Position numbers and translations under genes: made by a program
Notes under the pieces: generated by a model
Databases searched by the model: none
The model's input: the letters and a program-made list of their open reading frames with translations, nothing else
What the model was told of the DNA's origin: nothing
Source of the DNA: an uncultured Gemmatimonadales bacterium
GTDB lineage: Bacteria; Gemmatimonadota; Gemmatimonadetes; Gemmatimonadales; GWC2-71-9
Assembly (NCBI GenBank): GCA_963739455.1
Contig: CAVUAK010000001.1
Span: 2,048,001 to 2,112,000 of the forward strand
DNA: 64,000 nucleotides
Direction: 5' to 3'
Part shown: piece after piece, positions 1-64,000 of the stretch
Layout of the letters: every line of letters starts with the position of its first letter
Numbering within the stretch: the first letter of the stretch is position 1

Positions 1-641
1 GGCACCCTCCTTAGCCCACCATCTCACCCACTGCCGGGCCCTCTTACATCCGCTCGGTCTTCACTGACATACGGTTAGCCCTGTGTGACCCGCTGATACC
101 CAATCAGCTATCAGGGTCAGGGGAACCCAACAGGATGCTCGTGGGGTCTGAGCCTGTCTGTGCGGGGCACCAGAAGGGCCTTTGAAGGGGCCTTCGGAGG
201 AGCCTTGGCGGGCTCAGTAGGCTCGATGCGCGCCTAGCTGGGGTTCTTGATAGGGAACCTGCTGAGGACCCCTTGCGGGAATCTTCAGGAAAACGGGCTG
301 AAATCCCCGAAAAACGGTCATTTTCTCGCGATTTCGGGCCGAAATAAGGCATTTTGGGGGTGTCGAAGGGCATTCGGAGGGGCGGTGTCTAGGGACCCCT
401 AGAAATGGATCAGAGCCCGGCTAGGAACCCACTGAAGTCACTGTCACGCGCTCAAGTGGGTCCTGTAGAGCCACTGTGCAGACACAGCGAGCGAGATGAG
501 TGCTTCTATTTCGAGCGAGGTTGACTCAGGACGAACGATCTCTGGCCTAGTTGAGCCGAGTGAGCGTTGAGGATAGATCGTGGCTCAGACTGGCGTAGGC
601 TGGCTAGTGGAAGAGGCATCAATCGGGGCAGGCATCTTGCT

Positions 642-911
642 ATGTCCGAAGGCATGAAAGTGATGAAGCGCCCGAAGAAGAGGCCGGTCCTCTACCACGG
701 AAAACCGTGTCACCGCTGCGGAGGCACCCGCCGGTTCAAGAGCAACCGAAGCTGCACAGTCTGCACGCGGAAGGCTGCGGCGGAAGATGCCAAGCTCTAC
801 CATGTCAGGAAGTTCAACCGCAGGGCGGCTTGGGTGCGGTCGCACAAGGAATTAATGGATCGTCTGGAAGCCCTCTCGAAGACCCTGCCCAGCTACGCGG
901 ATCTGGAGTAG
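642..911 (+). CDS. Small C4 Zn-finger protein (phage-type)
   Basis: YHGKPCHRCGGTRRFKSNRSCTVCTRKA, paralogous to the Zn finger of the HNH ORF at 3688; start uncertain (642/654/663). Confidence 0.7.
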   Translation: MSEGMKVMKRPKKRPVLYHGKPCHRCGGTRRFKSNRSCTVCTRKAAAEDAKLYHVRKFNRRAAWVRSHKELMDRLEALSKTLPSYADLE

Positions 912-1284
912 TAGCACCCTAGTGACTTCATGTAAGGAAATGCGAGTGCGAGTGTAGCATTTAAAGCATTTAATTGCTGCATGTTAGAACACATTGTGTT
1001 GCTCATTATCTGCACAAATGCTCCCTGTAGTGCATAAGGAACTCTCAAAAATCGTCCGATTTGTAACGAAGGGCGCGCCCCGAGGCGCCTTTTTCCCACC
1101 TCGACAGGGCCGGTAGTAGCCCCAGATCCTTGATGTAAGAAATTGCGAGGGCAATGATACAGCGCAAGATGTTTATTAGCTTAATCTTACGGTCAGTCTA
1201 TGTAGTGGAAAATCTGCACAAATGCCACCTGTTTTGCACAAGAGACCGCGAAAAGGTCCGACCGTAGTGCTATGGCGCTACCCG
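908..1284. repeat. Two degenerate ~204-bp-period direct repeats in an AT-rich non-coding region
   Basis: ATGTAAGgAAaTGCGAG 930-946 vs ATGTAAGaAAtTGCGAG 1133-1149; ATCTGCACAAATGC identical at 1008-1021 and 1212-1225; GTAGTAGC and GTCCGA blocks also colinear. Confidence 0.7.
1069..1094 (+). terminator. Possible intrinsic terminator
   Basis: GGGCGC/GCGCCT stem followed by T run. Confidence 0.35.
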
Positions 1285-1711
1285 CAGTCAGGAACTCTTG
1301 AGCCTTCGGTTCTCCTTTGGATGAATACCTCCGACCGTAGTGAGGAAGAGACGCGGTTTGATCTCAACGACTTACGGAAACGTGAAGGGCACGCCAAGGC
1401 ATTCCGCCTAAGCGTCTGTGCTGCGTTGGGGTTGCTGCACTCGTGGTGTCAGGAGTGTATAGCACGACTCATCTGTGCAACCATCCAGCGGCCTGAGAAA
1501 CCCGAAGGGAATCGCCCACCCAATCACAACGACTTAGCCAAGCTGGTTGATCCCTCGTCGGAAATTGCCCTAGCTCCAAGACGTGTCATGCTTTACGAAG
1601 CTCTGCCGGACAGTTTGTGAAGAATGAACAAATAGCTTAGGAACCTTCGGAGGCTCGCCGGGCCCTCCCTTTTATAACCGTTCCCACACTACCGGACTGC
1701 AAGAAGTTGCC

Positions 1712-1735
1712 GACTGGCTGACGCTATAGTGGGCT
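1712..1735 (+). promoter_or_regulatory. Possible T7/SP6-type phage RNAP promoter
   Basis: GCTGACGCTATAG (1717-1729) matches the SP6 core GGTGACACTATAG at 11/13; lies upstream of the + strand operon; single copy. Confidence 0.3.
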
Positions 1736-1871
1736 CTCTGGGTGGTGATAGGCTCCTTCTTCAGTAATCCCCTCAGATACCTCTGAAGGTTCTTGGAGGT
1801 AGTTGGTAGCTCCAGTTCCCCACCAAGTTCCTCAACCAATCCCCTGCAAAGGACCCTGCCATAGGCCCGCC

Positions 1872-3311
1872 ATGACTTCGCTTTTCCTCGACTACCGGTC
1901 CGCTCTCGTGGATCGGGTGCCCCACCTCAGCCTCGAACGCTTGACTGAGATTGGAGGGCAACGGGGACGCCTTCACGCTCAGGCTCGACAGGACGGATTG
2001 ATACGCCTCCTCCTGAGCAACTATGAAGGCACCCGACGAAGTTGGAACTCCGGTACCGACTACCGCGATTCCTGTTTCCCCAAGAAGACCCTTCAGAAGT
2101 ACCTCAAGACCTCCGGCAGTTCCCATCATCAGAAGTTCCTCACGCCACTCTTCGCATTTCATCAGGGGCAACGCGGGTACTCCGCCTCTGCTGGGATGGG
2201 TAAGAGCTATCGCATGCTTCCCCACATCCGCGCTGTGTTGGACGATCTCTACCAAGGCTTTGCTCCGGTTCGGCTGATCGGAAGAGATGGGGAGGAAGTC
2301 TTCCTCAAGGACCTCGCCGGGTTCCCCTTCACACCCACCTGCATGCTGCCCGGCTGCGTCCCGCTCGATGCCGTGGCGCTCCATCGGCGGATTGCGGAGG
2401 TGGAAAGCTGGCAGACAGACACCATTGGGCGACTTGCGAAGGCTGAGATCCTTCAGCGTCTCCGAGTCCTACGGAAGTGGGCTGTATCTGCGGGTGGAAT
2501 TCCGAACGGCTACAGCATGACCTCAACGGGACGAGCTGGTCCCTCAACAGAAGGAGGCCCTCACCTCATCGGCATGTCCCCCGAGGTGCGAACGCTGGTG
2601 TTTGCGGAGACGGATCTCGTGGACTTCGACTTGAAGGCGTCCTTCTGGACCTGTCTCCAGTCCGTGGCGGCACACCTCACGATCAAGACACCCGCTATCT
2701 CAGACTACATCAGCCACCGAGACCAGTTCTTCCTCCCCCGATGGGCGAAACTGCTCAACATGGACGCGGCGGTCTTCAAGCCCGTCGCTACCTCGTGGCT
2801 CCTCGGCGCGCAGATCTCACCCTTCGCAAAGGCCATCAGGGACCTCAACGGGAACCCCTTCACGATCTCCGCAACGCTCCGTAGCGATGACCTCACCGTG
2901 CGTCTACAGAAGCGGATCAGGGCGGAAGCGGCGAAGGTCTTGAACAAGTACGCGGCAGGGCTCCCGAAGGGGACCTCTGGAGGCGTCTTGAATGCAGTCG
3001 GAGCGGAGTTCTTGGGGGACGCTGAGGAAGAGGGTGGGCTCCACTGCCACCTACTCACCGGCTTGGAGCAGTTCGCCATGCGCTCCATAGTCTCGCACAT
3101 CCCCACCCCTACCGCCGTGATCTTCGATGGTGTCATAGCTCCAGCGTTCCCGGTGGAGCATCTCGAAGACGTTGTAAGGATTCAGTCAGAGAAAACCCTC
3201 GGGTTCCCCCTCCGAGTTCGTATCAAGGCATCTCCGTTTGCCGAGCAGTTCGAACGGATGCGCTCTACGCTTCGCTCCTCACTCCCAGCGCGTGAGACAG
3301 CAGCAGCATAG
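1872..3311 (+). CDS. Family-A-related polymerase (TV-Pol-like primase/polymerase domain) with N-terminal putative DNA-binding region
   Basis: Ordered motifs STGR; LVDFDLKAS (motif A-like); FKPVATSWLLG (motif B-like K...G); LTGLEQ; AVIFDGVI (motif C-like hDG). No 3'-5' exonuclease motifs seen. Confidence 0.65.
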   Translation: MTSLFLDYRSALVDRVPHLSLERLTEIGGQRGRLHAQARQDGLIRLLLSNYEGTRRSWNSGTDYRDSCFPKKTLQKYLKTSGSSHHQKFLTPLFAFHQGQRGYSASAGMGKSYRMLPHIRAVLDDLYQGFAPVRLIGRDGEEVFLKDLAGFPFTPTCMLPGCVPLDAVALHRRIAEVESWQTDTIGRLAKAEILQRLRVLRKWAVSAGGIPNGYSMTSTGRAGPSTEGGPHLIGMSPEVRTLVFAETDLVDFDLKASFWTCLQSVAAHLTIKTPAISDYISHRDQFFLPRWAKLLNMDAAVFKPVATSWLLGAQISPFAKAIRDLNGNPFTISATLRSDDLTVRLQKRIRAEAAKVLNKYAAGLPKGTSGGVLNAVGAEFLGDAEEEGGLHCHLLTGLEQFAMRSIVSHIPTPTAVIFDGVIAPAFPVEHLEDVVRIQSEKTLGFPLRVRIKASPFAEQFERMRSTLRSSLPARETAAA

Positions 3312-3385
3312 CTGGCCCACTACACCCGACGCGGACCTTACATCCGCAGCACTTCACCCCACATCATCAACCTCTCAATAGGACT

Positions 3386-3589
3386 ATGCCCACCACGAAC
3401 AGTCTCCAGACCCGCCGCCGTCCCGCCTCGAACGCTCGCTATGCCTCCATCGGCTTCATGCGTGAAGATCTCGAACGCTTCGAACGCCTCCGCAACATGC
3501 TGACTAGGCAGTGGAATACCAGTGTTCCCCCGAGCCGCTCCGAGGTGGTCACGCTCGCTCTCGAAGCCCTCGAAGAGAAGCTCAAGTAG
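3386..3589 (+). CDS. Ribbon-helix-helix DNA-binding protein
   Basis: 67 aa; strand YASIGF, helix REDLERFERLRNML, helix SRSEVVTLALEAL; AGGA upstream. Confidence 0.65.
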   Translation: MPTTNSLQTRRRPASNARYASIGFMREDLERFERLRNMLTRQWNTSVPPSRSEVVTLALEALEEKLK

Positions 3590-3687
3590 TTCACTCCGCA
3601 GTTTCCTCAAGCAGTACCCCACCCCGCTCCACCGTCGCCCCTCCTTGCCGCGCCCTGCGGCTTCATCGCGACAGAAAAACCGCAGTC

Positions 3688-4143
3688 ATGTCTACTACGA
3701 CCTCCAACGTCCGGCCTCTCACGGTCACCTACGAGGGCTGTCCCTGCCGCAACTGTGGCACGACGACGAAGTACCGCTCGAACCGCATGTGTGTCGTCTG
3801 CACGGCTCGTCGCAACAGGACCGAACCACTGCGCGCCGCAAAGTTGGAATGGACCGAAAACAATCCCGACCGCTACGCGGCACTCGCGGGCAAGCACAAC
3901 GCCTCGCGCCGGTATCCGGGCTGTGTCGCCCCTGACTTCGACCTTGAGGCTACGGTCCCATTCTACCAGCTAGCCCGAGAACTCACGCGCACGACGGGTC
4001 TTCGCTTCGAGTGTGACCACATCATCCCACTGTGCGAAGGCGCAATCCACGATTGGACCAACCTTCAGGTGCTTCGCGTTGACGAGCACCAGCGGAAGAC
4101 CGCGACAGAACACCCACGCTCACGCAAGGAAAGTGCAGCATGA
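3688..4143 (+). CDS. HNH endonuclease with N-terminal C4 Zn finger
   Basis: CPCRNC...SNRMCVVC and ECDHIIPL...HDWTNLQVL...H. Confidence 0.85.
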   Translation: MSTTTSNVRPLTVTYEGCPCRNCGTTTKYRSNRMCVVCTARRNRTEPLRAAKLEWTENNPDRYAALAGKHNASRRYPGCVAPDFDLEATVPFYQLARELTRTTGLRFECDHIIPLCEGAIHDWTNLQVLRVDEHQRKTATEHPRSRKESAA

Positions 4144-4268
4144 AGAACCCCAAGAAAACCCCACGCGGTACCCCACGAGCCTACTGGAGCCTTGACCGGA
4201 TTGTGGCGAAGGTCATGCACGGCTTCGTGGATCATGGCAAGTACGCCTACCTCGAAAACCCGAAATGA
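4140..4268 (+). CDS. 42-aa microprotein MKNPKKTPRGTPRAYWSLDRIVAKVMHGFVDHGKYAYLENPK
   Basis: ATGA overlap with HNH stop, AAGGA upstream, ATGA overlap with next ORF; below ORF-track cutoff. Confidence 0.55.
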   Translation: MKNPKKTPRGTPRAYWSLDRIVAKVMHGFVDHGKYAYLENPK

Positions 4269-4411
4269 ACTTCTCGCACCATGCAGACTACCCGCGTCCG
4301 ATCATCGGTAAGCGATGCGGGAAGTGTCGAGGCTGCTTCTGGGAGGTCACTACCACCGGACGGTCGTGCATTGTCTGCACCCGGAAAGCATCCCGTGCTA
4401 TCGAGCGATGA
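4265..4411 (+). CDS. 48-aa Zn-finger microprotein (…GKRCGKCRGCFWEVTTTGRSCIVCTRKASRAIER)
   Basis: ATGA-coupled; motif GKxCxxC…RSCxVCTRKA shared with ORF 642-911. Confidence 0.6.
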   Translation: MNFSHHADYPRPIIGKRCGKCRGCFWEVTTTGRSCIVCTRKASRAIER

Positions 4412-4592
4412 TGCTTCGATCTGTTGCCCACGCTGCAAGCGACTGGTTCGCTACATCGGGAGTAATGGCATGTGCGGCGCGTGCTGGCAAGCGACGGTAC
4501 CTGTAGAGGTCTCCGAGGAAGAGCATGACGCTATCCAACATGCAGCCGACCAAGAGGCTGCTCGACACAATGGAGTGAGACAGACCAAATGA
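4395..4592 (+). CDS. Small Zn-finger protein (CPRC…SNGMCGAC)
   Basis: C-terminal part of track ORF 4281-4592; GTG start with GGAAAG upstream; ATGA overlap with next ORF. Confidence 0.5.
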   Translation: MLSSDDASICCPRCKRLVRYIGSNGMCGACWQATVPVEVSEEEHDAIQHAADQEAARHNGVRQTK

Positions 4593-4768
4593 CCAAGATG
4601 TTCTTCAGTGGCTATAGCGAGAAAGAGCATACCTGCTCGCGCTGCGGAGTTCACGGCAGCTTCGGCCAACATGGGCTCTGCTTTAGGTGTTCACTCCCAT
4701 CATCCCCCCACAACATCAACGAGAATGACGACATCAGAACCCGATTCCGTAGGTATCGCTCCGACTAG
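4589..4768 (+). CDS. 59-aa Zn-finger microprotein (CSRC…GLCFRC)
   Basis: ATGA-coupled; MTKMFFSGYSEKEHTCSRCGVHGSFGQHGLCFRC…; below ORF-track cutoff. Confidence 0.5.
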   Translation: MTKMFFSGYSEKEHTCSRCGVHGSFGQHGLCFRCSLPSSPHNINENDDIRTRFRRYRSD

Positions 4769-4870
4769 GGGCGTACTGTCTGACAAGTCCCCTTCCGTAA
4801 CCCTCTCGGCGGCGCTTGTGCTCCTTCAGGCCGTCCGCATCGACACAAAGCTGTCGCATCTCTTCAAGCC

Positions 4871-5695
4871 ATGAACATCAGTGATCTCCTGAGAACGCCG
4901 TCGAAGCCGCGTACTCGCGGAGTCCGACAGTGCTCCATTCCGGGCTGCACCAACCTCGGGAAGCGAAACGTCTACTCTCCCCTCTGTGGTAAGCACATTC
5001 GGCGGAAGGAACTGAACGGGCACCCGGAGCAGGTAACTGCGAGGCTCAAGGATGCAAAGCCCTACATCGACACTGTGAAGAGGCTACTGCGAAGGCTCCC
5101 CCACGAGAACCGCATCAAGCTTGAGGGCGCGATGCATCGTAAGTGGCTCAATTACCGAGACTGGCTACATGACGTGGAGTCAGGGCTAGAGCCGAGCTAT
5201 GCCACCCGGCGCTGTGAGCGGGCCGCAACTGAGCTTCTCCGCGTCTTCGATAAGTGCGACCCTGTGACCGGCTTCACTCTTCTCGCCGCCGTCTTCCTTT
5301 GGGACGCAAGCGAGCCGGGGCGGTTTAAAGCGCCTTACGGGTTGGAGTACTCGCTAGTCAACCTGTTCACTCATCTCGGCCCAAAGCACTCGGCCCGCAC
5401 AGTCTGCCGTCGTAATGGCGTTGTCGAGACCCGGACCGAGTACCGAGTTGCTCCCAAGAGTGTGCGCCTTCACATGGCGGATTGGCTCACCGCGTTTGCG
5501 ACTCCCTTTGCGGCACGGATGCTTGCCCTGTCGCGCTCTGAGTCGGAGGTGAAGAGGCAAGAGCAGGAGCTTCTTCTCACGCTCTTCTCGCCCGTCAAAG
5601 CTGAACTGGACGCACGGAAAGCTCTTGTAGAGGAGCGCCTGCACATTGCCCGAGAGATCCGCGCTGAAGAATTGAGCCAGACCACAGCGGGTTGA
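4871..5695 (+). CDS. Hypothetical 274-aa protein with N-terminal C3H Zn-binding motif
   Basis: CSIPGC…SPLCGKH…NGHP; long clean ORF in operon direction. Confidence 0.75.
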   Translation: MNISDLLRTPSKPRTRGVRQCSIPGCTNLGKRNVYSPLCGKHIRRKELNGHPEQVTARLKDAKPYIDTVKRLLRRLPHENRIKLEGAMHRKWLNYRDWLHDVESGLEPSYATRRCERAATELLRVFDKCDPVTGFTLLAAVFLWDASEPGRFKAPYGLEYSLVNLFTHLGPKHSARTVCRRNGVVETRTEYRVAPKSVRLHMADWLTAFATPFAARMLALSRSESEVKRQEQELLLTLFSPVKAELDARKALVEERLHIAREIRAEELSQTTAG

Positions 5696-5912
5696 AGCGG
5701 CCCCCCGTGCAGGGGACAAGCCAATGCGACAACTCAGTGTGGGCAGGAGGAAGAGAGTCGAAGCCGCAACATGGCAACGCCCTGCGGGGACCCATGAGGC
5801 GCCAACCGAGGCTCTCCCCTCCGCTGGTTTTCATTGTTGTACCTCATCGAACCTCCGAATCACTCGGAGATCATTCATTCAACCGCCGCAGTACACAAAG
5901 GAATCAATTCCA

Positions 5913-6224
5913 ATGATCGACCACACCGAACGCCGCACCGCTATGTACGGGAATGCAACCACGCACTCCGTGGTTGAGATGATGCAGAATCCGCTTTATG
6001 AAACGAGCGCGACTTACCGCGCAGAGGTTGCTGCAAAGATCGCTGCCGAGGATGCGGCACAGTCCACCATGCCGGGAACTGAGATCGTACCAGAGGTGAC
6101 CGAAGGTCTGCGGCCCTTTGCCGATCAGTTCGAACTGAACGCGGCGATGCAGTCCGAGCGATACCGCCGGAGCCCCGAGTACCGGGCGAACGTGGCGGCA
6201 CGGCTCTCCATCTCCAACGTCTAA
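5913..6224 (+). CDS. Mini capsid-scaffold-like protein (two T7 gp9-type C-terminal motifs)
   Basis: C-terminus FADQFELNAAMQSERYRRSPEYRANVAARLSISNV resembles the T7 scaffold C-terminus (F.D..E…AM…RYR….YR..V…SN); second internal copy MMQNPLYETSATYRAEVAAKI; AAGGA RBS. Confidence 0.7.
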   Translation: MIDHTERRTAMYGNATTHSVVEMMQNPLYETSATYRAEVAAKIAAEDAAQSTMPGTEIVPEVTEGLRPFADQFELNAAMQSERYRRSPEYRANVAARLSISNV

Positions 6225-6492
6225 CCCAACGCCGGTAGGCAGAGAGGTGGTGAAGACTTATTCCTAACATCAGCAAGAGCGGGGCGGTCGTTCCAATGCC
6301 CCAGCCGGTAGATGCCACGCCGTACAAGCAGACCTCTGAGGTCCTTGGCGTCCGAAGCACCAAGTAGTCCCTCGCCTCCCGGAGCAATCCGGGGGGTTCG
6401 GTCCCATGCCTTCCTAGGCAGCGACCTGTTTGACGATTCGTTGATCCCCTCCACCCACTTTCCTCCATACACTTCCTCAACCGGACCTCACC

Positions 6493-6753
6493 ATGACCCC
6501 TCAACTGCATATCGCGCTCATCAGTCGCGATTGGGCCGTACGCAGCATGATGCTCCGACGGATTCCCGTTGAGGACCTCCGGGAGGGACTAGGAGCAGTG
6601 CTTCCAGATGAAATATTGTTCAGCCTACAAGACGAATTGCGGAGACGAGGAGAACGTTGGGAGGTTCCATTGACGCTCGCGGACGATCCGTCCGTTCCGG
6701 CGCACAAGGTACCGTATCCGCACCCTGAGCCAAACCGAGGCATTCGCCGATAG
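6493..6753 (+). CDS. Hypothetical protein
   Basis: 86-aa ORF with GGAC upstream, converging on next gene. Confidence 0.4.
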   Translation: MTPQLHIALISRDWAVRSMMLRRIPVEDLREGLGAVLPDEILFSLQDELRRRGERWEVPLTLADDPSVPAHKVPYPHPEPNRGIRR

Positions 6754-6758
6754 AACTG

Positions 6759-8852
6759 CTACTCCTTTGCGCGGCTGCGACTCGGAGAGGCGCGCTTTAT
6801 GGTGTTCACCTTCTTTGCCGACTTCACGCTCGGTGCCTTCTGAACAGTCTTAGCCTTCGGTGCCTTCGTCGCCGGATTTGCTGCGGGTGCGATGGTCTGT
6901 GGCAGATACTTGTCATGTTCCCTTTTTAGGAACTCGATCCCTGACGCCTTTGTCGCGCTAAGTTCGAGCTTTTCCTTGAAAAACTCTAAGCGCGCTCGCG
7001 CATCGTTGATGACATCTGCCCAAGTCTTCACATAGACCTTACCGCGACCGTCATAAAGCAGTGTCGGATAGGTCTGTGCCTCAACTTCAACATGCAAGGC
7101 TGAGGACAATGCCCAGAATTCCCAAGTGGTTTCAGCTTTGGGAAATGCAGGCGATGACATGAGGGCCTGCGCGTAACGCATTACCTGCGTTGTTGCATTT
7201 AGGTCGATCTTCTCGCTTGGCCGCTTCAGTTCGACAACCAAGTGATGGCGCTTCGGCGAGGAATTGAGCTTGAGGATCTTCGAAAACATGAGATCAAGAG
7301 TCAAGTTCATGTTTGGGTTTACGGAGCCGTCAAGCGCCAAGATGTCAATGTCGTCGCGCTTACCGCACTCTTGACGCACAACCGTGTCCAGCTTTTGGTC
7401 GTCAGCCGTGATGTTCAGTTCCTCGCCAAAGAGCCACGTATGCGCGGCGACGATGCGATGAAGCTGCGTGCGCTCCTTCACAACGTTTTTGTACTCTGTG
7501 CCGTAGGCGAGGGCGTGTAGGCCCTCTAGGAAGTCAAGGCGATCGGCTACGAGTGAGGAAGCGGAAATGATTGCCGACAGCGAGCTTCGGCTCAACAGCT
7601 TGCTCAGCTCCTCCTGTTTTGCCGGAGAAAGCCCAAGCACTTCAATGAGGATGTGTTGCAGGTCCTCAGAGCCCGATTCAATCGCACTACGGAGAAGCCG
7701 AAAAGTGAGCTTCTTTGACGCGTCATCGGCAGCAGCAATGGCCGGGGAGGCATCAACAACGTTGATCGCCAAGATGTCAAAAACCCGGCGTTCCGCTTCC
7801 TCAATGATTGTAACGGGCGCATTCTCAAACGGATAGACTTTATCAGCCTTCCACTCTTCGACGATGGAGAGTCGCTTTTCTTGCTTTAGGTTGGTCACAT
7901 AGTCCCGGACAGACTGCCGCGCCGCATTGGCCAAAGCCGTAACGTCGTCGTTCAGGTCGTCGAGGATCAGGGTACCGCTTGTCGCCGCTTCTGAAATCGC
8001 TGGCGAAGACAAATGAGCGGTGAGGTTTAGAGAGCCAGTTCCAACGTCGAGGGTGACGTGATGCAGCGTGTTGCCTGCGCTGTCGCAAAGGTAGAGATAC
8101 TTCTGGATCGCCGCGTCAGAATTCCACTCGATAATGTCCAGCGTGCCGTGAATGTCCTTCTTGTCGTTTACGGAGGCAACAACCTGAACTGTCGAACTCC
8201 GTGCTATGAGGGCATTGGCGTCGAGCTGTTCACCCGCAATCGTGATAACCGTATCTGGGTACTTGCGAAGGAAGAGCGCGAATGTACGAGCGAGGACGGC
8301 GCGGCTCTCCGCAGAGTGCAAGTCCGGGAGATTCTTGTTCATACCGGTAACTGTGACTTCGGTGCCGGTGTCTGTCCGATCATTCTCGGGGACTGCGTCC
8401 GAGATTTCGAAAGAGACGGTGCTAGTGCCCAACTTGCCGCGTAGGGTGACGGTCTCTAAGCCCTTTGCACCGTCGAAGGTTGATTTCCATTCGACATTTG
8501 GGCCAAGTGCGAATGCGCGAAGACGTCCCTGACCGCGCCTGCCATGCACGATGCGACCCTTGCCCGTAACAGTCGCATTTCTCTTTTTCGAACCCCCTAG
8601 CAAGCTGAACCCCTCCGCAGCCTCAAGGGCAGACATTCCGGTCCCATTATCCGCTACTACAATGCTCTCTGTGCCTGTCAGAAGCGTCTGTGTTACGCTG
8701 ACACTTACAGCCGTTGCATCAGCGTCAAGACTGTTCCAGATAAGTTCTGAGAGCGCAGCAAGTGGATTTCCACGCGTAAGGCTGTGGAGATGGTCGCCCG
8801 CGAGTGCCACCGGCAGCGGATGCATCTTGGGAGCGGGGAGCGTGGTGGCCAT
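6759..8852 (-). CDS. GHKL (HATPase_c/MORC-like) ATPase fused to C-terminal PD-(D/E)xK-like nuclease; probable defence gene
   Basis: ELIWNSLDA, DNGTGM, GRRGQGR GHKL motifs; DLMF…VVELKRP nuclease motif; start MATTLPAPK (track ORF N-extension is antisense to comM). Confidence 0.8.
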   Translation of the reverse strand: MATTLPAPKMHPLPVALAGDHLHSLTRGNPLAALSELIWNSLDADATAVSVSVTQTLLTGTESIVVADNGTGMSALEAAEGFSLLGGSKKRNATVTGKGRIVHGRRGQGRLRAFALGPNVEWKSTFDGAKGLETVTLRGKLGTSTVSFEISDAVPENDRTDTGTEVTVTGMNKNLPDLHSAESRAVLARTFALFLRKYPDTVITIAGEQLDANALIARSSTVQVVASVNDKKDIHGTLDIIEWNSDAAIQKYLYLCDSAGNTLHHVTLDVGTGSLNLTAHLSSPAISEAATSGTLILDDLNDDVTALANAARQSVRDYVTNLKQEKRLSIVEEWKADKVYPFENAPVTIIEEAERRVFDILAINVVDASPAIAAADDASKKLTFRLLRSAIESGSEDLQHILIEVLGLSPAKQEELSKLLSRSSLSAIISASSLVADRLDFLEGLHALAYGTEYKNVVKERTQLHRIVAAHTWLFGEELNITADDQKLDTVVRQECGKRDDIDILALDGSVNPNMNLTLDLMFSKILKLNSSPKRHHLVVELKRPSEKIDLNATTQVMRYAQALMSSPAFPKAETTWEFWALSSALHVEVEAQTYPTLLYDGRGKVYVKTWADVINDARARLEFFKEKLELSATKASGIEFLKREHDKYLPQTIAPAANPATKAPKAKTVQKAPSVKSAKKVNTIKRASPSRSRAKE

Positions 8853-8951
8853 CGGATGACTCCAGAGAGAAGGCAGCAGCCACCCCAAACTAACCCGAAC
8901 AGTGGCCGAAGATAGGGTGGCGGAGTTGGTGCTTGTCCTTAGGTCCCCAAG

Positions 8952-9863
8952 ATGCTGTTGATCGGCCCTCCCGGGTCGGGCAAGACCATGCTCGCGCGCC
9001 GCCTGCCCGGCATCCTCCCGGCGATGTCGCTGGACGAAGCGCTCGAGACCACGAAGGTGCACAGTGTTGCCGGCCTGCTCGGCGCGGGCCGCGCGCTCTG
9101 CACCACCAGGCCATTCCGCGCGCCTCACCACACCATCAGCGACGCTGGTCTCGTGGGTGGCGGCACGCCCCCGCGCCCCGGAGAAGTGAGCCTGGCGCAC
9201 GGTGGCGTGCTCTTCCTCGATGAGCTCCCGGAGTTCAGGTCGAGCGTGCTCGAAGTGCTGCGCCAGCCGCTGGAGGATGGCACCGTCACCTTGAGCCGCG
9301 CGGCGATGAGCCTCACATATCCTGCGCGCATCATGCTGGCGGCAGCGATGAATCCATGCCCGTGTGGCTACGCCGGCGATCCGGCGCACGCCTGTCTCTG
9401 TCCTCCGCAGGCGGTGCAGCGCTACCGTGGCCGTGTGTCGGGTCCACTGCTTGACCGCATCGACATTCACCTCGAGGTGCCCGCCATTCCCTACCGGGAC
9501 CTGACCGGGAGCCAGCCGGCCGAGCCGAGCCGCAGCATCGCGGAGCGGGTCGAGAACGCGCGCGTCTCGCCCAGCGCGAACGGTTCGCGGCCATTCCCGG
9601 CATGCATGCCAATGCGCACATGGGTGCCAGGGAAGTGCGTCGCTTCTGCGCACTCAACTCCGGAGTCGGAGGCGATCCTGCGATCCGCGATCACCCGGCT
9701 GGGCCTGTCGGCCCGCGCGTACCATCGCGTGCTCAAGATCGCGCGGACCATCGCCGACCTCGCGGGCGCCGATGCGCTCGCCGTCGCCCATGTCGCGGAG
9801 GCGATCCAGTACCGGAGCCTCGACCGGAGCCAGCCGGCGCTTGCGCCGGCGGGAGGGCGCTGA
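8952..9863 (+). pseudogene. comM: 3' portion of ComM/YifB Mg-chelatase-like AAA ATPase, interrupted by the element
   Basis: [50 protein letters not shown]-terminal half missing; two compensating frameshifts ~9570-9660. Confidence 0.9.
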
Positions 9864-9939
9864 ACCAGCGGCTCCGAAGCCCGCCCCTCCCGCCACACCG
9901 CCGGACTCGCTTTCTTCCGTCATCCCAAGCCCACATCCC

Positions 9940-11242
9940 ATGAACCTGCGCGCGTATGTCGTGGCAACAGGCGCCCTTCTCGTCCTGGGCCCTCGAGTCG
10001 CTCATTCCCAGAACATCGTCACGGCGGCCCCGCCCGCCGGCGATGTCGCGCAGGCCTTCAAGCGGCTGGCGCCCGCGGTGGTGCGCATCGAGGTGCGGGA
10101 GACCGGCGCGGTGGCGCTGAGCAGTGTCGGGTCCGGCTTCTTCGCCGCTCCCTCGGGCCGGATCATCACCAACTATCACGTGATCTCGCGACTGGTGAAC
10201 GAGCCCGAGCGTCATCGGGGCCGCGCCACCTGGGGCAGCGATACGGTCGACATCCAGGTGCTGGCGGTCGATGTGGTGCACGACCTCGCCGTCCTCGATG
10301 CCCCGGACGCGCACGCTGCCGCCATGCTGACGCCGGTCACCGCCACCTGCTGAAGGGTGATCGCGTTCTCGCGATGGGCCACCCACGCGACCTCGGCCTG
10401 AGCATCGTCGAGGGCACCTACAACGGGCAGGTCGAGCATGTGCTGACGCCGCGGTTGCACTTCACCGGACCGCTCAATCCCGGCATGAGCGGCGGGCCGG
10501 CGGTGACGCCCGACGGGGCGCTGGTGGGCGTCAACGTGGCGACGATGGGTGAGGAACTCGCGTTCCTGGTGCCGGCGGAGTTCGTGACCCGGTTGCTGGA
10601 CCGGCTTCCGGCAACGGTCCCGGCGGCCGAGGAGCTTGCGGCGGGACATGGCCACGCGGCTCGGACAGATGGGCATGGATGCACTCGACGCCCTGTTCGT
10701 CCCCGGCGCGCCAACGGTGCAGCTCGGCCCGTATCTCGCCCCAACCGAACCGTCCGCCGCATTTCAGTGCTGGGGTGATGCACGCGAGCCCAAGGATGCC
10801 GCATACCGGGTCGTGGTGCACCGATGCAGCACCGACGAATCGGTGTTCCTCTCCGAGGACCTGAGCGCCGGCCTGGTCTATTTCTCCCACCAGCTCCTGG
10901 ATGGCGCCGCGCTGAGTCGCCTTCGACTGCTCACCGCGAGCGAGCAGGCCTTCAACGACAAGCTCACGTTCGATGGCACCGCGCGAGAGACCACCCGCTT
11001 CCGCTGCACCACCGGGAACGTGCGCACGGCCACGATGACCTTCCGCGCGGAGGTGTGTGCCCGGCGACTCAAGAGCCTGTACGGGCTCTATGAGGCGGTG
11101 ATGCGGGCCACGCCCCTCGGCGCGACCGCGCAGAGCCTGGTCACCACGCTCACGATGTCCGGCGTGCGCTTCGACCTCATCCAGCGCACGGTCGCACGGT
11201 ACCTCGCATCGATCACGCTCGTCACCGGAGGTCGCGGAATGA
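9940..11242 (+). CDS. Secreted trypsin-like (S1) serine protease; frameshifted in read
   Basis: Signal peptide, GSGFF…TNYHV, DLAVL, NPGMSGGP split across ORFs 9772/10374/10636. Confidence 0.75.
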
Positions 11243-12221
11243 GCTGGATCGAGGTGGTTGACGCGAGCGGCCGGGTCGTTGCGCGCCGGGCGGCTGAAGG
11301 CGTGCCGTGCACCGTCGGGAGTGCGCTGGACAACACCCTGCTCATCGAGGGCCCCGAGGTGGCGCCCTACCACGCTCGCATCGACCGGGAGGCGGACGGT
11401 CGCCTCACGGTGACGGTGCTGGGACAGTCGTCCGGCCTGCAGCGCCCGGGCGCCCCTGAACGCGCGATGTCCCTCGCGCTGACGCCTTCGGCGCCGGTCG
11501 CGGTTGGGGGTGCGTCATCCGGCTCGTGGATGACGCGACTCGCGACCTGCCGGTGGGAGTCATCGGGCCCGAGCCGCGCTGGCGGGAGTTCGTATCGCGC
11601 CGGCCGGTCCAGTGGGGCGCCGCCGCGCTCCTCGCGATCAGCGGTGCGGCGATCGGCTACTTCACGATGCCGGGGTCGGAGCGGGCGCTGAATGCGTTCG
11701 CGGTTGCGGTCGCCCTGGTCCTGGCCGAGTGCGCCTGGGTGGGTCTGTGGGCACTCACCGGCCGTATCCGCCATGGCCGCGCCCGGTTTGGCGAGCACTT
11801 CGTCGTGGCCACCTTCATCGCAATTGTCGGGCTGGGCGGTTGCCGAGCTGGAGTCCTGGCAGCAGTTCCTGCTGCCGGGCGCCAGCGCCGCGGCAACAGT
11901 GCTGCTCGCGCTTACCGCGGTGGTGTGGGCGCTCGCGATCTTCCTGCACCTGCGCGTGCATGAACCAGGCGCACTGGCAGAAGCACGTGCGCATTGCGGC
12001 GGGCTTCGGTGTCGCGCTTGTTCGCCATGGTGCTTGCCGTGCGGGACTATCAGGGCCCGTGGAGCAGCGACATCGAATTCTCTGCGGTCCTCAAGCCCAT
12101 CACGCGGGTGTGGGCGTCGAGCCCGGATCAGTTCGGCGAATCACTGACGAAATTGCAGGGGCAGCTCGACAACGATGGCGCGGAGCCTGTGGCGACGGTC
12201 GCCGCGGACAGCTCCGAGTAG
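11239..12221 (+). CDS. FHA-domain membrane protein; frameshifted in read
   Basis: TVGSALDNTLLIEGPEVAPYHARI FHA-like motif followed by TM segments in ORFs 11526/11692/11994. Confidence 0.65.
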
Positions 12222-12230
12222 CGACCGCAG

Positions 12231-13949
12231 CTACCAGCCGGCGGCACCCCCGGCCACCCTCGGGTCGGGCACTCCCTCGAGTCCCTGCGGCGTCACCCGG
12301 ATGGCATTCACCGTTCCCATGAACTCCGGTTCCTTCCACAGCTCGTAGCCCATCGCCTTCAGCTCGGCGCGCACCTGCGGGCTCAGGCCCGCTGGTTCCC
12401 ACCCCACGACATCGGGCAGGCCATTGTGGTGGACGCGCGGCGCGGCAACGGCCTGTGCCAGCGTCATCTGCTGGTCCACCACGTTCGATGATCACCTCGA
12501 ACACCGAGGAGATGATCGTGGCACCGCCGGGCGAGCCGAGGACGATCGACAACTGACCGTCGCGATCGAGCACGATGGTCGGTGTCATGGAGGAGAGCAT
12601 GCGCTTTCCCGGCTCGATGCTGTTGGCCAGGCCCTCCTGCCGGATACCCATCGCGTTCACCACTCCTGGCTGCGTGGTGAAGTCGTCCATCTCGTTGTTG
12701 AGCAGGAATCCGGCCCCAGCCACCACGAATCCGGAGCCGAATCCGGTGTTGATCGTCGTGGTGATGGCGGCCGCGTTGCCGGCACTGTCCACCACCGAGA
12801 AGTGGGTCGTGTGCTGCCCCTCGGCGAGCGCCGAGCCCTGGAGCGGCGTGGCGCGATCGGCCGCGATGCTGCTGCGCTGCGTGGTGGCGTAGGTCTTCGA
12901 CGTCAGCTCGGCCAGCGGCATGTTCACGAAGGCCGGGTCGCCGAGCAGGCTGTTCCGGTCGAGGAAGGCGCGTCGCAGTGCCTCGACCTGGAGGTGTACC
13001 AGCGCCGCGGTGCCCGATGCGGGGAGGTCATATCCCTCCAGGATGTTGAGGGCCTGAATGAGCGTGGCGCCACCGCCCGACACCGGCGGCATGGTGATGA
13101 CCCGCCATCCCCGATAGGTGGTCTCGAGCGGCGTCCGCCAGAGTGCCTGGTAGCGCGCGAGGTCCTCGCGCGTGATGAGGCCGCCGCCCAGCCTGGACCT
13201 GCTTCGCGATGAGGTCCGCGAAGCTGCCGCGATAGAAAACGTCAGCGCCGCTGTCCGCGATGAGCCCGAGCGTGTGCGCAAGGTCTGCCTGGTACAGCGT
13301 GTCGCCGGTGCGCCAGGCGCGTCCGTCGCCGCGGACGAAGATCGCCGTTGAAGAAGGGAACGGAGCAAAGCTGCTCCGCACTCCCGGCGAGCCATTCCGC
13401 GCGCAGGCTGTCGAGTACGTGAGCCTTCGCGAGTGCCACCGCCGGAAGGACCACCTCGCGCCAGGGAAGGGCGCCGAAGCGCTGGTGCATGGCCCAGAGC
13501 CCCGCCACCGATCCGGGCACCCCACCGGCACGGGCGCCCACGATCGACGCGTTGGTGACGTTGCCTGCGGAATCCACGTACATGTTGCGCGACGCCGCGC
13601 CCGGTGCGGCCTCGCGGAAGTCGAGGGCGAACACCTGCCCGTCGTGCTGGCGATACACGAGGAAGCCACCGCCGCCAATGTTGCCGGCGGCAGGATTCAC
13701 GACTGCCTGCGCGAAGGCAAGCGCCACGATGGCGTCGATCGCATTGCCGCCGCGTCGAAGAATCTCTGCCCCGACGTCGCTCGACGCTGGATTGTCGGAC
13801 ACGGCCATCACGTGCGGTTCGACAAGGGGCGGTGCCACATCGGCGAAGCGCCAGCGTTCGGCAGGCGCGTCCGCGCCGCCGCAACCGGCAGCCAACACGA
13901 CAATGAGGGCAGGCCCGGCCAACCGAACCAAGGCGGCAACACGGTCCAT
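12231..13949 (-). CDS. ggt: Gamma-glutamyltransferase; frameshifted in read
   Basis: GGNAIDA, DFREAAP, TTHFSVVD, LLNNEMDDF, KRMLSSMTPT, DPR. Confidence 0.9.
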
Positions 13950-13977
13950 GTGAATTCTCGTCAGGAGGAATTGCAGT

Positions 13978-14980
13978 TCAGTGTGCCGCGCGGCGCAGGC
14001 GATCGTGCACGGCGCTCCACTGGGGCGTGACCGGCGGCATTTCCACCAGGATACGATCGCATCCCGCCGCATCGAGCTGGTGCAGTGCGGCATAGAGCCC
14101 GCGCGCGTAGCCATCGGCCTCCGCGGGAAGGCGCACGACGTAACTGCCCGCCGGCAAGCGTACGTCGGAGTACACCACCGCGCCAAGGGAGATCCGGCCC
14201 AGTTCCTCCGCGGCCTGCGGCTCCGAGAGCGCCGCCAGGTCCGCGCTGCCGAGCAACTGCATGATCGCGCGCGGAGCGTAGTGCCGGTCCACCTGCCCGG
14301 GCGACAATCGCGGCGCTTCCCCGCTCGGTTCCACAATGTCACGCTCCACCGGCCCAACAACCTCCTCGAGGCTTGCGATGGAGATCATGCCGGGCCTGAG
14401 GAGCCGCGGCATCGGCCCGGTAAGATCCACGACAGTCGATTCGATCCCCACATTGGCGGAGCCGCCGTCGAGCAGCATGTCGATTCGGTCGCCCAATGCC
14501 TGTGCCACGTGCTCAGCGGACGTGGGGGACAACTGCGTATACCGATTGGCGCTCGGCGCTGCGACCGGAAGGTCCGCTGCCCGGATCAGCGCGAGGGCGA
14601 CCGGATGGGCCGGCACCCGAATCCCGACTGCGTCGAGGCCAGCCGTCACGATGTCGGGAACGACGGTGGCTTTCGGCACCACCAGGGTCAGTGGACCAGG
14701 CCAGAAGCGTTCAGCCAGGCGCGTGGCATGCGCGGGCCAGTGGCGAGCGAGCTGCTCGCGCATGCTCGATGCTCGCGACATGGACGATGATCGGGTTGAA
14801 GGCAGGACGCCCCTTCGCCTCGTAGATGCGACGGACGGCTGCGGGGTCGAGCGCGTCCGCGCCCAGGCCATAGACCGTTTCGGTGGGAAAGGCCACGAGG
14901 CCGCCGGCGCGGAGCACCGCTGCGGCGGCGGCGATCGCGTCGGGGTCGGGTGACAGGGGATCGACGCTCAGGCGTCGCAT
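13978..14980 (-). CDS. tsaC: L-threonylcarbamoyladenylate synthase (Sua5 type); frameshifted
   Basis: VAFPTETVYGLGADA, KGRP, FWPGPLT, AAPSAN, Sua5 C-domain SPG…HYAP. Confidence 0.92.
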
Positions 14981-15003
14981 GGGCCGCTACGCTGGAATGG
15001 ACT

Positions 15004-15436
15004 TCAATCGTCGGGCGGGCGACGCCGCTCGCGCTTGGTGTCGCCCCGCCGCTTCTTGCTGTCGAGCCGCCGCTCCTTGGAGGCCTTGGTCGGCCGCGTG
15101 GCCCGGCGTGCCTTGGGCACGGCGAGCGCGCGACCCACGATACCGGCCAGGCGCTCGAGCGCGTCCTCGCGGTTCCGCAACTGGCTGCGGTGGTCGGACG
15201 CCACGACACGGAGGTCGCCGTCGCCATCGAGCCGGCTGGCGAGGCGCAGCAGCAGGCGGCGCGCGTTGCGCCTCGGTGAGTACTGGCGATGACGTGACAT
15301 TCCACACCGCCTCGATGCGGGTGGAACTGCGGTTCACGTGCTGGCCACCTGGCCCGCTGGAGGGCGTGGCCCGCAGGACGATCTCGGCAAGCGGGATCGA
15401 CAGTGCCGGCGTCACGGCAAGGGCTCGTTCGGGCAT
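15004..15436 (-). CDS. arfB: Alternative ribosome-rescue peptidyl-tRNA hydrolase; frameshifted
   Basis: SSGPGGQHVN, RSQLRNR, basic tail RRATRPTKASKERRL. Confidence 0.9.
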
Positions 15437-15528
15437 GCTCGATGCTAGCGGCCGCGCCGGGGAGATGCAAAGGCTGGCGCAACGCCCGGTCGGCTTCCGT
15501 TGCCCGCACCACACGTTACGTTACTCGC

Positions 15529-16892
<1,364 letters not shown>

Positions 16893-16896
<4 letters not shown>

Positions 16897-17327
16897 CTGG
16901 ACCTCGCGACTGGGACAAGGACCTCGCAGCCGTCGACAAGGCGATCGAGAGCTGGAAGGCGACGACCCCGGGCACGAGTCCGTCCGCTGCCAAGCCCACG
17001 CCGGTTGTCGTCGCGAAGGCAGCGGAGCCGCGGAAGGGCGCCATGTCCACCTGGCTGCGCGTGGCGCTGGTGCTCGCCTTCGCCATCGCCGTGCCCTTCT
17101 GGCCCTACCCGCGCGAGTGCGGGATCAACCTCTTCCTGTACATGGGCGTGATCTCCCTGCTGGTCATCGCCGGGGCGTGGGGTGCCGGCTCCAGCTGGGG
17201 ACGCCGACTCGGCAATGCCCACGTGCTCTCACTCCTCACCGTCGTCTGGGGTCTGGCCCTCCTCGCCGCCGAGGTCCTGCCGCGGATCGGCTATGCGGCG
17301 CATCAGGCGCGATGGATGTGCCCCTGA
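16893..17327 (+). CDS. Hypothetical membrane protein
   Basis: ATGA overlap; three hydrophobic segments. Confidence 0.7.
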
Positions 17328-17329
17328 AA

Positions 17330-17388
17330 GGCAGCAAGCGACAGGCGGCAGGCAATGACTCCTGCTGCCTGCCGCTTGCCGCCTGCCG
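17330..17388. repeat. Intergenic palindrome built of 7-bp tandem units
   Basis: GGCAGCA/GGCGGCA-type units inverted as TGCCGCT/TGCCGCC. Confidence 0.6.
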
Positions 17389-17427
17389 CACTCCTTCAAT
17401 TGTCCTTCACATCATCTATCCAGCATA

Positions 17428-18923
17428 ATGGCCAAGAACTTCAAGAACTTCATCGCCGGCAAGTGGGTTGCACCGACCACCGGCGAATATTTCGAGAACC
17501 GGAACCCCGCCGATACCCGTGACCTGATCGGGCGCTTTCCCGACTCCGGGGCGGCGGACATTGAGGCCGCGGTCGCATCCGCCGAGCGAGGCTTCAAGCT
17601 CTGGTCGCGGACTCCCGCACCGGCGCGCGGCGATGTGCTCCGCCGGGTGGGTGATCTCCTGGTGGCGCGCAAGGAAGAAGTTGCGGACGCGATGACCCGG
17701 GAAATGGGCAAGGTGCTCGCGGAGACGCGGGGCGACGTGCAGGAGGGAATCGACACCGCCTTCTATGCCGCCACCGAGGGCCGCCGGCTGTTCGGGCACA
17801 CGGTGCCGAGCGAGCTCCCCAGCAAGTGGGCGATGAGCTATCGTCGGCCGATCGGCGATATGCGGGCTCATTACGCCGTTCAACTTCCCGCTGGCGATCC
17901 CCACGTGGAAGGCGTTCCCGGCGTTACTGTGCGGCAACTCGGTGATCATCAAGCCGTCGGAGGATGTGCCGCACACCGTCACGCTGCTGGTCGAGATCCT
18001 CCTCGAGGCGGGGTTGCCGCCAGAGGTGATCCAGCTGGTGCATGGCCGCGGTGAGACGGTGGGCAAGGCGCTGGTGGAGCATCCGGCAGTCGGTGTCATC
18101 TCGTTCACCGGCTCCACGGAAACCGGCTCCTCCATTGGCCAGACCTGTGGCCGCATGCACAAGCGGCTGTCGCTCGAGATGGGCGGCAAGAACGCAATGA
18201 TCGTCATGGATGACGCCAACCTCGACCTGGCGCTCGAGGGCGTGCTCTGGGGAGCGTTCGGCACGACGGGGCAGCGCTGCACCGCGACCAGCCGCCTGCT
18301 GCTGCACCGGAAGATTCACGATCGCTTCGTGCGCCGCCTGGCCGATGCCGCGGGCAAGCTGCGGCTTGGCGATGGACGGAAGGCCGGCACCGATGTGGGT
18401 CCGCTGATCCACGAGGAGTCGCGCAAGAAGGTGGAGCGCTACGTGGAGATCGGGCGGGATCAGGGCGCGGAACTTGTTACGGGTGGCAAGCGGCCCGCTG
18501 GCGCGAAGTATGCGCGTGGGTACTTCTACCAGCCGACCATCTTTGCAGGCGTGAAAGCGGGAAGCCGGCTCGAGCAGGAGGAGATCTTCGGGCCCGTGCT
18601 GAGCGTGGTGCGCTTCAACACGTTCGACGAAGCGATGCGCATCAACAACGGGGTGCAAGTACGGCCTGTCGAGCAGCCTCTACACCCAGGACGTCAACCT
18701 GGCCTACCGGGCCATGGTCGAGCTCGACAACGGCATCACGTACGTGAACGCTCCGACGATCGGTGCCGAGGCGCACATGCCGTTCGGCGGGGTGAAGCAG
18801 ACCGGGAACGGTCATCGCGAAGGTGGCTGGGAAGTGTACGAGTTCTATTCCGAAACGAAGGTTTGCTACGTCGACTACTCGGGTCGCCTGCAACGCGCCC
18901 AGATCGACAACTACGACACCTGA
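17428..18923 (+). CDS. Aldehyde dehydrogenase; two frameshifts in read
   Basis: [34 protein letters not shown]. Confidence 0.92.
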
Positions 18924-19012
18924 AATTCACGCCCGTGCCCGTTGCGCTGCCGGAGAGGCACGGGTAAGGTTCGATCGCAACGCTGTTCGTTGTCCCAACG
19001 AGGGTGAGCCGT

Positions 19013-19884
19013 ATGCGCCCCATGCAGGTCCGATCCGGCAAGCGTGCTTCTTCTTCCGCAGATGAGGGTTCGCTCGACCTCTACCTGAGGGAGATCAGCC
19101 GGTACCCGCTGATTCCGCAGGCGGAAGAGGTCCGGCTGGCCCAGGGCATCCGCGTCGGCGACCCCGAGTGCCTCGACAAGCTGGTGCGCAGCAATTTGCG
19201 CTTCGTCGTCTCCGTCGCGAAGAAGTACCAGAATCAGGGCGTTTCGCTTTCCGACCTGATCAACGAGGGCAACCTCGGCCTCATCCGCGCGGCCCACAAG
19301 TTCGACGAGACGAAGGGCATCAAGTTCATCTCCTACGCCGTGTGGTGGATCCGGCAGGCGATCCTCCAGGCACTGGCGGAGCAGAGCCGCATCGTGCGCG
19401 TGCCGCTCAATCGCGCCGGCACGCTGCACCGCATCGGCAAGCGCTCCTCGGCACTGCTGCAGGAACTGGGGCGCGAGCCGACGCCGACCGAGATCGCCGA
19501 GGGAATGGACATCACCATCGAGGAAGTGCGAAGACGATGAGGATTTCGCAGACGCACCTGTCGCTCGATGCGCCGATGACGCCGGGTGAAGACAACCGCC
19601 TCCTCGACTACCTGCCCGACACCCAGAATTCCGGTTCCGACAGCGAGACCTTCGAGAAGGCGCTCACCGAGTCGATCGAGGAGGCGCTGTCGACGCTCAA
19701 GGAGCGCGAGACGAAGATCCTTCGCCTCTATTTCGGGCTGGATGGACCGGAGCCGATGACGCTGGAGGAGATCGGCAGCCTGCTCGGCATCACCCGGGAG
19801 CGGGTGCGGCAGATCAAGGAGAAGGCGCTGAGCCGCCTGCGCCACGTGAGCCGCGCGCGCGCCCTGGAGACGTTCCTAGGCTGA
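19013..19884 (+). CDS. Sigma-70 factor, RpoD/SigA-like lacking region 1.1; frameshift ~19530
   Basis: [39 protein letters not shown]…TRERVRQI. Confidence 0.92.
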
Positions 19885-20907
19885 GCGCAGTACCCTCCCG
19901 ACTTGCTCCCACTCAATCAGGAATGCATCGTGACCGTACGGGGATGAAATTTCCTCGTACCTGGCGTTGACGCCCGCCGCTTCATAGGCGCCTACCCATC
20001 CCCGCACTTCGCCGGAGTAGTACAGGATGTCGGTGTCGATCCCGACGCCCACCACCTCGCCAACGCGCTCCCGGGTGCGTGCCCCCGCGCCTGCGAGGTC
20101 GCCGAGGTCGTGCGCATCCATGGCGCCCATGAGCGCCACATAGCTCCGGGCGTCGAAACGCTCCACCAGCTTCTCACCCTGGCGCCGCAGGTAGTGCTCC
20201 ACGTCGTACTGCGCGCGATCACGGGTCGAGCCACGGCCGAAACGCTCATCGAACTCGATAGCTGAGCGATAGGTGATCATGGCAATGGCGCGCGCCGCCG
20301 CGAGCCCGTCCGCCGGCCCGGCACCAGCGGCGAAGTGCCCGCCCTGCCAGCGCCTGTCAGCCTCGATTGCCATGCGCTGCGCCGTGTTCCAGGCAATGGA
20401 CTGCGCGCTGGTGACAGCGGGCGCGGCGAACACCACGAGACGGTCGACCGCCACGGGCGACAGGGTGCCGAACGCGAGCGCCACCATTCCCCCGAGTGAC
20501 CCACCGGTTACCAGCGAGAGCCGGTCGACGCCGAGGTGTTCCAGCAGGGGGATATGGGCACGCGCCATGTCCTCCGGAGTCAGCGCGGGAAATGGCGTTC
20601 CGTTGGTGTCCGCGGGCCCAATCGATCCGTAGCAGCTGCCGGGAAGGTTCGCCGCGATGATGGCGTGACGAGTGGTGTCGAGCGGGGCGCCCGGGCCCAG
20701 CAACGGCCCCCACCAGGCATCGACGTCGGGACTGCCCGTGAGGGCGTGGAATACCAGGATCCAGCCATTGCGCGCGGCGGCCGCCGTGTCGCCGAAGACA
20801 CGGTAGCCGAGCCACGCGTCGCGCAGCACCTCGCCTCGCGAGGTGCGGAAATCTCCCAGCGAGAGCCGTTCACTCAGGGCGGTGAGCGGCTGGCCGGGGT
20901 CGGTCAC
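19876..20907 (-). CDS. metX: Homoserine O-acetyltransferase
   Basis: HALTGS, GGSLGGM, ARAIAMITYRS, GHDAFL. Confidence 0.88.
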   Translation of the reverse strand: MTDPGQPLTALSERLSLGDFRTSRGEVLRDAWLGYRVFGDTAAAARNGWILVFHALTGSPDVDAWWGPLLGPGAPLDTTRHAIIAANLPGSCYGSIGPADTNGTPFPALTPEDMARAHIPLLEHLGVDRLSLVTGGSLGGMVALAFGTLSPVAVDRLVVFAAPAVTSAQSIAWNTAQRMAIEADRRWQGGHFAAGAGPADGLAAARAIAMITYRSAIEFDERFGRGSTRDRAQYDVEHYLRRQGEKLVERFDARSYVALMGAMDAHDLGDLAGAGARTRERVGEVVGVGIDTDILYYSGEVRGWVGAYEAAGVNARYEEISSPYGHDAFLIEWEQVGRVLRSA

Positions 20908-20926
20908 GGCGTACACTCGCTGCGCA

Positions 20927-21442
20927 TCACGCGACGGTGGCGGCGTCCGGGACTGACACCTCGGTGACCCGCCCATTGTGCACGTCATACACAAAGCCGC
21001 GGATCGAGACGCCCTCGAGCAGCAACGGCGACTCACGCAGGAACAGCACGTCGTCGACCACGCTCTGCTCGAGGTCGGGGAACGGCTGGAAGTCGATGGC
21101 AGAGGCATCGGCGCCCAGTTCGGCGCGCACCTTTGCCTGCAGCTGCTCGTTGGTGAACGTGAGCATGCCGCACTCCGTGTGATGGATCACGACGATCTCG
21201 CGGGTGCCGAGCAGCTGCTGGGAGATGACCAGCGAGCGAAGGGCGTCACGAGCGAGCCCCCCGGCATTGCGGATGACGTGCGCGTCGCCTTCTTCCAGGC
21301 CGAGTGCCCTGGACGGGATGAGCCGCGCATCCATGCAGGTGACGATCGCGACCTTTCGCGCTGGCGGCAGCGCCAAGTCGCCCTTGGTGAAGCCGGCCGC
21401 GTAGCGGGCGTTCGCGGCAACGAGTTCTTCGGTGACGGGCAT
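20927..21442 (-). CDS. Beta-carbonic anhydrase, clade D (Rv1284/COS-hydrolase-like)
   Basis: TCMDARL, IRNAGG, IHHTECGM. Confidence 0.85.
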   Translation of the reverse strand: MPVTEELVAANARYAAGFTKGDLALPPARKVAIVTCMDARLIPSRALGLEEGDAHVIRNAGGLARDALRSLVISQQLLGTREIVVIHHTECGMLTFTNEQLQAKVRAELGADASAIDFQPFPDLEQSVVDDVLFLRESPLLLEGVSIRGFVYDVHNGRVTEVSVPDAATVA

Positions 21443-21451
21443 GTGAGCCTC

Positions 21452-22850
<1,399 letters not shown>

Positions 22851-22872
22851 CGGGATGTCTGGAAGCGGCGAC

Positions 22873-22971
22873 CTAGGGTCGGCGGCTCTCCATCGCATGC
22901 GCCATGACGTCCGTCCACTCGTTCATCGAGCGACAGGTACACATCTGGTGGCACATGCAAATTCGCTTCAT
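22873..22971 (-). CDS. Met/Cys-rich leader peptide MKRICMCHQMCTCRSMNEWTDVMAHAMESRRP
   Basis: 32 codons with 6 Met and 4 Cys, directly upstream of terminator and metY; contains anti-terminator segment GAGTGGAC. Confidence 0.75.
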   Translation of the reverse strand: MKRICMCHQMCTCRSMNEWTDVMAHAMESRRP

Positions 22972-22976
22972 GACCC

Positions 22977-23006
22977 ACGCTACCAGCGGACCGGGGGGTC
23001 TGTCAA
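22977..23006 (-). promoter_or_regulatory. Sigma70 promoter for met operon (leaderless start)
   Basis: TTGACA (23006-23001), 18-nt spacer, TGnTAGCGT extended -10 (22982-22977), 5 nt before leader ATG. Confidence 0.65.
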
Positions 23007-23007
23007 T

Positions 23008-23065
23008 GGCGGGGAGGGCGGGGAAGCCGGGGAGGTGCATCCCCGGCCTCCCCGCCCTCCCCGCC
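23008..23065. repeat. Long GC-rich palindrome of 9-bp units between divergent genes
   Basis: GGCGGGGAGGGCGGGGAAGCCGGGGA…TCCCCGGCCTCCCCGCCCTCCCCGCC. Confidence 0.7.
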
Positions 23066-23101
23066 TTCGTTAGACTTACGCATCACTCTCAAACCAGACC
23101 A

Positions 23102-23605
23102 ATGGCTGCTACCAGTTCCTTCGACATCTCGACCGGCGCCGACCTCCAGGAAGTGGACAATGCCGTCAACCAGACGGTGAAGGAGATCACCCAGCGATAT
23201 GACTTCAAGGGCACCAAGTGCACGGTCGACTTCGATCGCGAGAAGGCCGAGATCCGGCTGGCGGCCGACGACCAGTTCCGGATGGACGCCCTGGTGGACG
23301 TGCTGCAGACCAAGATGATCAAGCGCGGTGTCCCGGTGAAGAACCTCACGGTGGGCGATGTCGTGGCCGGCAGTGGTGAATCGGTGCGACGGACCGTGAC
23401 CCTGACCCAGGCCATTGCCACTGACATTGCCAAGAAGATCACCAAGGCCATCAAGGAGCAGGGGTTCAAGAAGGTCCAGTCGAGCATCCAGGGCGATGAG
23501 GTTCGGGTCTCGAGCCCGTCGCGCGATGAGCTCCAGCTGGTAATGGCGTTCCTGCGGGGCGAGGACTTCGGGATCGAGCTCAAGTTTGGCAATTACCGCG
23601 GCTAA
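23102..23605 (+). CDS. yajQ: YajQ family nucleotide/c-di-GMP-binding protein
   Basis: SFDIS…QEVDNAVNQ…RYDFKG…IQGDEVRVS…NYR. Confidence 0.93.
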   Translation: MAATSSFDISTGADLQEVDNAVNQTVKEITQRYDFKGTKCTVDFDREKAEIRLAADDQFRMDALVDVLQTKMIKRGVPVKNLTVGDVVAGSGESVRRTVTLTQAIATDIAKKITKAIKEQGFKKVQSSIQGDEVRVSSPSRDELQLVMAFLRGEDFGIELKFGNYRG

Positions 23606-24851
23606 GCGGCGGGTGCTCGTCGCGTCGCTGCTGCTCGCGGCCGCGGCGTGCATTCGTAGTGAAGTGTCGGTGCCGACCGCCCCGGCAGCGGACGGCAGCA
23701 CGGGGGCCGAGCCTTCGCTCCGGCTTGGTCTCGTAACGGGGGCTGCGTCGCTCGAGATCGGCGGCTCGGCCGGGATTACCGTCACCGGGGCCGACCGGGC
23801 CCTGGTGGCGCGACTGGCGCCGGGCATCATCGCGAAGGCGACACCGAAGCCTGGCAAGGTGCTCCTGAGCGGCGCTGGCCCCGGCTCCCGGGCAGAAGCG
23901 GCGACCCTGGTGTTGCGCGCGGAGCCCGGCGGGCTCGTACGAGTGAATGGGCGCGACTACCGGGGCGACGTCGTGCTTCTTCGCGACAACACCGGCCTGA
24001 CGGCGATCAACCGTGTGGGCATCGAGGACTATCTCGCCGGCGTGGTGAGCGCGGAGTCGGGCATCAAGGATCCGGCCGACGTCGAGGCGCTGCGCGCGCA
24101 GACAATTGTTGCCCGCACCTATGCGCTCAGGAATGTCGGCCGGCGTGAGGCCCTCGGGTTCGATCTCTACGCCAGCGTCGAGGACCAGGTCTATGGCGGC
24201 GTGGGCGCGGAGACGGCGCTGGGCCGTGAGGCGGTGGCGTTTACCAGGGGCCAGGTGGTCACCTATCAGGGCGAGCTGATCGACGCGTTCTATTCCTCCA
24301 CCTGCGGCGGGCGCACCTCGATCGGCACCGAGATTTTCAAGGGAGCCAACCGGCCCTACCTCCGTTCCATCGACGATGCACCGAGGGGTGGGCCGGCGTA
24401 CTGCAGCATCTCCCCGCGCTTCACGTGGCGTGAGGAGTGGAGTGGGGACGTGCTGCGGGCCACGCTGCGGAAGACCTTGCCGGTGGTGGCGCAGGTGCCC
24501 GGAGCCGAGGCGGAGGGGCTGCGGAGCCTCTCAGTGCATGGCCGTACTGTGTCGGGGCGGGTGGAGACACTCGACATCGTGCTGAAGCAGCGCACCGTAT
24601 CCGTGGCGGGCCCGCAGGTACGGCAGGTCCTCCGCCTGCCCGACGGCCAGCTCCTGAGGAGTGCGCTGTTCACGATGAACACGCAGACGAAGGGCGGGAA
24701 GGTGCATGGCATCGTCCTTGATGGCCATGGTTCGGGCCACGGAGTCGGGCTGTGCCAGTGGGGAGCCATCGGCCGGGCCCGTGCGGGGCAGAAGGCGTCG
24801 GAGATCATCACCGCGTATTACGCAGGAACCACGATCGTCCGGCGCTACTGA
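23586..24851 (+). CDS. SpoIID/LytB domain lipoprotein (lytic transglycosylase)
   Basis: EDYLAGVVSAE, ALRAQTIVARTYA, DQVYGG, GHGVGLCQWGA; start uncertain. Confidence 0.88.
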   Translation: MAITAAKRRVLVASLLLAAAACIRSEVSVPTAPAADGSTGAEPSLRLGLVTGAASLEIGGSAGITVTGADRALVARLAPGIIAKATPKPGKVLLSGAGPGSRAEAATLVLRAEPGGLVRVNGRDYRGDVVLLRDNTGLTAINRVGIEDYLAGVVSAESGIKDPADVEALRAQTIVARTYALRNVGRREALGFDLYASVEDQVYGGVGAETALGREAVAFTRGQVVTYQGELIDAFYSSTCGGRTSIGTEIFKGANRPYLRSIDDAPRGGPAYCSISPRFTWREEWSGDVLRATLRKTLPVVAQVPGAEAEGLRSLSVHGRTVSGRVETLDIVLKQRTVSVAGPQVRQVLRLPDGQLLRSALFTMNTQTKGGKVHGIVLDGHGSGHGVGLCQWGAIGRARAGQKASEIITAYYAGTTIVRRY

Positions 24852-24881
24852 GCGCCGGACGAGACAGCAGGGGGTGAGGTC

Positions 24882-25893
24882 ATGAGCGATCCGCTTCGGC
24901 TCGCGATCATTGGCGCAGGCGCGGTGACACAGGTGGCACACCTGCCGGTGCTCAAGCGCACCAAGGGCGTGGAGGTGGTGGCACTCGCCGATCCCGGACC
25001 GTCCCAAGGCGCGGGCCCTGGCCGACCGGTTCGGCATTCCGGATGCGTTCGAGGGCATCGAACAGGTTCTCGACTACGAATCACTCGATGCGCTGGTGAT
25101 CTGCTCCCCGACCCACCTGCACGAGGGCCACATCCTCGCGGCCCTCGCCGCCAACCTGCACGTCTTCTGCGAGCGGCCACTGGCCATGAACGCGGCGTCC
25201 GCTACCCGGATCGTCAAGGCGGCCGAGAAGAAGAACAAGGTGGTCATGGTCGACATGAACCACCGTTACCGCCCGGACGCGCAACTGGTTCGCAGCTTTG
25301 TGCAGAGCGGCGAGCTCGGACAGGTCGACAGCGTTCGCGGCAGCTGGCACGTCTTCCGGCCGAGCCGGCAGCAGGCGCCCTGGCGCCAGCGACGCGACCA
25401 GTCGGGCGGCGGTGCCCTCCTGGATCTTGGCCTCGCGATGTTCGACCTGGGCCTGTGGCTCGCGGGCAACCCGACGCCGGTCCGTGTCAGCGCCACCTGG
25501 GAGAAGCCGTCCCGCGACCGCGGGGTGGAGCGCTCCGGCTCCGCGTTCGTCGTCTGCGAGAATGGCGCCTCCATCTTCTTCGACGTCACCTGGCATCACC
25601 TGGGCGAAGGCGAGCGCTTCGGCATGGGCCTGCGCGCGGAGCGTGGTGCCGCCTCGATCAATCCGCTCACGGTGTGGAAGGAACTGCATGGGGTGGCGAC
25701 GGATGTGTCACCCACGACATCGACCAGCCGGGAGAACGCGTGGCTCTCGTCGCACCGTGCCGAATGGGCCCACTTCCTTGCCGTTGTGGCGGGACGCGCG
25801 AAGGGAACCAACCTGGGCGAGCACGTCACGCTGCATCGCGTCATGGACGCGATCTACAAGTCGGCGGAAGACGGTCGCGACGTGGCGCTGTGA
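24882..25893 (+). CDS. Gfo/Idh/MocA oxidoreductase; frameshifted
   Basis: AIIGAGAV Rossmann motif; HVFCERPLA; SGGGALLDLG. Confidence 0.88.
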
Positions 25894-27137
25894 GACTTCG
25901 ATGGGCCGGTGGGCTGTTGCTGCACCTCGCGCTCGCAGGGCAGGCGTCTCCGCAGGAAATTGTGCCCTCGTCGGTACCTGCCGCGGACACCGGGAGCGCG
26001 CTCGCGGCGAGTGTCCTTACCCTCGGGCGTGATGCCGAGGTGTGGGAGCTGTGGGGCCACAACACCATCGTGCTCGCCGATCGCGATGGGCGAACGAGCC
26101 GGTCCTACAACTGGGGACTCTTCGACTTCCGGCAGGAGAACTTCATCCTGCGATTTGCGCGCGGCCAGATGTGGTACTCGATGGGCGCGCATCCCACCAA
26201 TCGCGAGCTGGCCTACTACGCGTCACGCGACCGGACGATGGTGCTCCAGGACCTCGCGCTGACGCCGGCCCAGGCCGCAGCGCTGCAGGCCTTCCTCGAG
26301 TGGAATGACACGCCGGCCAACCGCGGCTACTTCTACAACTACTACCTCGACAACTGCTCTACCCGCGTCCGCGATGCGGTCGATCGCGCGGTGGGAGGGC
26401 AACTCAAGCCGCAGTTCGACACGCTGCCGTCGGGGCACACCTGGCGCTGGGAGACGCGGCGCATCCTCGGCTGGAACCTGCCGCTTTACGTAGTGATCAA
26501 CCTGGCGCTCGGCCAGCCGGTCGACAGGGACATGACGGCGTGGCAGGCGATGTTCCTCCCGCGCCGCGTGATGGAGTATTTCCGGACTGCCCACGTGACC
26601 TCTGCCTCCGGCCAGATACCATTGGTGCGCCGGGAGCAGGAACTGAATCGGAGTTCGCACTTCGTCGACCCCGAGGCACCCAGGGCAACCTGGATTCCGC
26701 TGCTCATGGCCGGTGTGCTGGGAGGCACGCTGTTCCTGCGGCTGGGAATGGCGGCGCGCCAGTCCATCAGGGCCCGTCGCTGGTTTGCGGTACTGGGGTG
26801 TACGTGGTCGTTCGGCGCGGGATTGCTGGGGTCCCTCCTGCTCGCCCTCTGGTTCCTGACGGATCATGTGACGTCCCGGAACAACGAGAACGTCCTGCTG
26901 CTCACCCCCCTTTCACTGCTGCTGGTGGTGCTGCTACCGCGCGCGCTGAAGGGAAGTGCCGGTGCGCTGCGCGCGGCGCGCAGGGTGGCCTCGGTGGTGG
27001 CCGGGCTGGCGCTGCTGGCGCTCCTGATCAAGGTCCTGCCGTGGTTCCGGCAGTACAACCTCGAGTTGATCGCGCTCATCCTGCCGGTGCACGCCGGGCT
27101 TCTGCGGGGACTCACGCGAGCCACCGAACCGGCCTGA
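25890..27137 (+). CDS. DUF4105 (Lnb-like) membrane protein
   Basis: WGHNTI, SYNWGLF, YFYNYYLDNCSTRVRD and C-terminal TM helices. Confidence 0.8.
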   Translation: MRLRWAGGLLLHLALAGQASPQEIVPSSVPAADTGSALAASVLTLGRDAEVWELWGHNTIVLADRDGRTSRSYNWGLFDFRQENFILRFARGQMWYSMGAHPTNRELAYYASRDRTMVLQDLALTPAQAAALQAFLEWNDTPANRGYFYNYYLDNCSTRVRDAVDRAVGGQLKPQFDTLPSGHTWRWETRRILGWNLPLYVVINLALGQPVDRDMTAWQAMFLPRRVMEYFRTAHVTSASGQIPLVRREQELNRSSHFVDPEAPRATWIPLLMAGVLGGTLFLRLGMAARQSIRARRWFAVLGCTWSFGAGLLGSLLLALWFLTDHVTSRNNENVLLLTPLSLLLVVLLPRALKGSAGALRAARRVASVVAGLALLALLIKVLPWFRQYNLELIALILPVHAGLLRGLTRATEPA

Positions 27138-27155
27138 CGCTTGTCACGGTAGTCA

Positions 27156-27821
27156 TCATTTCACGCGGGCCAGTGCGTCCTTCGCCTCGGGAAAGTCAGG
27201 CGCGCTCTGCAGGGCGCGCTCGTAGAGGCTGGCGGCTTTGGCCTTGTTCCCTGCATCCTCGGCCTGCAACCCGAGACTGAAGGCAATCACTGCGGCACCC
27301 GGTACGACCGCGGCACTCACGGGGGCTGGCGGAAGCTTCAACTCCTGCAGGATCCGCTGGGCGATCGTCTGGGTGATCAGGTAGATCTGGTCGCGGTCCT
27401 GCATCTTGGGGTCCTCGTTGGAAAACCCCTTGATGATCGCGCCGGTCTGCGCGTCCACGACGCGCGCGTTCAGCCGGAACTTCCCATAATAGTCGACGAA
27501 GTTGCCCATGATCACGTACCGGGCGCCGACCAGCTTCCCGATCTTCGCTGCCGTCGCGGCATCGATGCGATTCTTGCCGAGCTCCTGGCTGGAGATCGCG
27601 CCCGCGGTGGTGCTCCGTGGCGTGGCACTGCCGCCGGGACTCTGGCCCAGCTCGCTGGCGAGTATCTGCGCGATACCACCGCCCAGTGCGCTGAGGCTCT
27701 CCTGGTCCAGCCCGAAGGACTGCTGGCTCTCGAAGGGTACCACGGCAAAGCTGGACTGCTGGGCCGCCAGCGCGACGGGGCCGAGCGCAAGCGCGAGCAG
27801 GGCGAACGGCAGTCGTGTCAT
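27156..27821 (-). CDS. Secreted CsgG/TolB-N-like domain protein with C-terminal TPR
   Basis: Signal peptide; AAKIGKLVGARYVIMG…LNARVVD; YERALQSAPDFPEA. Confidence 0.7.
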   Translation of the reverse strand: MTRLPFALLALALGPVALAAQQSSFAVVPFESQQSFGLDQESLSALGGGIAQILASELGQSPGGSATPRSTTAGAISSQELGKNRIDAATAAKIGKLVGARYVIMGNFVDYYGKFRLNARVVDAQTGAIIKGFSNEDPKMQDRDQIYLITQTIAQRILQELKLPPAPVSAAVVPGAAVIAFSLGLQAEDAGNKAKAASLYERALQSAPDFPEAKDALARVK

Positions 27822-27833
27822 GGTGACCCGGTG

Positions 27834-28685
27834 CTAGAGATGGAGGACAAGTCCGTCGCGCGCGGAAAGGACTTCGAGTCCCGGCGCGCGCTGAGCGGCG
27901 TGATCCCGGGCTGATGCGAGCATCGCGTCCACGGCATCGTCAGTACGGCCTGGATCGTGATGGAAGAGCACGAGCCGCGCCGCACCGGCCTCAGCGGCGA
28001 GGTCGACCGCCTCGGTGGCGGTGGAATGCCCCCAGCCGCGACGCTTCGGCAGCTCGCTGTCGAGGTACATCGTGTCATGCACGATGGTCCGGGCACCCGA
28101 CAGCCAGGCCCCGAGCTGGTCGCGCCAGGAGGTGGAGAAATGGTGTCCCGGGCCAAGCTCGTTGTCGGTGACATACGCGAAGGCGCCCATGCCGGGACGC
28201 TCCATCCGGTACCCGAAGGTCACGCCAGGATGATTCAGCCGAAAGGGCCGTACGGCATACCCTGGCAGGTCGAACGGCTCTGCTGCCGTCTCACGCACCC
28301 GTGGCGGCTCCGCGAACTGGGCGAAAGGGACGGGGAACACATCCGCCTCCATCTGGCGCTCGAGTACTGAGGCGAGTGATGAATGTTCGGGGCGCGGGCC
28401 CACGATGGTGAGTGAAGTTCCCTGGTGCCAGAGCGGGGTGAAGAACGGCAACCCCTGGATGTGGTCCCAGTGCGTGTGGGTAATGAGCAACTGCCCACCT
28501 GTCAGGGGCCGGTTGCCGATCGACGCACCAAGGGCGCGAATGCCGGTGCCAGCATCAAGAATCGTGAGGGGCGCTCCCTCCGCCTCGAGCGCGAGGCACG
28601 GCGTGCTGCCGCCGGTGCGTACCGTGGCGGGGCCGGACACCGGGATGCTTCCCCGGGTGCCCCAGAAGGTGAGGGTGACGGTCAC
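27834..28685 (-). CDS. MBL-fold metallo-hydrolase
   Basis: GTRGSIP, LDAGTG, THTHWDHIQG, WGHS, FHHDP. Confidence 0.9.
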   Translation of the reverse strand: MTVTLTFWGTRGSIPVSGPATVRTGGSTPCLALEAEGAPLTILDAGTGIRALGASIGNRPLTGGQLLITHTHWDHIQGLPFFTPLWHQGTSLTIVGPRPEHSSLASVLERQMEADVFPVPFAQFAEPPRVRETAAEPFDLPGYAVRPFRLNHPGVTFGYRMERPGMGAFAYVTDNELGPGHHFSTSWRDQLGAWLSGARTIVHDTMYLDSELPKRRGWGHSTATEAVDLAAEAGAARLVLFHHDPGRTDDAVDAMLASARDHAAQRAPGLEVLSARDGLVLHL

Positions 28686-28695
28686 GGCGCCGCCG

Positions 28696-29373
28696 CTAGA
28701 CCCGGCGCGCCGCTTGGGCGAGCGTCGCGCGGTCGCGCAGCAGGATTTCCTTCCGGCTCACGTCGATGACTTCATGCTCGACGAGGTTGCGCAGGGTGCG
28801 CGAGACGGTTTCGCGGCTCGCGCCGATCATCTGGGCAATGGTGTGATGCGTCAGGCGTCGGGTGATGCGGTCGCCGCCCTCCTCTGCCGCCATGGTCAGC
28901 AGCAGGCTCGCGACCCGGCCGTTGACGTCCAGGAGTACCAGGCGCCCGATCTGCTCGTCGGCGCGACGGAGGCGCCGCGAGAGTTCGCGCAGGAGCGCCA
29001 CGCTGACCCCGGGTGAGGTACGCAACTGCGCCTGGAAGTCCTCGCGCCGGAGGGCGAGCAGCCGGCTGTCCTCCATGGCGATGACGTGGGCAGACCGCGG
29101 CTCGTCGTCGAGCACGCTCATCTCGCCGAAGAAATCACCGCCCCGGAGCACCGACAGGATGACCTCGCGACCGTCCTCGGCGACCAGCACCACCTTGACC
29201 TGGCCATCCGCCACCACATAGAGGGCGTCGCCCGGGTCGTCGCGGAACACGATGACGGCGCCCTTCGGGTAGCGGCGCTCGCGGACCAGGCCGGCGAACG
29301 CCGCCAGGTCGGATTCGGCCAGGCCGCTGAACAGCGGGACGCGGCGCAGGATGTGGATGGCAGGAAGGTTCAC
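28696..29373 (-). CDS. Crp/Fnr family transcriptional regulator
   Basis: FFGEMS…PRSA cNMP domain; HTH ASRETVSR. Confidence 0.92.
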   Translation of the reverse strand: MNLPAIHILRRVPLFSGLAESDLAAFAGLVRERRYPKGAVIVFRDDPGDALYVVADGQVKVVLVAEDGREVILSVLRGGDFFGEMSVLDDEPRSAHVIAMEDSRLLALRREDFQAQLRTSPGVSVALLRELSRRLRRADEQIGRLVLLDVNGRVASLLLTMAAEEGGDRITRRLTHHTIAQMIGASRETVSRTLRNLVEHEVIDVSRKEILLRDRATLAQAARRV

Positions 29374-29567
29374 AGCGGGGTCCGGAGAATGGTCATGGAG
29401 GTTACCTGAGGTTGGAGGAGCAAGTCAAAGGGTTCGCCATGCCTGGCTTGCTCTCGGAGTCTTAGCTCGTTATACTCCAAGGCTTTACAAAACCACGCCC
29501 CACTCAAAATGGCGCCCGGTGATTACACCCGGTGCCTTGCAGGGGCCGCAGTCCAAGGAGAAGTCCC

Positions 29568-29813
29568 ATGAAGTCCGATCTGCATCCGATGTACAACACG
29601 CTCACCGTCATCTGTGCGTGCGGCAACTCCTTCGAAACGCGTTCGACGTCCTCGTCGATCCATGTCGAAGTGTGCTCCCAGTGCCACCCGTACTACACGG
29701 GCAAGCAGCGTCTTCTGGATACCGCCGGGCGAGTGGATCGCTTCCGCCGGAAGTACAACAAGCCGGCCGAGAAGGCTGCCGAACAGCCGGCCGACGCGGT
29801 CGCCAAGGTCTGA
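29568..29813 (+). CDS. rpmE: 50S ribosomal protein L31 (Zn-binding type)
   Basis: CACGN…[12 protein letters not shown]…GRVDRF. Confidence 0.95.
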
Positions 29814-29816
29814 TTC

Positions 29817-30875
29817 ATGGACGCACGACTCCGCGCCGCGCTCGCGCGGGCCGCGGAAGTCGCGCGTGAGTTGTCCGGTCCGGAGGTCGGCAGGGATACG
29901 GCGCGCCTCCAGGAACTGGGAAGGGAACACTCGAGACTCGAGCCGGTCGTGCGCACGCACGACCGGCTTGTGCGTCTTCAGGAGGAGCTCGCGCAAGCGC
30001 GTGAAATGGCATCGGAGCCCGACGCCGAGCTGGCCGCCATGGCACGCGCGGACGTGGACGACCTCGAGCCCAAGGTGGCGAAGCTGGAGGCGGAGATCGC
30101 CGAGCTGCTGGTACCGCGCGATCCCCTCGACGACCGTGATGCCATCCTGGAAATCCGCGCCGGCACCGGCGGTGATGAGGCGGGCATCTTTGCCGGCGAC
30201 CTGGTGCGGCTGTACCGGCGCTTCGCCGAGCGGCGGCGTCTTACGGTCGACCCGATCTCCGTCAGTGAAGGTGGCATGGGCGGGGTGAAGGAAGCGATCC
30301 TCGCCATCCGCGGACCCGATGCCTTCGGCCTGCTGCGCCGCGAGTCGGGTGTGCACCGGGTGCAGCGCGTGCCGGCGACGGAGACACAGGGCCGCATCCA
30401 CACCTCCGCGGCCACGGTGGCGGTGCTGCCCGAAGCCGAAGAGATCGACGTGCAGATCAACCCGCAGGACCTGCGGATCGACGTCTTCCGGTCGTCCGGC
30501 CCCGGGGGGCAGAGCGTGAACACCACCGACAGCGCGGTGCGCATCACGCACCTGCCCTCCGGCCTCGTCGTATCGCAGCAGGACCAGAAGTCCCAGTTGC
30601 AGAACAAGCTCAAGGCGATGGAAGTGCTGCGTGCCCGGCTGCTCGATCGCAAGATTGCGGAGCAGGAGGCTGCTCGGTCATCGGAGCGCAAGGCGATGGT
30701 CGGCACCGGCGACCGGTCGGCCAAGATCCGCACCTACAACTTTCCCCAGAGCCGCGTCACCGATCATCGCATCAACCTGTCGGTGCACAACCTGCCCGAT
30801 GTCATGGACGGGAAGATTGACGAGTTGATCGAGGCGCTTCGCCTGGCGAGCCGGGAGGAGCAGGGACGTGACTGA
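29817..30875 (+). CDS. prfA: Peptide chain release factor 1
   Basis: [26 protein letters not shown]. Confidence 0.96.
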
Positions 30876-31722
30876 GGCCGAGGTACTGCTGGGCGACCTC
30901 GTCGCCGATGCCGGCCGAATCCTCTCGGCGGGACGCATTCCCGAGGCGCGGCGGGAGGCACTGCGCCTCTGGTCCGACCTGGTGGAGGCGTCGCCCGCCG
31001 ATGCGATCCTTGGCCGGCGCACCCCGGTGTCGGCCGAGCAGGTTGCCGCGTTCCTGACCGCCGTCGAGCGACGGGCAGGCGGCGAGCCGCTGGCCTATGT
31101 TTCCGGCTGGGCGGGGTTCCGTCGCCTCACCCTGCAGGTGGACCGGCGCGTGCTCATTCCACGGCCGGAGACCGAGGGGCTGGTGGACCTGGTGCTGTCA
31201 CGCGGGCCGCGGGGTACCGTGGCGGACGCCTGTACTGGCAGCGGGTGCATCGCGCTGGGCCTGGCTGACGAGGGTCACTACGATCGCGTACTGGGCGTGG
31301 ACCTGAGCAGGGAGGCGCTCGCACTGGCGGCGAGCAACGTGCGCCGCAGCGGCCTGGCGGTGACGATGGTGCAGGGCGACCTCACGTCCCCCCTGGCCAC
31401 GGCATCGATCGACGTGCTCGTGGCGAACCCGCCGTACATCGCGGCCGCCGAGTATGCGGCACTCGACGCATCGGTGCGCGACTGGGAGCCGGCGATGGCG
31501 CTCGAGAGCGGTGCCGATGGCCTCGACGCGACGCGACGGCTGCTGGACGATGGCCGGCGCGTGGTATCGCCCGGCGGACTGATTGCGCTCGAAATCGATG
31601 CATCGCGCGCGGACGCGACGGCCCTGGTAGCCCGCGCGCATGGCTGGCAGCATGTCATGATCCACCACGACCTATTTGGCCGCGAGCGCTACCTGCTCGC
31701 GCAGAGGAGCGAGATCCCGTGA
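30868..31722 (+). CDS. prmC: Release factor glutamine methyltransferase
   Basis: [19 protein letters not shown]. Confidence 0.94.
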
Positions 31723-32072
31723 TTTCGGACAAGGCGCAGGAACTGGGACGTCTCATCGGCCAGTCGAGCGAGTACCAGGCGCTCCGGCGCTCGGAGCAGG
31801 ACCTCCGCGGCGACGTGGAGACCCAGCAGAAGCTGGATCGTATCTCGACCCTGGCGAAGCAGGTGGACGCCGTCATTGCGCAGGGGCAGATGCCCGACGA
31901 GGCCACGACGCTCGACTACGAGACGGCCGTCCGCGACCTCGAGACGAGCAGCATCGGGCAACGCTACGTCTCCGCGCGCGCCAATTTCGAGAAGCTCATG
32001 GTGAAGGTGAATGAGCAGATCAGCGCCGGCATGGAGAAGGGTGCCACGAGCAGCATCATCACGCTGGGCTGA
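31719..32072 (+). CDS. YlbF/YmcA-like protein
   Basis: KAQELGRLI…SEYQ helical pattern; operon-coupled. Confidence 0.65.
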   Translation: MISDKAQELGRLIGQSSEYQALRRSEQDLRGDVETQQKLDRISTLAKQVDAVIAQGQMPDEATTLDYETAVRDLETSSIGQRYVSARANFEKLMVKVNEQISAGMEKGATSSIITLG

Positions 32073-32689
32073 TGCGCGGATTCTTCCTCGTTCTCGAGGG
32101 TCCCGAGGGCGCGGGGAAGAGCACGCTGGCGGCGACGCTGACGGCGCGTGCACGCGGGACGGGGGCGGAAGTCGTGGCCGTGCGTGAGCCGGGTGGTACC
32201 ACGGCCGCCGAGGCGGCGCGCGCCATCGTGCTGGATCATGCCCACGCGGTCGGGGCGGAGGCGGAGTTGCTGCTGATGCTGGCCGCGCGTGCCGACCTGG
32301 TTCGGCGGGTCATTGTGCCGGCGCTCGAGGCCGGATCGCTGGTCATCGCCGACCGCTTCGACCTGTCGACGAGGGCGTACCAGGTGGCCGGGCGCGGGCT
32401 GCCGGCAGACCTCGTGGCCGCGGCGAACCGGATCGCCACTGGCGGGCTGGTGCCCGACCTGACACTGGTGCTCGACGTGAGGCCCGGTGCAGGTCGGGCG
32501 AGGCAGGCGGCCGCGGGCAAGGCGCGCGACCGGATGGAGTCGGAGCATGCTGATTTTCACGCCCGCGTGGCCGCCGAATATCTGGCGGCATCCGGATCGG
32601 GTGTGCGACATTTGAATGCAGAGCTGCCCGCTGACCGTCTCGCCGAGACGGCGTGGGCAGAGCTGGAACAGTGGTGGAGGCACACATGA
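32072..32689 (+). CDS. tmk: Thymidylate kinase
   Basis: EGPEGAGKST, REPGGT, DRFDLST.AYQ. Confidence 0.94.
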   Translation: MRGFFLVLEGPEGAGKSTLAATLTARARGTGAEVVAVREPGGTTAAEAARAIVLDHAHAVGAEAELLLMLAARADLVRRVIVPALEAGSLVIADRFDLSTRAYQVAGRGLPADLVAAANRIATGGLVPDLTLVLDVRPGAGRARQAAAGKARDRMESEHADFHARVAAEYLAASGSGVRHLNAELPADRLAETAWAELEQWWRHT

Positions 32690-34329
32690 AGCAACGCTGG
32701 GGCATCACCGTCCTCATCGCCGTACTGTCGTTCCTGAGCGGCGGCTGGCTCCTGCAGCGCGGCACGGGCGGGGATGGCGGCGTGTACAAGCAGGCGCGGC
32801 TGTTCGACGACGTCCTGAGCCACGTCCGCAATTTCTACGTCGATTCGATCCCGGAGGCCGATCTCTACACCAAGGCCACCAACGGGATGCTGGACCAGCT
32901 CAAGGATCCGTACTCGGTATTGCTCACTGGTGCGGACTTCAAGGAGCTGACCGAGAAGACGTCGGGCAACTACGCCGGGCTGGGCATCCAGATCGACGTG
33001 CGCGACGGGTGGATCACGGTCGTGGCGCCGCTGCCCGACTCGCCGGCGGAACGTGCCGGCATCCAGACCGGCGACCAGATCGTCGAGGTGGACGGCAAGT
33101 CGACGCAGGGATGGAACAGCGACCAGGCGGTGAAGTCGCTGCGCGGCGAGCCGGGATCCGACGTGGCCATCCTGATCCGGCGGGCCGGTTTCGACGAGTC
33201 GATTCCGTACAAGCTCAACCGTGCCACCATCCACTTCAAGTCCGTGCCGGTCGGCACCGAGTTTGACGGCGGTGTCGGCTACATCTCGCTGAATCCCGTC
33301 CAGGAAACATCGGCGCAGGAACTGCGCGACGAGATCCTGGCCATGCGTGGCAAGGGGATGAAGGCGATGGTCCTCGACCTGCGCAACAACCCTGGTGGCC
33401 TGCTCGACCAGGGTATCAAGGTGTCCGACATCTTCCTCGATCCCGGGCAGGAAGTGGTGTCCACGCGGGGCCGGGCGCGGGGGAGCACGCGGCAGTTCTT
33501 CGACGAGGAGAAGCAGCTCGATCCGGCCCTGCCGATCGTGGTGCTCGTGAGCGAAGGAACGGCGAGTGCCGCGGAGATCATCGCCGGGGCGCTCCAGGAT
33601 CACGATCGCGCCCTCATCGTGGGCACGCCTACCTTCGGCAAGGGCCTGGTGCAGACGCTGTATCCGCTGGGCCAGGAGACTGCGCTCAAGCTGACGACGG
33701 CCCGCTGGTTCACGCCGAGCGGCCGGACCATCCAGCGCAAGGCGAACAGCGAGGAGGACCAGGTGCTGCAGGCGATCGCCGAGGGCAACCCGCTCTCCGC
33801 CGGCGATTCGCTGTCGGCGGCGGACTCGGCAATCAAGGCGCGACCGATCTATCACACCGATGGTGGCCGGATTGTCCGTGGTGGCGGTGGCATCGTGCCC
33901 GACCTCATCGTCCGGCCCGACACCCTGACGACATCCGAGCGGGAGTTCATCAAGGGACTGGGCGAGAAGGTCCAGGCGTACCGTGACGTGCTCACCACGT
34001 ACGCACTCGAGGTCAAGCGCGACAAGACGGTGCGCAGCGAGAACTTCACGGTGACGCCGCAAATGCGGCAGCAGGTGTACGACCGGCTCAAGGCGAAGGG
34101 GGTAACCATCTCTCCCGCTGCCTTCCAGGCCGGCGCGCCACTGCTCGACCAGCAGCTCGGGTACGAGATCAGCCGTTACGTCTTCGGGCGGCCGGCCGAG
34201 TTCCGGCGCCGGGCGCAGGACGATCCCCAGGTGCAGACGGCGATCACCCTGCTGCGGAAGGCACAGTCGCCGAAGCAGCTGCTGACGCTCGCGAGCGCCA
34301 CACCGGCGCCAGGTACGGTCGCGCATTGA
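32686..34329 (+). CDS. ctpA: C-terminal processing peptidase (S41)
   Basis: PDZ domain; DLRNNPGG, SAAEI, TFGKG. Confidence 0.92.
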   Translation: MKQRWGITVLIAVLSFLSGGWLLQRGTGGDGGVYKQARLFDDVLSHVRNFYVDSIPEADLYTKATNGMLDQLKDPYSVLLTGADFKELTEKTSGNYAGLGIQIDVRDGWITVVAPLPDSPAERAGIQTGDQIVEVDGKSTQGWNSDQAVKSLRGEPGSDVAILIRRAGFDESIPYKLNRATIHFKSVPVGTEFDGGVGYISLNPVQETSAQELRDEILAMRGKGMKAMVLDLRNNPGGLLDQGIKVSDIFLDPGQEVVSTRGRARGSTRQFFDEEKQLDPALPIVVLVSEGTASAAEIIAGALQDHDRALIVGTPTFGKGLVQTLYPLGQETALKLTTARWFTPSGRTIQRKANSEEDQVLQAIAEGNPLSAGDSLSAADSAIKARPIYHTDGGRIVRGGGGIVPDLIVRPDTLTTSEREFIKGLGEKVQAYRDVLTTYALEVKRDKTVRSENFTVTPQMRQQVYDRLKAKGVTISPAAFQAGAPLLDQQLGYEISRYVFGRPAEFRRRAQDDPQVQTAITLLRKAQSPKQLLTLASATPAPGTVAH

Positions 34330-34333
34330 CGCG

Positions 34334-35204
34334 ATGACAATTCCAGGGGAGCCCCACCCGACCGTCGCCATCATCGGCGCCGGCCGGGCAGGGAGGGCCC
34401 TCGCGCTCGCCCTGACACGCGCATCGGTCCCGGTGCTCGTGTGTTCCCGCCGAAAGTCCGACCTTCCCCCTGCCATCGAGTGCTCCCTCGAACCGTGGAC
34501 GCTCGCCCTCGAGCGCGCGCGGGTCATTCTCGTCGCTGTGCCCGATGACGCCATCGAGGATGTGGCACGTCGGCTCAGTGACGTATCCCTCGGCGCCACC
34601 GTGGTGCTGCACTGTTCCGGCCTGCGCGATCGCTCCGCCCTGCTGGCGCTCGAGGGCCGCGCGGCGGGCCTCGGCTCATTCCATCCGCTGCAGACCCTGG
34701 CCGGCGATACCGAGGCGGCGGGGCGCCTGCAGGCCGCCTACGCGGTGCTGGAAGGCGACGCGGCGGCGGTGCTCGCCGGGCGGCTCCTGGCCGGCCTGCT
34801 TGGGATGACTGCGCTCGAGATCCGGGCCGCCGAGAAGCCGCGCTATCATGCGGCGGCTGTGATGGTGAGCAACTACACGGTGGCGCTCGTCGCCGTGGCG
34901 GAGCGTCTTGCAGCTGCAGGCCGGGATCCCCGCGGAAGCCGCCGGGCGAATCTTCCTGCCGCTGCTCGAGGGAACGTGGCGGAACCTCGAGATGCGAGGC
35001 ACGACAGACGCGCTCACGGGGCCGATCATGCGGGGCGATACGGGAACGGTGCGGGCGCACCTGGGCGCACTGGACGACGAGACGCGCCGGCTCTATGCGG
35101 TGATGGGACTCGAGGCGGTGAAGGTGGCGCGACGCGGCGGGCTGGAAGAGGTACGGGCCGCCGAGATCGAGGCGGCCCTGCGCGAGGCTATGACTGCTCG
35201 ATGA
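34334..35204 (+). CDS. Rossmann-like + DUF2520 protein; frameshifted
   Basis: IIGAGRAG, HCSG, FHPLQT, YHAAAV, LTGPI.RGD. Confidence 0.85.
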
Positions 35205-35844
35205 CCCGGACGCCGCTCGGGACCTCGAACTGGAAGGTCTTGTCGGTGACGGGATCGTTGGTCTTGAGCTTCGACAGCGTGAGCGTGCGCGTGCCGCCGG
35301 CACGTTCCTCGATGACCACCTTTCGTGGCAGTGCCGTGTCGCGGTCGAGCCAGAGCGTCGCCTTCCTGAACGGGAGGTCGTCGGCAAGCGGCACCAGTTC
35401 CACCACGTCGGTCTGCACGAAGTCCACAAAGTCCCGCTTCACATAGCGCGACCTGTAGCGCTCCGCAGGCTTGTCCAGCAGCCAGGCCAGCACGTTGAAG
35501 CCATAGACCGGCCCCGTCGGAATCGGCATCCGGAGCACCTGGCCCGGCGTGGTGCTCGGGGTGTACACCCAGACGTACTGGCCATCGAGGATGATCGCGT
35601 CGCCCTTCGGGTCGCTGAACCGCATCGTCAGCTTGTTCTGTCCCGACTGCACCATGACCCCGTGGCTCTCGAACGTCCCCACCGCATCGTCGTCGATCAC
35701 CTGCTTGAAGTCGGCCCGGAGTGAGGTGAGGCTGCGATAGACCTTCGCCGCGCGTCCCACGATGACGTTGGCATCGTCCTGGGTGACGGGCGCGGACCGG
35801 CCCGCGAGGGCGCACACGACGGCGAGACTGAAGAGCACCTTCAC
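35188..35844 (-). CDS. lolA: Outer-membrane lipoprotein carrier LolA family
   Basis: SLRADFKQ…[10 protein letters not shown]…FQFEVP. Confidence 0.8.
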
Positions 35845-36881
35845 GCGGATACCCCGACTGGAACGGGAATGCTGCGGCCAATGGCCTCGGCGATGACCCG
35901 GGCTTCACGCATCAGCGTGCCGAACTGCGCGGGGTCGAGACTCTGCACCCCGTCCGACAGCGCGCGCTCGGGGGTGGGGTGAACCTCGATGAGGAGACCA
36001 TCTGCGCCCGCCGCGACGGCAGCGCGCGCCATCGGGATCACCATGTCACGCCGGCCGGTGCCATGGCTCGGGTCGGCGACGATGGGCAGGTGCGACAGGT
36101 GATGCACCACCGGGATCGCGGACAAGTCGAAGAGATTGCGCGTGACACTGTCGAAGCCGCGCAGTCCCCGCTCGCAGAGGATCACATCGGGATTGCCCTC
36201 GGCGAGCAGGTACTCCGCGGACAGCAGGAGGTCCTGGATGGTCGCCGACAGGCCGCGCTTGAGCAGGACCGGCTTGCCGCTGCGCCCGGCGCTCTTGAGC
36301 AGGGAATAGTTCTGCATGTTGCGGGCGCCGATCTGCACGATGTCGGCCACCTCGACCACCAGGTCGAGTTGCTCGGCATCCATCGCCTCGGTGACGATGA
36401 GGAGCCCGGTTTCCGCGCGCGCGAGCGCCAGGAGCCGGAGCCCCTCGGGACCGAGACCCTGGAAGGAATAGGGTGACGAGCGCGGCTTGAACGCACCACC
36501 ACGGAGAATGGAGGCGCCGGCGGCGCGGACGGCGCGCGCGGCCTCGAGGATCTGCGACTCGCTCTCGACCGAGCAGGGTCCTGCCATGACGGCGAGTTCC
36601 GCCCCGCCGATAGTCACCCCACCCGCGAGTCGCACCACCGTCGGCTCGGCCCGCCACTCGCGCGACACCTGCTTGTACGGCTTGGTGACGTGAATGATCT
36701 CGGCCACGCCGGACAGCGCGGCGATGCGTGAGCTGTCGACCCGCCCGTCATTGCCGACGAGGCCCACGGTGGTACGCTGGCGGCCCGGCATGGGCCGCGC
36801 CTCGTAGCCCAGCTCCTCGATCGTGGCCACCACCAGCCGGACCTCCTCGGCGGTGGCGCCGTGACGCATGACGACTAGCAT
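35841..36881 (-). CDS. aroF: DAHP synthase (type I-beta, ACT-fused)
   Basis: [29 protein letters not shown]. Confidence 0.93.
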
Positions 36882-36951
36882 GGCGTCGCTTCGCGACTGG
36901 AGGTGAAGACGCGAGGACTTGAGGACGAGAGGAACAACACTACAGGTTCCG

Positions 36952-39900
36952 TCATGCCTCTACAGGCTCCTCAACTGCCGGGGTCGCGCTTTCCCGGCGC
37001 CGGGGCACGGCGCGGCCTTCGTCGTCGTGATGCTCGCCCAGGCGCACTCCCACAATCGTCGATACGCCCGGCTCCTGCATCGTGACGCCGTAGACGGCAT
37101 CGGCCGCCTGCATGGTGCGCGGGTTGTGAGTAATGACGATGAACTGGGTCGAGTGCTTGAACTCATCCAGCAGCCGGGTGAAGCGCCCGACGTTCGCGTC
37201 GTCCAGTGGCGCGTCCACTTCGTCCATGAGGCAGAACGGGCTTGGCTTGGTGAGGTAGATGCTGAAGAGCAGCGACGTCGCCACCAGGGTACGCTCGCCG
37301 GACGAGAGCAGGTGAATGCGCTGGGTCTTCTTGCCCCGGGGCGAGGCGTGGATCTCGATCTCGCTCTCGAGCGGATCGTCCGGGTCGGCGAGGCGCAGTT
37401 CGCACTCGCCGCCGCCGAACAGGGTCTGGAAAACGGTGAGGAAGTGTGCCTGCACCGCCGTAAAGGTTTCCATGAACAGGTTGCGCGCCGTGCCGTCGAT
37501 CTCACGGATGGCCTGCAGCAGGGACTGGCGCGCGCTGACGAGGTCGTCGCGCTGGGTGGTGAGGAACTCGAGGCGCGTGCTCTCCTCGGCGTGCTCCTCG
37601 ACAGCAAGGGGATTGACCGGCCCGATCCCCTCGAGCTGCTCCACAACCCGCGCCGCCTCCGCTTCCAGTGTCTCGAGGTCCAGGTCGAGTGGCACAAAGC
37701 CCTCGAGCAGCGACGCGAGCGGCTTCCGCCATTCCGCCTCGATACGCTCCTCGATGCGCTTGCGCTGCCCCGCCGATTCAGTGAGCTCCACCTGCAACCG
37801 ATGGCTCTCCTCCACCAGTGACTCGACCTCGCTGCGCGTGGCCGTGAGCGTGCGCTCGGCCAGCTCCAGCTCCGCCTCTCCTTCCGCCAGGGCCAGTTCG
37901 GTGTCGGTAGCCGCGGCCTCCAGCTCGAGCCGCGCGACGCGGCGCTCGTCACGCGAGGCCTGCCACTCCGCCTGCTGCAGCTGCAGCGCCTGCGTGGTGC
38001 GGTCGAGTTCATCGAGCTCGACCCCGAGTGCCGCCGCCGATGCCGCCGCCTGCGCGCGCATTTCACTGACGCGATCGGCACGTTCCACCGCGGCACGGAG
38101 CCGCGCGGCGACATGCGCTTCCTGCACCTGCCAGTGGACCCGCTGTTCCCGCGCGGTCTCCTGGTCTGCCTCGAGCGACTGTTGCTGGCTGCGGGCGGCC
38201 CCGATGGCCTCCTCGCGACGGGCGCGTCCCACCCCAAGCTCCTCGAGCTGGGTGCTGATCTCCGCGACACGACGCTCGGCGGACTGGAGACGCTCCCGCA
38301 GCCGGTCGAGCTGCTGCTCGCTGGAGCTGAGTTCGCGCTGCAGGGAGGCCACGTGGCGAAGCGTCTCTTCCCGGGCCGAGACGGCCTGACGCTCGAGCTC
38401 GCGTGCCGCGTCGAACGCGGTGACCGCCGATGCCAGCGCCATCTCGGCGGCGGCGAAGCTCGCGAGCGTGCCGCTCAACGCGGACTCGGTGGACTGGAAG
38501 TACTGCTCGGCGGCCTGCACGTCGTGGGCGAGGCTGCCCAGTTCGGCGCGCCGGCGAAGCGGGCCACCCTGCGTGACGGCTCCGGCCAGGAAGACCGCGC
38601 CGGTGGCGCGGCGAAGGACGAGGCCCGCCGCATCGAGCACCTCGGAACCGTGCAGGATCGCCTGAACCCACGAAGCTGCCGGACCGTCGGCGCGGACGCG
38701 TTCGGCGAGGGGATGCTGATCGCCGCTGAATCGCGGACCGGGATCGGCAGGCAGCAGCACCAGCGCACCAGGCTGGTGCTCGGCATGCCACGCCTGGATG
38801 GCGGGAATCGCGTCGAGGTCGCGCACCAGCACCGCGTGCACCCAGTCGCCCAGGAGCCGTTCGGCAAGGTCTGCATCGTCGCGCGAGGTGCTGAGGAAGT
38901 CGCTCAGCGGACCGAGGATGTTGCTCCCGAAGCGCTCGCGCGCGGCCAGCAGGGCCACGGCGCCAGGTGCCAGGCCCACTCGCTCACGCTCCAGTTCCTC
39001 GAGCGCCTGCCGGCGTGCCGTGAGCTGCGCAAGGCTTTCCTCGGCGCTGCGCCGTGCCGCGCGATCATGCGCCTCGCGTTCACGCACCTCGGCGACATGA
39101 TGCCGCGCGGCCTCCACCTCGGCCCCCGAGCGCCGCAACTCGAAGCCATGGAATGCGGCACGCTCGACCTGGTGATCCCGGCGGCGCTCGGCGTCGGCCA
39201 GTTCGTGGCGCAGCGCCTCGCGCTGCGCCAGCGCCTGCTCCGCGCGCTCGCGCAGGCCGGTGAGCTCGTGCTCGAGCGCCGCCCGCTCGCTCTCGAGCGA
39301 GGTGCTGCTCTGGAGCGCCTGCTGCGCCTCCTGTTCCAACCGCCGCACCACGTCGCGCTGGTCGGCCAGGCGCTGGCGCACCCCCTCCTCATTCTCGGCT
39401 CGCGAGCCGAGTTCGGCCTGCAGTCGTGCATGCTCCGCGTCGGCGTCACTGCGCTCCACCAGCGCCGCTTCATGCTCCACGGCCGCCTGGGCGGTGCGCG
39501 CCTCCATCTGGCCGCGCTCGTCGCTGGCCCGGAAACGCCGCGCCGAGGCGTTGGCGAGGCGCTCGGCGGCCACGGCAAGGTCGCCCTCGAGCCGGCCGAG
39601 TTCCACGCGTACCGAAGCGAGGCGCGAAGACACCTCGGTGCGCTCCGCCTCGGCGGCGTGGCGCGCGCGACCCGCTGCCTCGCGGCGCTGCTCCGATTCC
39701 GCGAGTGCCTGGCGCCTGGCCGGCAGCACCGGCTCGAGCTCGGCGTATCGCCGCGTCATGCTTTCGGCGTCGGTGGACAGCTGCTCCAGCAGGCGCTGTG
39801 ACAGCGTCAACTGCAGCGCGAACTTCTCTTCCGTCAGCTTGACATGCCGTTCGGCACGACCCTTCTGGCGCGCGAGGCTGCGAAGCTGGGACTGCACCTC

Positions 39901-40488
39901 GGCGATCAGGTCCTCGACGCGCTGCAGGTCCTGGTGAGTTTCCTCGAGCCGGCGCTCGGTGCTGTGCTTCCGGTCGCGATACAGGCTGATGCCCGCCGCC
40001 TCCTCGAAGAGCGACCGCCGCTCGTCGGCCCGATCAGAGAGGAGCAACTCGATCATCTTCGCCTCGATGACCACGCCGGCATCGCTGCCCAGGCCAGTGC
40101 CACGCAGCAGGTCCTGGATATCCCGGAGCCGCACAGGAGCCTTGTTCAGCAGGTACTCGCTGTTTCCGGCGCGTGAGAGGCGACGGGTGATCACCACCTC
40201 CCGGTAGGCAATGGGCAGGTCACCGTCGGCGTTGTCGAGGTAGAGCGAGACCTCGGTGAAGTTCACCGGTCGCCTGGTGGCGGCGCCCTGGAAGATGACA
40301 TCCTCCATCTTGCCGCCGCGCAGCAGCCGGGCTGACTGCTCACCCAGCACCCAGCGGACCGCATCGGACACATTCGACTTGCCACAGCCGTTAGGCCCCA
40401 CAATCGCGGTAACGCCGGTCTCGAAGGTGAGCTCAACGGTGTCGGCGAATGACTTGAAGCCGGAGAGCTCGAGTTTCGTGAGCTTCAT
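36952..40488 (-). CDS. smc: Chromosome segregation protein SMC
   Basis: [15 protein letters not shown], coiled coils, [14 protein letters not shown]. Confidence 0.96.
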
Positions 40489-40516
40489 CGGGAAATCCTG
40501 GACAGTGAAGGGATGG

Positions 40517-41906
40517 TCAGGGCACCGGCGCGCCGGGCCCGCTGATGACGAACGACGGCATGCCGAGCGAACGACTGGCGGAATCGGCCTGCTCGCGCGA
40601 GGCAAACGGGCCCACGACGACACGATACACGTCGTCGGCGTTGGCAGGATCAACGACGCTTGCCTTGATGCCGGCCGCCGCAATCTTCTCGGCGAGTTCC
40701 CGCGCCCAGGCGGGATTCCGCGAGCTGCTCACCTGGAGGAAGAATCGCTGTGCGGAGCCGGTAGCGGAGGTATCCGCCGGGCCGGCGAGCGTATCACTCG
40801 CCACCACAACGTCCTCCACCGCTGACGTCGGTGCCCATGCGAGCGGCACCCAGATATCGTCGGCGGACTTCGACACCTGTCCCCGGGGCTTCAGGCCGTC
40901 GCGCTCGAGGTCGAGACCAACGACGTCGCGCCCCTTGCGCACCAGCAGCAGGAACGGCGGCGCGATCAGGGGCAGGTCGTCATCCCATGCCGTGACGGTC
41001 CGTGCCACCACGCTCCGCGCCGTCAGGTCCACCACACTCAAGGTGTCGCCCTTCCGGGAGCGGACCAGCATCCAGAGGCCGTAGAGGTCTCCCGCGCAGG
41101 TCGATCGCGCCACCGGGCACCTCGATGCCGTCGCGCTCCCGGGCGGAATAGCGGTCGAGGGCCATCACCTCGTCCTCGTCCCGCCCGATGTACAGCCGGT
41201 GGCCCGAGGGCGAGAACATCACGGCCCTCGCATGGTCGGACACGTCGACGACAGTCGGCTTCTTCGCTCCCGATGGATCGGCGAGCACGACGGCCGAGTC
41301 GGCCGCCACGGCCACCAGGTCTCCCGCCAGCGTCGCGGTGGCGTTGCCGGACGGCATCGAAAACGTCTCCGCCGGTCCCTCGGACTCGAAGACCGTCAGG
41401 TCGGCGCGCCGCGGTGTCGGCAGCACGAGCAGCCGCCCAGACGCGGTCCCGACAAGGTCCGTGGCACTGGCCGGCAGTGCATCGGCGAGCGTCAGCGGGC
41501 GTCGTCCCCGCACTTCGGTAACCTTGCCTGAGGTGTCGACCGAGAAGAGGGTCCCATCGGGTCCGACGGCCGCGTTGCGAACACCCTTGCGCAGGACGCG
41601 CGCGCGACGGGCCCGCAAGTCGATGGCAACGAGGGCACGGCTGGAATCGAGGGCGTAGACCAGGCCCTGGTCGAGATCAACGCCGATGTACCGCCGGATC
41701 GCGGGTACCCTCGCCACCGACCAGCCGAGCGGCGTGAGGTCGGTGCTGCGGTATGCGACCGCCTCGCCCCCGTGTGCGGGCAGCCGCAACAGGGTCGTCG
41801 GACCGGGAGAATGGAGCACCAGGGGAAGCGCCGCGAGTGGCTCGCGACCGGACTTGTCGCAGGCCGCGAGCAGGGTGACGACCAGGAGGATGTGGCGGAC
41901 ATTCAC
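40517..41906 (-). CDS. Lipoprotein with beta-propeller-like region and C-terminal SPOR domain; frameshifted
   Basis: LAAC lipobox; FFLQVSS…YRVVVGPFASREQA. Confidence 0.75.
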
Positions 41907-41955
41907 GCCGGCAAAGATAATGACGACGGCGCGGTGGCGGGGCCGGGAATCGGCG

Positions 41956-44900
41956 CTAGAATGTCGGCCCGAGGCTCAGGGTGACGAGGCTGCCATAGTA
42001 GGGCTGGCGCGCCAGGGGGAACGACCAGTCGAGTCGCAGGATCATGAGGCCATACAGGTTCATCCGGGCACCCACGCCCCAGGCGGCAATCGGGGCCCTG
42101 AAGTTGACGGGGCTGGCGTCGTTCGTGGACCAGCGAATGACGCTGCCCTGGTTCCAGGAGAGGCCCGCATCGAAGAAGGCGACGCCCTCGATGGGCGGAA
42201 GCCCCTTCGGCGCGAACTTCATCTGCGGCGTCAGCAGGGGGAAGCGCAACTCGAAGTTCGCGATGGCCAGTTGCTGCCCCACCAGCCGCAGCAGCGGCTG
42301 ACAGATGATGTTTGCGCCCGGCGCCAGGCACTCATTGCGCTGATAGGAGCCCGAGGTATTGCCCCGGACCAGGTCAGGCACGCCGATGAACACGTCAAAC
42401 TGGTTCGCGTCACGCCCCAGGCGCCCGTAGAAGAGGCCGCGGAAGGCAAAGACGAACGGTCCCTTGATCTGGGTGTAGCGACGATAGTCCAGCAGGAGCT
42501 GGGTGTACTGCCAGGTGCCGATGCTCTGGCTCAGTGCGAGCCGGTACCTCGTGCCAAGGTAGGGGCCCACGTAGCCGAAGATCGTGTTGTCGAAGACGTA
42601 CGCCACGGTGGGGAGCGTGAAGAACACTCCCGGGCGGCTGACGGTCTGGTACTCCGCGTTGGTGACGGGGAATCCCTGGGCGTCGAACTGCTGCACCAGG
42701 CTCACCAGCGCGTCATCAATGAACCCGATTCGCAGGTCCGTCTCGATCCGCCGGAAGCGGCTCAGGGGGTACCAGGCGGTACCCTGCACGAAGCGACTCA
42801 ACAGTCGACGCGTGTTGACGCGTGTCGTGAAGCCACCATCCGCGTTGGGCACGAGCGTGCTCGGCTCGGCGAAGTAATACGGAATCTGGGTGGCGCCGAT
42901 CGACCAGTTGATGCGGTTGGCGAGATTGGCGTACGACGCCGTGGCAAACGCCTCACCGATGCGCCCGTTGATGGCGAGGCCGAATGCCAACTGGTTGTTG
43001 CCCAGCACGTCGCTCAGCGTAATGGCGGTGCTGCCGTAGATCCCGTTGCCGGTGTTGTCCCGGACGTACCCCACCTGCGGGCGGGCGATATAGTCGGGCG
43101 TGTACTTCTTCCGGTATTTCTGGAAGGCGAACTCGCTGGTGTCCGGCAGGGCCAGCTCTGCTGAATCGAGCAGTCGTGCAATCGAGACGGGCTGGGGGAT
43201 GGGCGCATTGGCACTGTCGCCACTTGGCACGGGTACCGAGTCCGCGCGACGGAACCCCTGCTTGCCGCGGTAGATGGAGCCACCCTCGCCCACCTCGGGG
43301 CGGGCGCTGATGCTGTCCGGTGCCACGCGGGTCACCACCTGGACCGCGCGCCGCGCGCTGTCCTCGGGTGCCGGTGCCCGCCACGGCGACCGTGCCAGTG
43401 AACGCGGGTTGCTCAGCAGGTAGACATTGAAGCCGCCGCGCTCGTAGTACATGAACGCGACCTTGTCGGCGTCCGGGGCCCAGCTCAACACCGGCGACAG
43501 GGGCGTGAAGCCCGCCGACCCGGTGAGCAGGTGGGTCAGCTGGAACACCTCCTGCTGCGCGAAATCGTAGAGGTAGAGGTCGCTCACGCCACCGCGGTCG
43601 GAGACGAACACGAGCGACTTCCCGTCGGGCGACCAGGCGGGGTTGATGTTCTTCCCGTGATCCATGTGGTCGAGCACGCGCACGTCGCCGGTCACGAGGT
43701 CGTACACGCCGATGCGAAAGTTCCCGGCCCTCAGCAGGTCGAAGTTCGTGCCCGGCCCCCGGTCGGTCGTGAAGGCGATGGTCTTGCCATCGGGCGACCA
43801 GGCGGGGTGCAGCTCGGCGTAGCGATCCGCGGTGAGCTGCTTCAGGCCCGGACCCGTCCACGTTGACGATGAACAGGTCGGACCACCCTCCCACATAGCC
43901 GGTGAAGACAAGCTGCTTGCCGTCGGGGCTCCAGCTCGGCGTGGTGAGGCCGTCGATTTTCACGGTGATGCGGTGCACCGTCTTGTTGCGTTTCGGTTCC
44001 AGGATGATGATGTCGTCGTACTTTCCCCGCCGACCGGTGACCGCGAGGTACTTCCCGTCGCGCGACCAGGCGGCCTGGCTGTTGAGGAACCGGAAGGTTT
44101 CGTAGTTGCTGCTCCAGGTGGGCTTGAGCAGGCGTCGCTGTCAGCTTGCCGGTGGCGGCATCGGCCAGGAACATGTCGATGGAGAAGCCGTCGCGCTCAC
44201 TGAAGTAGGCGATCTGGGTGCCGTCGGGCGAGATGGCCGGTGCGATGTGCAGGCGGCCCCCCGAACGCGCCGTGTTCAGTGACACCGCGGCGATCTGCTT
44301 CGCCTGTTCCCCGGCGCCAAGCTCCGGCAGGTACTGCTTGAACACGGCATCGCGCCACTGCTGGGACAGCTGCTCGGTGGTGAGGCCGAGGGTACGCCGG
44401 ATGGACCCGTCGATACCACCGGCGAGGGTGCCGGTCAGGATCGCGCCGACCGCCTCGTCGCCCCAGCGCTCACCGATGTAGCTCCAGAGCGCATGACCGA
44501 ACCGGTAGGGAAAGATGTTCGGGTCGAGGGCCAGCTGCTCGATGGTCGGCAGGTTGTTCTCGAAGACCGCGTCGCGCAGCCACATCGCCGTTTCCGGCGT
44601 GGTCGGCCCGAGCGAGAGGTACTCGGCCATGCCCTCCATGAACCAGAGGGGCGGGGCCACCGACGCGATGACCTGCACGTTCGCGCCGGCCTTCCCCTGC
44701 GAGAACACGTCGAACTGGAACTGGTGCACCATTTCGTGCGTGAGCACGTGCTCCGTCTCGCGCAGCGCCCCCTGCAGGAACAGCACGTTCCGCTGGCGGA
44801 AGAAGTCGGTGACACCCTGCGTGCCCTCGCCCACCTCGGTGGTATTGGTCTGCCCGAAGTCGGTGGGGGACGCATACAGGATGATGGTCTTCCGCTCGGT

Positions 44901-45173
44901 GAACCGGTGGTTCAGGATGCGCGAGAGGCGGGCGTAGGAGCGCTCCGCCATGCGCGCGACATCGAGGGAAGCGTTCCGCTCCGACGGGTAAAAGTAGATG
45001 TCGAAGTGGTCCGTCTGGATGATCTGGAAGTTGAACTTGGTGTACTGGACCTTGTTCTGGCCGAAGTATCCATTGAAGTAGTACTGGGCGTGCGCGGTGG
45101 CGGGCACCATGAGGGCGAGCGCGACCAGCGCGGTCGCGACACGCGCCGCGCCGCGCCGGCTAGGACTCGTCAC
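41956..45173 (-). CDS. Peptidase-MA-like + PD40 repeats + Omp85/BamA-type barrel protein; frameshifted
   Basis: HEMVHQF…WFMEGMAEY; PAWSPDGK repeats; VRG motif and C-terminal barrel ending in F. Confidence 0.8.
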
Positions 45174-45546
45174 TGCCGCGGAAGACGACCGGAGCGTCGC
45201 CCCAGAGGCGCTCGAGCTGGTAGAAGGTCCGTGCCTCCGGATGAAAGACGTGCACCATGAAATCGACATAGTCCAGCAGCACCCAGCGGCCGCCCTGTAC
45301 TCCTTCAACGTGATGCGGGTCGTTGCTCTGCTTGCCCAGCGCACTCACCACGGCATCGGCGATCCCGCGGACATGCGCGTCCGACGTACCGGACGCGATG
45401 ATGAAGAAGTCGGCCGTATCGCTTACCGGCCGCAGGTCGAGCACCATCAGTCCCCGCGCCTTGCGGTCCTCTGCGGCCTGCACCGCCTGCGCCACGGGGC
45501 GAGGAAGCCCATGGTGCCGCCGGCCGGAGTCGGGGGCGCGGGTCAC
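45160..45546 (-). CDS. rsfS: Ribosome silencing factor
   Basis: WVLLDY.D..VHVF…R.FY.LE.LW. Confidence 0.93.
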   Translation of the reverse strand: MTRAPDSGRRHHGLPRPVAQAVQAAEDRKARGLMVLDLRPVSDTADFFIIASGTSDAHVRGIADAVVSALGKQSNDPHHVEGVQGGRWVLLDYVDFMVHVFHPEARTFYQLERLWGDAPVVFRGSDES

Positions 45547-47375
45547 GCGGGGGACACGCGCGCGGGTGTCCCGTCCTCCACCTGGTAGAACACTGCCCAG
45601 GCCCCGAAGCCGACATGCGTGCCGATCACCCCGGTGACGAGGGAGACGAACACGTCCTTCGGCTTGTACGCGGCCACCAGCGCGTTGCGGAGCCGTTCGG
45701 CCACCTCCGGTGCATCGGCGTGGGCGATGCCGAAGCGGATGGCGCCGGGGCGCGGGGTGAGCTTCCGCTCGAGCAGGGACAGCACCTTCGGCACCACCAG
45801 GTCGCGTCCCCTGACGCGGTCGGCCGGCGCCACCCGGCCATCATCCGTCAGCGTGAGGATCGGCTTCACGTCGAGCAGGCCACCCAGCCACGCCTTGCCC
45901 CGGCTGACCCGGCCCGAGCGGATGAGGTTGTCGTACGTATCCACCGACAGGAACATCCCCGACTGCCGCCGGACCCGCTCCAGCTCCTTCACGATCTCTG
46001 CCGCACCCCAGCCCGATTCGGCGAGTTCCGATGCCCTGAGCCCAAGCATCCCGAGCCCGAGCGACGCGCTCTTGCTGTCGAACAGATGCACCCCGTCGAT
46101 GCCTGAGGCCTTCAGGGCCGCATTGGCCGACTGGAACGTGCCGGACAACGTTCCAGATACGAGCAATACCACCGCCTCGTTGGCCTCGTCGCGGGCGTTC
46201 CGGAAGGCCCGCACGAACTCGCCCGGTGTCGGCTGCGAGGTCGTGGGGAGCTCCTTCGCAGCACGCAGGCGGCGGTAGAACTCCTCCGGCTTGAGCTCGA
46301 GCCGGTCACGGAAGACCTGGTTCCCGAAGATGACCTGGAGGGGAACGAGGGCGATGTGGTGCCGATCGAGGATGGCATCGGCGAGGTCGGCGGAACTGTC
46401 ACACACGACTGCAACCGCGCGGCGTTCGGGGTGGGCGAGCTTCTGGTGCTGGGCTCGCATGTCATCGGCCTTGGTCGCCACCACCTGGCCCCAGCGCACC
46501 GCATAGGTAAAGACGGCGTCGGGGGTGTCCGTATGCACATGGATCTTCAGGATATCGGCGATCGTCGCCACGACGATGGACCCGCCGAAGGCGTGCATGG
46601 CCTGTCGTACCTCGTTGGCCGGCGGCAGTTGCTCCCCGCGGACGAGCACCTCGGTGCAATAGTGGAAGTCGCGCTCTGCGGCGACATCGGCGAGCGCGGC
46701 GGGCGAGAAGTCGAGCTCGCCGGCCCGGAAGGGCTCGGCGGGCAGGATAGGATCGCCCTCGATGAACCGGACGACGCCCTCCAGCATGCGGACAAAGCCC
46801 ATGCCGCCGGCATCGACCACGCCGGCCTGCTTGAGCACCGCCATGAGCTCCGGCGTGTTGGCGAGTGCCACCTCGCCGTCCCGGAGCATCTGGAGCATGA
46901 AGTCGCCGATGTCGCTGGTGGTCGCGGCGGCACGCTCGGCGGAGTTCGCCGCCTCGCGGGCGACGGTGAGGATGGTGCCTTCGCGGGGCTCATCGAGCGA
47001 CTGCTCGAGCTTGTCCGCACCGGACCGGATGGCGGCGGCCACCTCGGCGACCGTCGCCGTGCGCTTGTCGCCCACCGACTCGGCGAAGCCCATGAGGAAA
47101 TGGGCAAGCATCATCCCGGAGTTGCCGCGCGCACCCAGCACCGAGGCCCGCGCCATCGTCTTCGCCGTCTCCGGAAGCGGCGCGTCGCCGAGCGCCCTGA
47201 GGGCGTCGGCGACGGCACGGAGCGTGAGGCTGAAGTTCGTGCCGGTGTCACCGTCGGGCACCGGGAAGACGTTGATACGGTTGATCTCGTCACGGCCCGC
47301 CGCGACCCAGTCGGCGGCGGCGAACAACGAGCGAGCCAGCCGGGGCCCGTCAACGTAGGCGATGCGCGCAGTCAT
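45543..47375 (-). CDS. DAK2/FakA-like + DegV fusion (fatty acid kinase)
   Basis: NVFPVPDGDTGTN, ARGNSG, VDAGG; PTTSQP, SGRVS, GTHVG. Confidence 0.9.
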   Translation of the reverse strand: MTARIAYVDGPRLARSLFAAADWVAAGRDEINRINVFPVPDGDTGTNFSLTLRAVADALRALGDAPLPETAKTMARASVLGARGNSGMMLAHFLMGFAESVGDKRTATVAEVAAAIRSGADKLEQSLDEPREGTILTVAREAANSAERAAATTSDIGDFMLQMLRDGEVALANTPELMAVLKQAGVVDAGGMGFVRMLEGVVRFIEGDPILPAEPFRAGELDFSPAALADVAAERDFHYCTEVLVRGEQLPPANEVRQAMHAFGGSIVVATIADILKIHVHTDTPDAVFTYAVRWGQVVATKADDMRAQHQKLAHPERRAVAVVCDSSADLADAILDRHHIALVPLQVIFGNQVFRDRLELKPEEFYRRLRAAKELPTTSQPTPGEFVRAFRNARDEANEAVVLLVSGTLSGTFQSANAALKASGIDGVHLFDSKSASLGLGMLGLRASELAESGWGAAEIVKELERVRRQSGMFLSVDTYDNLIRSGRVSRGKAWLGGLLDVKPILTLTDDGRVAPADRVRGRDLVVPKVLSLLERKLTPRPGAIRFGIAHADAPEVAERLRNALVAAYKPKDVFVSLVTGVIGTHVGFGAWAVFYQVEDGTPARVSPA

Positions 47376-47379
47376 CGTC

Positions 47380-47826
47380 CTATTCCGGGACGATGTTGAC
47401 CTTCACCTCGGCGTGAACATCCGACTGCAGTCGCACGATGACGGAATGGAAACCGACCGTCTTGATCGGGTGTTCGAGCTCCAGCTTGCGCTTGTCGACC
47501 GTGAAGCCCTGCGCCGCAAGGGCCGCCGCGATGTCCTGCGACGTGATCGAGCCGAACAGCTTGCCCTCGTCACCGGCCTTGCCACGCAAGGTCAGCGTGG
47601 TCCCAGCGAGCTGCGCGGCCAGCTGCTCGGCGGCGGCCTTCTCGGCGCTCGCCTTGGTGGCGCGGGCCCTGGCCTCGGCGTCGATGCGCTTCTTGTTGCC
47701 CTCGGTGGCCTCGAAGGCCAGGCCGCGCGGCAGCAGGAAGTTCCGGGCGTATCCCGGCTTCACCTTGACGAGCTGGCCTGCCTTGCCGAGGGACTGCACG
47801 TCTTCCCGCAGGATCACTTCCATCAT
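47380..47826 (-). CDS. rplI: 50S ribosomal protein L9
   Basis: VKPGYARNFLLP, KLFGSIT. Confidence 0.96.
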   Translation of the reverse strand: MMEVILREDVQSLGKAGQLVKVKPGYARNFLLPRGLAFEATEGNKKRIDAEARARATKASAEKAAAEQLAAQLAGTTLTLRGKAGDEGKLFGSITSQDIAAALAAQGFTVDKRKLELEHPIKTVGFHSVIVRLQSDVHAEVKVNIVPE

Positions 47827-48748
47827 CTCTCGGTTCCTCCGGTGGTCGACGCCATGCGGCGCCGGAAATCGAGCCATGTGTCGGCGAGCCCGAGCACTGT
47901 CAGGCCGCTCGCCACGAACACGAACATGAAGATCGTCAACAGCGTGTAGAGCACGATGCCCACTGTCGATACGCGACCGGCGCCGGCGCGGAAGACGGCG
48001 GCCCCGCGGAATGCGTACAGCGCCAGCATGACGAGCAGCACGTTGACCGCCACCTGCTGCACGCCGGGGATCGACGTCGCCTGCGGGACCAGCAGCAGGG
48101 CGAGGCTGATCACCACCAGCCACACCGCATGGTCACTGAACGTGAACGCGGTGAGCGGCCTGGGCGCCTGGACGAGGGGCCGCGCGGCCAGGGCGAAAGT
48201 GACCGCGCCACGCGAGTGCCAGGCCCGCCAGCGTCGTGATGACGAGGGCCGCCGGCAACAGCTGCACCATCATGCGCGCCTGGCCCGCGAACTCGTAAAA
48301 TGCGGCCGCTCAGTTGCGCACCGGCCTCGCCCCACAGCTGGTCCGCCATGCGCGCCTGCTCGAGGAACGCGGAAGACAGCCACCGTGCCGTGGCCGACTC
48401 GATGTCGCCCCAGCGGATGCCGAGCAGCGCCATCCATCCGAAGGTTACCGCACTTGCCACCGCGATGGCCAGCGCGGCCTGTCGCAGTCCCCGTCCTGGT
48501 TCCCGCGGTACCAGGAGCAGCCAGGCACCGATGACGGCCACGCCATAGGCGCGCAGGAACTGGCCCGGAAGCGAATCGCGCTGGGCCAGCCAGAGCAGGC
48601 ACCAGATCAGGGCGAGCGCGATGGTGATCCAGGCCTGACGCGAAACTGGCCGGGCTACCAGGAGGAGCCCGGCCAGCGGTCCGAGCAAGAGGATGCCCGG
48701 AGCGACCAGCAGATACGCGACGACCAGCAGCAACCAGCCAGGCGACAC
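47823..48748 (-). CDS. DUF2232/YybS membrane protein; frameshifted
   Basis: Multi-TM, ends GLADTWLDFRRR, conserved position between rpsR and rplI. Confidence 0.75.
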
Positions 48749-48783
48749 CCGGGCGGGCCCGGGCGTCTCCGGGCCGGCGTGCG

Positions 48784-49005
48784 TCAGTTGCCGCCCCTCT
48801 TCACGTAGGGCAGCAAGGCGAGGTACCGCGCCCGCTTGATGGCGACGCTGATCTGGCGCTGGTGACGGGCGCTGATGCCTGACAACCGGCTCGGAAGGAT
48901 CTTGCCGCGCTCGGTCAGGAAGCGCTGGAGCAGCTTCTCGTCCTTGTAGTCGACGTTCCGGATGCCCTGTTCGGCGAGTGGATCGCCCTTGCGGCTGCGC
49001 TTCAT
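48784..49005 (-). CDS. rpsR: 30S ribosomal protein S18
   Basis: DYKD…ERGKILP…AIKRAR.LALLPY. Confidence 0.96.
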
Positions 49006-49346
49006 TCCTCTTCCTCCTCGAACTTGCGGTCACCCGGCTCGCGGCTGACGGTGTAGTCCTTGTCGTCGGCGACCACGAGAAAGCGCAGCACGCCATCGTC
49101 CAGCTTGATGGCCCGCTCGAACTCGGGCAACGCCGTCGTGTCCGCCTGGAAATTGGCGACGACGTAGTAACCCATCTCACGCTTCTTGATCGGATAGGCG
49201 AGGGAACGCTTGCCCCAGTGGTTGAGACGGGGGGCTTCGCTGTCGGTGTGCTTGACCAGCGCGTGATACCGCTCGAGCCGCTCGTTGATTGCCGGCTCTT
49301 CGAGCGCGCTGTCGAAGATGTACACCACTTCGTACGGTCGGACCAT
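49002..49346 (-). CDS. rpsF: 30S ribosomal protein S6
   Basis: YEVVYI…[12 protein letters not shown]…VLRFL. Confidence 0.96.
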
Positions 49347-49457
49347 GGCACCTTTCCTGTGGACGTATGCCCCGGGCGGCTGGTGCAGCCCCTGGGGAGG
49401 GTCTTTGGAGCCCGCAAAGCTAGCCGGGATTGGGGCTTAGGGGAAGGGCCGCGAGCG

Positions 49458-49531
49458 GGCACAAGGAACTGGGAACAGGGAACTGCACCCGTATAGAATT
49501 CCCCGTTCCCTGTTCCCTGTCACCTGTTCCC
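49458..49531. repeat. Intergenic inverted array of 7-bp GGGAAC(A/T) units
   Basis: GGAACT GGGAACA GGGAACT … GTTCCC TGTTCCC TGTCACC TGTTCCC. Confidence 0.65.
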
Positions 49532-49540
49532 AGGCCGTTC

Positions 49541-50209
49541 ATGCGCCTCATTTCCATCCAGATCGGCACTCCGCGCGTCTATGGCATCCCCGGATCGGAT
49601 GACCCGATGGACCGCGTATTCACCAGCGCCATCGGCAAGGAGCCGGTCGGTGGCCGGGTCTGGGCGGCGCAGCTCGGTCTCTCGGGTGACGCCGTGGCCG
49701 ACCGGAAGGCCCATGGGGGCGTCGACCAGGCACTCCTGGCGTATTCGGCGGAACACTACGCGCGCTGGCGGAAGGAGTGGCTCAGGGAAGACGTGGGTCC
49801 GGGCGCCTTCGGCGAGAACCTCACCGTCAGCGACACGGACGAGGACAGCGCCTGCCTGGGCGACCGGTGGCAGGTGGGCCCGGTGATGTTCGAGGTATCG
49901 AAGCCCCGGACGCCGTGCAACACGCTCGCGCGGCGGCACCGGAAGCCCGACCTGATCGCCACGGTGTTCGCCAACGGCCGCTCGGGGTGGTACGTGCGCG
50001 TGAAGAAGGAAGGATGGATCGAGGCAGGTACGCCGGTGCTGCTGATCGACCGGCCCTATCCGCAGTGGCCGGTGCGGCGGGTGGCCGAGGTGATGTCAGA
50101 ACGCCAGCACCGCACTGACGAAGCTGCGTTGCTGGCGCAATGTCCGGCCCTCGCGGAGGACTGGCGGTACCGACTCAGTCGTGAGTCGACAGTCGGCAGT
50201 CGTCAGTGA
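49541..50209 (+). CDS. MOSC domain protein (YiiM-like)
   Basis: HGG…FGENLT…PRTPC…SGWYVRV; 3-alpha C-terminus. Confidence 0.9.
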   Translation: MRLISIQIGTPRVYGIPGSDDPMDRVFTSAIGKEPVGGRVWAAQLGLSGDAVADRKAHGGVDQALLAYSAEHYARWRKEWLREDVGPGAFGENLTVSDTDEDSACLGDRWQVGPVMFEVSKPRTPCNTLARRHRKPDLIATVFANGRSGWYVRVKKEGWIEAGTPVLLIDRPYPQWPVRRVAEVMSERQHRTDEAALLAQCPALAEDWRYRLSRESTVGSRQ

Positions 50210-50254
50210 GAGGTCAGCTGCCCACTCTCTGACGACTGCCGACGGACGACTGCC
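50176..50254. repeat. Inverted array of 7-bp CAGTCGN units between convergent genes
   Basis: CAGTCGT/CAGTCGG … GACGACTG/CCGACGG. Confidence 0.55.
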
Positions 50255-50962
50255 TACCTCCTGTTTCCAAACAACCTCAGGAACGTGAGGAACAGGTTGA
50301 TGAAGTTGAGGTAGAGCGACAGCGCGCCGCTCACCGCATAGGAGCCCGACTGCGGGCCCTCGACTGCGAGCGCCATCCGCTTGAGCCGCTGTGCGTCGTA
50401 CGCGGTCAGCCCGGTGAAGACGATGACCATCGCCACCGACATGACGAAGCTCAGGGCGGGGCTCTTCAGGAACCAGTTGACCACCATCGCGATGATGACG
50501 CCGAACAATCCCATCATGGCAAACGATCCCACGCCCGTCCAGGCTCCGCTTCGTGACGGTGCCGTAGAGCGCCAGCGCGCCGAACATCCCGGCGGTGCTC
50601 ACGAAGGCGGTCGCGATCGACCCGCGCGTGTACACCAGCAGGATGAGTGACAGCGTGATGCCGGTGAGTGCGGAGTAGAGCAGGAACAATCCTGCCGACG
50701 CCGTGGGCGAGAGCGTGTTGACCTTGGCCGAGACCACGTACACCAGCGCCAGCTGGGCGATGATGAGCCCGAAGAACAGGATCCGGTTGGTGACGAGCGT
50801 CTGCACCATCGCCGGCGAGGCGATCACCGCGAAGGCGACAGCCGCCGTGACGAGCAGGCCGCCGAACATCCAGCCGTACACACCACGCAGGAACTCGGCG
50901 ACACGCGCGTCGGTCGCCGCGGTGCTGGTGATGGGTGCAGAGGTACCAAAGGGACTGGTCAT
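50254..50962 (-). CDS. Bax inhibitor-1/YccA family membrane protein; frameshifted
   Basis: VYGWM…TAYDAQRLK…GALSLYLNFINLF. Confidence 0.9.
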
Positions 50963-50990
50963 GAATTCCTCCCGGAGGTGAGTCCGGCTA

Positions 50991-52089
50991 TCAGACGTTG
51001 AAACGGAACAGCAGCACGTCTCCGTCGCGCACGACGTATTCCTTGCCTTCCGCGCGGGCCAGGCCCTGCTCCCGCGCGCCCTTCCATCCACCCGCACGCA
51101 CGAAGTCGTCGTAGCCGACCGTCTCCGCGCGAATGAAGCCCTTCTCGAAGTCGGAGTGGATCACGCCGGCGGCCGCTGGTGCCCGGTCGCCGCGGTGGAT
51201 GGTCCAGGCCCGCACCTCCTTCTCGCCAGCCGTAAAATAACTCTGCAGGCCCAGCAGGTGGTACGCGGCATGGGCCAGGCGGTCGAGGCCCGATTCCTCG
51301 AGGCCGAGGGACTGCAGGAAGTCCCTGCGATCCTCGAGCGGCAAGCTCGGCAAGCTCGGCCTCGACCTTGGCGGAGAAGGGAACGATCTCCGCCTCCTCG
51401 CCATCGGCGGTGACGGCAGCGCGCAGCGCGTCGACGTGCCGGTTGCCGCCGGTGATCTCCTCTTCGCGCACGTTGGCGGCGTACAGCACCGGCTTTGCCG
51501 TGAGCAGGTTGAAGGCGCGGAACGCCGGTCGCTCCTCCTCGGTCGGCACGACGCTGCGCGCCGCCTTGCCGTCGGCCAGCGCCTCGCGAAGGCGCTCGAG
51601 CAGCTTCGCCTCGATCTTCGCCTGGGGGTCGCCCGACTTGGCGGCGCGGGCGGCCTTGTCGAGCCGCTTCTCCACCACCTGAAGATCGGCCAGCCCGAGC
51701 TCGATGTTGATGACCTCGCGGTCGCGGGCCGGGTCGACCGGCCCCATGACGTGCTGGATGTCGTCGTCCTCGAAGCAGCGCACCACGTGCACGATCGCAT
51801 CCACCTCGCGGATGTTGGCGAGGAACTGGTTGCCGAGACCCTCACCCTGGCTCGCGCCCTTCACGAGACCGGCGATATCGAGGAATTCCACGGTGGCGGG
51901 CAGCGTGCGCTCGGGTTGCACGAGCTCCGTGAGCCGCTCGAGGCGCGGGTCGGGCACCTGCACCACGCCGGTGTTCGGCTCGATCGTGGCGAACGGGTAG
52001 TTGGCCACGAGGGCACCCGCCGACGTCAGCGCGTTGAAGAGCGTCGACTTGCCGACGTTGGGGAGTCCGACGATACCGAGGCGCAGCAT
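50991..52089 (-). CDS. ychF: Redox-regulated ATPase YchF; frameshifted
   Basis: [35 protein letters not shown]. Confidence 0.96.
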
Positions 52090-52098
52090 GTGGTATTC

Positions 52099-52665
52099 CT
52101 ACGATCCCTTGTTGAAGCGCGTCATGGCGCGCTCGATGCCTTCGGTGAGCCAGCTCTCGGCGGCGTCGGTCATCGGGTCGAGCAGCTCGTCGACCGCGCC
52201 GCGTTCCTCGCGGGTGAACGGCGCCAGCACATAGTCGGCAAGGTCCTCGCCGGTGGGCTGCGGCCCGACCCCGATCCTCAGCCGTGCATAGTCCTGCTGC
52301 TGCAGCGTCGCCTCGATGCTCTTGAGGCCGTTGTGACCGCCTGCGGAGCCGGCGCCGCGCAACCGGAACCTTCCAGTGGGGAGCGCCACGTCGTCCACCA
52401 GCACGAACAGCTCCGTCGCCGGATCGAACTTGCCACCAAGCAAGTGCGAGAGCGCCGCGCCGCTGCGATTCATGAATGTCTGGGGCTTGAGGAGCTGGAC
52501 GGATTCGCCTTGCCACTGACCTTCGGCAACGCGGGCCCGGTCGCCACGACGAAAGCTTCCGAGCCCCCAACGACGCGCAATGTGATCGGCGAGCAGGAAC
52601 CCGGCGTTGTGCCGGGTGCCCTCATACTCCTGGCCGGGATTGCCCAGCCCTACGATGACGCGCAG
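52099..52665 (-). CDS. pth: Peptidyl-tRNA hydrolase (probable CTG start)
   Basis: (L)RVIVGLGNPG.EY..TRHNAGF in frame upstream of the track ORF; GGHNGLKS, RLRIGVG. Confidence 0.92.
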   Translation of the reverse strand: MRVIVGLGNPGQEYEGTRHNAGFLLADHIARRWGLGSFRRGDRARVAEGQWQGESVQLLKPQTFMNRSGAALSHLLGGKFDPATELFVLVDDVALPTGRFRLRGAGSAGGHNGLKSIEATLQQQDYARLRIGVGPQPTGEDLADYVLAPFTREERGAVDELLDPMTDAAESWLTEGIERAMTRFNKGS

Positions 52666-52677
52666 GGCCGCACCCCG

Positions 52678-53340
52678 CTACTTCTCGGCTTCCTCGGCGT
52701 CAGCCTTCGCCTTGCGGATCAGCTCGGGCTCCGACGTGGCCGGGGCATCGGCAGCCGCAGCGGCAACCGGTGTCTCCTCGGCGCGCGGCGTCGCCACCAC
52801 AGCCACCGTCTGGGTGGCGTCGGTGATGATGTCGGCCTTGACCACGGTCAGGTCGCTGACATGCAGCGACTGGCCGATGGCGAGACCGGTGACGTCGATC
52901 TCGATCAACTCGGGGATGTCGGCCGGCAGCGCGCGGATCTGCAGGGCGTGGAGCTGCTGTTCCAGCACGCCGCCGTGGTTTCGCACGCCATCGGGCGTTC
53001 CCACGAGCTTGATGGCCACTTCGACAGCGACCTTTTCGTCCGCGCGGACCTCGTAGAGGTCGATGTGAACGATGGTGCTGGCGCGGAGCGGGTTCCGCTG
53101 GATCTCGCGAATGAGCGCCTTGACCGGGGCGCGATCATCGACGGTGACGTCGACGAGCGTGCTCGAGTGGGCACCCACGAGGAGCCGGGTCAGGGCCGAG
53201 GCGTCGATTTGCAGCGACTCCGGCTGCCGATGATGGCCGTAGATGATGCCCGGTACAATGCCGGAGCGGCGCAGGGAGCGCGCCGCGCCCTTGCCAGTGG
53301 AGCTGCGGGACTTCGCCTGCAGGGATGCCTTGCTTGCCAT
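52678..53340 (-). CDS. rplY: 50S ribosomal protein L25/Ctc
   Basis: GKGAARSLRR.G.VPGIIYG, HIDLY. Confidence 0.95.
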   Translation of the reverse strand: MASKASLQAKSRSSTGKGAARSLRRSGIVPGIIYGHHRQPESLQIDASALTRLLVGAHSSTLVDVTVDDRAPVKALIREIQRNPLRASTIVHIDLYEVRADEKVAVEVAIKLVGTPDGVRNHGGVLEQQLHALQIRALPADIPELIEIDVTGLAIGQSLHVSDLTVVKADIITDATQTVAVVATPRAEETPVAAAAADAPATSEPELIRKAKADAEEAEK

Positions 53341-53361
53341 GGTCGTGTTCCTGTTCCTGAA

Positions 53362-54315
53362 TCAGTCGAACAGCGAACTGACGGACTGGTCGCTGTGCGT
53401 GTAACCGATCGCCTTGGCCAACAGACCGGCGATCGAGAGAACCTTGAGCCGGTCGAACTTCCGTTCCGGCGGGATTGCAATGGTGTTTGTTACCACCACT
53501 TCCGACACTGGTGACGCCGAGAGCCTGTCGACCGCCGGGCCCGAGAGCAGCGCGTGCGTCGCGCAACAGTAAATGTCGCGCGCGCCCAGCCGCTTCAGCG
53601 CGTGCACCGCCTCGGACATGGTGCCGGCGGTGTCGATCATGTCATCCGGGATGACGCAATCACGCCCGGAGACTTCACCCACGACGTTCACGACCTCGGC
53701 CACGTTGGCCGACGGGCGGCGCTTGTCGATGATCGCCAGGGTGGCGTTGAGCCGCTTCGCGAAGCCGCGCGCCATCTTGGCCGAGCCGACATCGGGCGCC
53801 ACTACCACCGGGTCCCGGAGCTGCTTCTGCCGGAAGTGGTTCACGAACACCGGCGCCGCATACAAGTGATCCACCGGCAGGTCGAAGAAACCCTGCATCT
53901 GATGCTGGTGGAAATCCATGCCGAGCACGCGATCAGCGCCGGCCTTGGACACCATGTTCGCCATGAGCTTGGCGCTGATGGCGACGCGGGGCTGGTCCTT
54001 CCTGTCCTGCCGCGCATACCCGAAATAGGGAATGACGGCGGTGACCCGGGCGGCACTGGCCCGCTTCGCGGCATCCATGAGGAGCAACAGCTCCATCATG
54101 TTCTCCGCCGGCGGGTTGGTGGACTGGATGATGTAGACATCCCGCCCGCGCACGTTCTCGTCGATCTTCACGAACAGCTCACCGTCCGCAAAGCGCTTGA
54201 TGGTCAAGGCGCAGAGCGGTTGTCCGAGATGCTGGGCCACCTCTTCGGCGAGTCCGCGATTGGCGGTGCCGCTGAGGAGAAGCATCTGGCTGCGGGAAAG
54301 CGAGATCTCAGCCAT
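53362..54315 (-). CDS. prs: Ribose-phosphate pyrophosphokinase
   Basis: FADGE, YARQDRK, DDMIDTAGT. Confidence 0.96.
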   Translation of the reverse strand: MAEISLSRSQMLLLSGTANRGLAEEVAQHLGQPLCALTIKRFADGELFVKIDENVRGRDVYIIQSTNPPAENMMELLLLMDAAKRASAARVTAVIPYFGYARQDRKDQPRVAISAKLMANMVSKAGADRVLGMDFHQHQMQGFFDLPVDHLYAAPVFVNHFRQKQLRDPVVVAPDVGSAKMARGFAKRLNATLAIIDKRRPSANVAEVVNVVGEVSGRDCVIPDDMIDTAGTMSEAVHALKRLGARDIYCCATHALLSGPAVDRLSASPVSEVVVTNTIAIPPERKFDRLKVLSIAGLLAKAIGYTHSDQSVSSLFD

Positions 54316-54587
54316 TTAGAGCCCACAAGGATAGCTGCGGAGCGGGGTTAGGTCAATTCGCCGGCTGCCGTTGTGTGCTGAACGAAGTGGCCGGGTCGTC
54401 CCTGGCGACGCCGGGGGCGCATCACTTGCATATCTTGGGTGTATTCCGGTGCGTGACCAGAACCAGATTCAAGCAGGCTCCGGAGCCGGGCGGTGCAGGG
54501 TCGTCGCACTAAACGGTTATTTGACAGTGCTTTAGCTATTCCCGGTTCAGGAAACCACATCTCCTCTTATTGGAGCAGATCCAAGCC

Positions 54588-55064
54588 ATGCGTGTGCCGA
54601 GACTGTTGCTTCCCATCATCGCCCTGTCGTTCGGCTTCACAGTCGCCGCCTGCTCCGGAGCATCCGATCCACCGCGCGTTCCCACGGAATTGCGGTGCGA
54701 CGTCGGGGGTGGGCAGACGCAGAGTTGCAGTCTTACCCTGACCGCGCCGGCTGGGTACAAGATCACGCTCACGAGCCGGAGCTGCGACGCGATCAACAAC
54801 GATATTTCGTTGACCAGCCCGATCGTGGTGACGTTGACCACGGACGCCTGCCGCGAGCCAATCGGCAAGCAGTGGGACTACTCGACGCCGATCAACCCGG
54901 CTGGCACGAAGATCGACATCGTGTTCACGTCCGACCAGTTTGCGAATGCGCCGGGCACGCGCGTCACCGGCGCCTACCCGAACTGGGTCGTCAACTTCGA
55001 GGACGGTGGCGACACCGACTTCAATGACGTGGTGCTGACCGTCGAAGCCATCCCGGAAACCTGA
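54588..55064 (+). CDS. Lipoprotein with C-terminal LecB/DUF4114-like Ca2+-binding motif
   Basis: VAAC lipobox; FEDGGDTDFNDVVLTV. Confidence 0.7.
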   Translation: MRVPRLLLPIIALSFGFTVAACSGASDPPRVPTELRCDVGGGQTQSCSLTLTAPAGYKITLTSRSCDAINNDISLTSPIVVTLTTDACREPIGKQWDYSTPINPAGTKIDIVFTSDQFANAPGTRVTGAYPNWVVNFEDGGDTDFNDVVLTVEAIPET

Positions 55065-55085
55065 TTCCACAGGTGCCGACAAGAG

Positions 55086-55115
55086 AACGCTCCGGCCAAT
55101 GGCCGGAGCGTTTTT
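55086..55115. terminator. Bidirectional intrinsic terminator
   Basis: AACGCTCCGGCC-AAT-GGCCGGAGCGTT TTT between convergent lipoprotein gene and tRNA. Confidence 0.8.
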
Positions 55116-55141
55116 CGTTGTCGAGCCGCCTTCAACTTGAG

Positions 55142-55213
55142 TTGCCCCTGCTGGGCTCGAACCAGCATTGACGGATCCAAAGTCCGCTGTCCTGCCAGTT
55201 GGACGAAGGGGCA
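55142..55213 (-). tRNA. tRNA-Gln(TTG)
   Basis: TGCCCCT acceptor stem, anticodon arm GCGGA-CTTTGGA-TCCGT, T loop GGTTCGAGCC; CCA not encoded. Confidence 0.93.
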
Positions 55214-55218
55214 GTCAC

Positions 55219-55962
55219 TTACACGAACAGTCCCTCTACGAAACCGATGCGCCAGGCCAGGAAGCACCCGAACCCGAGGCTGAGCAGCCCGGACGCGAAG
55301 CGCACCCGCTGGGTCCACACCCTTGATGCACCGCGTCGCGTGATTGACGCTGAGATGCCTGCCGTGACCAGTGCCATGCCGACGATGGTACCTACCCCGA
55401 ACACCAGCAGGTAGAGCACGCCCCACCGCGCGTTGCCGATGGCAGCCAGCACGATCAAGGCCACCGCCGCTGATCCCGCCAGGCCATGCACGATACCGAT
55501 GAACATTGGCCGGAACAGCTGATAGACCCGGATGCCCGCCAGCCTCACATCGAGCCAGCTCACCGCGGCCGGCTCATGATGCTCGTGCCGCACATGATCA
55601 TGCGGGTGCGTGTGGACCTCGCTGTCATGATGGTGCGGATGCTCGTGGTCGGGATCATGTCGATGCCGCGCCACGCTCCACATGTTCGCAATGCCGAGGC
55701 CAATGAGCATGAGCCCTACGGCGAACTCCATCGAGAGTCCCAGCCGGTGCGGGATGACCCACCCGAACAGGATGATGCCGCCACCCACCACGAAAATCGT
55801 GAGGGTGTGACCCAGGCCCCAGACCGCGCCGATGAGGGCAGCAGCGAGGGGGTTGCGGTGCCGCGACACGATGGTGCTCACCGCAATGACGTGGTCCGCA
55901 TCGGTCGCGTGACGCATGCCAAGGAGGAAGCCCAGCGACAATACGGCGAAGGGTCCGGTCAT
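55219..55962 (-). CDS. HoxN/HupN/NixA-like (UreH-type) nickel/cobalt transporter
   Basis: GMRHATDADHV, WGLGH, His-rich loop, HGLAGSAA. Confidence 0.88.
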   Translation of the reverse strand: MTGPFAVLSLGFLLGMRHATDADHVIAVSTIVSRHRNPLAAALIGAVWGLGHTLTIFVVGGGIILFGWVIPHRLGLSMEFAVGLMLIGLGIANMWSVARHRHDPDHEHPHHHDSEVHTHPHDHVRHEHHEPAAVSWLDVRLAGIRVYQLFRPMFIGIVHGLAGSAAVALIVLAAIGNARWGVLYLLVFGVGTIVGMALVTAGISASITRRGASRVWTQRVRFASGLLSLGFGCFLAWRIGFVEGLFV

Positions 55963-56114
55963 GTCAGAATCCCGGGGCCAGCAGCTCTCAAAGTTCGATC
56001 CTGGCCCTTGTCTACCAATATGGTCGCAAACGTTGCGACATCGTCCCTATCGGGACAGTATAGTAATACTCATCCCAGTCGCGTCACCGGAAGTTGCCCT
56101 GATCGAGGACACTC

Positions 56115-57389
56115 ATGACGTTTTGTACGCGAAGGGTCGCTACCCTGGTCGCGCCGCTCGTCCTGGCCATGATACTTACGGGCGTTGCGAGCGCCCAAGG
56201 CACGAAGGGTCTCGAGCCCGAATCGGTCCCGTACGAGACGGCGCAGGACGTCGCTGAGACGCTGGAGCCAAGCACCCTTGGCCCCACACCCGTCGCGGAC
56301 GTGCGGCTGGTGATGGACGGGCTCGGGCTGGCGAAGCTGTTCGGCAACACCGGCATCCGGTTCTGGGGCTGGGCTGAAGGCGGCTACACCGCGTCGTCGA
56401 GCGGTTCGGGGCTCATGTCGGTGCAGACGCGGCAGAACCGCTATGGCAACCAGCTCCTCATGAACCAGATCGGTCTCGTGCTCCAGCGGGGCATGAAGCC
56501 TGGCCAGCTTGATTTCGGGTTCAACGTCCGATATTTCGCCGGCGCGGACGCGGCCCTGGGCCAGCCGAAGGGCGGCATCGGCAACGCAGACAACACCTAC
56601 TTCAGCCAGGACTTCCGGGATCTTTCGGTCTCGATGAACGTGCCGATCAAGGAAGGTGTCGGGCTGGACATCAAGGTGGGCCGCCAGAATACGATCATCG
56701 GCTACAGCGGGTTCCTGTCGCCATTCCGGCCGTTCTACTCGAACGACTACCAGTTCTTCTACTCGCAGGACGGGGCGTTTACCGGCCTGCTGACGACGCT
56801 CAGCCTGGGCTCGGAAGTCACGGTCTCGAACGGCCTCACGCTGTGTGCCAACACCTTCTTCGTCTACCGGAATGAGGGCTACGTCTGCTACATCGGCCAG
56901 GTCAACTACTGGCTGAACCACCAGCGCCGCACCCGGCTCACCGGCTCCACCTACATCGGGCGGCAGGCCATCTTCGCGGCGCCCGGCCTGGGCGGCACGT
57001 TCGTGACGATGGGCGAGGTGCGGGTGCAGCACCAGTGGAACGACCGGTTCTTTCAGGTGGTGCAGTCCAACTTCGGCTGGGACAGCAACACCCCGGTCGG
57101 CACGGCCTCGTGGTTCGGTCTCTACACCATCGGCATCCTGAACCTCTCAAAGCCGTGGGACTTCCTCTTCCGGCTCGACTTCTTCAACGATGACGGGGGC
57201 ACGCGCACCGGGATCAATACCGCATACAGCGAGCTCACCCTGGGGGTGAACTGGCACCCGGTAAGGTTCCTGGAAGTGCGTCCCGAGGTTCGCGGCGACC
57301 TGGCCGGGCGCGAGGCCTACGGAACCGGTGGCGGGAACAATCACAAGTCCCAGGTGATCGGCGTCCTGAGCGCCATGGTCAAGTTCTAG
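56115..57389 (+). CDS. Outer-membrane beta-barrel porin (BBP2/OmpL-like), copy 1
   Basis: Signal peptide, amphipathic strands, GVNWHP…VRPEVRGD, C-terminal F. Confidence 0.75.
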   Translation: MTFCTRRVATLVAPLVLAMILTGVASAQGTKGLEPESVPYETAQDVAETLEPSTLGPTPVADVRLVMDGLGLAKLFGNTGIRFWGWAEGGYTASSSGSGLMSVQTRQNRYGNQLLMNQIGLVLQRGMKPGQLDFGFNVRYFAGADAALGQPKGGIGNADNTYFSQDFRDLSVSMNVPIKEGVGLDIKVGRQNTIIGYSGFLSPFRPFYSNDYQFFYSQDGAFTGLLTTLSLGSEVTVSNGLTLCANTFFVYRNEGYVCYIGQVNYWLNHQRRTRLTGSTYIGRQAIFAAPGLGGTFVTMGEVRVQHQWNDRFFQVVQSNFGWDSNTPVGTASWFGLYTIGILNLSKPWDFLFRLDFFNDDGGTRTGINTAYSELTLGVNWHPVRFLEVRPEVRGDLAGREAYGTGGGNNHKSQVIGVLSAMVKF

Positions 57390-57450
57390 CGTCAGCGCCA
57401 CAACATGAACATATTGCAGATTCACCCCGTCCCCTTCAGTCCGGAGATGC

Positions 57451-58245
57451 ATGCACATGTGTGAGTCCGAGCACGACCAGCGCGACCTCGCATCGCGTCG
57501 CGCATTCATGAAGACATCCACTGCCGCGGCTGCGGTGGGGATCCTTGCGGCCTGCGGCGTGAAGCCTGCCGAGGCGCCGCCAGCAGCAGCGGCCATGGCG
57601 GAGCCGGCGCTGACCCAGCTGACGGTCGGGGCGTTGACGCAGGAAGCCCGCGACGCGATGACGCCCGACCAGATTCTCGCGTCGTTCAAGGAAGGGAATG
57701 CACGGTTCCGGAGCGGCACCAAGATCACGCGCGACTTCCTGGCGGAGCAGCAGGCCACGGCGGGCGGCCAGTTCCCGATGGCAGTTCTGCTGAGCTGTAT
57801 CGACTCGCGTGCCCCGGCCGAGATCCTCCTCAACCTGGGCATCGGCGACGTTTTCAACTGCCGCCTTGCCGGCAACGTCCAGAACGCGGACATCCTGGGC
57901 AGCATGGAGTTCACCACCAAGCTTGCCGGCGCCAAGGTGGTGCTGGTAATGGGCCACTCGGCGTGCGGCGCCGTGGCCGGTGCCATTGCTGATGCGAAGC
58001 TCGGCAACCTCACGCAGCTCCTGGCGAAGATCAAGCCGGCGATAGCGGCAACCGAATTCACCGGCGACAAGTCGGCGAGCAATGCGGCGTTCGTGGATGC
58101 CGTGGCCAAGAAGAATGTCGAGCTGACGGTTGCCGGCATCCGCAAGGGCAGCCCGGTCATTGCGGAGCTGGAGAAGTCGGGTGCGGTGAAGATCGTGGGC
58201 TCGTTCTACGACATCGCCACTGGTAACGTGGACTTCATGGCCTGA
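57451..58245 (+). CDS. Beta-carbonic anhydrase with Tat signal and lipobox
   Basis: SRRAFMK…LAAC; EGNARF, SCIDSR, GHSACGA. Confidence 0.88.
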   Translation: MHMCESEHDQRDLASRRAFMKTSTAAAAVGILAACGVKPAEAPPAAAAMAEPALTQLTVGALTQEARDAMTPDQILASFKEGNARFRSGTKITRDFLAEQQATAGGQFPMAVLLSCIDSRAPAEILLNLGIGDVFNCRLAGNVQNADILGSMEFTTKLAGAKVVLVMGHSACGAVAGAIADAKLGNLTQLLAKIKPAIAATEFTGDKSASNAAFVDAVAKKNVELTVAGIRKGSPVIAELEKSGAVKIVGSFYDIATGNVDFMA

Positions 58246-58264
58246 TCGAAGGAGTCGTGCTGGA

Positions 58265-58295
58265 ACAAGGCGCCGCCCTGACGGGCGGCGCTTGT
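58265..58295. terminator. Hairpin between convergent CA and ureD
   Basis: ACAAG-CGCCGCCC/GGGCGGCG-CTTGT. Confidence 0.55.
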
Positions 58296-58299
58296 CATT

Positions 58300-59286
58300 T
58301 CAGGGTGCTGCGTTCGCGAGGATGACCTCGTCATCTGGCACCGTATCGTCGGTCAGCTTTGCCGGCGTCGAGAACCAGTGATTCTGGGTGAGGTCGCTCG
58401 AGTCGAGGAGCCACGGGCGGGCGCCGGGCCCCCCAGTCCATGTCGCGGCCACGCCGAGGGCGATCGACACGAGATCGGCGGTGACAGCGCCTGGTTCGCC
58501 GCACCATCGGATGCAGCTCTCGCCTGATTCGAGCCGGAAGATGGACCTCCGGATGCCTTGCCCCGGCTCGGGGAACGAGTCGGGCAGGGGTCCCGCGATG
58601 AACAGGCTGGCTGAAGCGAGATGCCCACCTACGTGCCAATCGACAATGTCCGGCGTCCACGGGCCATCCCACCGAAAGCGATCGCGGTAGACGAGCTTGC
58701 CGTCGCGCCGGGCCTCGAAGTCCTGGACAATGCGCTCGAACTGGAAGCGTTCCGAAAGCGCGCCGCGATCATAGCGACCGGGGAGCCAGATGTCGCCCCA
58801 GATGAGGCGGGCGCGCGGCGCAAGATTGGCGCGAGCACGCTGGAAGAAGCGGGCGCCCTTGTATGGAATTGTTGGACCGGGAAGGACGACGAGAAAGGCG
58901 TCGTCCTCGACATCAACCACGAACTGCTGGGTCGCATACCCGGTTACGGCGGGATGGACGCGATTGGCCGATTGTCCAGTCACGACGGCGCGCGTGCCGG
59001 CGCGTGCCGTGATCTCGACGAGGTGCGCATCACCATCCATGAGGCCGGCAGTGAGGTTGATCAGGTAGAGCAGGGAGGCCGGCTCGGAATCGAGCTGGAA
59101 CGGCGGCATGAGGCGCACAGGAACCTGCTGGTAGTACGCGCCGAGCCGAGTCTCCTCGCCCGAGCGCACCAGCTCGATCCGCGCGCCGCCAGTGCGGGCC
59201 GCCGGGTGCACCAATGGCTCGAGTCCCTGGAACTCGGGGCAGAGCACGAGTTCGTCCCGCGTGATGATCACCGGCTTCGGACTCAC
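58300..59286 (-). CDS. ureD: Urease accessory protein UreD
   Basis: LINLTAGLMDGD, TGQSANRVH, LPGPTIPY, GDIWLPGR…ERFQF. Confidence 0.8.
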   Translation of the reverse strand: MSPKPVIITRDELVLCPEFQGLEPLVHPAARTGGARIELVRSGEETRLGAYYQQVPVRLMPPFQLDSEPASLLYLINLTAGLMDGDAHLVEITARAGTRAVVTGQSANRVHPAVTGYATQQFVVDVEDDAFLVVLPGPTIPYKGARFFQRARANLAPRARLIWGDIWLPGRYDRGALSERFQFERIVQDFEARRDGKLVYRDRFRWDGPWTPDIVDWHVGGHLASASLFIAGPLPDSFPEPGQGIRRSIFRLESGESCIRWCGEPGAVTADLVSIALGVAATWTGGPGARPWLLDSSDLTQNHWFSTPAKLTDDTVPDDEVILANAAP

Positions 59287-59393
59287 TGGACTGCCTCCCT
59301 GGAACGTGCCTCGAGATCGCTATTGCTCGAATGAGATGTATGATACTCATGTAGCCGGTACCCCTGCCGGACACCGCTCTCATGGGGGCAGTC

Positions 59394-60671
59394 ATGACCT
59401 TCGCCCCGAGAACCAGTACGGCGGTCCCACCCATCCTGTTGCTCGTTGCACTCGTCACTCCCATGCCTGCGCGCGCGCAGGGCACTCAGGGTCTTCAGCC
59501 TGAATCGAATCCGTACTGGTTCGCCCTGGATTATCGCGATGCAGCCGCCCCACCCGAGCTCGGCCCCACGCCGGTGGCCGACGTGAGGCTGGCGATGGAC
59601 CACCTTGGCCTGGGGCACCTGTTCGGGAACAGCGGCATCAGCTTCTATGGCTGGGTGGAGGGCGGCTACACCGCCGCATCCACCGGGTCCGGTGAGTTGT
59701 CGGTGCAGACGAAGCAGAATCGCTACGGCAACCAGCTGCTGCTGAACCAGATCGGGCTGGTGCTCCAGCGCGGCATGCGGACGAGCCAGGTAGACGTCGG
59801 GTTCAACATCAACTACGTGGCCGGTGCCGACGCGGCCCTGGGGCAGCCGAAGGGCGGCATCGGCAATGCCGACAATACCTACTTCAGTCAGGACTTCCTG
59901 GACCTGTACGCGTCGCTCCATATCCCCGTGTTCAAGCACGGCGGCCTCGACGTTCGGGCGGGCCGGCTCCACACGATAATCGGCTTCAATGCGGCCACGG
60001 CACCGTACCGCCCGTTCTACTCCAGTGACTACCAGTTCTTCTATTCGCAGGACGGGGCGTTCACAGGCGTGCTCGCCACCCTCACGGTGAACGAAGATCT
60101 CGATATCTGGAGTGGGCTCACGCTGTGTGCCAACACGTTCTTCACGATGCGGAACGATGGTTACGTCTGCTACATCGGCCAGGTCAACTACTGGCTCAAC
60201 CACGAGAAGGGCACACTCCTGACGGGCTCGACCTACCTGGGGCGCGAGGCGATTTTCGCGGCACCGGGGATGGAGGGCACCTTCGTGACGATGGGCGAAT
60301 TGCGGGTGCAGCGCCAGTGGAGCGAGAAACTCTTCCAGGTGGTCCAGTCCAACTTCGGATGGGATGCCAACACCCCCGTTGGGACCGCATCCTGGTTCGG
60401 CATCTACACGATCGGGATCCTGCATGTTACCAAGCCGTGGGATTTCCGCTTCAGGCTGGACTTCTTCAATGACGACGGGGGCACGCGCACCGGGATCAAC
60501 ACGGCGTATGGTGCGCTGACCCTTGGCGTCAACTGGCACCCGGTGAATTTCCTCGAAGTGCGTCCCGAGGTACGTGGCGACCTGGCCGGGCGTCCCGCGT
60601 ACGGCACTGGGGGTGGCAACACGGACAAGACGCAGCTGATTGGCGTCGTCAGTGCGCTGGTCAAGTTCTAG
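59394..60671 (+). CDS. Outer-membrane beta-barrel porin (BBP2/OmpL-like), copy 2
   Basis: Close paralog of 56115-57389 with long identical peptides; start 59382/59394 uncertain. Confidence 0.75.
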   Translation: MTFAPRTSTAVPPILLLVALVTPMPARAQGTQGLQPESNPYWFALDYRDAAAPPELGPTPVADVRLAMDHLGLGHLFGNSGISFYGWVEGGYTAASTGSGELSVQTKQNRYGNQLLLNQIGLVLQRGMRTSQVDVGFNINYVAGADAALGQPKGGIGNADNTYFSQDFLDLYASLHIPVFKHGGLDVRAGRLHTIIGFNAATAPYRPFYSSDYQFFYSQDGAFTGVLATLTVNEDLDIWSGLTLCANTFFTMRNDGYVCYIGQVNYWLNHEKGTLLTGSTYLGREAIFAAPGMEGTFVTMGELRVQRQWSEKLFQVVQSNFGWDANTPVGTASWFGIYTIGILHVTKPWDFRFRLDFFNDDGGTRTGINTAYGALTLGVNWHPVNFLEVRPEVRGDLAGRPAYGTGGGNTDKTQLIGVVSALVKF

Positions 60672-60763
60672 CGATCGCCTTGCGAGTTTGCCGGGGCCGC
60701 TGCAGCTTGAGAAGTGCGCGCTGTCAGTGAGAATCGCTGACATGGCACCGGGAGGCTCAGCGT

Positions 60764-61867
60764 ATGATGCTGCTCGTCCGGCTCATTTTTGCCTGGGTTA
60801 CGCTCGTCCTGTTCCTCGTGTTCGGCAGCACATGGATCGACGCCCAAATGTCGAGCATGTTCACTGGCGTGCTGCTGCTGTGGCTTTTCGTGACAATGGT
60901 ATGGGCGGCGTTCGGTGTCATCGACGAAGCGGATGCACTGGCTGAAATCCTGGGCGAGCCGCTCGGCTCGCTCGTCCTGACTCTTTCGATCATCTGCCTC
61001 GAAGGAGTCCTCATCGGCATCGCAATCCTATCCAGCAGCTCCGGGGCGACGATCGGGCGCGATACGCTCTTCGGCGCCAACATGATCATGATCAACCTCG
61101 CCGGGGGCCTCGCGCTGTTCCTGGGCGGGCTGCGGCACCGCGAGCAGACCTACAACATGCAGGGTACCTCCGCCTACCTGGCGGTGGTCATCGTGCTGAG
61201 CGTCATCGGCGCGATCCTCCCGAGCTATACCCAGGCCAGCCCCCGTGGAAGCGTGACGAACGTTCAGGCGGCGGGCATCATGGCCGTCGCGCTGTTCCTC
61301 TATGGCATCCTGGTGCTCATTCAGGTTGGAAGGCACTCGCACTTTTTTGCGGAGGCGGAGCCTGCGGGCGCTGCTCAGGTTAGTGCCAGTGGTCCGCCCC
61401 AGCCACGCGCGCGGGAAGGGGTGGCGAAGCATGCGCTCCTGCTTGTTGCGGGCCTCCTGCCGATCGTGCTGCTGGGGAAGTCCCTCACCGCGCTACTCGA
61501 CCATGCGAGCTACAAGCTCGGCGCTCCGCCAGCGCTTGGTGGGGTGATCATCGCCCTGATCGTCGTTTCGCCCAAGGCGATATCGGCCGTCAAAGCGGGG
61601 ATCGCGAACCAACCCCAGCGCGCGGCCAACCTCGCGCTGGGATCCTGCGCGCCGGCAATGGGGGTCATCTTCCCGATCATGCTCGGCATCGGGATCGTGA
61701 CGGGGAAGACGATCATCATGGGTGTGGGACCGGACGAAGTGATCCTGCTTGCAGTCACCCTGGTGCTCTCGGCCCTGACGTTCTCCGGGCCGCGGACCAC
61801 GCTCCTGGAGGGCGCAGCTCATTTGTCGCTCTTCTTCATGTATATCGTGCTCATGTTCAGCCCCTAG
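60764..61867 (+). CDS. chaA: CaCA-family Ca2+(Na+)/H+ antiporter
   Basis: LAEILGEPLGSLVLTLS, GGLRHREQTYN, NLALGS; 10-11 TM. Confidence 0.8.
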   Translation: MMLLVRLIFAWVTLVLFLVFGSTWIDAQMSSMFTGVLLLWLFVTMVWAAFGVIDEADALAEILGEPLGSLVLTLSIICLEGVLIGIAILSSSSGATIGRDTLFGANMIMINLAGGLALFLGGLRHREQTYNMQGTSAYLAVVIVLSVIGAILPSYTQASPRGSVTNVQAAGIMAVALFLYGILVLIQVGRHSHFFAEAEPAGAAQVSASGPPQPRAREGVAKHALLLVAGLLPIVLLGKSLTALLDHASYKLGAPPALGGVIIALIVVSPKAISAVKAGIANQPQRAANLALGSCAPAMGVIFPIMLGIGIVTGKTIIMGVGPDEVILLAVTLVLSALTFSGPRTTLLEGAAHLSLFFMYIVLMFSP

Positions 61868-61950
61868 TACCTCCAGCCCTTTCCTGAACCCCAGGCGCTC
61901 GAAGCCGACATCTGCTTCTTCAATTTCTCGCGAAAGTGAGGCACTGCCCA

Positions 61951-63225
61951 ATGCTTATTCATCGCTCCCTGTGCTTGCATGGCAGCCATGGCCACGGGGG
62001 TGGCCGGGGCCGGCATTTTCATCCGTTGGGCAAGAGCGCGGGCGGGGGAGGAGGTGGCGATTCGCCACCCGAGAAGCTGACTTCACGCGATCAGTTGACA
62101 GCCATGAAGAAGATCCGTGAGGCGGAGAAGATCGGAAGCCGGGAATACAAGCGGCGCATCGAGCGGGGCCTGGACAACGGCCTCGAGGCGGCGCCGTCGA
62201 TCCAGGACCGGACCATCTCCCTCTTTTCGCGCACGGACCACCCGCTCTTCGCCGGCATCAATACGTTCCTGAAGAACCCCTTTGTCGAGAACATCAACGA
62301 CATCAGCAAGTACGATGTGGCGTTCCTCGGCGCTCCCTTCGACTCGGCAACGACGTTCAGGCCCGGCACCCGCTTCGGGCCACAAGGCGTACGCCGGGCG
62401 TCGGCCAACTTCGACGGCTACAGCTCGGACATGGGGGTTGATCTCGTCGAGCAGCTCAAGATCGGAGACGCGGGCGACGTCTTCGTGATCCCATCCAACA
62501 ACTACAAGACGTTCGACCAGGTGGACCTCGCGGTACAGCACCTGCACAAGAACGGTGTGTTCCCGCTGGTCTGTGGCGGGGATCACTCACTTGGCTACCC
62601 GGATATCCGTGGGACGGCACCGTACATCGACGGCAACGTGGGGATCATCCACTTCGACCGGCACATCGACATACTCGACCGGGACATGGATGAAATCATG
62701 CACACCTGTCCCTGGTTCCATGCCACCAACATCAAGAATGCCCCAGCCAGCAACCTGGTGCAGATCGGCATTGGCGGGTGGATTGGTAACCGGCCCGGTG
62801 TGAAGATCGCCCGGGAGCGAGATACCACGGTGATCTCGATGTTCGACGTGGACGAGTGGGGCATCGACGCCTGCATCGACATCGCGCTCGAGTGCGCCTG
62901 GAAAAACGCCAAGGCGGTGTTCCTCTCATTCGACATCGACTGCATGGACATGGGCTCGGCGCCCGGGACAGGCACCCCGGAGCCGGGTGGCTTCATGGCG
63001 CGCGAAGCGCTTCGCGCCGTGCGCCGGGTGGCCAAGGAAGGGCTCTGCGGCATGGAATTGGTGGAGGTCTCGCCGCCGTACGACATCGCCGATACGACCG
63101 CGCTCATGGGTACCAGGGTGATGCTGGATGTCCTGGGGACACTCGTGCAGAACGGGCACCTGGGCAAGCGCATGACGGAGGAGCACGCGCGCCACGAGAA
63201 GAAGGACAAGAAGCCGAAGAACTGA
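61951..63225 (+). CDS. Arginase/agmatinase-family ureohydrolase, GdmH (guanidine hydrolase)-like
   Basis: N-extension GLEAAPSIQDRTISLFSR, TTFRPGTRFGP, GGDHS, FDRHID, MHTCPWFH, SFDIDC, PGTG.PEPGG. Confidence 0.85.
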   Translation: MLIHRSLCLHGSHGHGGGRGRHFHPLGKSAGGGGGGDSPPEKLTSRDQLTAMKKIREAEKIGSREYKRRIERGLDNGLEAAPSIQDRTISLFSRTDHPLFAGINTFLKNPFVENINDISKYDVAFLGAPFDSATTFRPGTRFGPQGVRRASANFDGYSSDMGVDLVEQLKIGDAGDVFVIPSNNYKTFDQVDLAVQHLHKNGVFPLVCGGDHSLGYPDIRGTAPYIDGNVGIIHFDRHIDILDRDMDEIMHTCPWFHATNIKNAPASNLVQIGIGGWIGNRPGVKIARERDTTVISMFDVDEWGIDACIDIALECAWKNAKAVFLSFDIDCMDMGSAPGTGTPEPGGFMAREALRAVRRVAKEGLCGMELVEVSPPYDIADTTALMGTRVMLDVLGTLVQNGHLGKRMTEEHARHEKKDKKPKN

Positions 63226-63237
63226 TGCAGGGAGGGC

Positions 63238-63259
63238 GGGCGGTGGGATCCCACCGCCC
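63238..63259. terminator. Hairpin between convergent genes
   Basis: GGGCGGTGG-GATC-CCACCGCCC. Confidence 0.5.
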
Positions 63260-63265
63260 AAGGTC

Positions 63266-63643
63266 CTACCGTAATGTTCCGGGCGGGTGTTCGTGCTCGT
63301 GTGATGTGTCGGCGTGGAGCGGAGCAGCCAGGTCTTCATGCGCGTGATCGTGCACCGGTGGGTCGTGCACGTGCGAGTGCGCCGCCTTGTTGAATGATGC
63401 TTCCGCGTCTTGTGCACCATGGTTGTGCGGGTGCGAATGCTGGTGCTCGTGTTCGTGCCGGTGCCCGTGCGCGTGGGGATGGCTGTGCTTCAGGTCGCCA
63501 TGCGCATGTTCGTGCGTGTGGCTGTGTTCGTGTTCATGCGCGTGAGCATGCCCGTGAGGATGTGCATGCTCGTGCCCCTGCTCCCTGTGCTCAGCCGGGC
63601 TCCCGTGCTCGTGCCGGTGGCGAAGTCCCTTCCTGTAGGGCAT
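63266..63643 (-). CDS. His-rich putative nickel storage/chaperone protein
   Basis: About 39 His in 125 aa as long (HX)n runs; directly downstream of ureG. Confidence 0.7.
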   Translation of the reverse strand: MPYRKGLRHRHEHGSPAEHREQGHEHAHPHGHAHAHEHEHSHTHEHAHGDLKHSHPHAHGHRHEHEHQHSHPHNHGAQDAEASFNKAAHSHVHDPPVHDHAHEDLAAPLHADTSHEHEHPPGTLR

Positions 63644-63652
63644 GACCGGCTG

Positions 63653-64000
63653 CTACGCCTTGGTGGCCAGCTCCGCAAACTGCTCGCGGACCCACTGGAC
63701 CACCTCATCGATGCCCTGCTTCTGGCGCAGGCTGACCATGAGGAAGGGGCGCTCGCCCCGCATCTTCAGGCTATCCCGCCGCATCACGCCCAGGTCGGCC
63801 CCCACATGCGGTGCCAGGTCGATCTTGTTGATCACCAGCAGGTCGCTGTTGCAGATACCCGGGCCGCCCTTCCGCGGGATCTTGTCACCCTCCGCCACAT
63901 CGATGACGAAGATGAAGCGATCGGCGAGCTCACGGGAGAAGACTGCCGTGAGGTTGTCGCCGCCCGACTCGACCAGGACGAGCTCGAGGCCGGGGAACTG
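63653..64000 (-). CDS. ureG: Urease accessory GTPase UreG (5' end outside window)
   Basis: [33 protein letters not shown]. Confidence 0.93.

Follow-up and report, generated by a model that had tools for sequence, protein, structure and literature searches.

The comM gene of an uncultured Gemmatimonadales bacterium (genome G000) is interrupted by a 15.95-kb element. The element is probably a satellite in integrated form, parasitic on a T7-like (Autographiviridae-type) podophage, and one member of a satellite family. This reading is adopted because the element has no capsid, portal or tail gene, encodes a compact polymerase and a cut-down T7 scaffold, and has relatives carrying other T7 parts. 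T7 is the model podophage, and such elements most likely form a group, not described before, that parasitises T7-like viruses.

The element in comM

The element is real and complete. Its right end lies at position 8951 of the window (the whole 64,000-nucleotide stretch analysed), where the 3' half of comM/YifB starts; the 5' half of the gene and the left element end are found 7 kb upstream of the window. Terminal inverted repeats of 17 bp, identical at 16 of 17 nucleotides, occur at both ends. The exact crossover site in comM was read by eye from the junction sequence. The element stands out as a low-GC island, since its 500-nt GC values run from 52 to 63% and those of the host from 66 to 72%. 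Its features are as follows.

G000:C1:2041004-2056951: whole comM-integrated element, 15.95 kb, complete, beginning 7 kb upstream of the window
C1:2041004-2041020: left inverted repeat
L001:13053-14714, + strand: large serine recombinase, 553 aa (PF00239, PF07508, PF13408), upstream 7 kb
L001:17189-18130, + strand: AlbA_2/Schlafen protein, upstream 7 kb
L001:18529-19116, - strand: DUF559-like nuclease, upstream 7 kb
Upstream 7 kb: four ORFs with no family match, and one more ORF on the minus strand
1..8951: right 8.95 kb of the element, the part in the window
567..911, + strand: small zinc-ribbon protein, two Cys pairs (phrog_15231 E 2.4e-6, phrog_23777 E 2.7e-5)
908-1103 and 1113-1308: imperfect tandem duplication, non-coding, 48% GC, 127/190 aligned bases identical
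1717..1729, + strand: one phage-promoter-like core with TATAG at its end, 150 nt upstream of the polymerase start
1872..3311, + strand: 479-aa polymerase, family A / T7-RNAP superfamily by fold match
3386..3589, + strand: 67-aa ORF, RHH-like by eye only, no family match
3688..4143, + strand: zinc-ribbon and HNH endonuclease, 151 aa (phrog_1035 E 6.5e-10; PF01844 E 4.4e-4, just under the cut-off)
4140..4874, + strand: chain of five short overlapping ORFs, three with Cys pairs, weak family matches only
4871..5695, + strand: 274-aa ORF, Cys/His cluster at the N-terminus
5913..6224, + strand: mini-scaffold, 103 aa (PF05396 E 1.9e-10 in two stretches, phrog_1052 E 1.9e-14), clear ribosome-binding site
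6493..6753, + strand: 86-aa ORF, no family match
6759..8852, - strand: GHKL-ATPase protein, 697 aa, convergent (PF13589 E 2.3e-16, phrog_6203 E 8.4e-74)
8935..8951: right terminal inverted repeat, the recombinase arm of the attachment site
8952..9863, + strand: comM/YifB 3' half, the interrupted host gene in the flank (TIGR00368 E 4.6e-97)

A first-pass annotation of the right part had proposed integration in comM and named the upstream contig as the place to look for the comM 5' half, the left end and a recombinase. All three are there. The upstream 7 kb consists of the recombinase and cargo, and the full T7-like morphogenesis module that would have made this a prophage remnant is absent from it. 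Pfam and PHROG profile scans of all 24 ORFs detected no capsid, portal, terminase, tail or RNA polymerase gene, so that an absence first noted in the visible part holds for the whole element; BLAST or HMM comparison with T7-like loci found none of these genes either. An intact T7-like prophage would carry capsid, portal, terminase and tail genes together with replication modules, and no such set is found in the 15.95 kb scanned. The general features of a phage satellite are present: the element is integrated, bounded by attachment sites and equipped with a recombinase, without a full virion module.

The HNH, mini-scaffold and convergent GHKL genes of the earlier annotation are all borne out by the profile matches listed above. 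Its zinc-finger microproteins stand in part, since Cys pairs are visible in the sequence but only the ORF at 567-911 gives clear PHROG matches among them; the zinc ribbon of that ORF recurs as the N-terminal domain of the HNH protein, and its real start may lie 3' of 567. An RHH protein, suggested for 3386-3589, finds no family to belong to. Family profiles and a word-based search gave no homologue of the 274-aa ORF. The GHKL protein also matches PADLOC REase_II (E 1.6e-10) and, over its N-terminus only and under the cut-off, NF050001 (E 3e-22), and is predicted to act as restriction-enzyme-like defence cargo.

The non-coding duplication at 908-1308 scores 149, compared with 72 ± 8 (maximum 106) in 200 shuffles. 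It has no Rfam match and is a candidate replication origin or packaging/terminal-repeat-like signal. The SP6-like promoter core claimed at 1717-1729 fares less well, being a single 11/13 match that is equalled in 7-11% of 200 Markov shuffles; alone it is not significant and near chance. Sigma-70 promoter and terminator scans gave chance-level results.

Compact polymerase and mini-scaffold

The polymerase has no match in Pfam, PHROG or NCBIfam, and PDB sequence searches gave nothing useful. Its fold places it in the family A / T7-RNAP superfamily, with matches to pol nu (Z 11.6, rmsd 5.3, 270 aligned) and Klenow (Z 11.2). Thumb, palm and fingers occupy residues 152-460, and the catalytic aspartates D253 and D419 are each kept in 50/51 aligned sequences. 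There is no exonuclease. As in TV-Pol, these features are joined by an invariant hairpin arginine (R221, 51/51 sequences); the RxxxK motif of the TV-Pol fingers is represented by K303 (50/51), with no conserved Arg four residues before it. By the described motifs the polymerase is TV-Pol-like and exonuclease-less, without a profile match to any named family. The first-pass label of polA-like polymerase is right as to the family A fold; identity with the T7 gp5/PolA replicase is rejected, the protein being a compact relative that lacks the exonuclease. It also departs from T7-type single-subunit RNA polymerases in length (479 aa vs ~880), in giving no PF00940 match, and in having 13-37 residues at the expected place of the T7 specificity loop, which is absent. 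The N-terminal domain may be winged-helix-like, as weak matches suggest (Z 3.6-5.3, none at E <= 0.001).

A word-based search found one relative of the polymerase, and the family numbers 508 representatives at E <= 1e-3. None was found in viral contigs, or in GenBank phages or PLSDB plasmids by tblastn with a polymerase homologue; this is counted against the satellite reading, as packaged DNA might appear there.

The mini-scaffold carries the C-terminal motif of T7-type scaffolds, with a PF05396 score of 41.9 bits against a cut-off of 27.1. The ~30-residue motif is present twice in tandem, without the ~190-residue body. Both repeats align to the C-terminal end of full phage scaffolds, at positions 200-232 of 233, and the scaffold ORFs of T7-like phage contigs have 230-241 aa versus 103 aa in the element. 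A complete scaffold gene would lie between portal and capsid genes, neither of which adjoins it here. In P22, SaPI/80alpha and T7 the scaffold C-terminus binds coat protein. No relatives were recovered by word-based search, by a viral-contig scan, or by tblastn of GenBank phages and plasmids. Among 401 genomes of the phylum the PF05396 profile matched only G000; the sample included G038, whose scaffold-like protein (212 aa) scores below the cut-off and also duplicates the C-terminal motif.

Related elements and their interpretation

A gene set conserved in other genomes had been named as a test of the satellite proposal, and a recurring set is found in six relatives of the element, drawn from further genomes and from metagenomes. 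Both ends are defined for four of these (11.4-14.9 kb); with the G000 element the five bounded sizes are 15.95, 11.4, 14.9, 13.7 and 14.9 kb. The related elements bring together an integrase, a polymerase (the compact one or, in its stead, a true T7 RNA polymerase) and some of the T7 parts, namely a short scaffold, a gp16-type ejection protein and a gp2.5 SSB. None of the six has a head or packaging module, and a capsid HMM gave no match on the elements while obtaining 20 control matches. Against the proteins of 62 T7-like viral loci only gp16 of the related elements matched. The G000 element has no gp16, SSB, small terminase or helicase, the scaffold piece being its only T7 part. No T7 gene occurs in every one of the seven elements, an observation counted against the satellite reading along with the single near-chance promoter-like site in G000.

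In 336 genomes of the order, five comM elements share the same recombinase. T7-type genes occur in four: G000, G308 (gp16-type protein, phrog_6651 E 1.8e-45), G453 (T7 RNAP at E 1.4e-214, SSB and a 129-aa scaffold) and G038 (T7 RNAP, the 212-aa scaffold-like protein, gp16 and a tail fibre). G244 shows none. Terminal inverted repeats are short or absent in G453, G038 and G244. True T7 RNAP occupies the polymerase slot in two sister elements. An integrase lies near the polymerase in 11/13 polymerase loci, and T7-type genes are present in 5/13, including L027, L031 and L033; of the eight that show none, three are 2-4-kb contigs. Those eight loci and the one comM element without a T7 gene are also counted against the satellite reading. 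L024, L025 and L029 were dropped as family loci, their pattern matches being due to chance.

Integrase-bearing T7-like phages exist among pelagiphages, roseophages and cyanophages, and the elements could be independent remnants of temperate T7-like prophages that lost most genes, with the scaffold piece as a deletion scar. The T7 genes retained do differ from element to element, G038 (which has an assembly gap) keeps the phage-like order RNAP, scaffold, gp16 and tail fibre, and the closest annotated gp16 relatives are proteins of 37-47-kb podophages. Such an origin is nonetheless unlikely. The polymerase is absent from the T7-like phages searched, and the genes that are kept are full-length (the element-borne gp16 frames are open over 1193-1231 aa), yet their neighbours (capsid, portal, tail tubes, gp14/15) are cleanly missing. 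Deletion alone would not duplicate the C-terminal motif, as is seen in both the G000 and G038 proteins. G453 and L033, moreover, have a four-gene module in common (scaffold 46%, SSB 37%, two small ORFs 39% and 50% identity) that sits under different integrases and polymerases, so that one module recurs under both serine and tyrosine integrases at different sites. A tree of 50 sequences, which speaks for the satellite, puts the four element-borne gp16 in one group (80/92); this group is unstarred and unites long branches, and the sampled phages may lack the true helper lineage; a gp16-like gene at a contig end in G314 was left out by the coverage filter.

Defence-like cargo is rich (GHKL nuclease, AlbA_2 and DUF559 in G000; AbiJ/PDC-S32 and methylases in relatives), and the elements are not seen among viral contigs. 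Both would fit a self-replicating defence island whose mini-scaffold, or gp16 in relatives, poisons T7-like assembly and protects the host, and which spreads unpackaged, for example by transformation or generalised transduction. Sizes that cluster at 11-16 kb are satellite-like, however, and an ejection protein of 1200 aa, a tail fibre, SSB, RNAP and phage promoters would better suit the element's own replication or delivery, which leaves the island quite unlikely. A TV-Pol-type replicative integrative element, with T7-like genes as incidental cargo, is highly improbable: elements with integrase and TV-Pol are already proposed in PMC2579912, and the integrase counts and the eight loci without T7 genes agree with one, but T7-type genes from three T7 modules in five loci plus two T7-RNAP sisters are too specific for incidental cargo, and the short contigs weaken the negative count.

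The satellite of a T7-like podophage proposed at first draws its support from the related elements and the absent morphogenesis module. On helper infection the element would excise, restoring comM. The polymerase may bind the nearby duplicated sequence through its N-terminal domain and prime replication; alternatively it may transcribe the operon, because in two relatives its place is taken by true T7 RNAP. The mini-scaffold would bind helper coat protein with both motifs and compete with the full scaffold, so that heads might come out smaller or wrongly assembled, to the advantage of the satellite genome, which would be about a third the size of a 40-45-kb helper. No helper was detected: outside the element, G000 (84% complete) yielded none of the T7-type genes for capsid, portal, RNAP, SSB and gp16, in scans of which two had controls that matched nowhere, and this is counted against the satellite reading.

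Known systems and significance

Chen and Schneider in 2006 (NAR 34:1133) reportedly described small islands that carry an integrase and T7-like promoters and were suggested to react to T7-like phages. That study is cited in PMC2189734. G453 and L033 resemble the islands in their duplicated T7-like promoters (24 and 19 nt exact, respectively; 0/100 shuffles each), whereas G000 has a single weak site in place of tandem promoters. The present family encodes a polymerase or RNAP of its own, as well as the scaffold piece, SSB and gp16.

PICI/SaPI and P4-like satellites (PMC10085698, PMC9618062) are like the element in having an integrase, a replication gene, a candidate capsid-remodelling protein, defence cargo and about one third of the helper's size. 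The element differs in using a serine recombinase into comM and T7-type parts, and its helper would be a podophage. The marks of PICI/SaPI according to PMC10085698 (AlpA/MerR/Stl regulator, primase-replicase, small terminase, capsid morphogenesis gene) have no match among the 24 ORFs, nor do CpmAB or the alpha primase-helicase, Sid, Psu and delta of P4; the capsid, portal and terminases of a cfPICI are lacking. The earlier claim of a gene set unlike P4, PICI or PLE holds for the first two; for PLE, which is marked by core genes such as capR and repA and by a Vibrio host, general profile libraries gave no match. PLE of Vibrio cholerae shares the serine recombinase and is a parasite of a lytic phage; its capsid remodelling reportedly works through a satellite-encoded scaffold-like protein (PMC10945586). 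Its host and helper are different, and the element's scaffold derives from the C-terminus of a helper-type scaffold itself.

TV-Pol (PMC2579912) and CcPol of SCCmec (10.1101/2022.12.02.518924) share the exonuclease-less family A core, hairpin Arg and two Asp with this polymerase. All sit on elements with recombinases. The polymerase differs by lacking both an Arg at the RxxxK position and a Tyr in motif B, and by having an N-terminal domain of its own, and the G000 element has no linked helicase or MP-like SSB. The Autographiviridae gp9 scaffold and gp16 (internal virion protein D) are matched through PF05396/phrog_1052 and phrog_6651, and the best phage matches, 23-33% identical, are proteins of roseophages, pelagiphages and cyanopodophages. 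The scaffold is reduced to its C-terminal motif, duplicated in the G000 element, and the genes lie outside any morphogenesis operon.

The literature searched yielded no satellite equipped with parts that T7-like phages use for virion assembly or ejection. It is possible, though doubtful, that in this new satellite family a bivalent mini-scaffold resizes T7-type heads, a 480-residue polymerase replaces T7 RNAP and reads T7-like promoters via its winged helix, and relatives add a gp16 controlling DNA delivery. If so, the polymerase would have about half the length of the single-subunit RNA polymerases known so far. If the satellite reading as such is right, a 100-residue protein would offer a testable means to resize or sabotage T7-type heads, satellites could bring their own DNA-ejection protein, and attention would turn to a large unnamed polymerase family, whose candidate activity is that of a primase or a minimal RNA polymerase.

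Boundaries and gene content of the comM element

The element (C1:2041004-2056951, on contig C1 of the window's own genome) is an island of low G+C, 52-63% up to position 9000 of the window and 66-72% beyond. The window's first base already lies within this island, which in the genome starts about 7 kb further upstream. The 3' half of comM runs from 8952 and the 5' half stops just before C1:2041004; a 17-bp inverted repeat, with 16/17 bases alike, marks both ends and gives a total size of 15.95 kb. The first gene encodes a large serine recombinase of 553 aa. Integration in comM, as claimed in the first-pass annotation, is thus borne out, and the upstream contig supplies the comM 5' half, left end and recombinase that were to be sought there. 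A comM match is present in 19 of 20 relatives, and the gene is unbroken at the insertion motif in all nine relative loci examined. Crossover midway between the repeats would regain the usual comM reading, with bases approximate and judged by eye from the comM alignment. Apparent frameshifts in the adjoining host genes at 9500-10780 (comM 3' half near 9570, a protease gene near 10350) are probably long-read indel errors.

Features of the window portion
908-1308, non-coding duplication
1717-1729, SP6-like promoter core
1872-3311, + strand, compact polymerase (479 aa)
4871-5695, 274-aa ORF
5913-6224, + strand, mini-scaffold (103 aa)

Scans of 24 ORFs against Pfam and PHROGs and of 22 against NCBIfam gave no match to capsid, portal, terminase (including small terminase), tail, lysis, helicase or RNAP families. 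The lack of capsid, portal, tail and RNAP genes first noted for the visible part therefore extends to the whole element, and its ORFs include no such families of a T7-like morphogenesis module upstream. Families matched were recombinase, AlbA_2, DUF559, zinc ribbon, HNH, scaffold motif and GHKL protein. The HNH, T7-scaffold-type and GHKL assignments were each recovered; the proposed RHH protein matched no family in the three collections, and the Zn-finger microproteins are represented by one zinc-ribbon match, most having none. The 274-aa ORF, directly upstream of the mini-scaffold gene, has no homologue among 5.8 billion proteins by word search and is a candidate packaging or interference gene.

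The C-terminal motif of scaffolds probably grips coat protein. The mini-scaffold passes the PF05396 cut-off in two stretches, and each repeat aligns with the C-terminal ~30 residues of full scaffolds (nine proteins of 230-241 aa from T7-like viral contigs), as expected of the mini T7-scaffold protein originally described.

The duplication is real, judged by alignment score against shuffles. Repeated segments likewise lie 5' of the polymerase gene in L026, a small tRNA-linked element that lacks T7 genes, where several imperfect repeats of 70-170 bp are seen (L026:7918-8550). The claimed SP6-like core does exist, with an 11/13 match to a consensus; it is a lone site of a kind that arises in 7-11% of shuffles.

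Related elements and T7-like phages

The compact polymerase was found in 4/401 phylum genomes and 4/401 order genomes, the window's own included. True loci made up one of three matches to a degenerate polymerase pattern in genomes and eight of nine in metagenomes; viral contigs gave none. An integrase lies close by in 11/13 polymerase loci. T7-type genes occur in 5/13 among the ORFs selected for scanning; the eight without them, on the same ORFs, comprise three contigs of 2-4 kb, two genomes (G084, G089) and three further loci (L026, L030, L035). The recombinase is present in 5/336 order genomes, inserted in comM every time.

Related elements and their genes (G, genomes; L, loci or contig pieces)
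Window element: compact polymerase; scaffold
G308: compact polymerase; gp16
L027: compact polymerase; gp16, 132-aa scaffold
L031: compact polymerase; gp16 start, two SSB
L033: compact polymerase; gp16, SSB, 159-aa scaffold
G453 (L111:6490-20000 + L112:1-2380; complete comM element, 14.9 kb): T7 RNAP, SSB, short scaffold, two exact 24-nt T7-like promoters
G038 (L106:1-9400 + L101:1-4100; comM element split by assembly gap): T7 RNAP, two-motif short scaffold-like protein, gp16, tail-fibre-like gene
G244 (L114:790-8780; 8-kb comM element, same recombinase): ParB-like protein, resolvase, methylase

The slot of the compact polymerase in G308 is filled by a true T7 RNAP in G453 and G038. Counts over the seven elements with T7 parts are short scaffold 5, gp16 5, SSB 3, compact polymerase 5 and T7 RNAP 2; these parts supply the recurring gene set sought elsewhere. 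Besides the window element, polymerase and short scaffold co-occur in L027 and L033, and, on the ORFs scanned, not in most of the 13 loci. Scaffold matches are weaker in the relatives (phrog_1052, E 3e-8 to 1.6e-3). The five elements bounded at both ends span 11.4-16 kb. In the G038 element the stretch from RNAP to scaffold lacks replication and portal genes, and the G244 element has neither polymerase nor T7 gene; in the latter the recombinase frame runs on from the comM 5' half.

T7-like promoters occur twice in each of G453 and L033. In L033 one copy precedes the polymerase gene by 79 nt and the other precedes the scaffold operon; a similar site is present in L034. The promoter alignment was chosen on a shared core, so its invariant columns arise by construction; outside that core the window's site has little in common with the others. 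The G453 RNAP and promoters could be tested directly as a pair. Four to five short TATAG-containing repeats adjoin a resolvase gene common to L033 (15470-15520) and G453 (L111, near 13400-13900), possibly a res site or iterons.

A comparison of the elements with every plus-strand ORF from 62 T7-like viral loci gave gp16 as the sole protein in common; the compact polymerase is encoded in none of the 62. For the gp16 proteins the nearest matches are copies of internal virion protein D from roseophages, pelagiphages and cyanopodophages, and the gp16 proteins of the elements form one group (50 sequences; support 80/92, unstarred, long branches). A 967-aa gp16-like gene also lies at a contig end in genome G314 (L102:15520-18725). 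No helper phage was found in the window's own genome.

The compact polymerase

The family of this protein is large and unnamed, with 508 representatives at E <= 1e-3 and 38 at 1e-30; Atlas gave 30 unnamed clusters scoring up to 0.97, with DNA_pol_A at just 0.76. In a structure model (alignment of 51 sequences, pLDDT 92) residues 152-460 are predicted to match family A polymerases (Z 11.6, rmsd 5.3, 270 aligned). The model scores Z 11.2 against Klenow, 9.4 against mitochondrial RNAP (residues 2-452) and 8.2 against T7 RNAP, and E 1.4e-6 against KlenTaq. The earlier polA-like label therefore holds for the fold; there is no profile match, and the alignment shows no exonuclease, no Arg of RxxxK, no motif-B Tyr and too few residues for a T7 specificity loop. 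R221, D253, K303 and D419 are near-invariant, and the steric-gate position is His in most. Residues 1-155 fold confidently (pLDDT 85) and may be winged-helix-like, at weak Z.

The protein is similar to CcPol (10.1101/2022.12.02.518924) and resembles TV-Pol (PMC2579912), yet one TV-Pol feature failed, and it is therefore called only TV-Pol-like. For both enzymes DNA priming is predicted or shown. A role as primase or initiator is somewhat favoured for the compact polymerase. A promoter-specific RNA polymerase is a distinctly less probable reading; some other function seems rather improbable.

A probable satellite family of T7-like phages

Chen and Schneider are said to have described T7 islands in 2006. 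A search of mainly open-access literature turned up no published account of satellites that carry T7 scaffold pieces, gp16 or the compact polymerase. PMC10085698 covers PICI core genes and PMC9618062 marine satellites, and T7 islands are cited in PMC2189734.

The satellite reading of the first-pass annotation is supported, head genes being absent, and extends to a family, T7-type parts recurring in relatives; the element is probably a modular satellite of T7-like phages, of a new satellite family. It would integrate and carry defence cargo and, upon helper infection, would excise, replicate and enter helper heads. The polymerase may start replication at the 908-1308 duplication, and the two-armed mini-scaffold may cross-link coat subunits over a span shorter than that of the helper scaffold. 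T7 needs its RNAP for replication, packaging and DNA entry; priming or transcription would therefore each explain the interchangeable enzymes. A modular family of satellites of T7-like phages is the simplest account.

Follow-up and report, generated by a model that had tools for sequence, protein, structure and literature searches.

Two diverged copies of a T7-type scaffold motif in a 103-residue protein of a capsid-less comM island: a candidate hijacker of phage head assembly

Scaffolds of the gp9 type (PF05396, PHROG 1052) measure about 243–290 aa, carry one C-terminal motif of roughly 35 residues, PF.....AM.DPRY..D..YR..V..RL..S., and are encoded between the portal and capsid genes. What, then, is the role of a bacterial protein that shares this motif but has a length of 103 aa, two motif copies, no scaffold body, and no portal or capsid gene beside it? 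Such a protein is encoded at 5913–6224 (plus strand) of the window, by which we mean the whole stretch of 64,000 nucleotides analyzed here, from an uncultured Gemmatimonadales bacterium (genome G000). The original prediction held that it combines a C-terminal and an internal T7-scaffold motif joined by a short linker, and that it serves a phage satellite as a bivalent mini-scaffold, which either redirects helper heads to a smaller size or poisons their assembly.

The 103-aa ORF (P0001) includes both peptides quoted in that prediction. It is an open frame with a GC3 of 0.73 and a ribosome-binding site, the Shine–Dalgarno-like AAAGGA at 5897–5902 (+), 10 nt ahead of the ATG. An alternative in-frame ATG lies upstream at 5724 and would give 166 aa, but the start of the closest relative, P0002, coincides with that of the 103-aa form; neither a sigma-70 promoter nor a terminator was found within 4800–6800. 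Pfam PF05396 matches the ORF twice (E 1.9e-10, 41.9 bits; curated cut-off 27.1 bits), as does PHROG 1052, 'head assembly' (E 1.9e-14): In both cases the best-scoring stretch is the C-terminal end of the profile. A profile match to gp9-type C-termini, the lack of which would have counted against the prediction, is thus present. PF05396 is the sole Pfam family reached at E ≤ 1, and PADLOC returned no match for the protein. The individual copies were scored with a scaffold-only HMM made from the C-termini of 8 full-length phage scaffolds, thereby avoiding circularity: It assigns 30.3 bits to residues 20–45 and 35.5 bits to residues 68–102, whereas the top domain among 2000 shuffled versions of the protein reaches 7.4 bits. 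Copy 1 (residues 13–47; 5949–6053, +) is degenerate in its N-terminal part; copy 2 (residues 68–102; 6114–6218, +) has the full motif and lies C-terminally as in phage scaffolds. Between them runs an Ala/Thr/Glu/Pro-rich linker (6054–6113, +), which results in a copy-to-copy spacing of 55 aa. Compared in register, the copies are identical in 11/35 residues and 46/105 bases; the duplication is therefore old. The closest phage scaffolds are those of loci L033 and L034 for copy 1 and those of L041 and L040 for copy 2. The predicted architecture is thus confirmed: The ORF consists of two diverged copies of the T7-type scaffold C-terminal motif. As a side observation, 11 of 14 residues around the TSATYR core of copy 1 (5959–6015) are common to the L033 and L034 scaffolds.

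Could the ORF simply be the frameshifted or truncated tail of a full-length scaffold gene that precedes a capsid gene? HMMs built from 59 scaffold bodies and from 22 T7-type capsids find no match in the island that carries the gene or in the whole G000 genome, while both recognize the control, a T7-like prophage in the genome G556 (E 3.9e-40 for the body, E 6.6e-92 for the capsid). On these grounds the possibility, which the original prediction had named as one that would refute it, was ruled out. G000 is 83.7% complete, and the island is contained in one contig. A tblastn search of G000 with seven proteins of the G556 prophage retrieved one host DNA polymerase-like gene only; portal, TerL, tail tube, internal protein, and RNA polymerase had no match. 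Family searches of G000 for portal and RNA polymerase were blank as well, with controls that were equally silent. The protein has the C-terminal motif of PF05396 members above the curated cut-off, and it lacks their N-terminal and central body, their total length of about 250–300 aa, and their gene position between portal and capsid; it is no member of the gp9 family.

The same distinction emerges from other motif loci. The motif occurs once in each of 111 such loci (31 metagenome loci plus the best 80 of 102 viral ones), a set picked by motif pattern that is redundant and comprises 39 distinct motifs. In 105 of the 111 it ends a protein of 243–283 aa, the remaining six being interrupted by the contig end, and a downstream ORF of 280–420 aa, where present, is a capsid protein in 84 of 85 cases. 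A degenerate DNA pattern for two tandem motifs hit no locus in viral contigs or metagenomes and two loci in genomes, both by chance; this pattern is insensitive because it prescribes certain codons and holds the spacing to within 30 bases.

Protein databases, in turn, hold a small set of relatives. A representative search gave nine matches. Besides the query, these were six true relatives and a pair of long repeat proteins (P0003 and P0004, 1861 and 2686 aa), which were discarded as chance matches. Of the 17 matches of a profile search, four had been found before, one was P0010, and 12 were ordinary scaffolds. Six relatives of 111–174 aa (P0002, P0005, P0006, P0007, P0009, and P0010) contain two or three motif copies, and P0008 (74 aa) contains one. 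P0002 is 49% identical to the 103-aa protein over its whole length and keeps the two-copy design. Starting with the protein of the window, the copy spacings are 55, 56, 83, 57, 60, 66, 57, and 56 aa; six of these eight intervals, the window's included, fall within 55–60 aa despite differing linkers, which are mostly Pro/Ala-rich and range from 23 to 51 aa (about 23 aa in the 103-aa protein). All six relatives that we looked up belong to clusters with one member each. Three of them lie on contigs of 14.6, 15.7, and 17.7 kb, lengths similar to that of the island described below, possibly by coincidence. Viral-contig locus searches with P0001, the 502-aa protein of the island, and the queries A3, A6, and A8 yielded no relative, a search with A2 yielded ordinary scaffolds only, plasmids gave no match, and seven viral loci whose recombinases are more distant all lacked the motif. 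An Atlas search additionally contained clusters of 32 and 38 aa, very short single-motif PF05396 proteins (possibly, like P0008, monovalent mimics or else fragments from contigs), as well as a row 'putative terminase small subunit' (0.88), which we treat as a lead only.

We then turned to the genomic setting. The island that carries the gene measures some 16 kb (G000:C1, about 2040990–2056955); its right part fills positions 1–8955 of the window and stands out by a GC content of 0.54–0.61 compared to 0.61–0.73 in the rest. The left 7 kb precede the window and encode a large serine recombinase (L002:1053–2714; resolvase, recombinase, and Zn ribbon domains in Pfam), alongside which lies the 5' half of comM. 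The 3' half of this gene (comM/yifB; 8952–9863, +; PF01078, E 1.3e-81) follows at the other end, so that the island interrupts it; the corresponding junction is uninterrupted in G556. A 20-nt inverted repeat at 8935–8954 is 90% complementary to its partner at the left island end (L002:1001–1020), and the two are the att arms of the recombinase. We also observed that an in-frame ATG for the 3' half of comM comes from the right island end (8935–8960), so that its AAA domain could be made alone, and that host genes to the right look frameshifted at 9491–9653 (comM tail) and 10531–12322 (serine-protease region), possibly owing to assembly errors.

The cargo in the window begins with a small Cys-rich phage-type ORF (567–911, +; PHROG 15231, E 2.4e-06), a 502-aa protein that is common to sister islands and, on weak leads, a possible replication protein (1803–3311, +), and an HNH/endonuclease VII-like ORF (3511–4143, +; PF01844, E 3.5e-04; PHROG 1035, E 4.7e-11). 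Directly upstream of the two-motif gene lies a 274-aa orphan (4871–5695, +) without a credible match in Pfam, PHROG, or PADLOC; the scaffold-body HMM does not match it either, and it is not scaffold-related. Downstream follow an 86-aa orphan (6493–6753, +) and a 697-aa GHKL ATPase on the opposite strand (6759–8852, −; PF13589, E 4.5e-16; PADLOC REase_II N-terminal, E 1.6e-10), which represents defense-type cargo; Pfam, PHROG, and the capsid HMM detect no capsid gene 3' of the mimic. Further cargo comprises AlbA_2 and DUF559 proteins, and PHROG, HMM, and tblastn scans recognize no other T7 gene on this island. As in phage satellites, an integrative element with a recombinase and att ends is here found together with the lack of a complete virion module. 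Core genes of PICI, P4, or PLE (AlpA-primase, Sid/Psu/Delta, PLE core) were absent from Pfam and PHROG scans of selected ORFs, the 20 largest direct repeats include no repeated phage-promoter family, and neither a packaging signal nor a CpmA-like partner was identified.

A link of the island to T7-type phages is supported by its sisters, whose T7-type genes favor the satellite setting that had been assumed for the protein. In G308, the same comM site is occupied by an island of 11.5 kb, the recombinase of which is 42% identical to that of G000; this island encodes a T7-type internal virion protein of 1193 aa (PHROG 6651, E 1.8e-45; L123:10600–14181), contains no mimic, and gives no capsid HMM match. 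The mimic is therefore not a core gene of comM islands. The recombinase of the comM island in G038 is 38% identical, and beside it lies a T7-like RNA polymerase gene (PHROG 414, E 2e-206; L145:3322–6090, G038:C13, minus strand) with catalytic motifs that look intact; no cognate promoter was identified for it. The same island contains an internal virion protein represented by its C-terminal part (PHROG 6651, E 6.3e-37; L151:3–1238), an ORF of 330 aa whose match to tail fibres is short and weak, and a diverged mimic of about 196 aa. One motif of this mimic is clear (23.3 bits); the second copy is degenerate and scores 6.7 bits with the scaffold-only HMM, i.e., in the shuffle range, and 11.9 bits with a wider HMM. 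The island shows no capsid HMM match either, albeit with an assembly gap that interrupts the island and may hide capsid genes. Apart from the mimic, only the recombinase is common to the islands of G000 and G038.

A search with an alignment of the mimics over 396 host-family genomes (11 candidates scored in each) gave five matches: G000, G556, G038, and, weak and unconfirmed, G109 and G448. A comM-type recombinase at E ≤ 1e-60 was detected in two of 391 host-family genomes, G000 and G038 (3 candidates scored in each), in a sample nearly but not exactly the same as that of the mimic search. Both comM islands found in the host family hence carry a mimic, and all three comM islands carry at least one T7-derived gene, which with three islands is a pattern and not a statistic. 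PF05396 itself, run over 401 genomes of the phylum, matched in G000 only and missed G038; Pfam therefore overlooks diverged mimics. Taken together, the comM islands probably constitute an undescribed island family.

What a helper of such islands might look like is illustrated by G556, a member of the same family as the host. Its T7-like prophage spans at least 38 kb (G556:C11, about 520000–560000; L139–L140 and the start of L159) and encodes RNA polymerase, primase-helicase, DNA polymerase, portal, capsid, tail tubes, and terminase as well as a 272-aa one-motif scaffold and a PHROG 6651 protein. Its RNA polymerase is 41% identical to that of the G038 island and its internal protein 26–28% identical to those of the islands. 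A candidate promoter, TAAAACATCTAC, occurs at five sites (one divergent) with 27–42 bits, four of the sites being the training set. In the three comM islands this promoter is absent, the best score being 7.2 bits, in a search that a lone promoter of another helper would escape. Consequently, nothing ties the G556 prophage to the islands as their cognate helper, and it was rejected in this role. Two peculiarities of this prophage may be recorded here: Its capsid gene is interrupted by an endonuclease VII ORF (L139:17463–17813), which suggests an intron, and a second, partial, near-identical structural region at a contig start (L141:1–10023, G556:C9), in which an insertion-sequence-like ORF separates capsid from scaffold, is either a duplication or an assembly artefact.

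A PDB sequence search retrieved no chain matching the motif or the full scaffold, and the portions of the literature accessible to us contained no statement that places the gp9 tail on the T7 coat protein. The proposed coat-binding role of the motif draws on other scaffolds. In P22, the scaffold's loop-hook is located C-terminally. This loop-hook recruits the coat protein (PMC12005531), and the 80alpha scaffold binds coat by its C-terminus (PMC5644958). By analogy, we consider it quite likely that the T7-type motif binds coat protein, too. The capsid complex that the original prediction envisaged was modeled with the mimic and two copies of the L033 capsid, which is a stand-in and not the helper's own: The score of 0.34 (runs 0.32, 0.37, and 0.34) exceeds the best control at 0.09, with a contact agreement between runs of at least 68% and a partner pLDDT of at least 66, and constitutes a pass graded as weak, given that at scores ≤ 0.60, 18 of 157 solved pairs passed and both passing mismatches out of 215 fell in the same range. 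The model lends weak support to a possible binding of the mimic to a capsid subunit.

Known systems provide a framework for what such binding might achieve. Enterobacterial T7 islands, reportedly described by Chen and Schneider in 2006, are said to be integrated, linked to T7-like phages, and defined by tandem T7-like promoters, whereas no repeated phage promoter was found in the comM island; to our knowledge, they include no scaffold mimic. Sid of P4 is a satellite protein that remodels the helper coat into small heads, and both Sid and TcaP of PLE are external scaffolds unrelated to the helper's internal scaffold; unlike these, the mimic is of the internal-scaffold type. TcaP, too, is reported to remodel the helper coat into small heads (PMC10945586). 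The closest parallel is CpmB of SaPI1, a 72-aa protein with the C-terminal motif of the scaffold, the dimer of which straddles capsomers and makes small heads (PMC5644958). The mimic resembles CpmB in its small size, in having only the C-terminal motif of the scaffold, and in its two hooks. The two differ in construction, however: The N-terminal domain of CpmB is folded and mediates dimerization, and CpmB acts together with CpmA on a siphophage, while the mimic joins two diverged hooks in one chain without a dimerization domain, is directed at a T7-type target through an unrelated motif, and has no CpmA-like partner that we found; the RIIK motif of CpmB is absent from the 103-aa sequence. Rcm of SaPIpT1028 is a lone satellite gene product that mimics the topology of the helper scaffold and binds the major capsid protein (PMC12409344). 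It belongs to a staphylococcal siphophage system and is experimentally proven. By analogy, the mimic would work like CpmB and Rcm but is no member of either family, as motif, single-chain bivalence, and target differ. In the portions of the open-access literature covered, we found no satellite of a T7-type phage with a scaffold mimic or head remodeling.

From these comparisons a mechanism can be proposed. The 103-aa protein probably grabs shell proteins of T7-type phages and thereby hijacks or jams head assembly. The capsid-less integrative island would parasitize T7-type (Autographiviridae-like) phages, and mobilization by a T7-type helper appears reasonably likely to us; the ejection proteins of the sister islands suggest travel in T7-type particles. 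During infection, each copy would dock on the inside of a helper coat subunit at the site meant for the scaffold, where the mimic would compete with the helper's gp9. With its two hooks separated by about 55 residues and without a scaffold body, the mimic would tie neighboring subunits, comparable to the CpmB dimer of SaPI1, and assembly would be bent toward smaller heads into which an island of 12–16 kb fits and a helper genome of about 40 kb does not. At 11.5 and 16 kb, the islands reach about one third the length of a T7-type genome, and the ratio of SaPI1 to 80alpha is likewise about a third. That the outcome is small heads and not failed heads only is something we infer. Our preferred reading is that a new T7-type satellite makes small heads by means of a scaffold competitor that is CpmB-like and bivalent within a single chain; it is accordingly offered as tentative. 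Points against it are the weak second copy in G038, the lack of a mimic in G308, and, for the window's island, the lack of any other recognizable T7 gene, of the G556 promoter, of a packaging signal, and of a CpmA-like partner in our searches. A more elaborate version is on the doubtful side: The three comM islands (G000, G038, and G308) would form an undescribed family of T7-type podophage satellites that combine T7-derived components of their own (scaffold mimic, ejection protein, RNA polymerase) with the helper's shell and tail, with the two-hook protein acting as a single-chain internal size determinant for small T7-type heads and each hook suited to a different helper lineage.

Small-head redirection is favored by the narrow copy spacing and the sister islands, although the 55-aa repeat could be a mere duplication unit, and linkers that look flexible and span 23–51 aa are a poor tool to fix an angle. 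Precisely these flexible, variable linkers, together with the motif matches themselves (PF05396 and scaffold-only HMM), the occurrence of two or three copies, the divergence of the two copies of the 103-aa protein toward different phage lineages, as expected of a broad-range decoy, and the defense-type cargo (GHKL ATPase, AlbA_2, DUF559) on an island with no other T7 virion gene, favor jamming. The protein would then be an anti-phage decoy, the avid coat binding of which displaces full-length gp9, the factor needed for bringing in the portal and closing the shell; aberrant or empty heads would protect the host, and packaging of the island would be unneeded. We regard this as somewhat unlikely, since the internal virion proteins and the RNA polymerase of the sister islands suit an element that travels in T7-type particles, and PADLOC does not match the protein.

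Should the motif bind the portal or core instead, or should capture of helper coat or portal act as a sensor that triggers excision of the island or a neighboring effector, the lack of a PDB match confirming the partner of the gp9 C-terminus would be accommodated, as would the P22 scaffold, which touches portal as well as coat (PMC12005531). Such a role is improbable in view of a 103-aa protein without a second domain, the lack of a partner gene common to the G038 island except for the recombinase, and the capsid prediction that passed, weakly, above its controls. A functionless relic, i.e., the duplicated scaffold tail of a decayed T7-like prophage on islands that are gutted prophages, would explain why the sister islands contain scattered T7 genes in differing combinations and why the second copy in G038 is degenerate. 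It is nonetheless very unlikely: The frame is open with a ribosome-binding site and the GC3 given above, P0002 retains the whole two-copy design at 49% identity, no remnant of a scaffold body or capsid is present, recombinase and att arms are intact, and the two-copy form occurs in none of the 111 other motif loci.

If the preferred reading of a scaffold competitor is true, the island would represent a hitherto undescribed type of element that parasitizes T7-type phages. A natural protein cut down to a repeated gp9 tail singles out this tail as the scaffold's functional unit, and it raises the questions of where gp9 binds on the coat and whether the size of T7-type capsids can be redirected from inside. 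In practice, the mimic could serve as a compact inhibitor of T7-type phages or as a tool for producing small T7 particles.

Finally, the 502-aa protein connects the island to a wider group. It belongs to an unannotated family of 460–515 aa (window 1803–3311; L123:15079–16452; L125:15504–16952; L127:15331–16875), with homologues in three other genomes among 401 searched, that spans comM islands and tRNA-site integrase islands; the tRNA-site islands of G084 and G089 have this gene alone in common with the island of the window and lack the motif. HHalign against T7-type DNA polymerase was negative, the predicted folds are poor (pLDDT 34 and 52), and neither Foldseek hits to Pol I domains (E 0.4) nor winged-helix matches at Z 5–6 are significant. 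A weak Atlas lead points to PF00476 (0.76), and conserved DYD and (H/F/Y)DG motifs suggest that the family may be a derived family-A polymerase.
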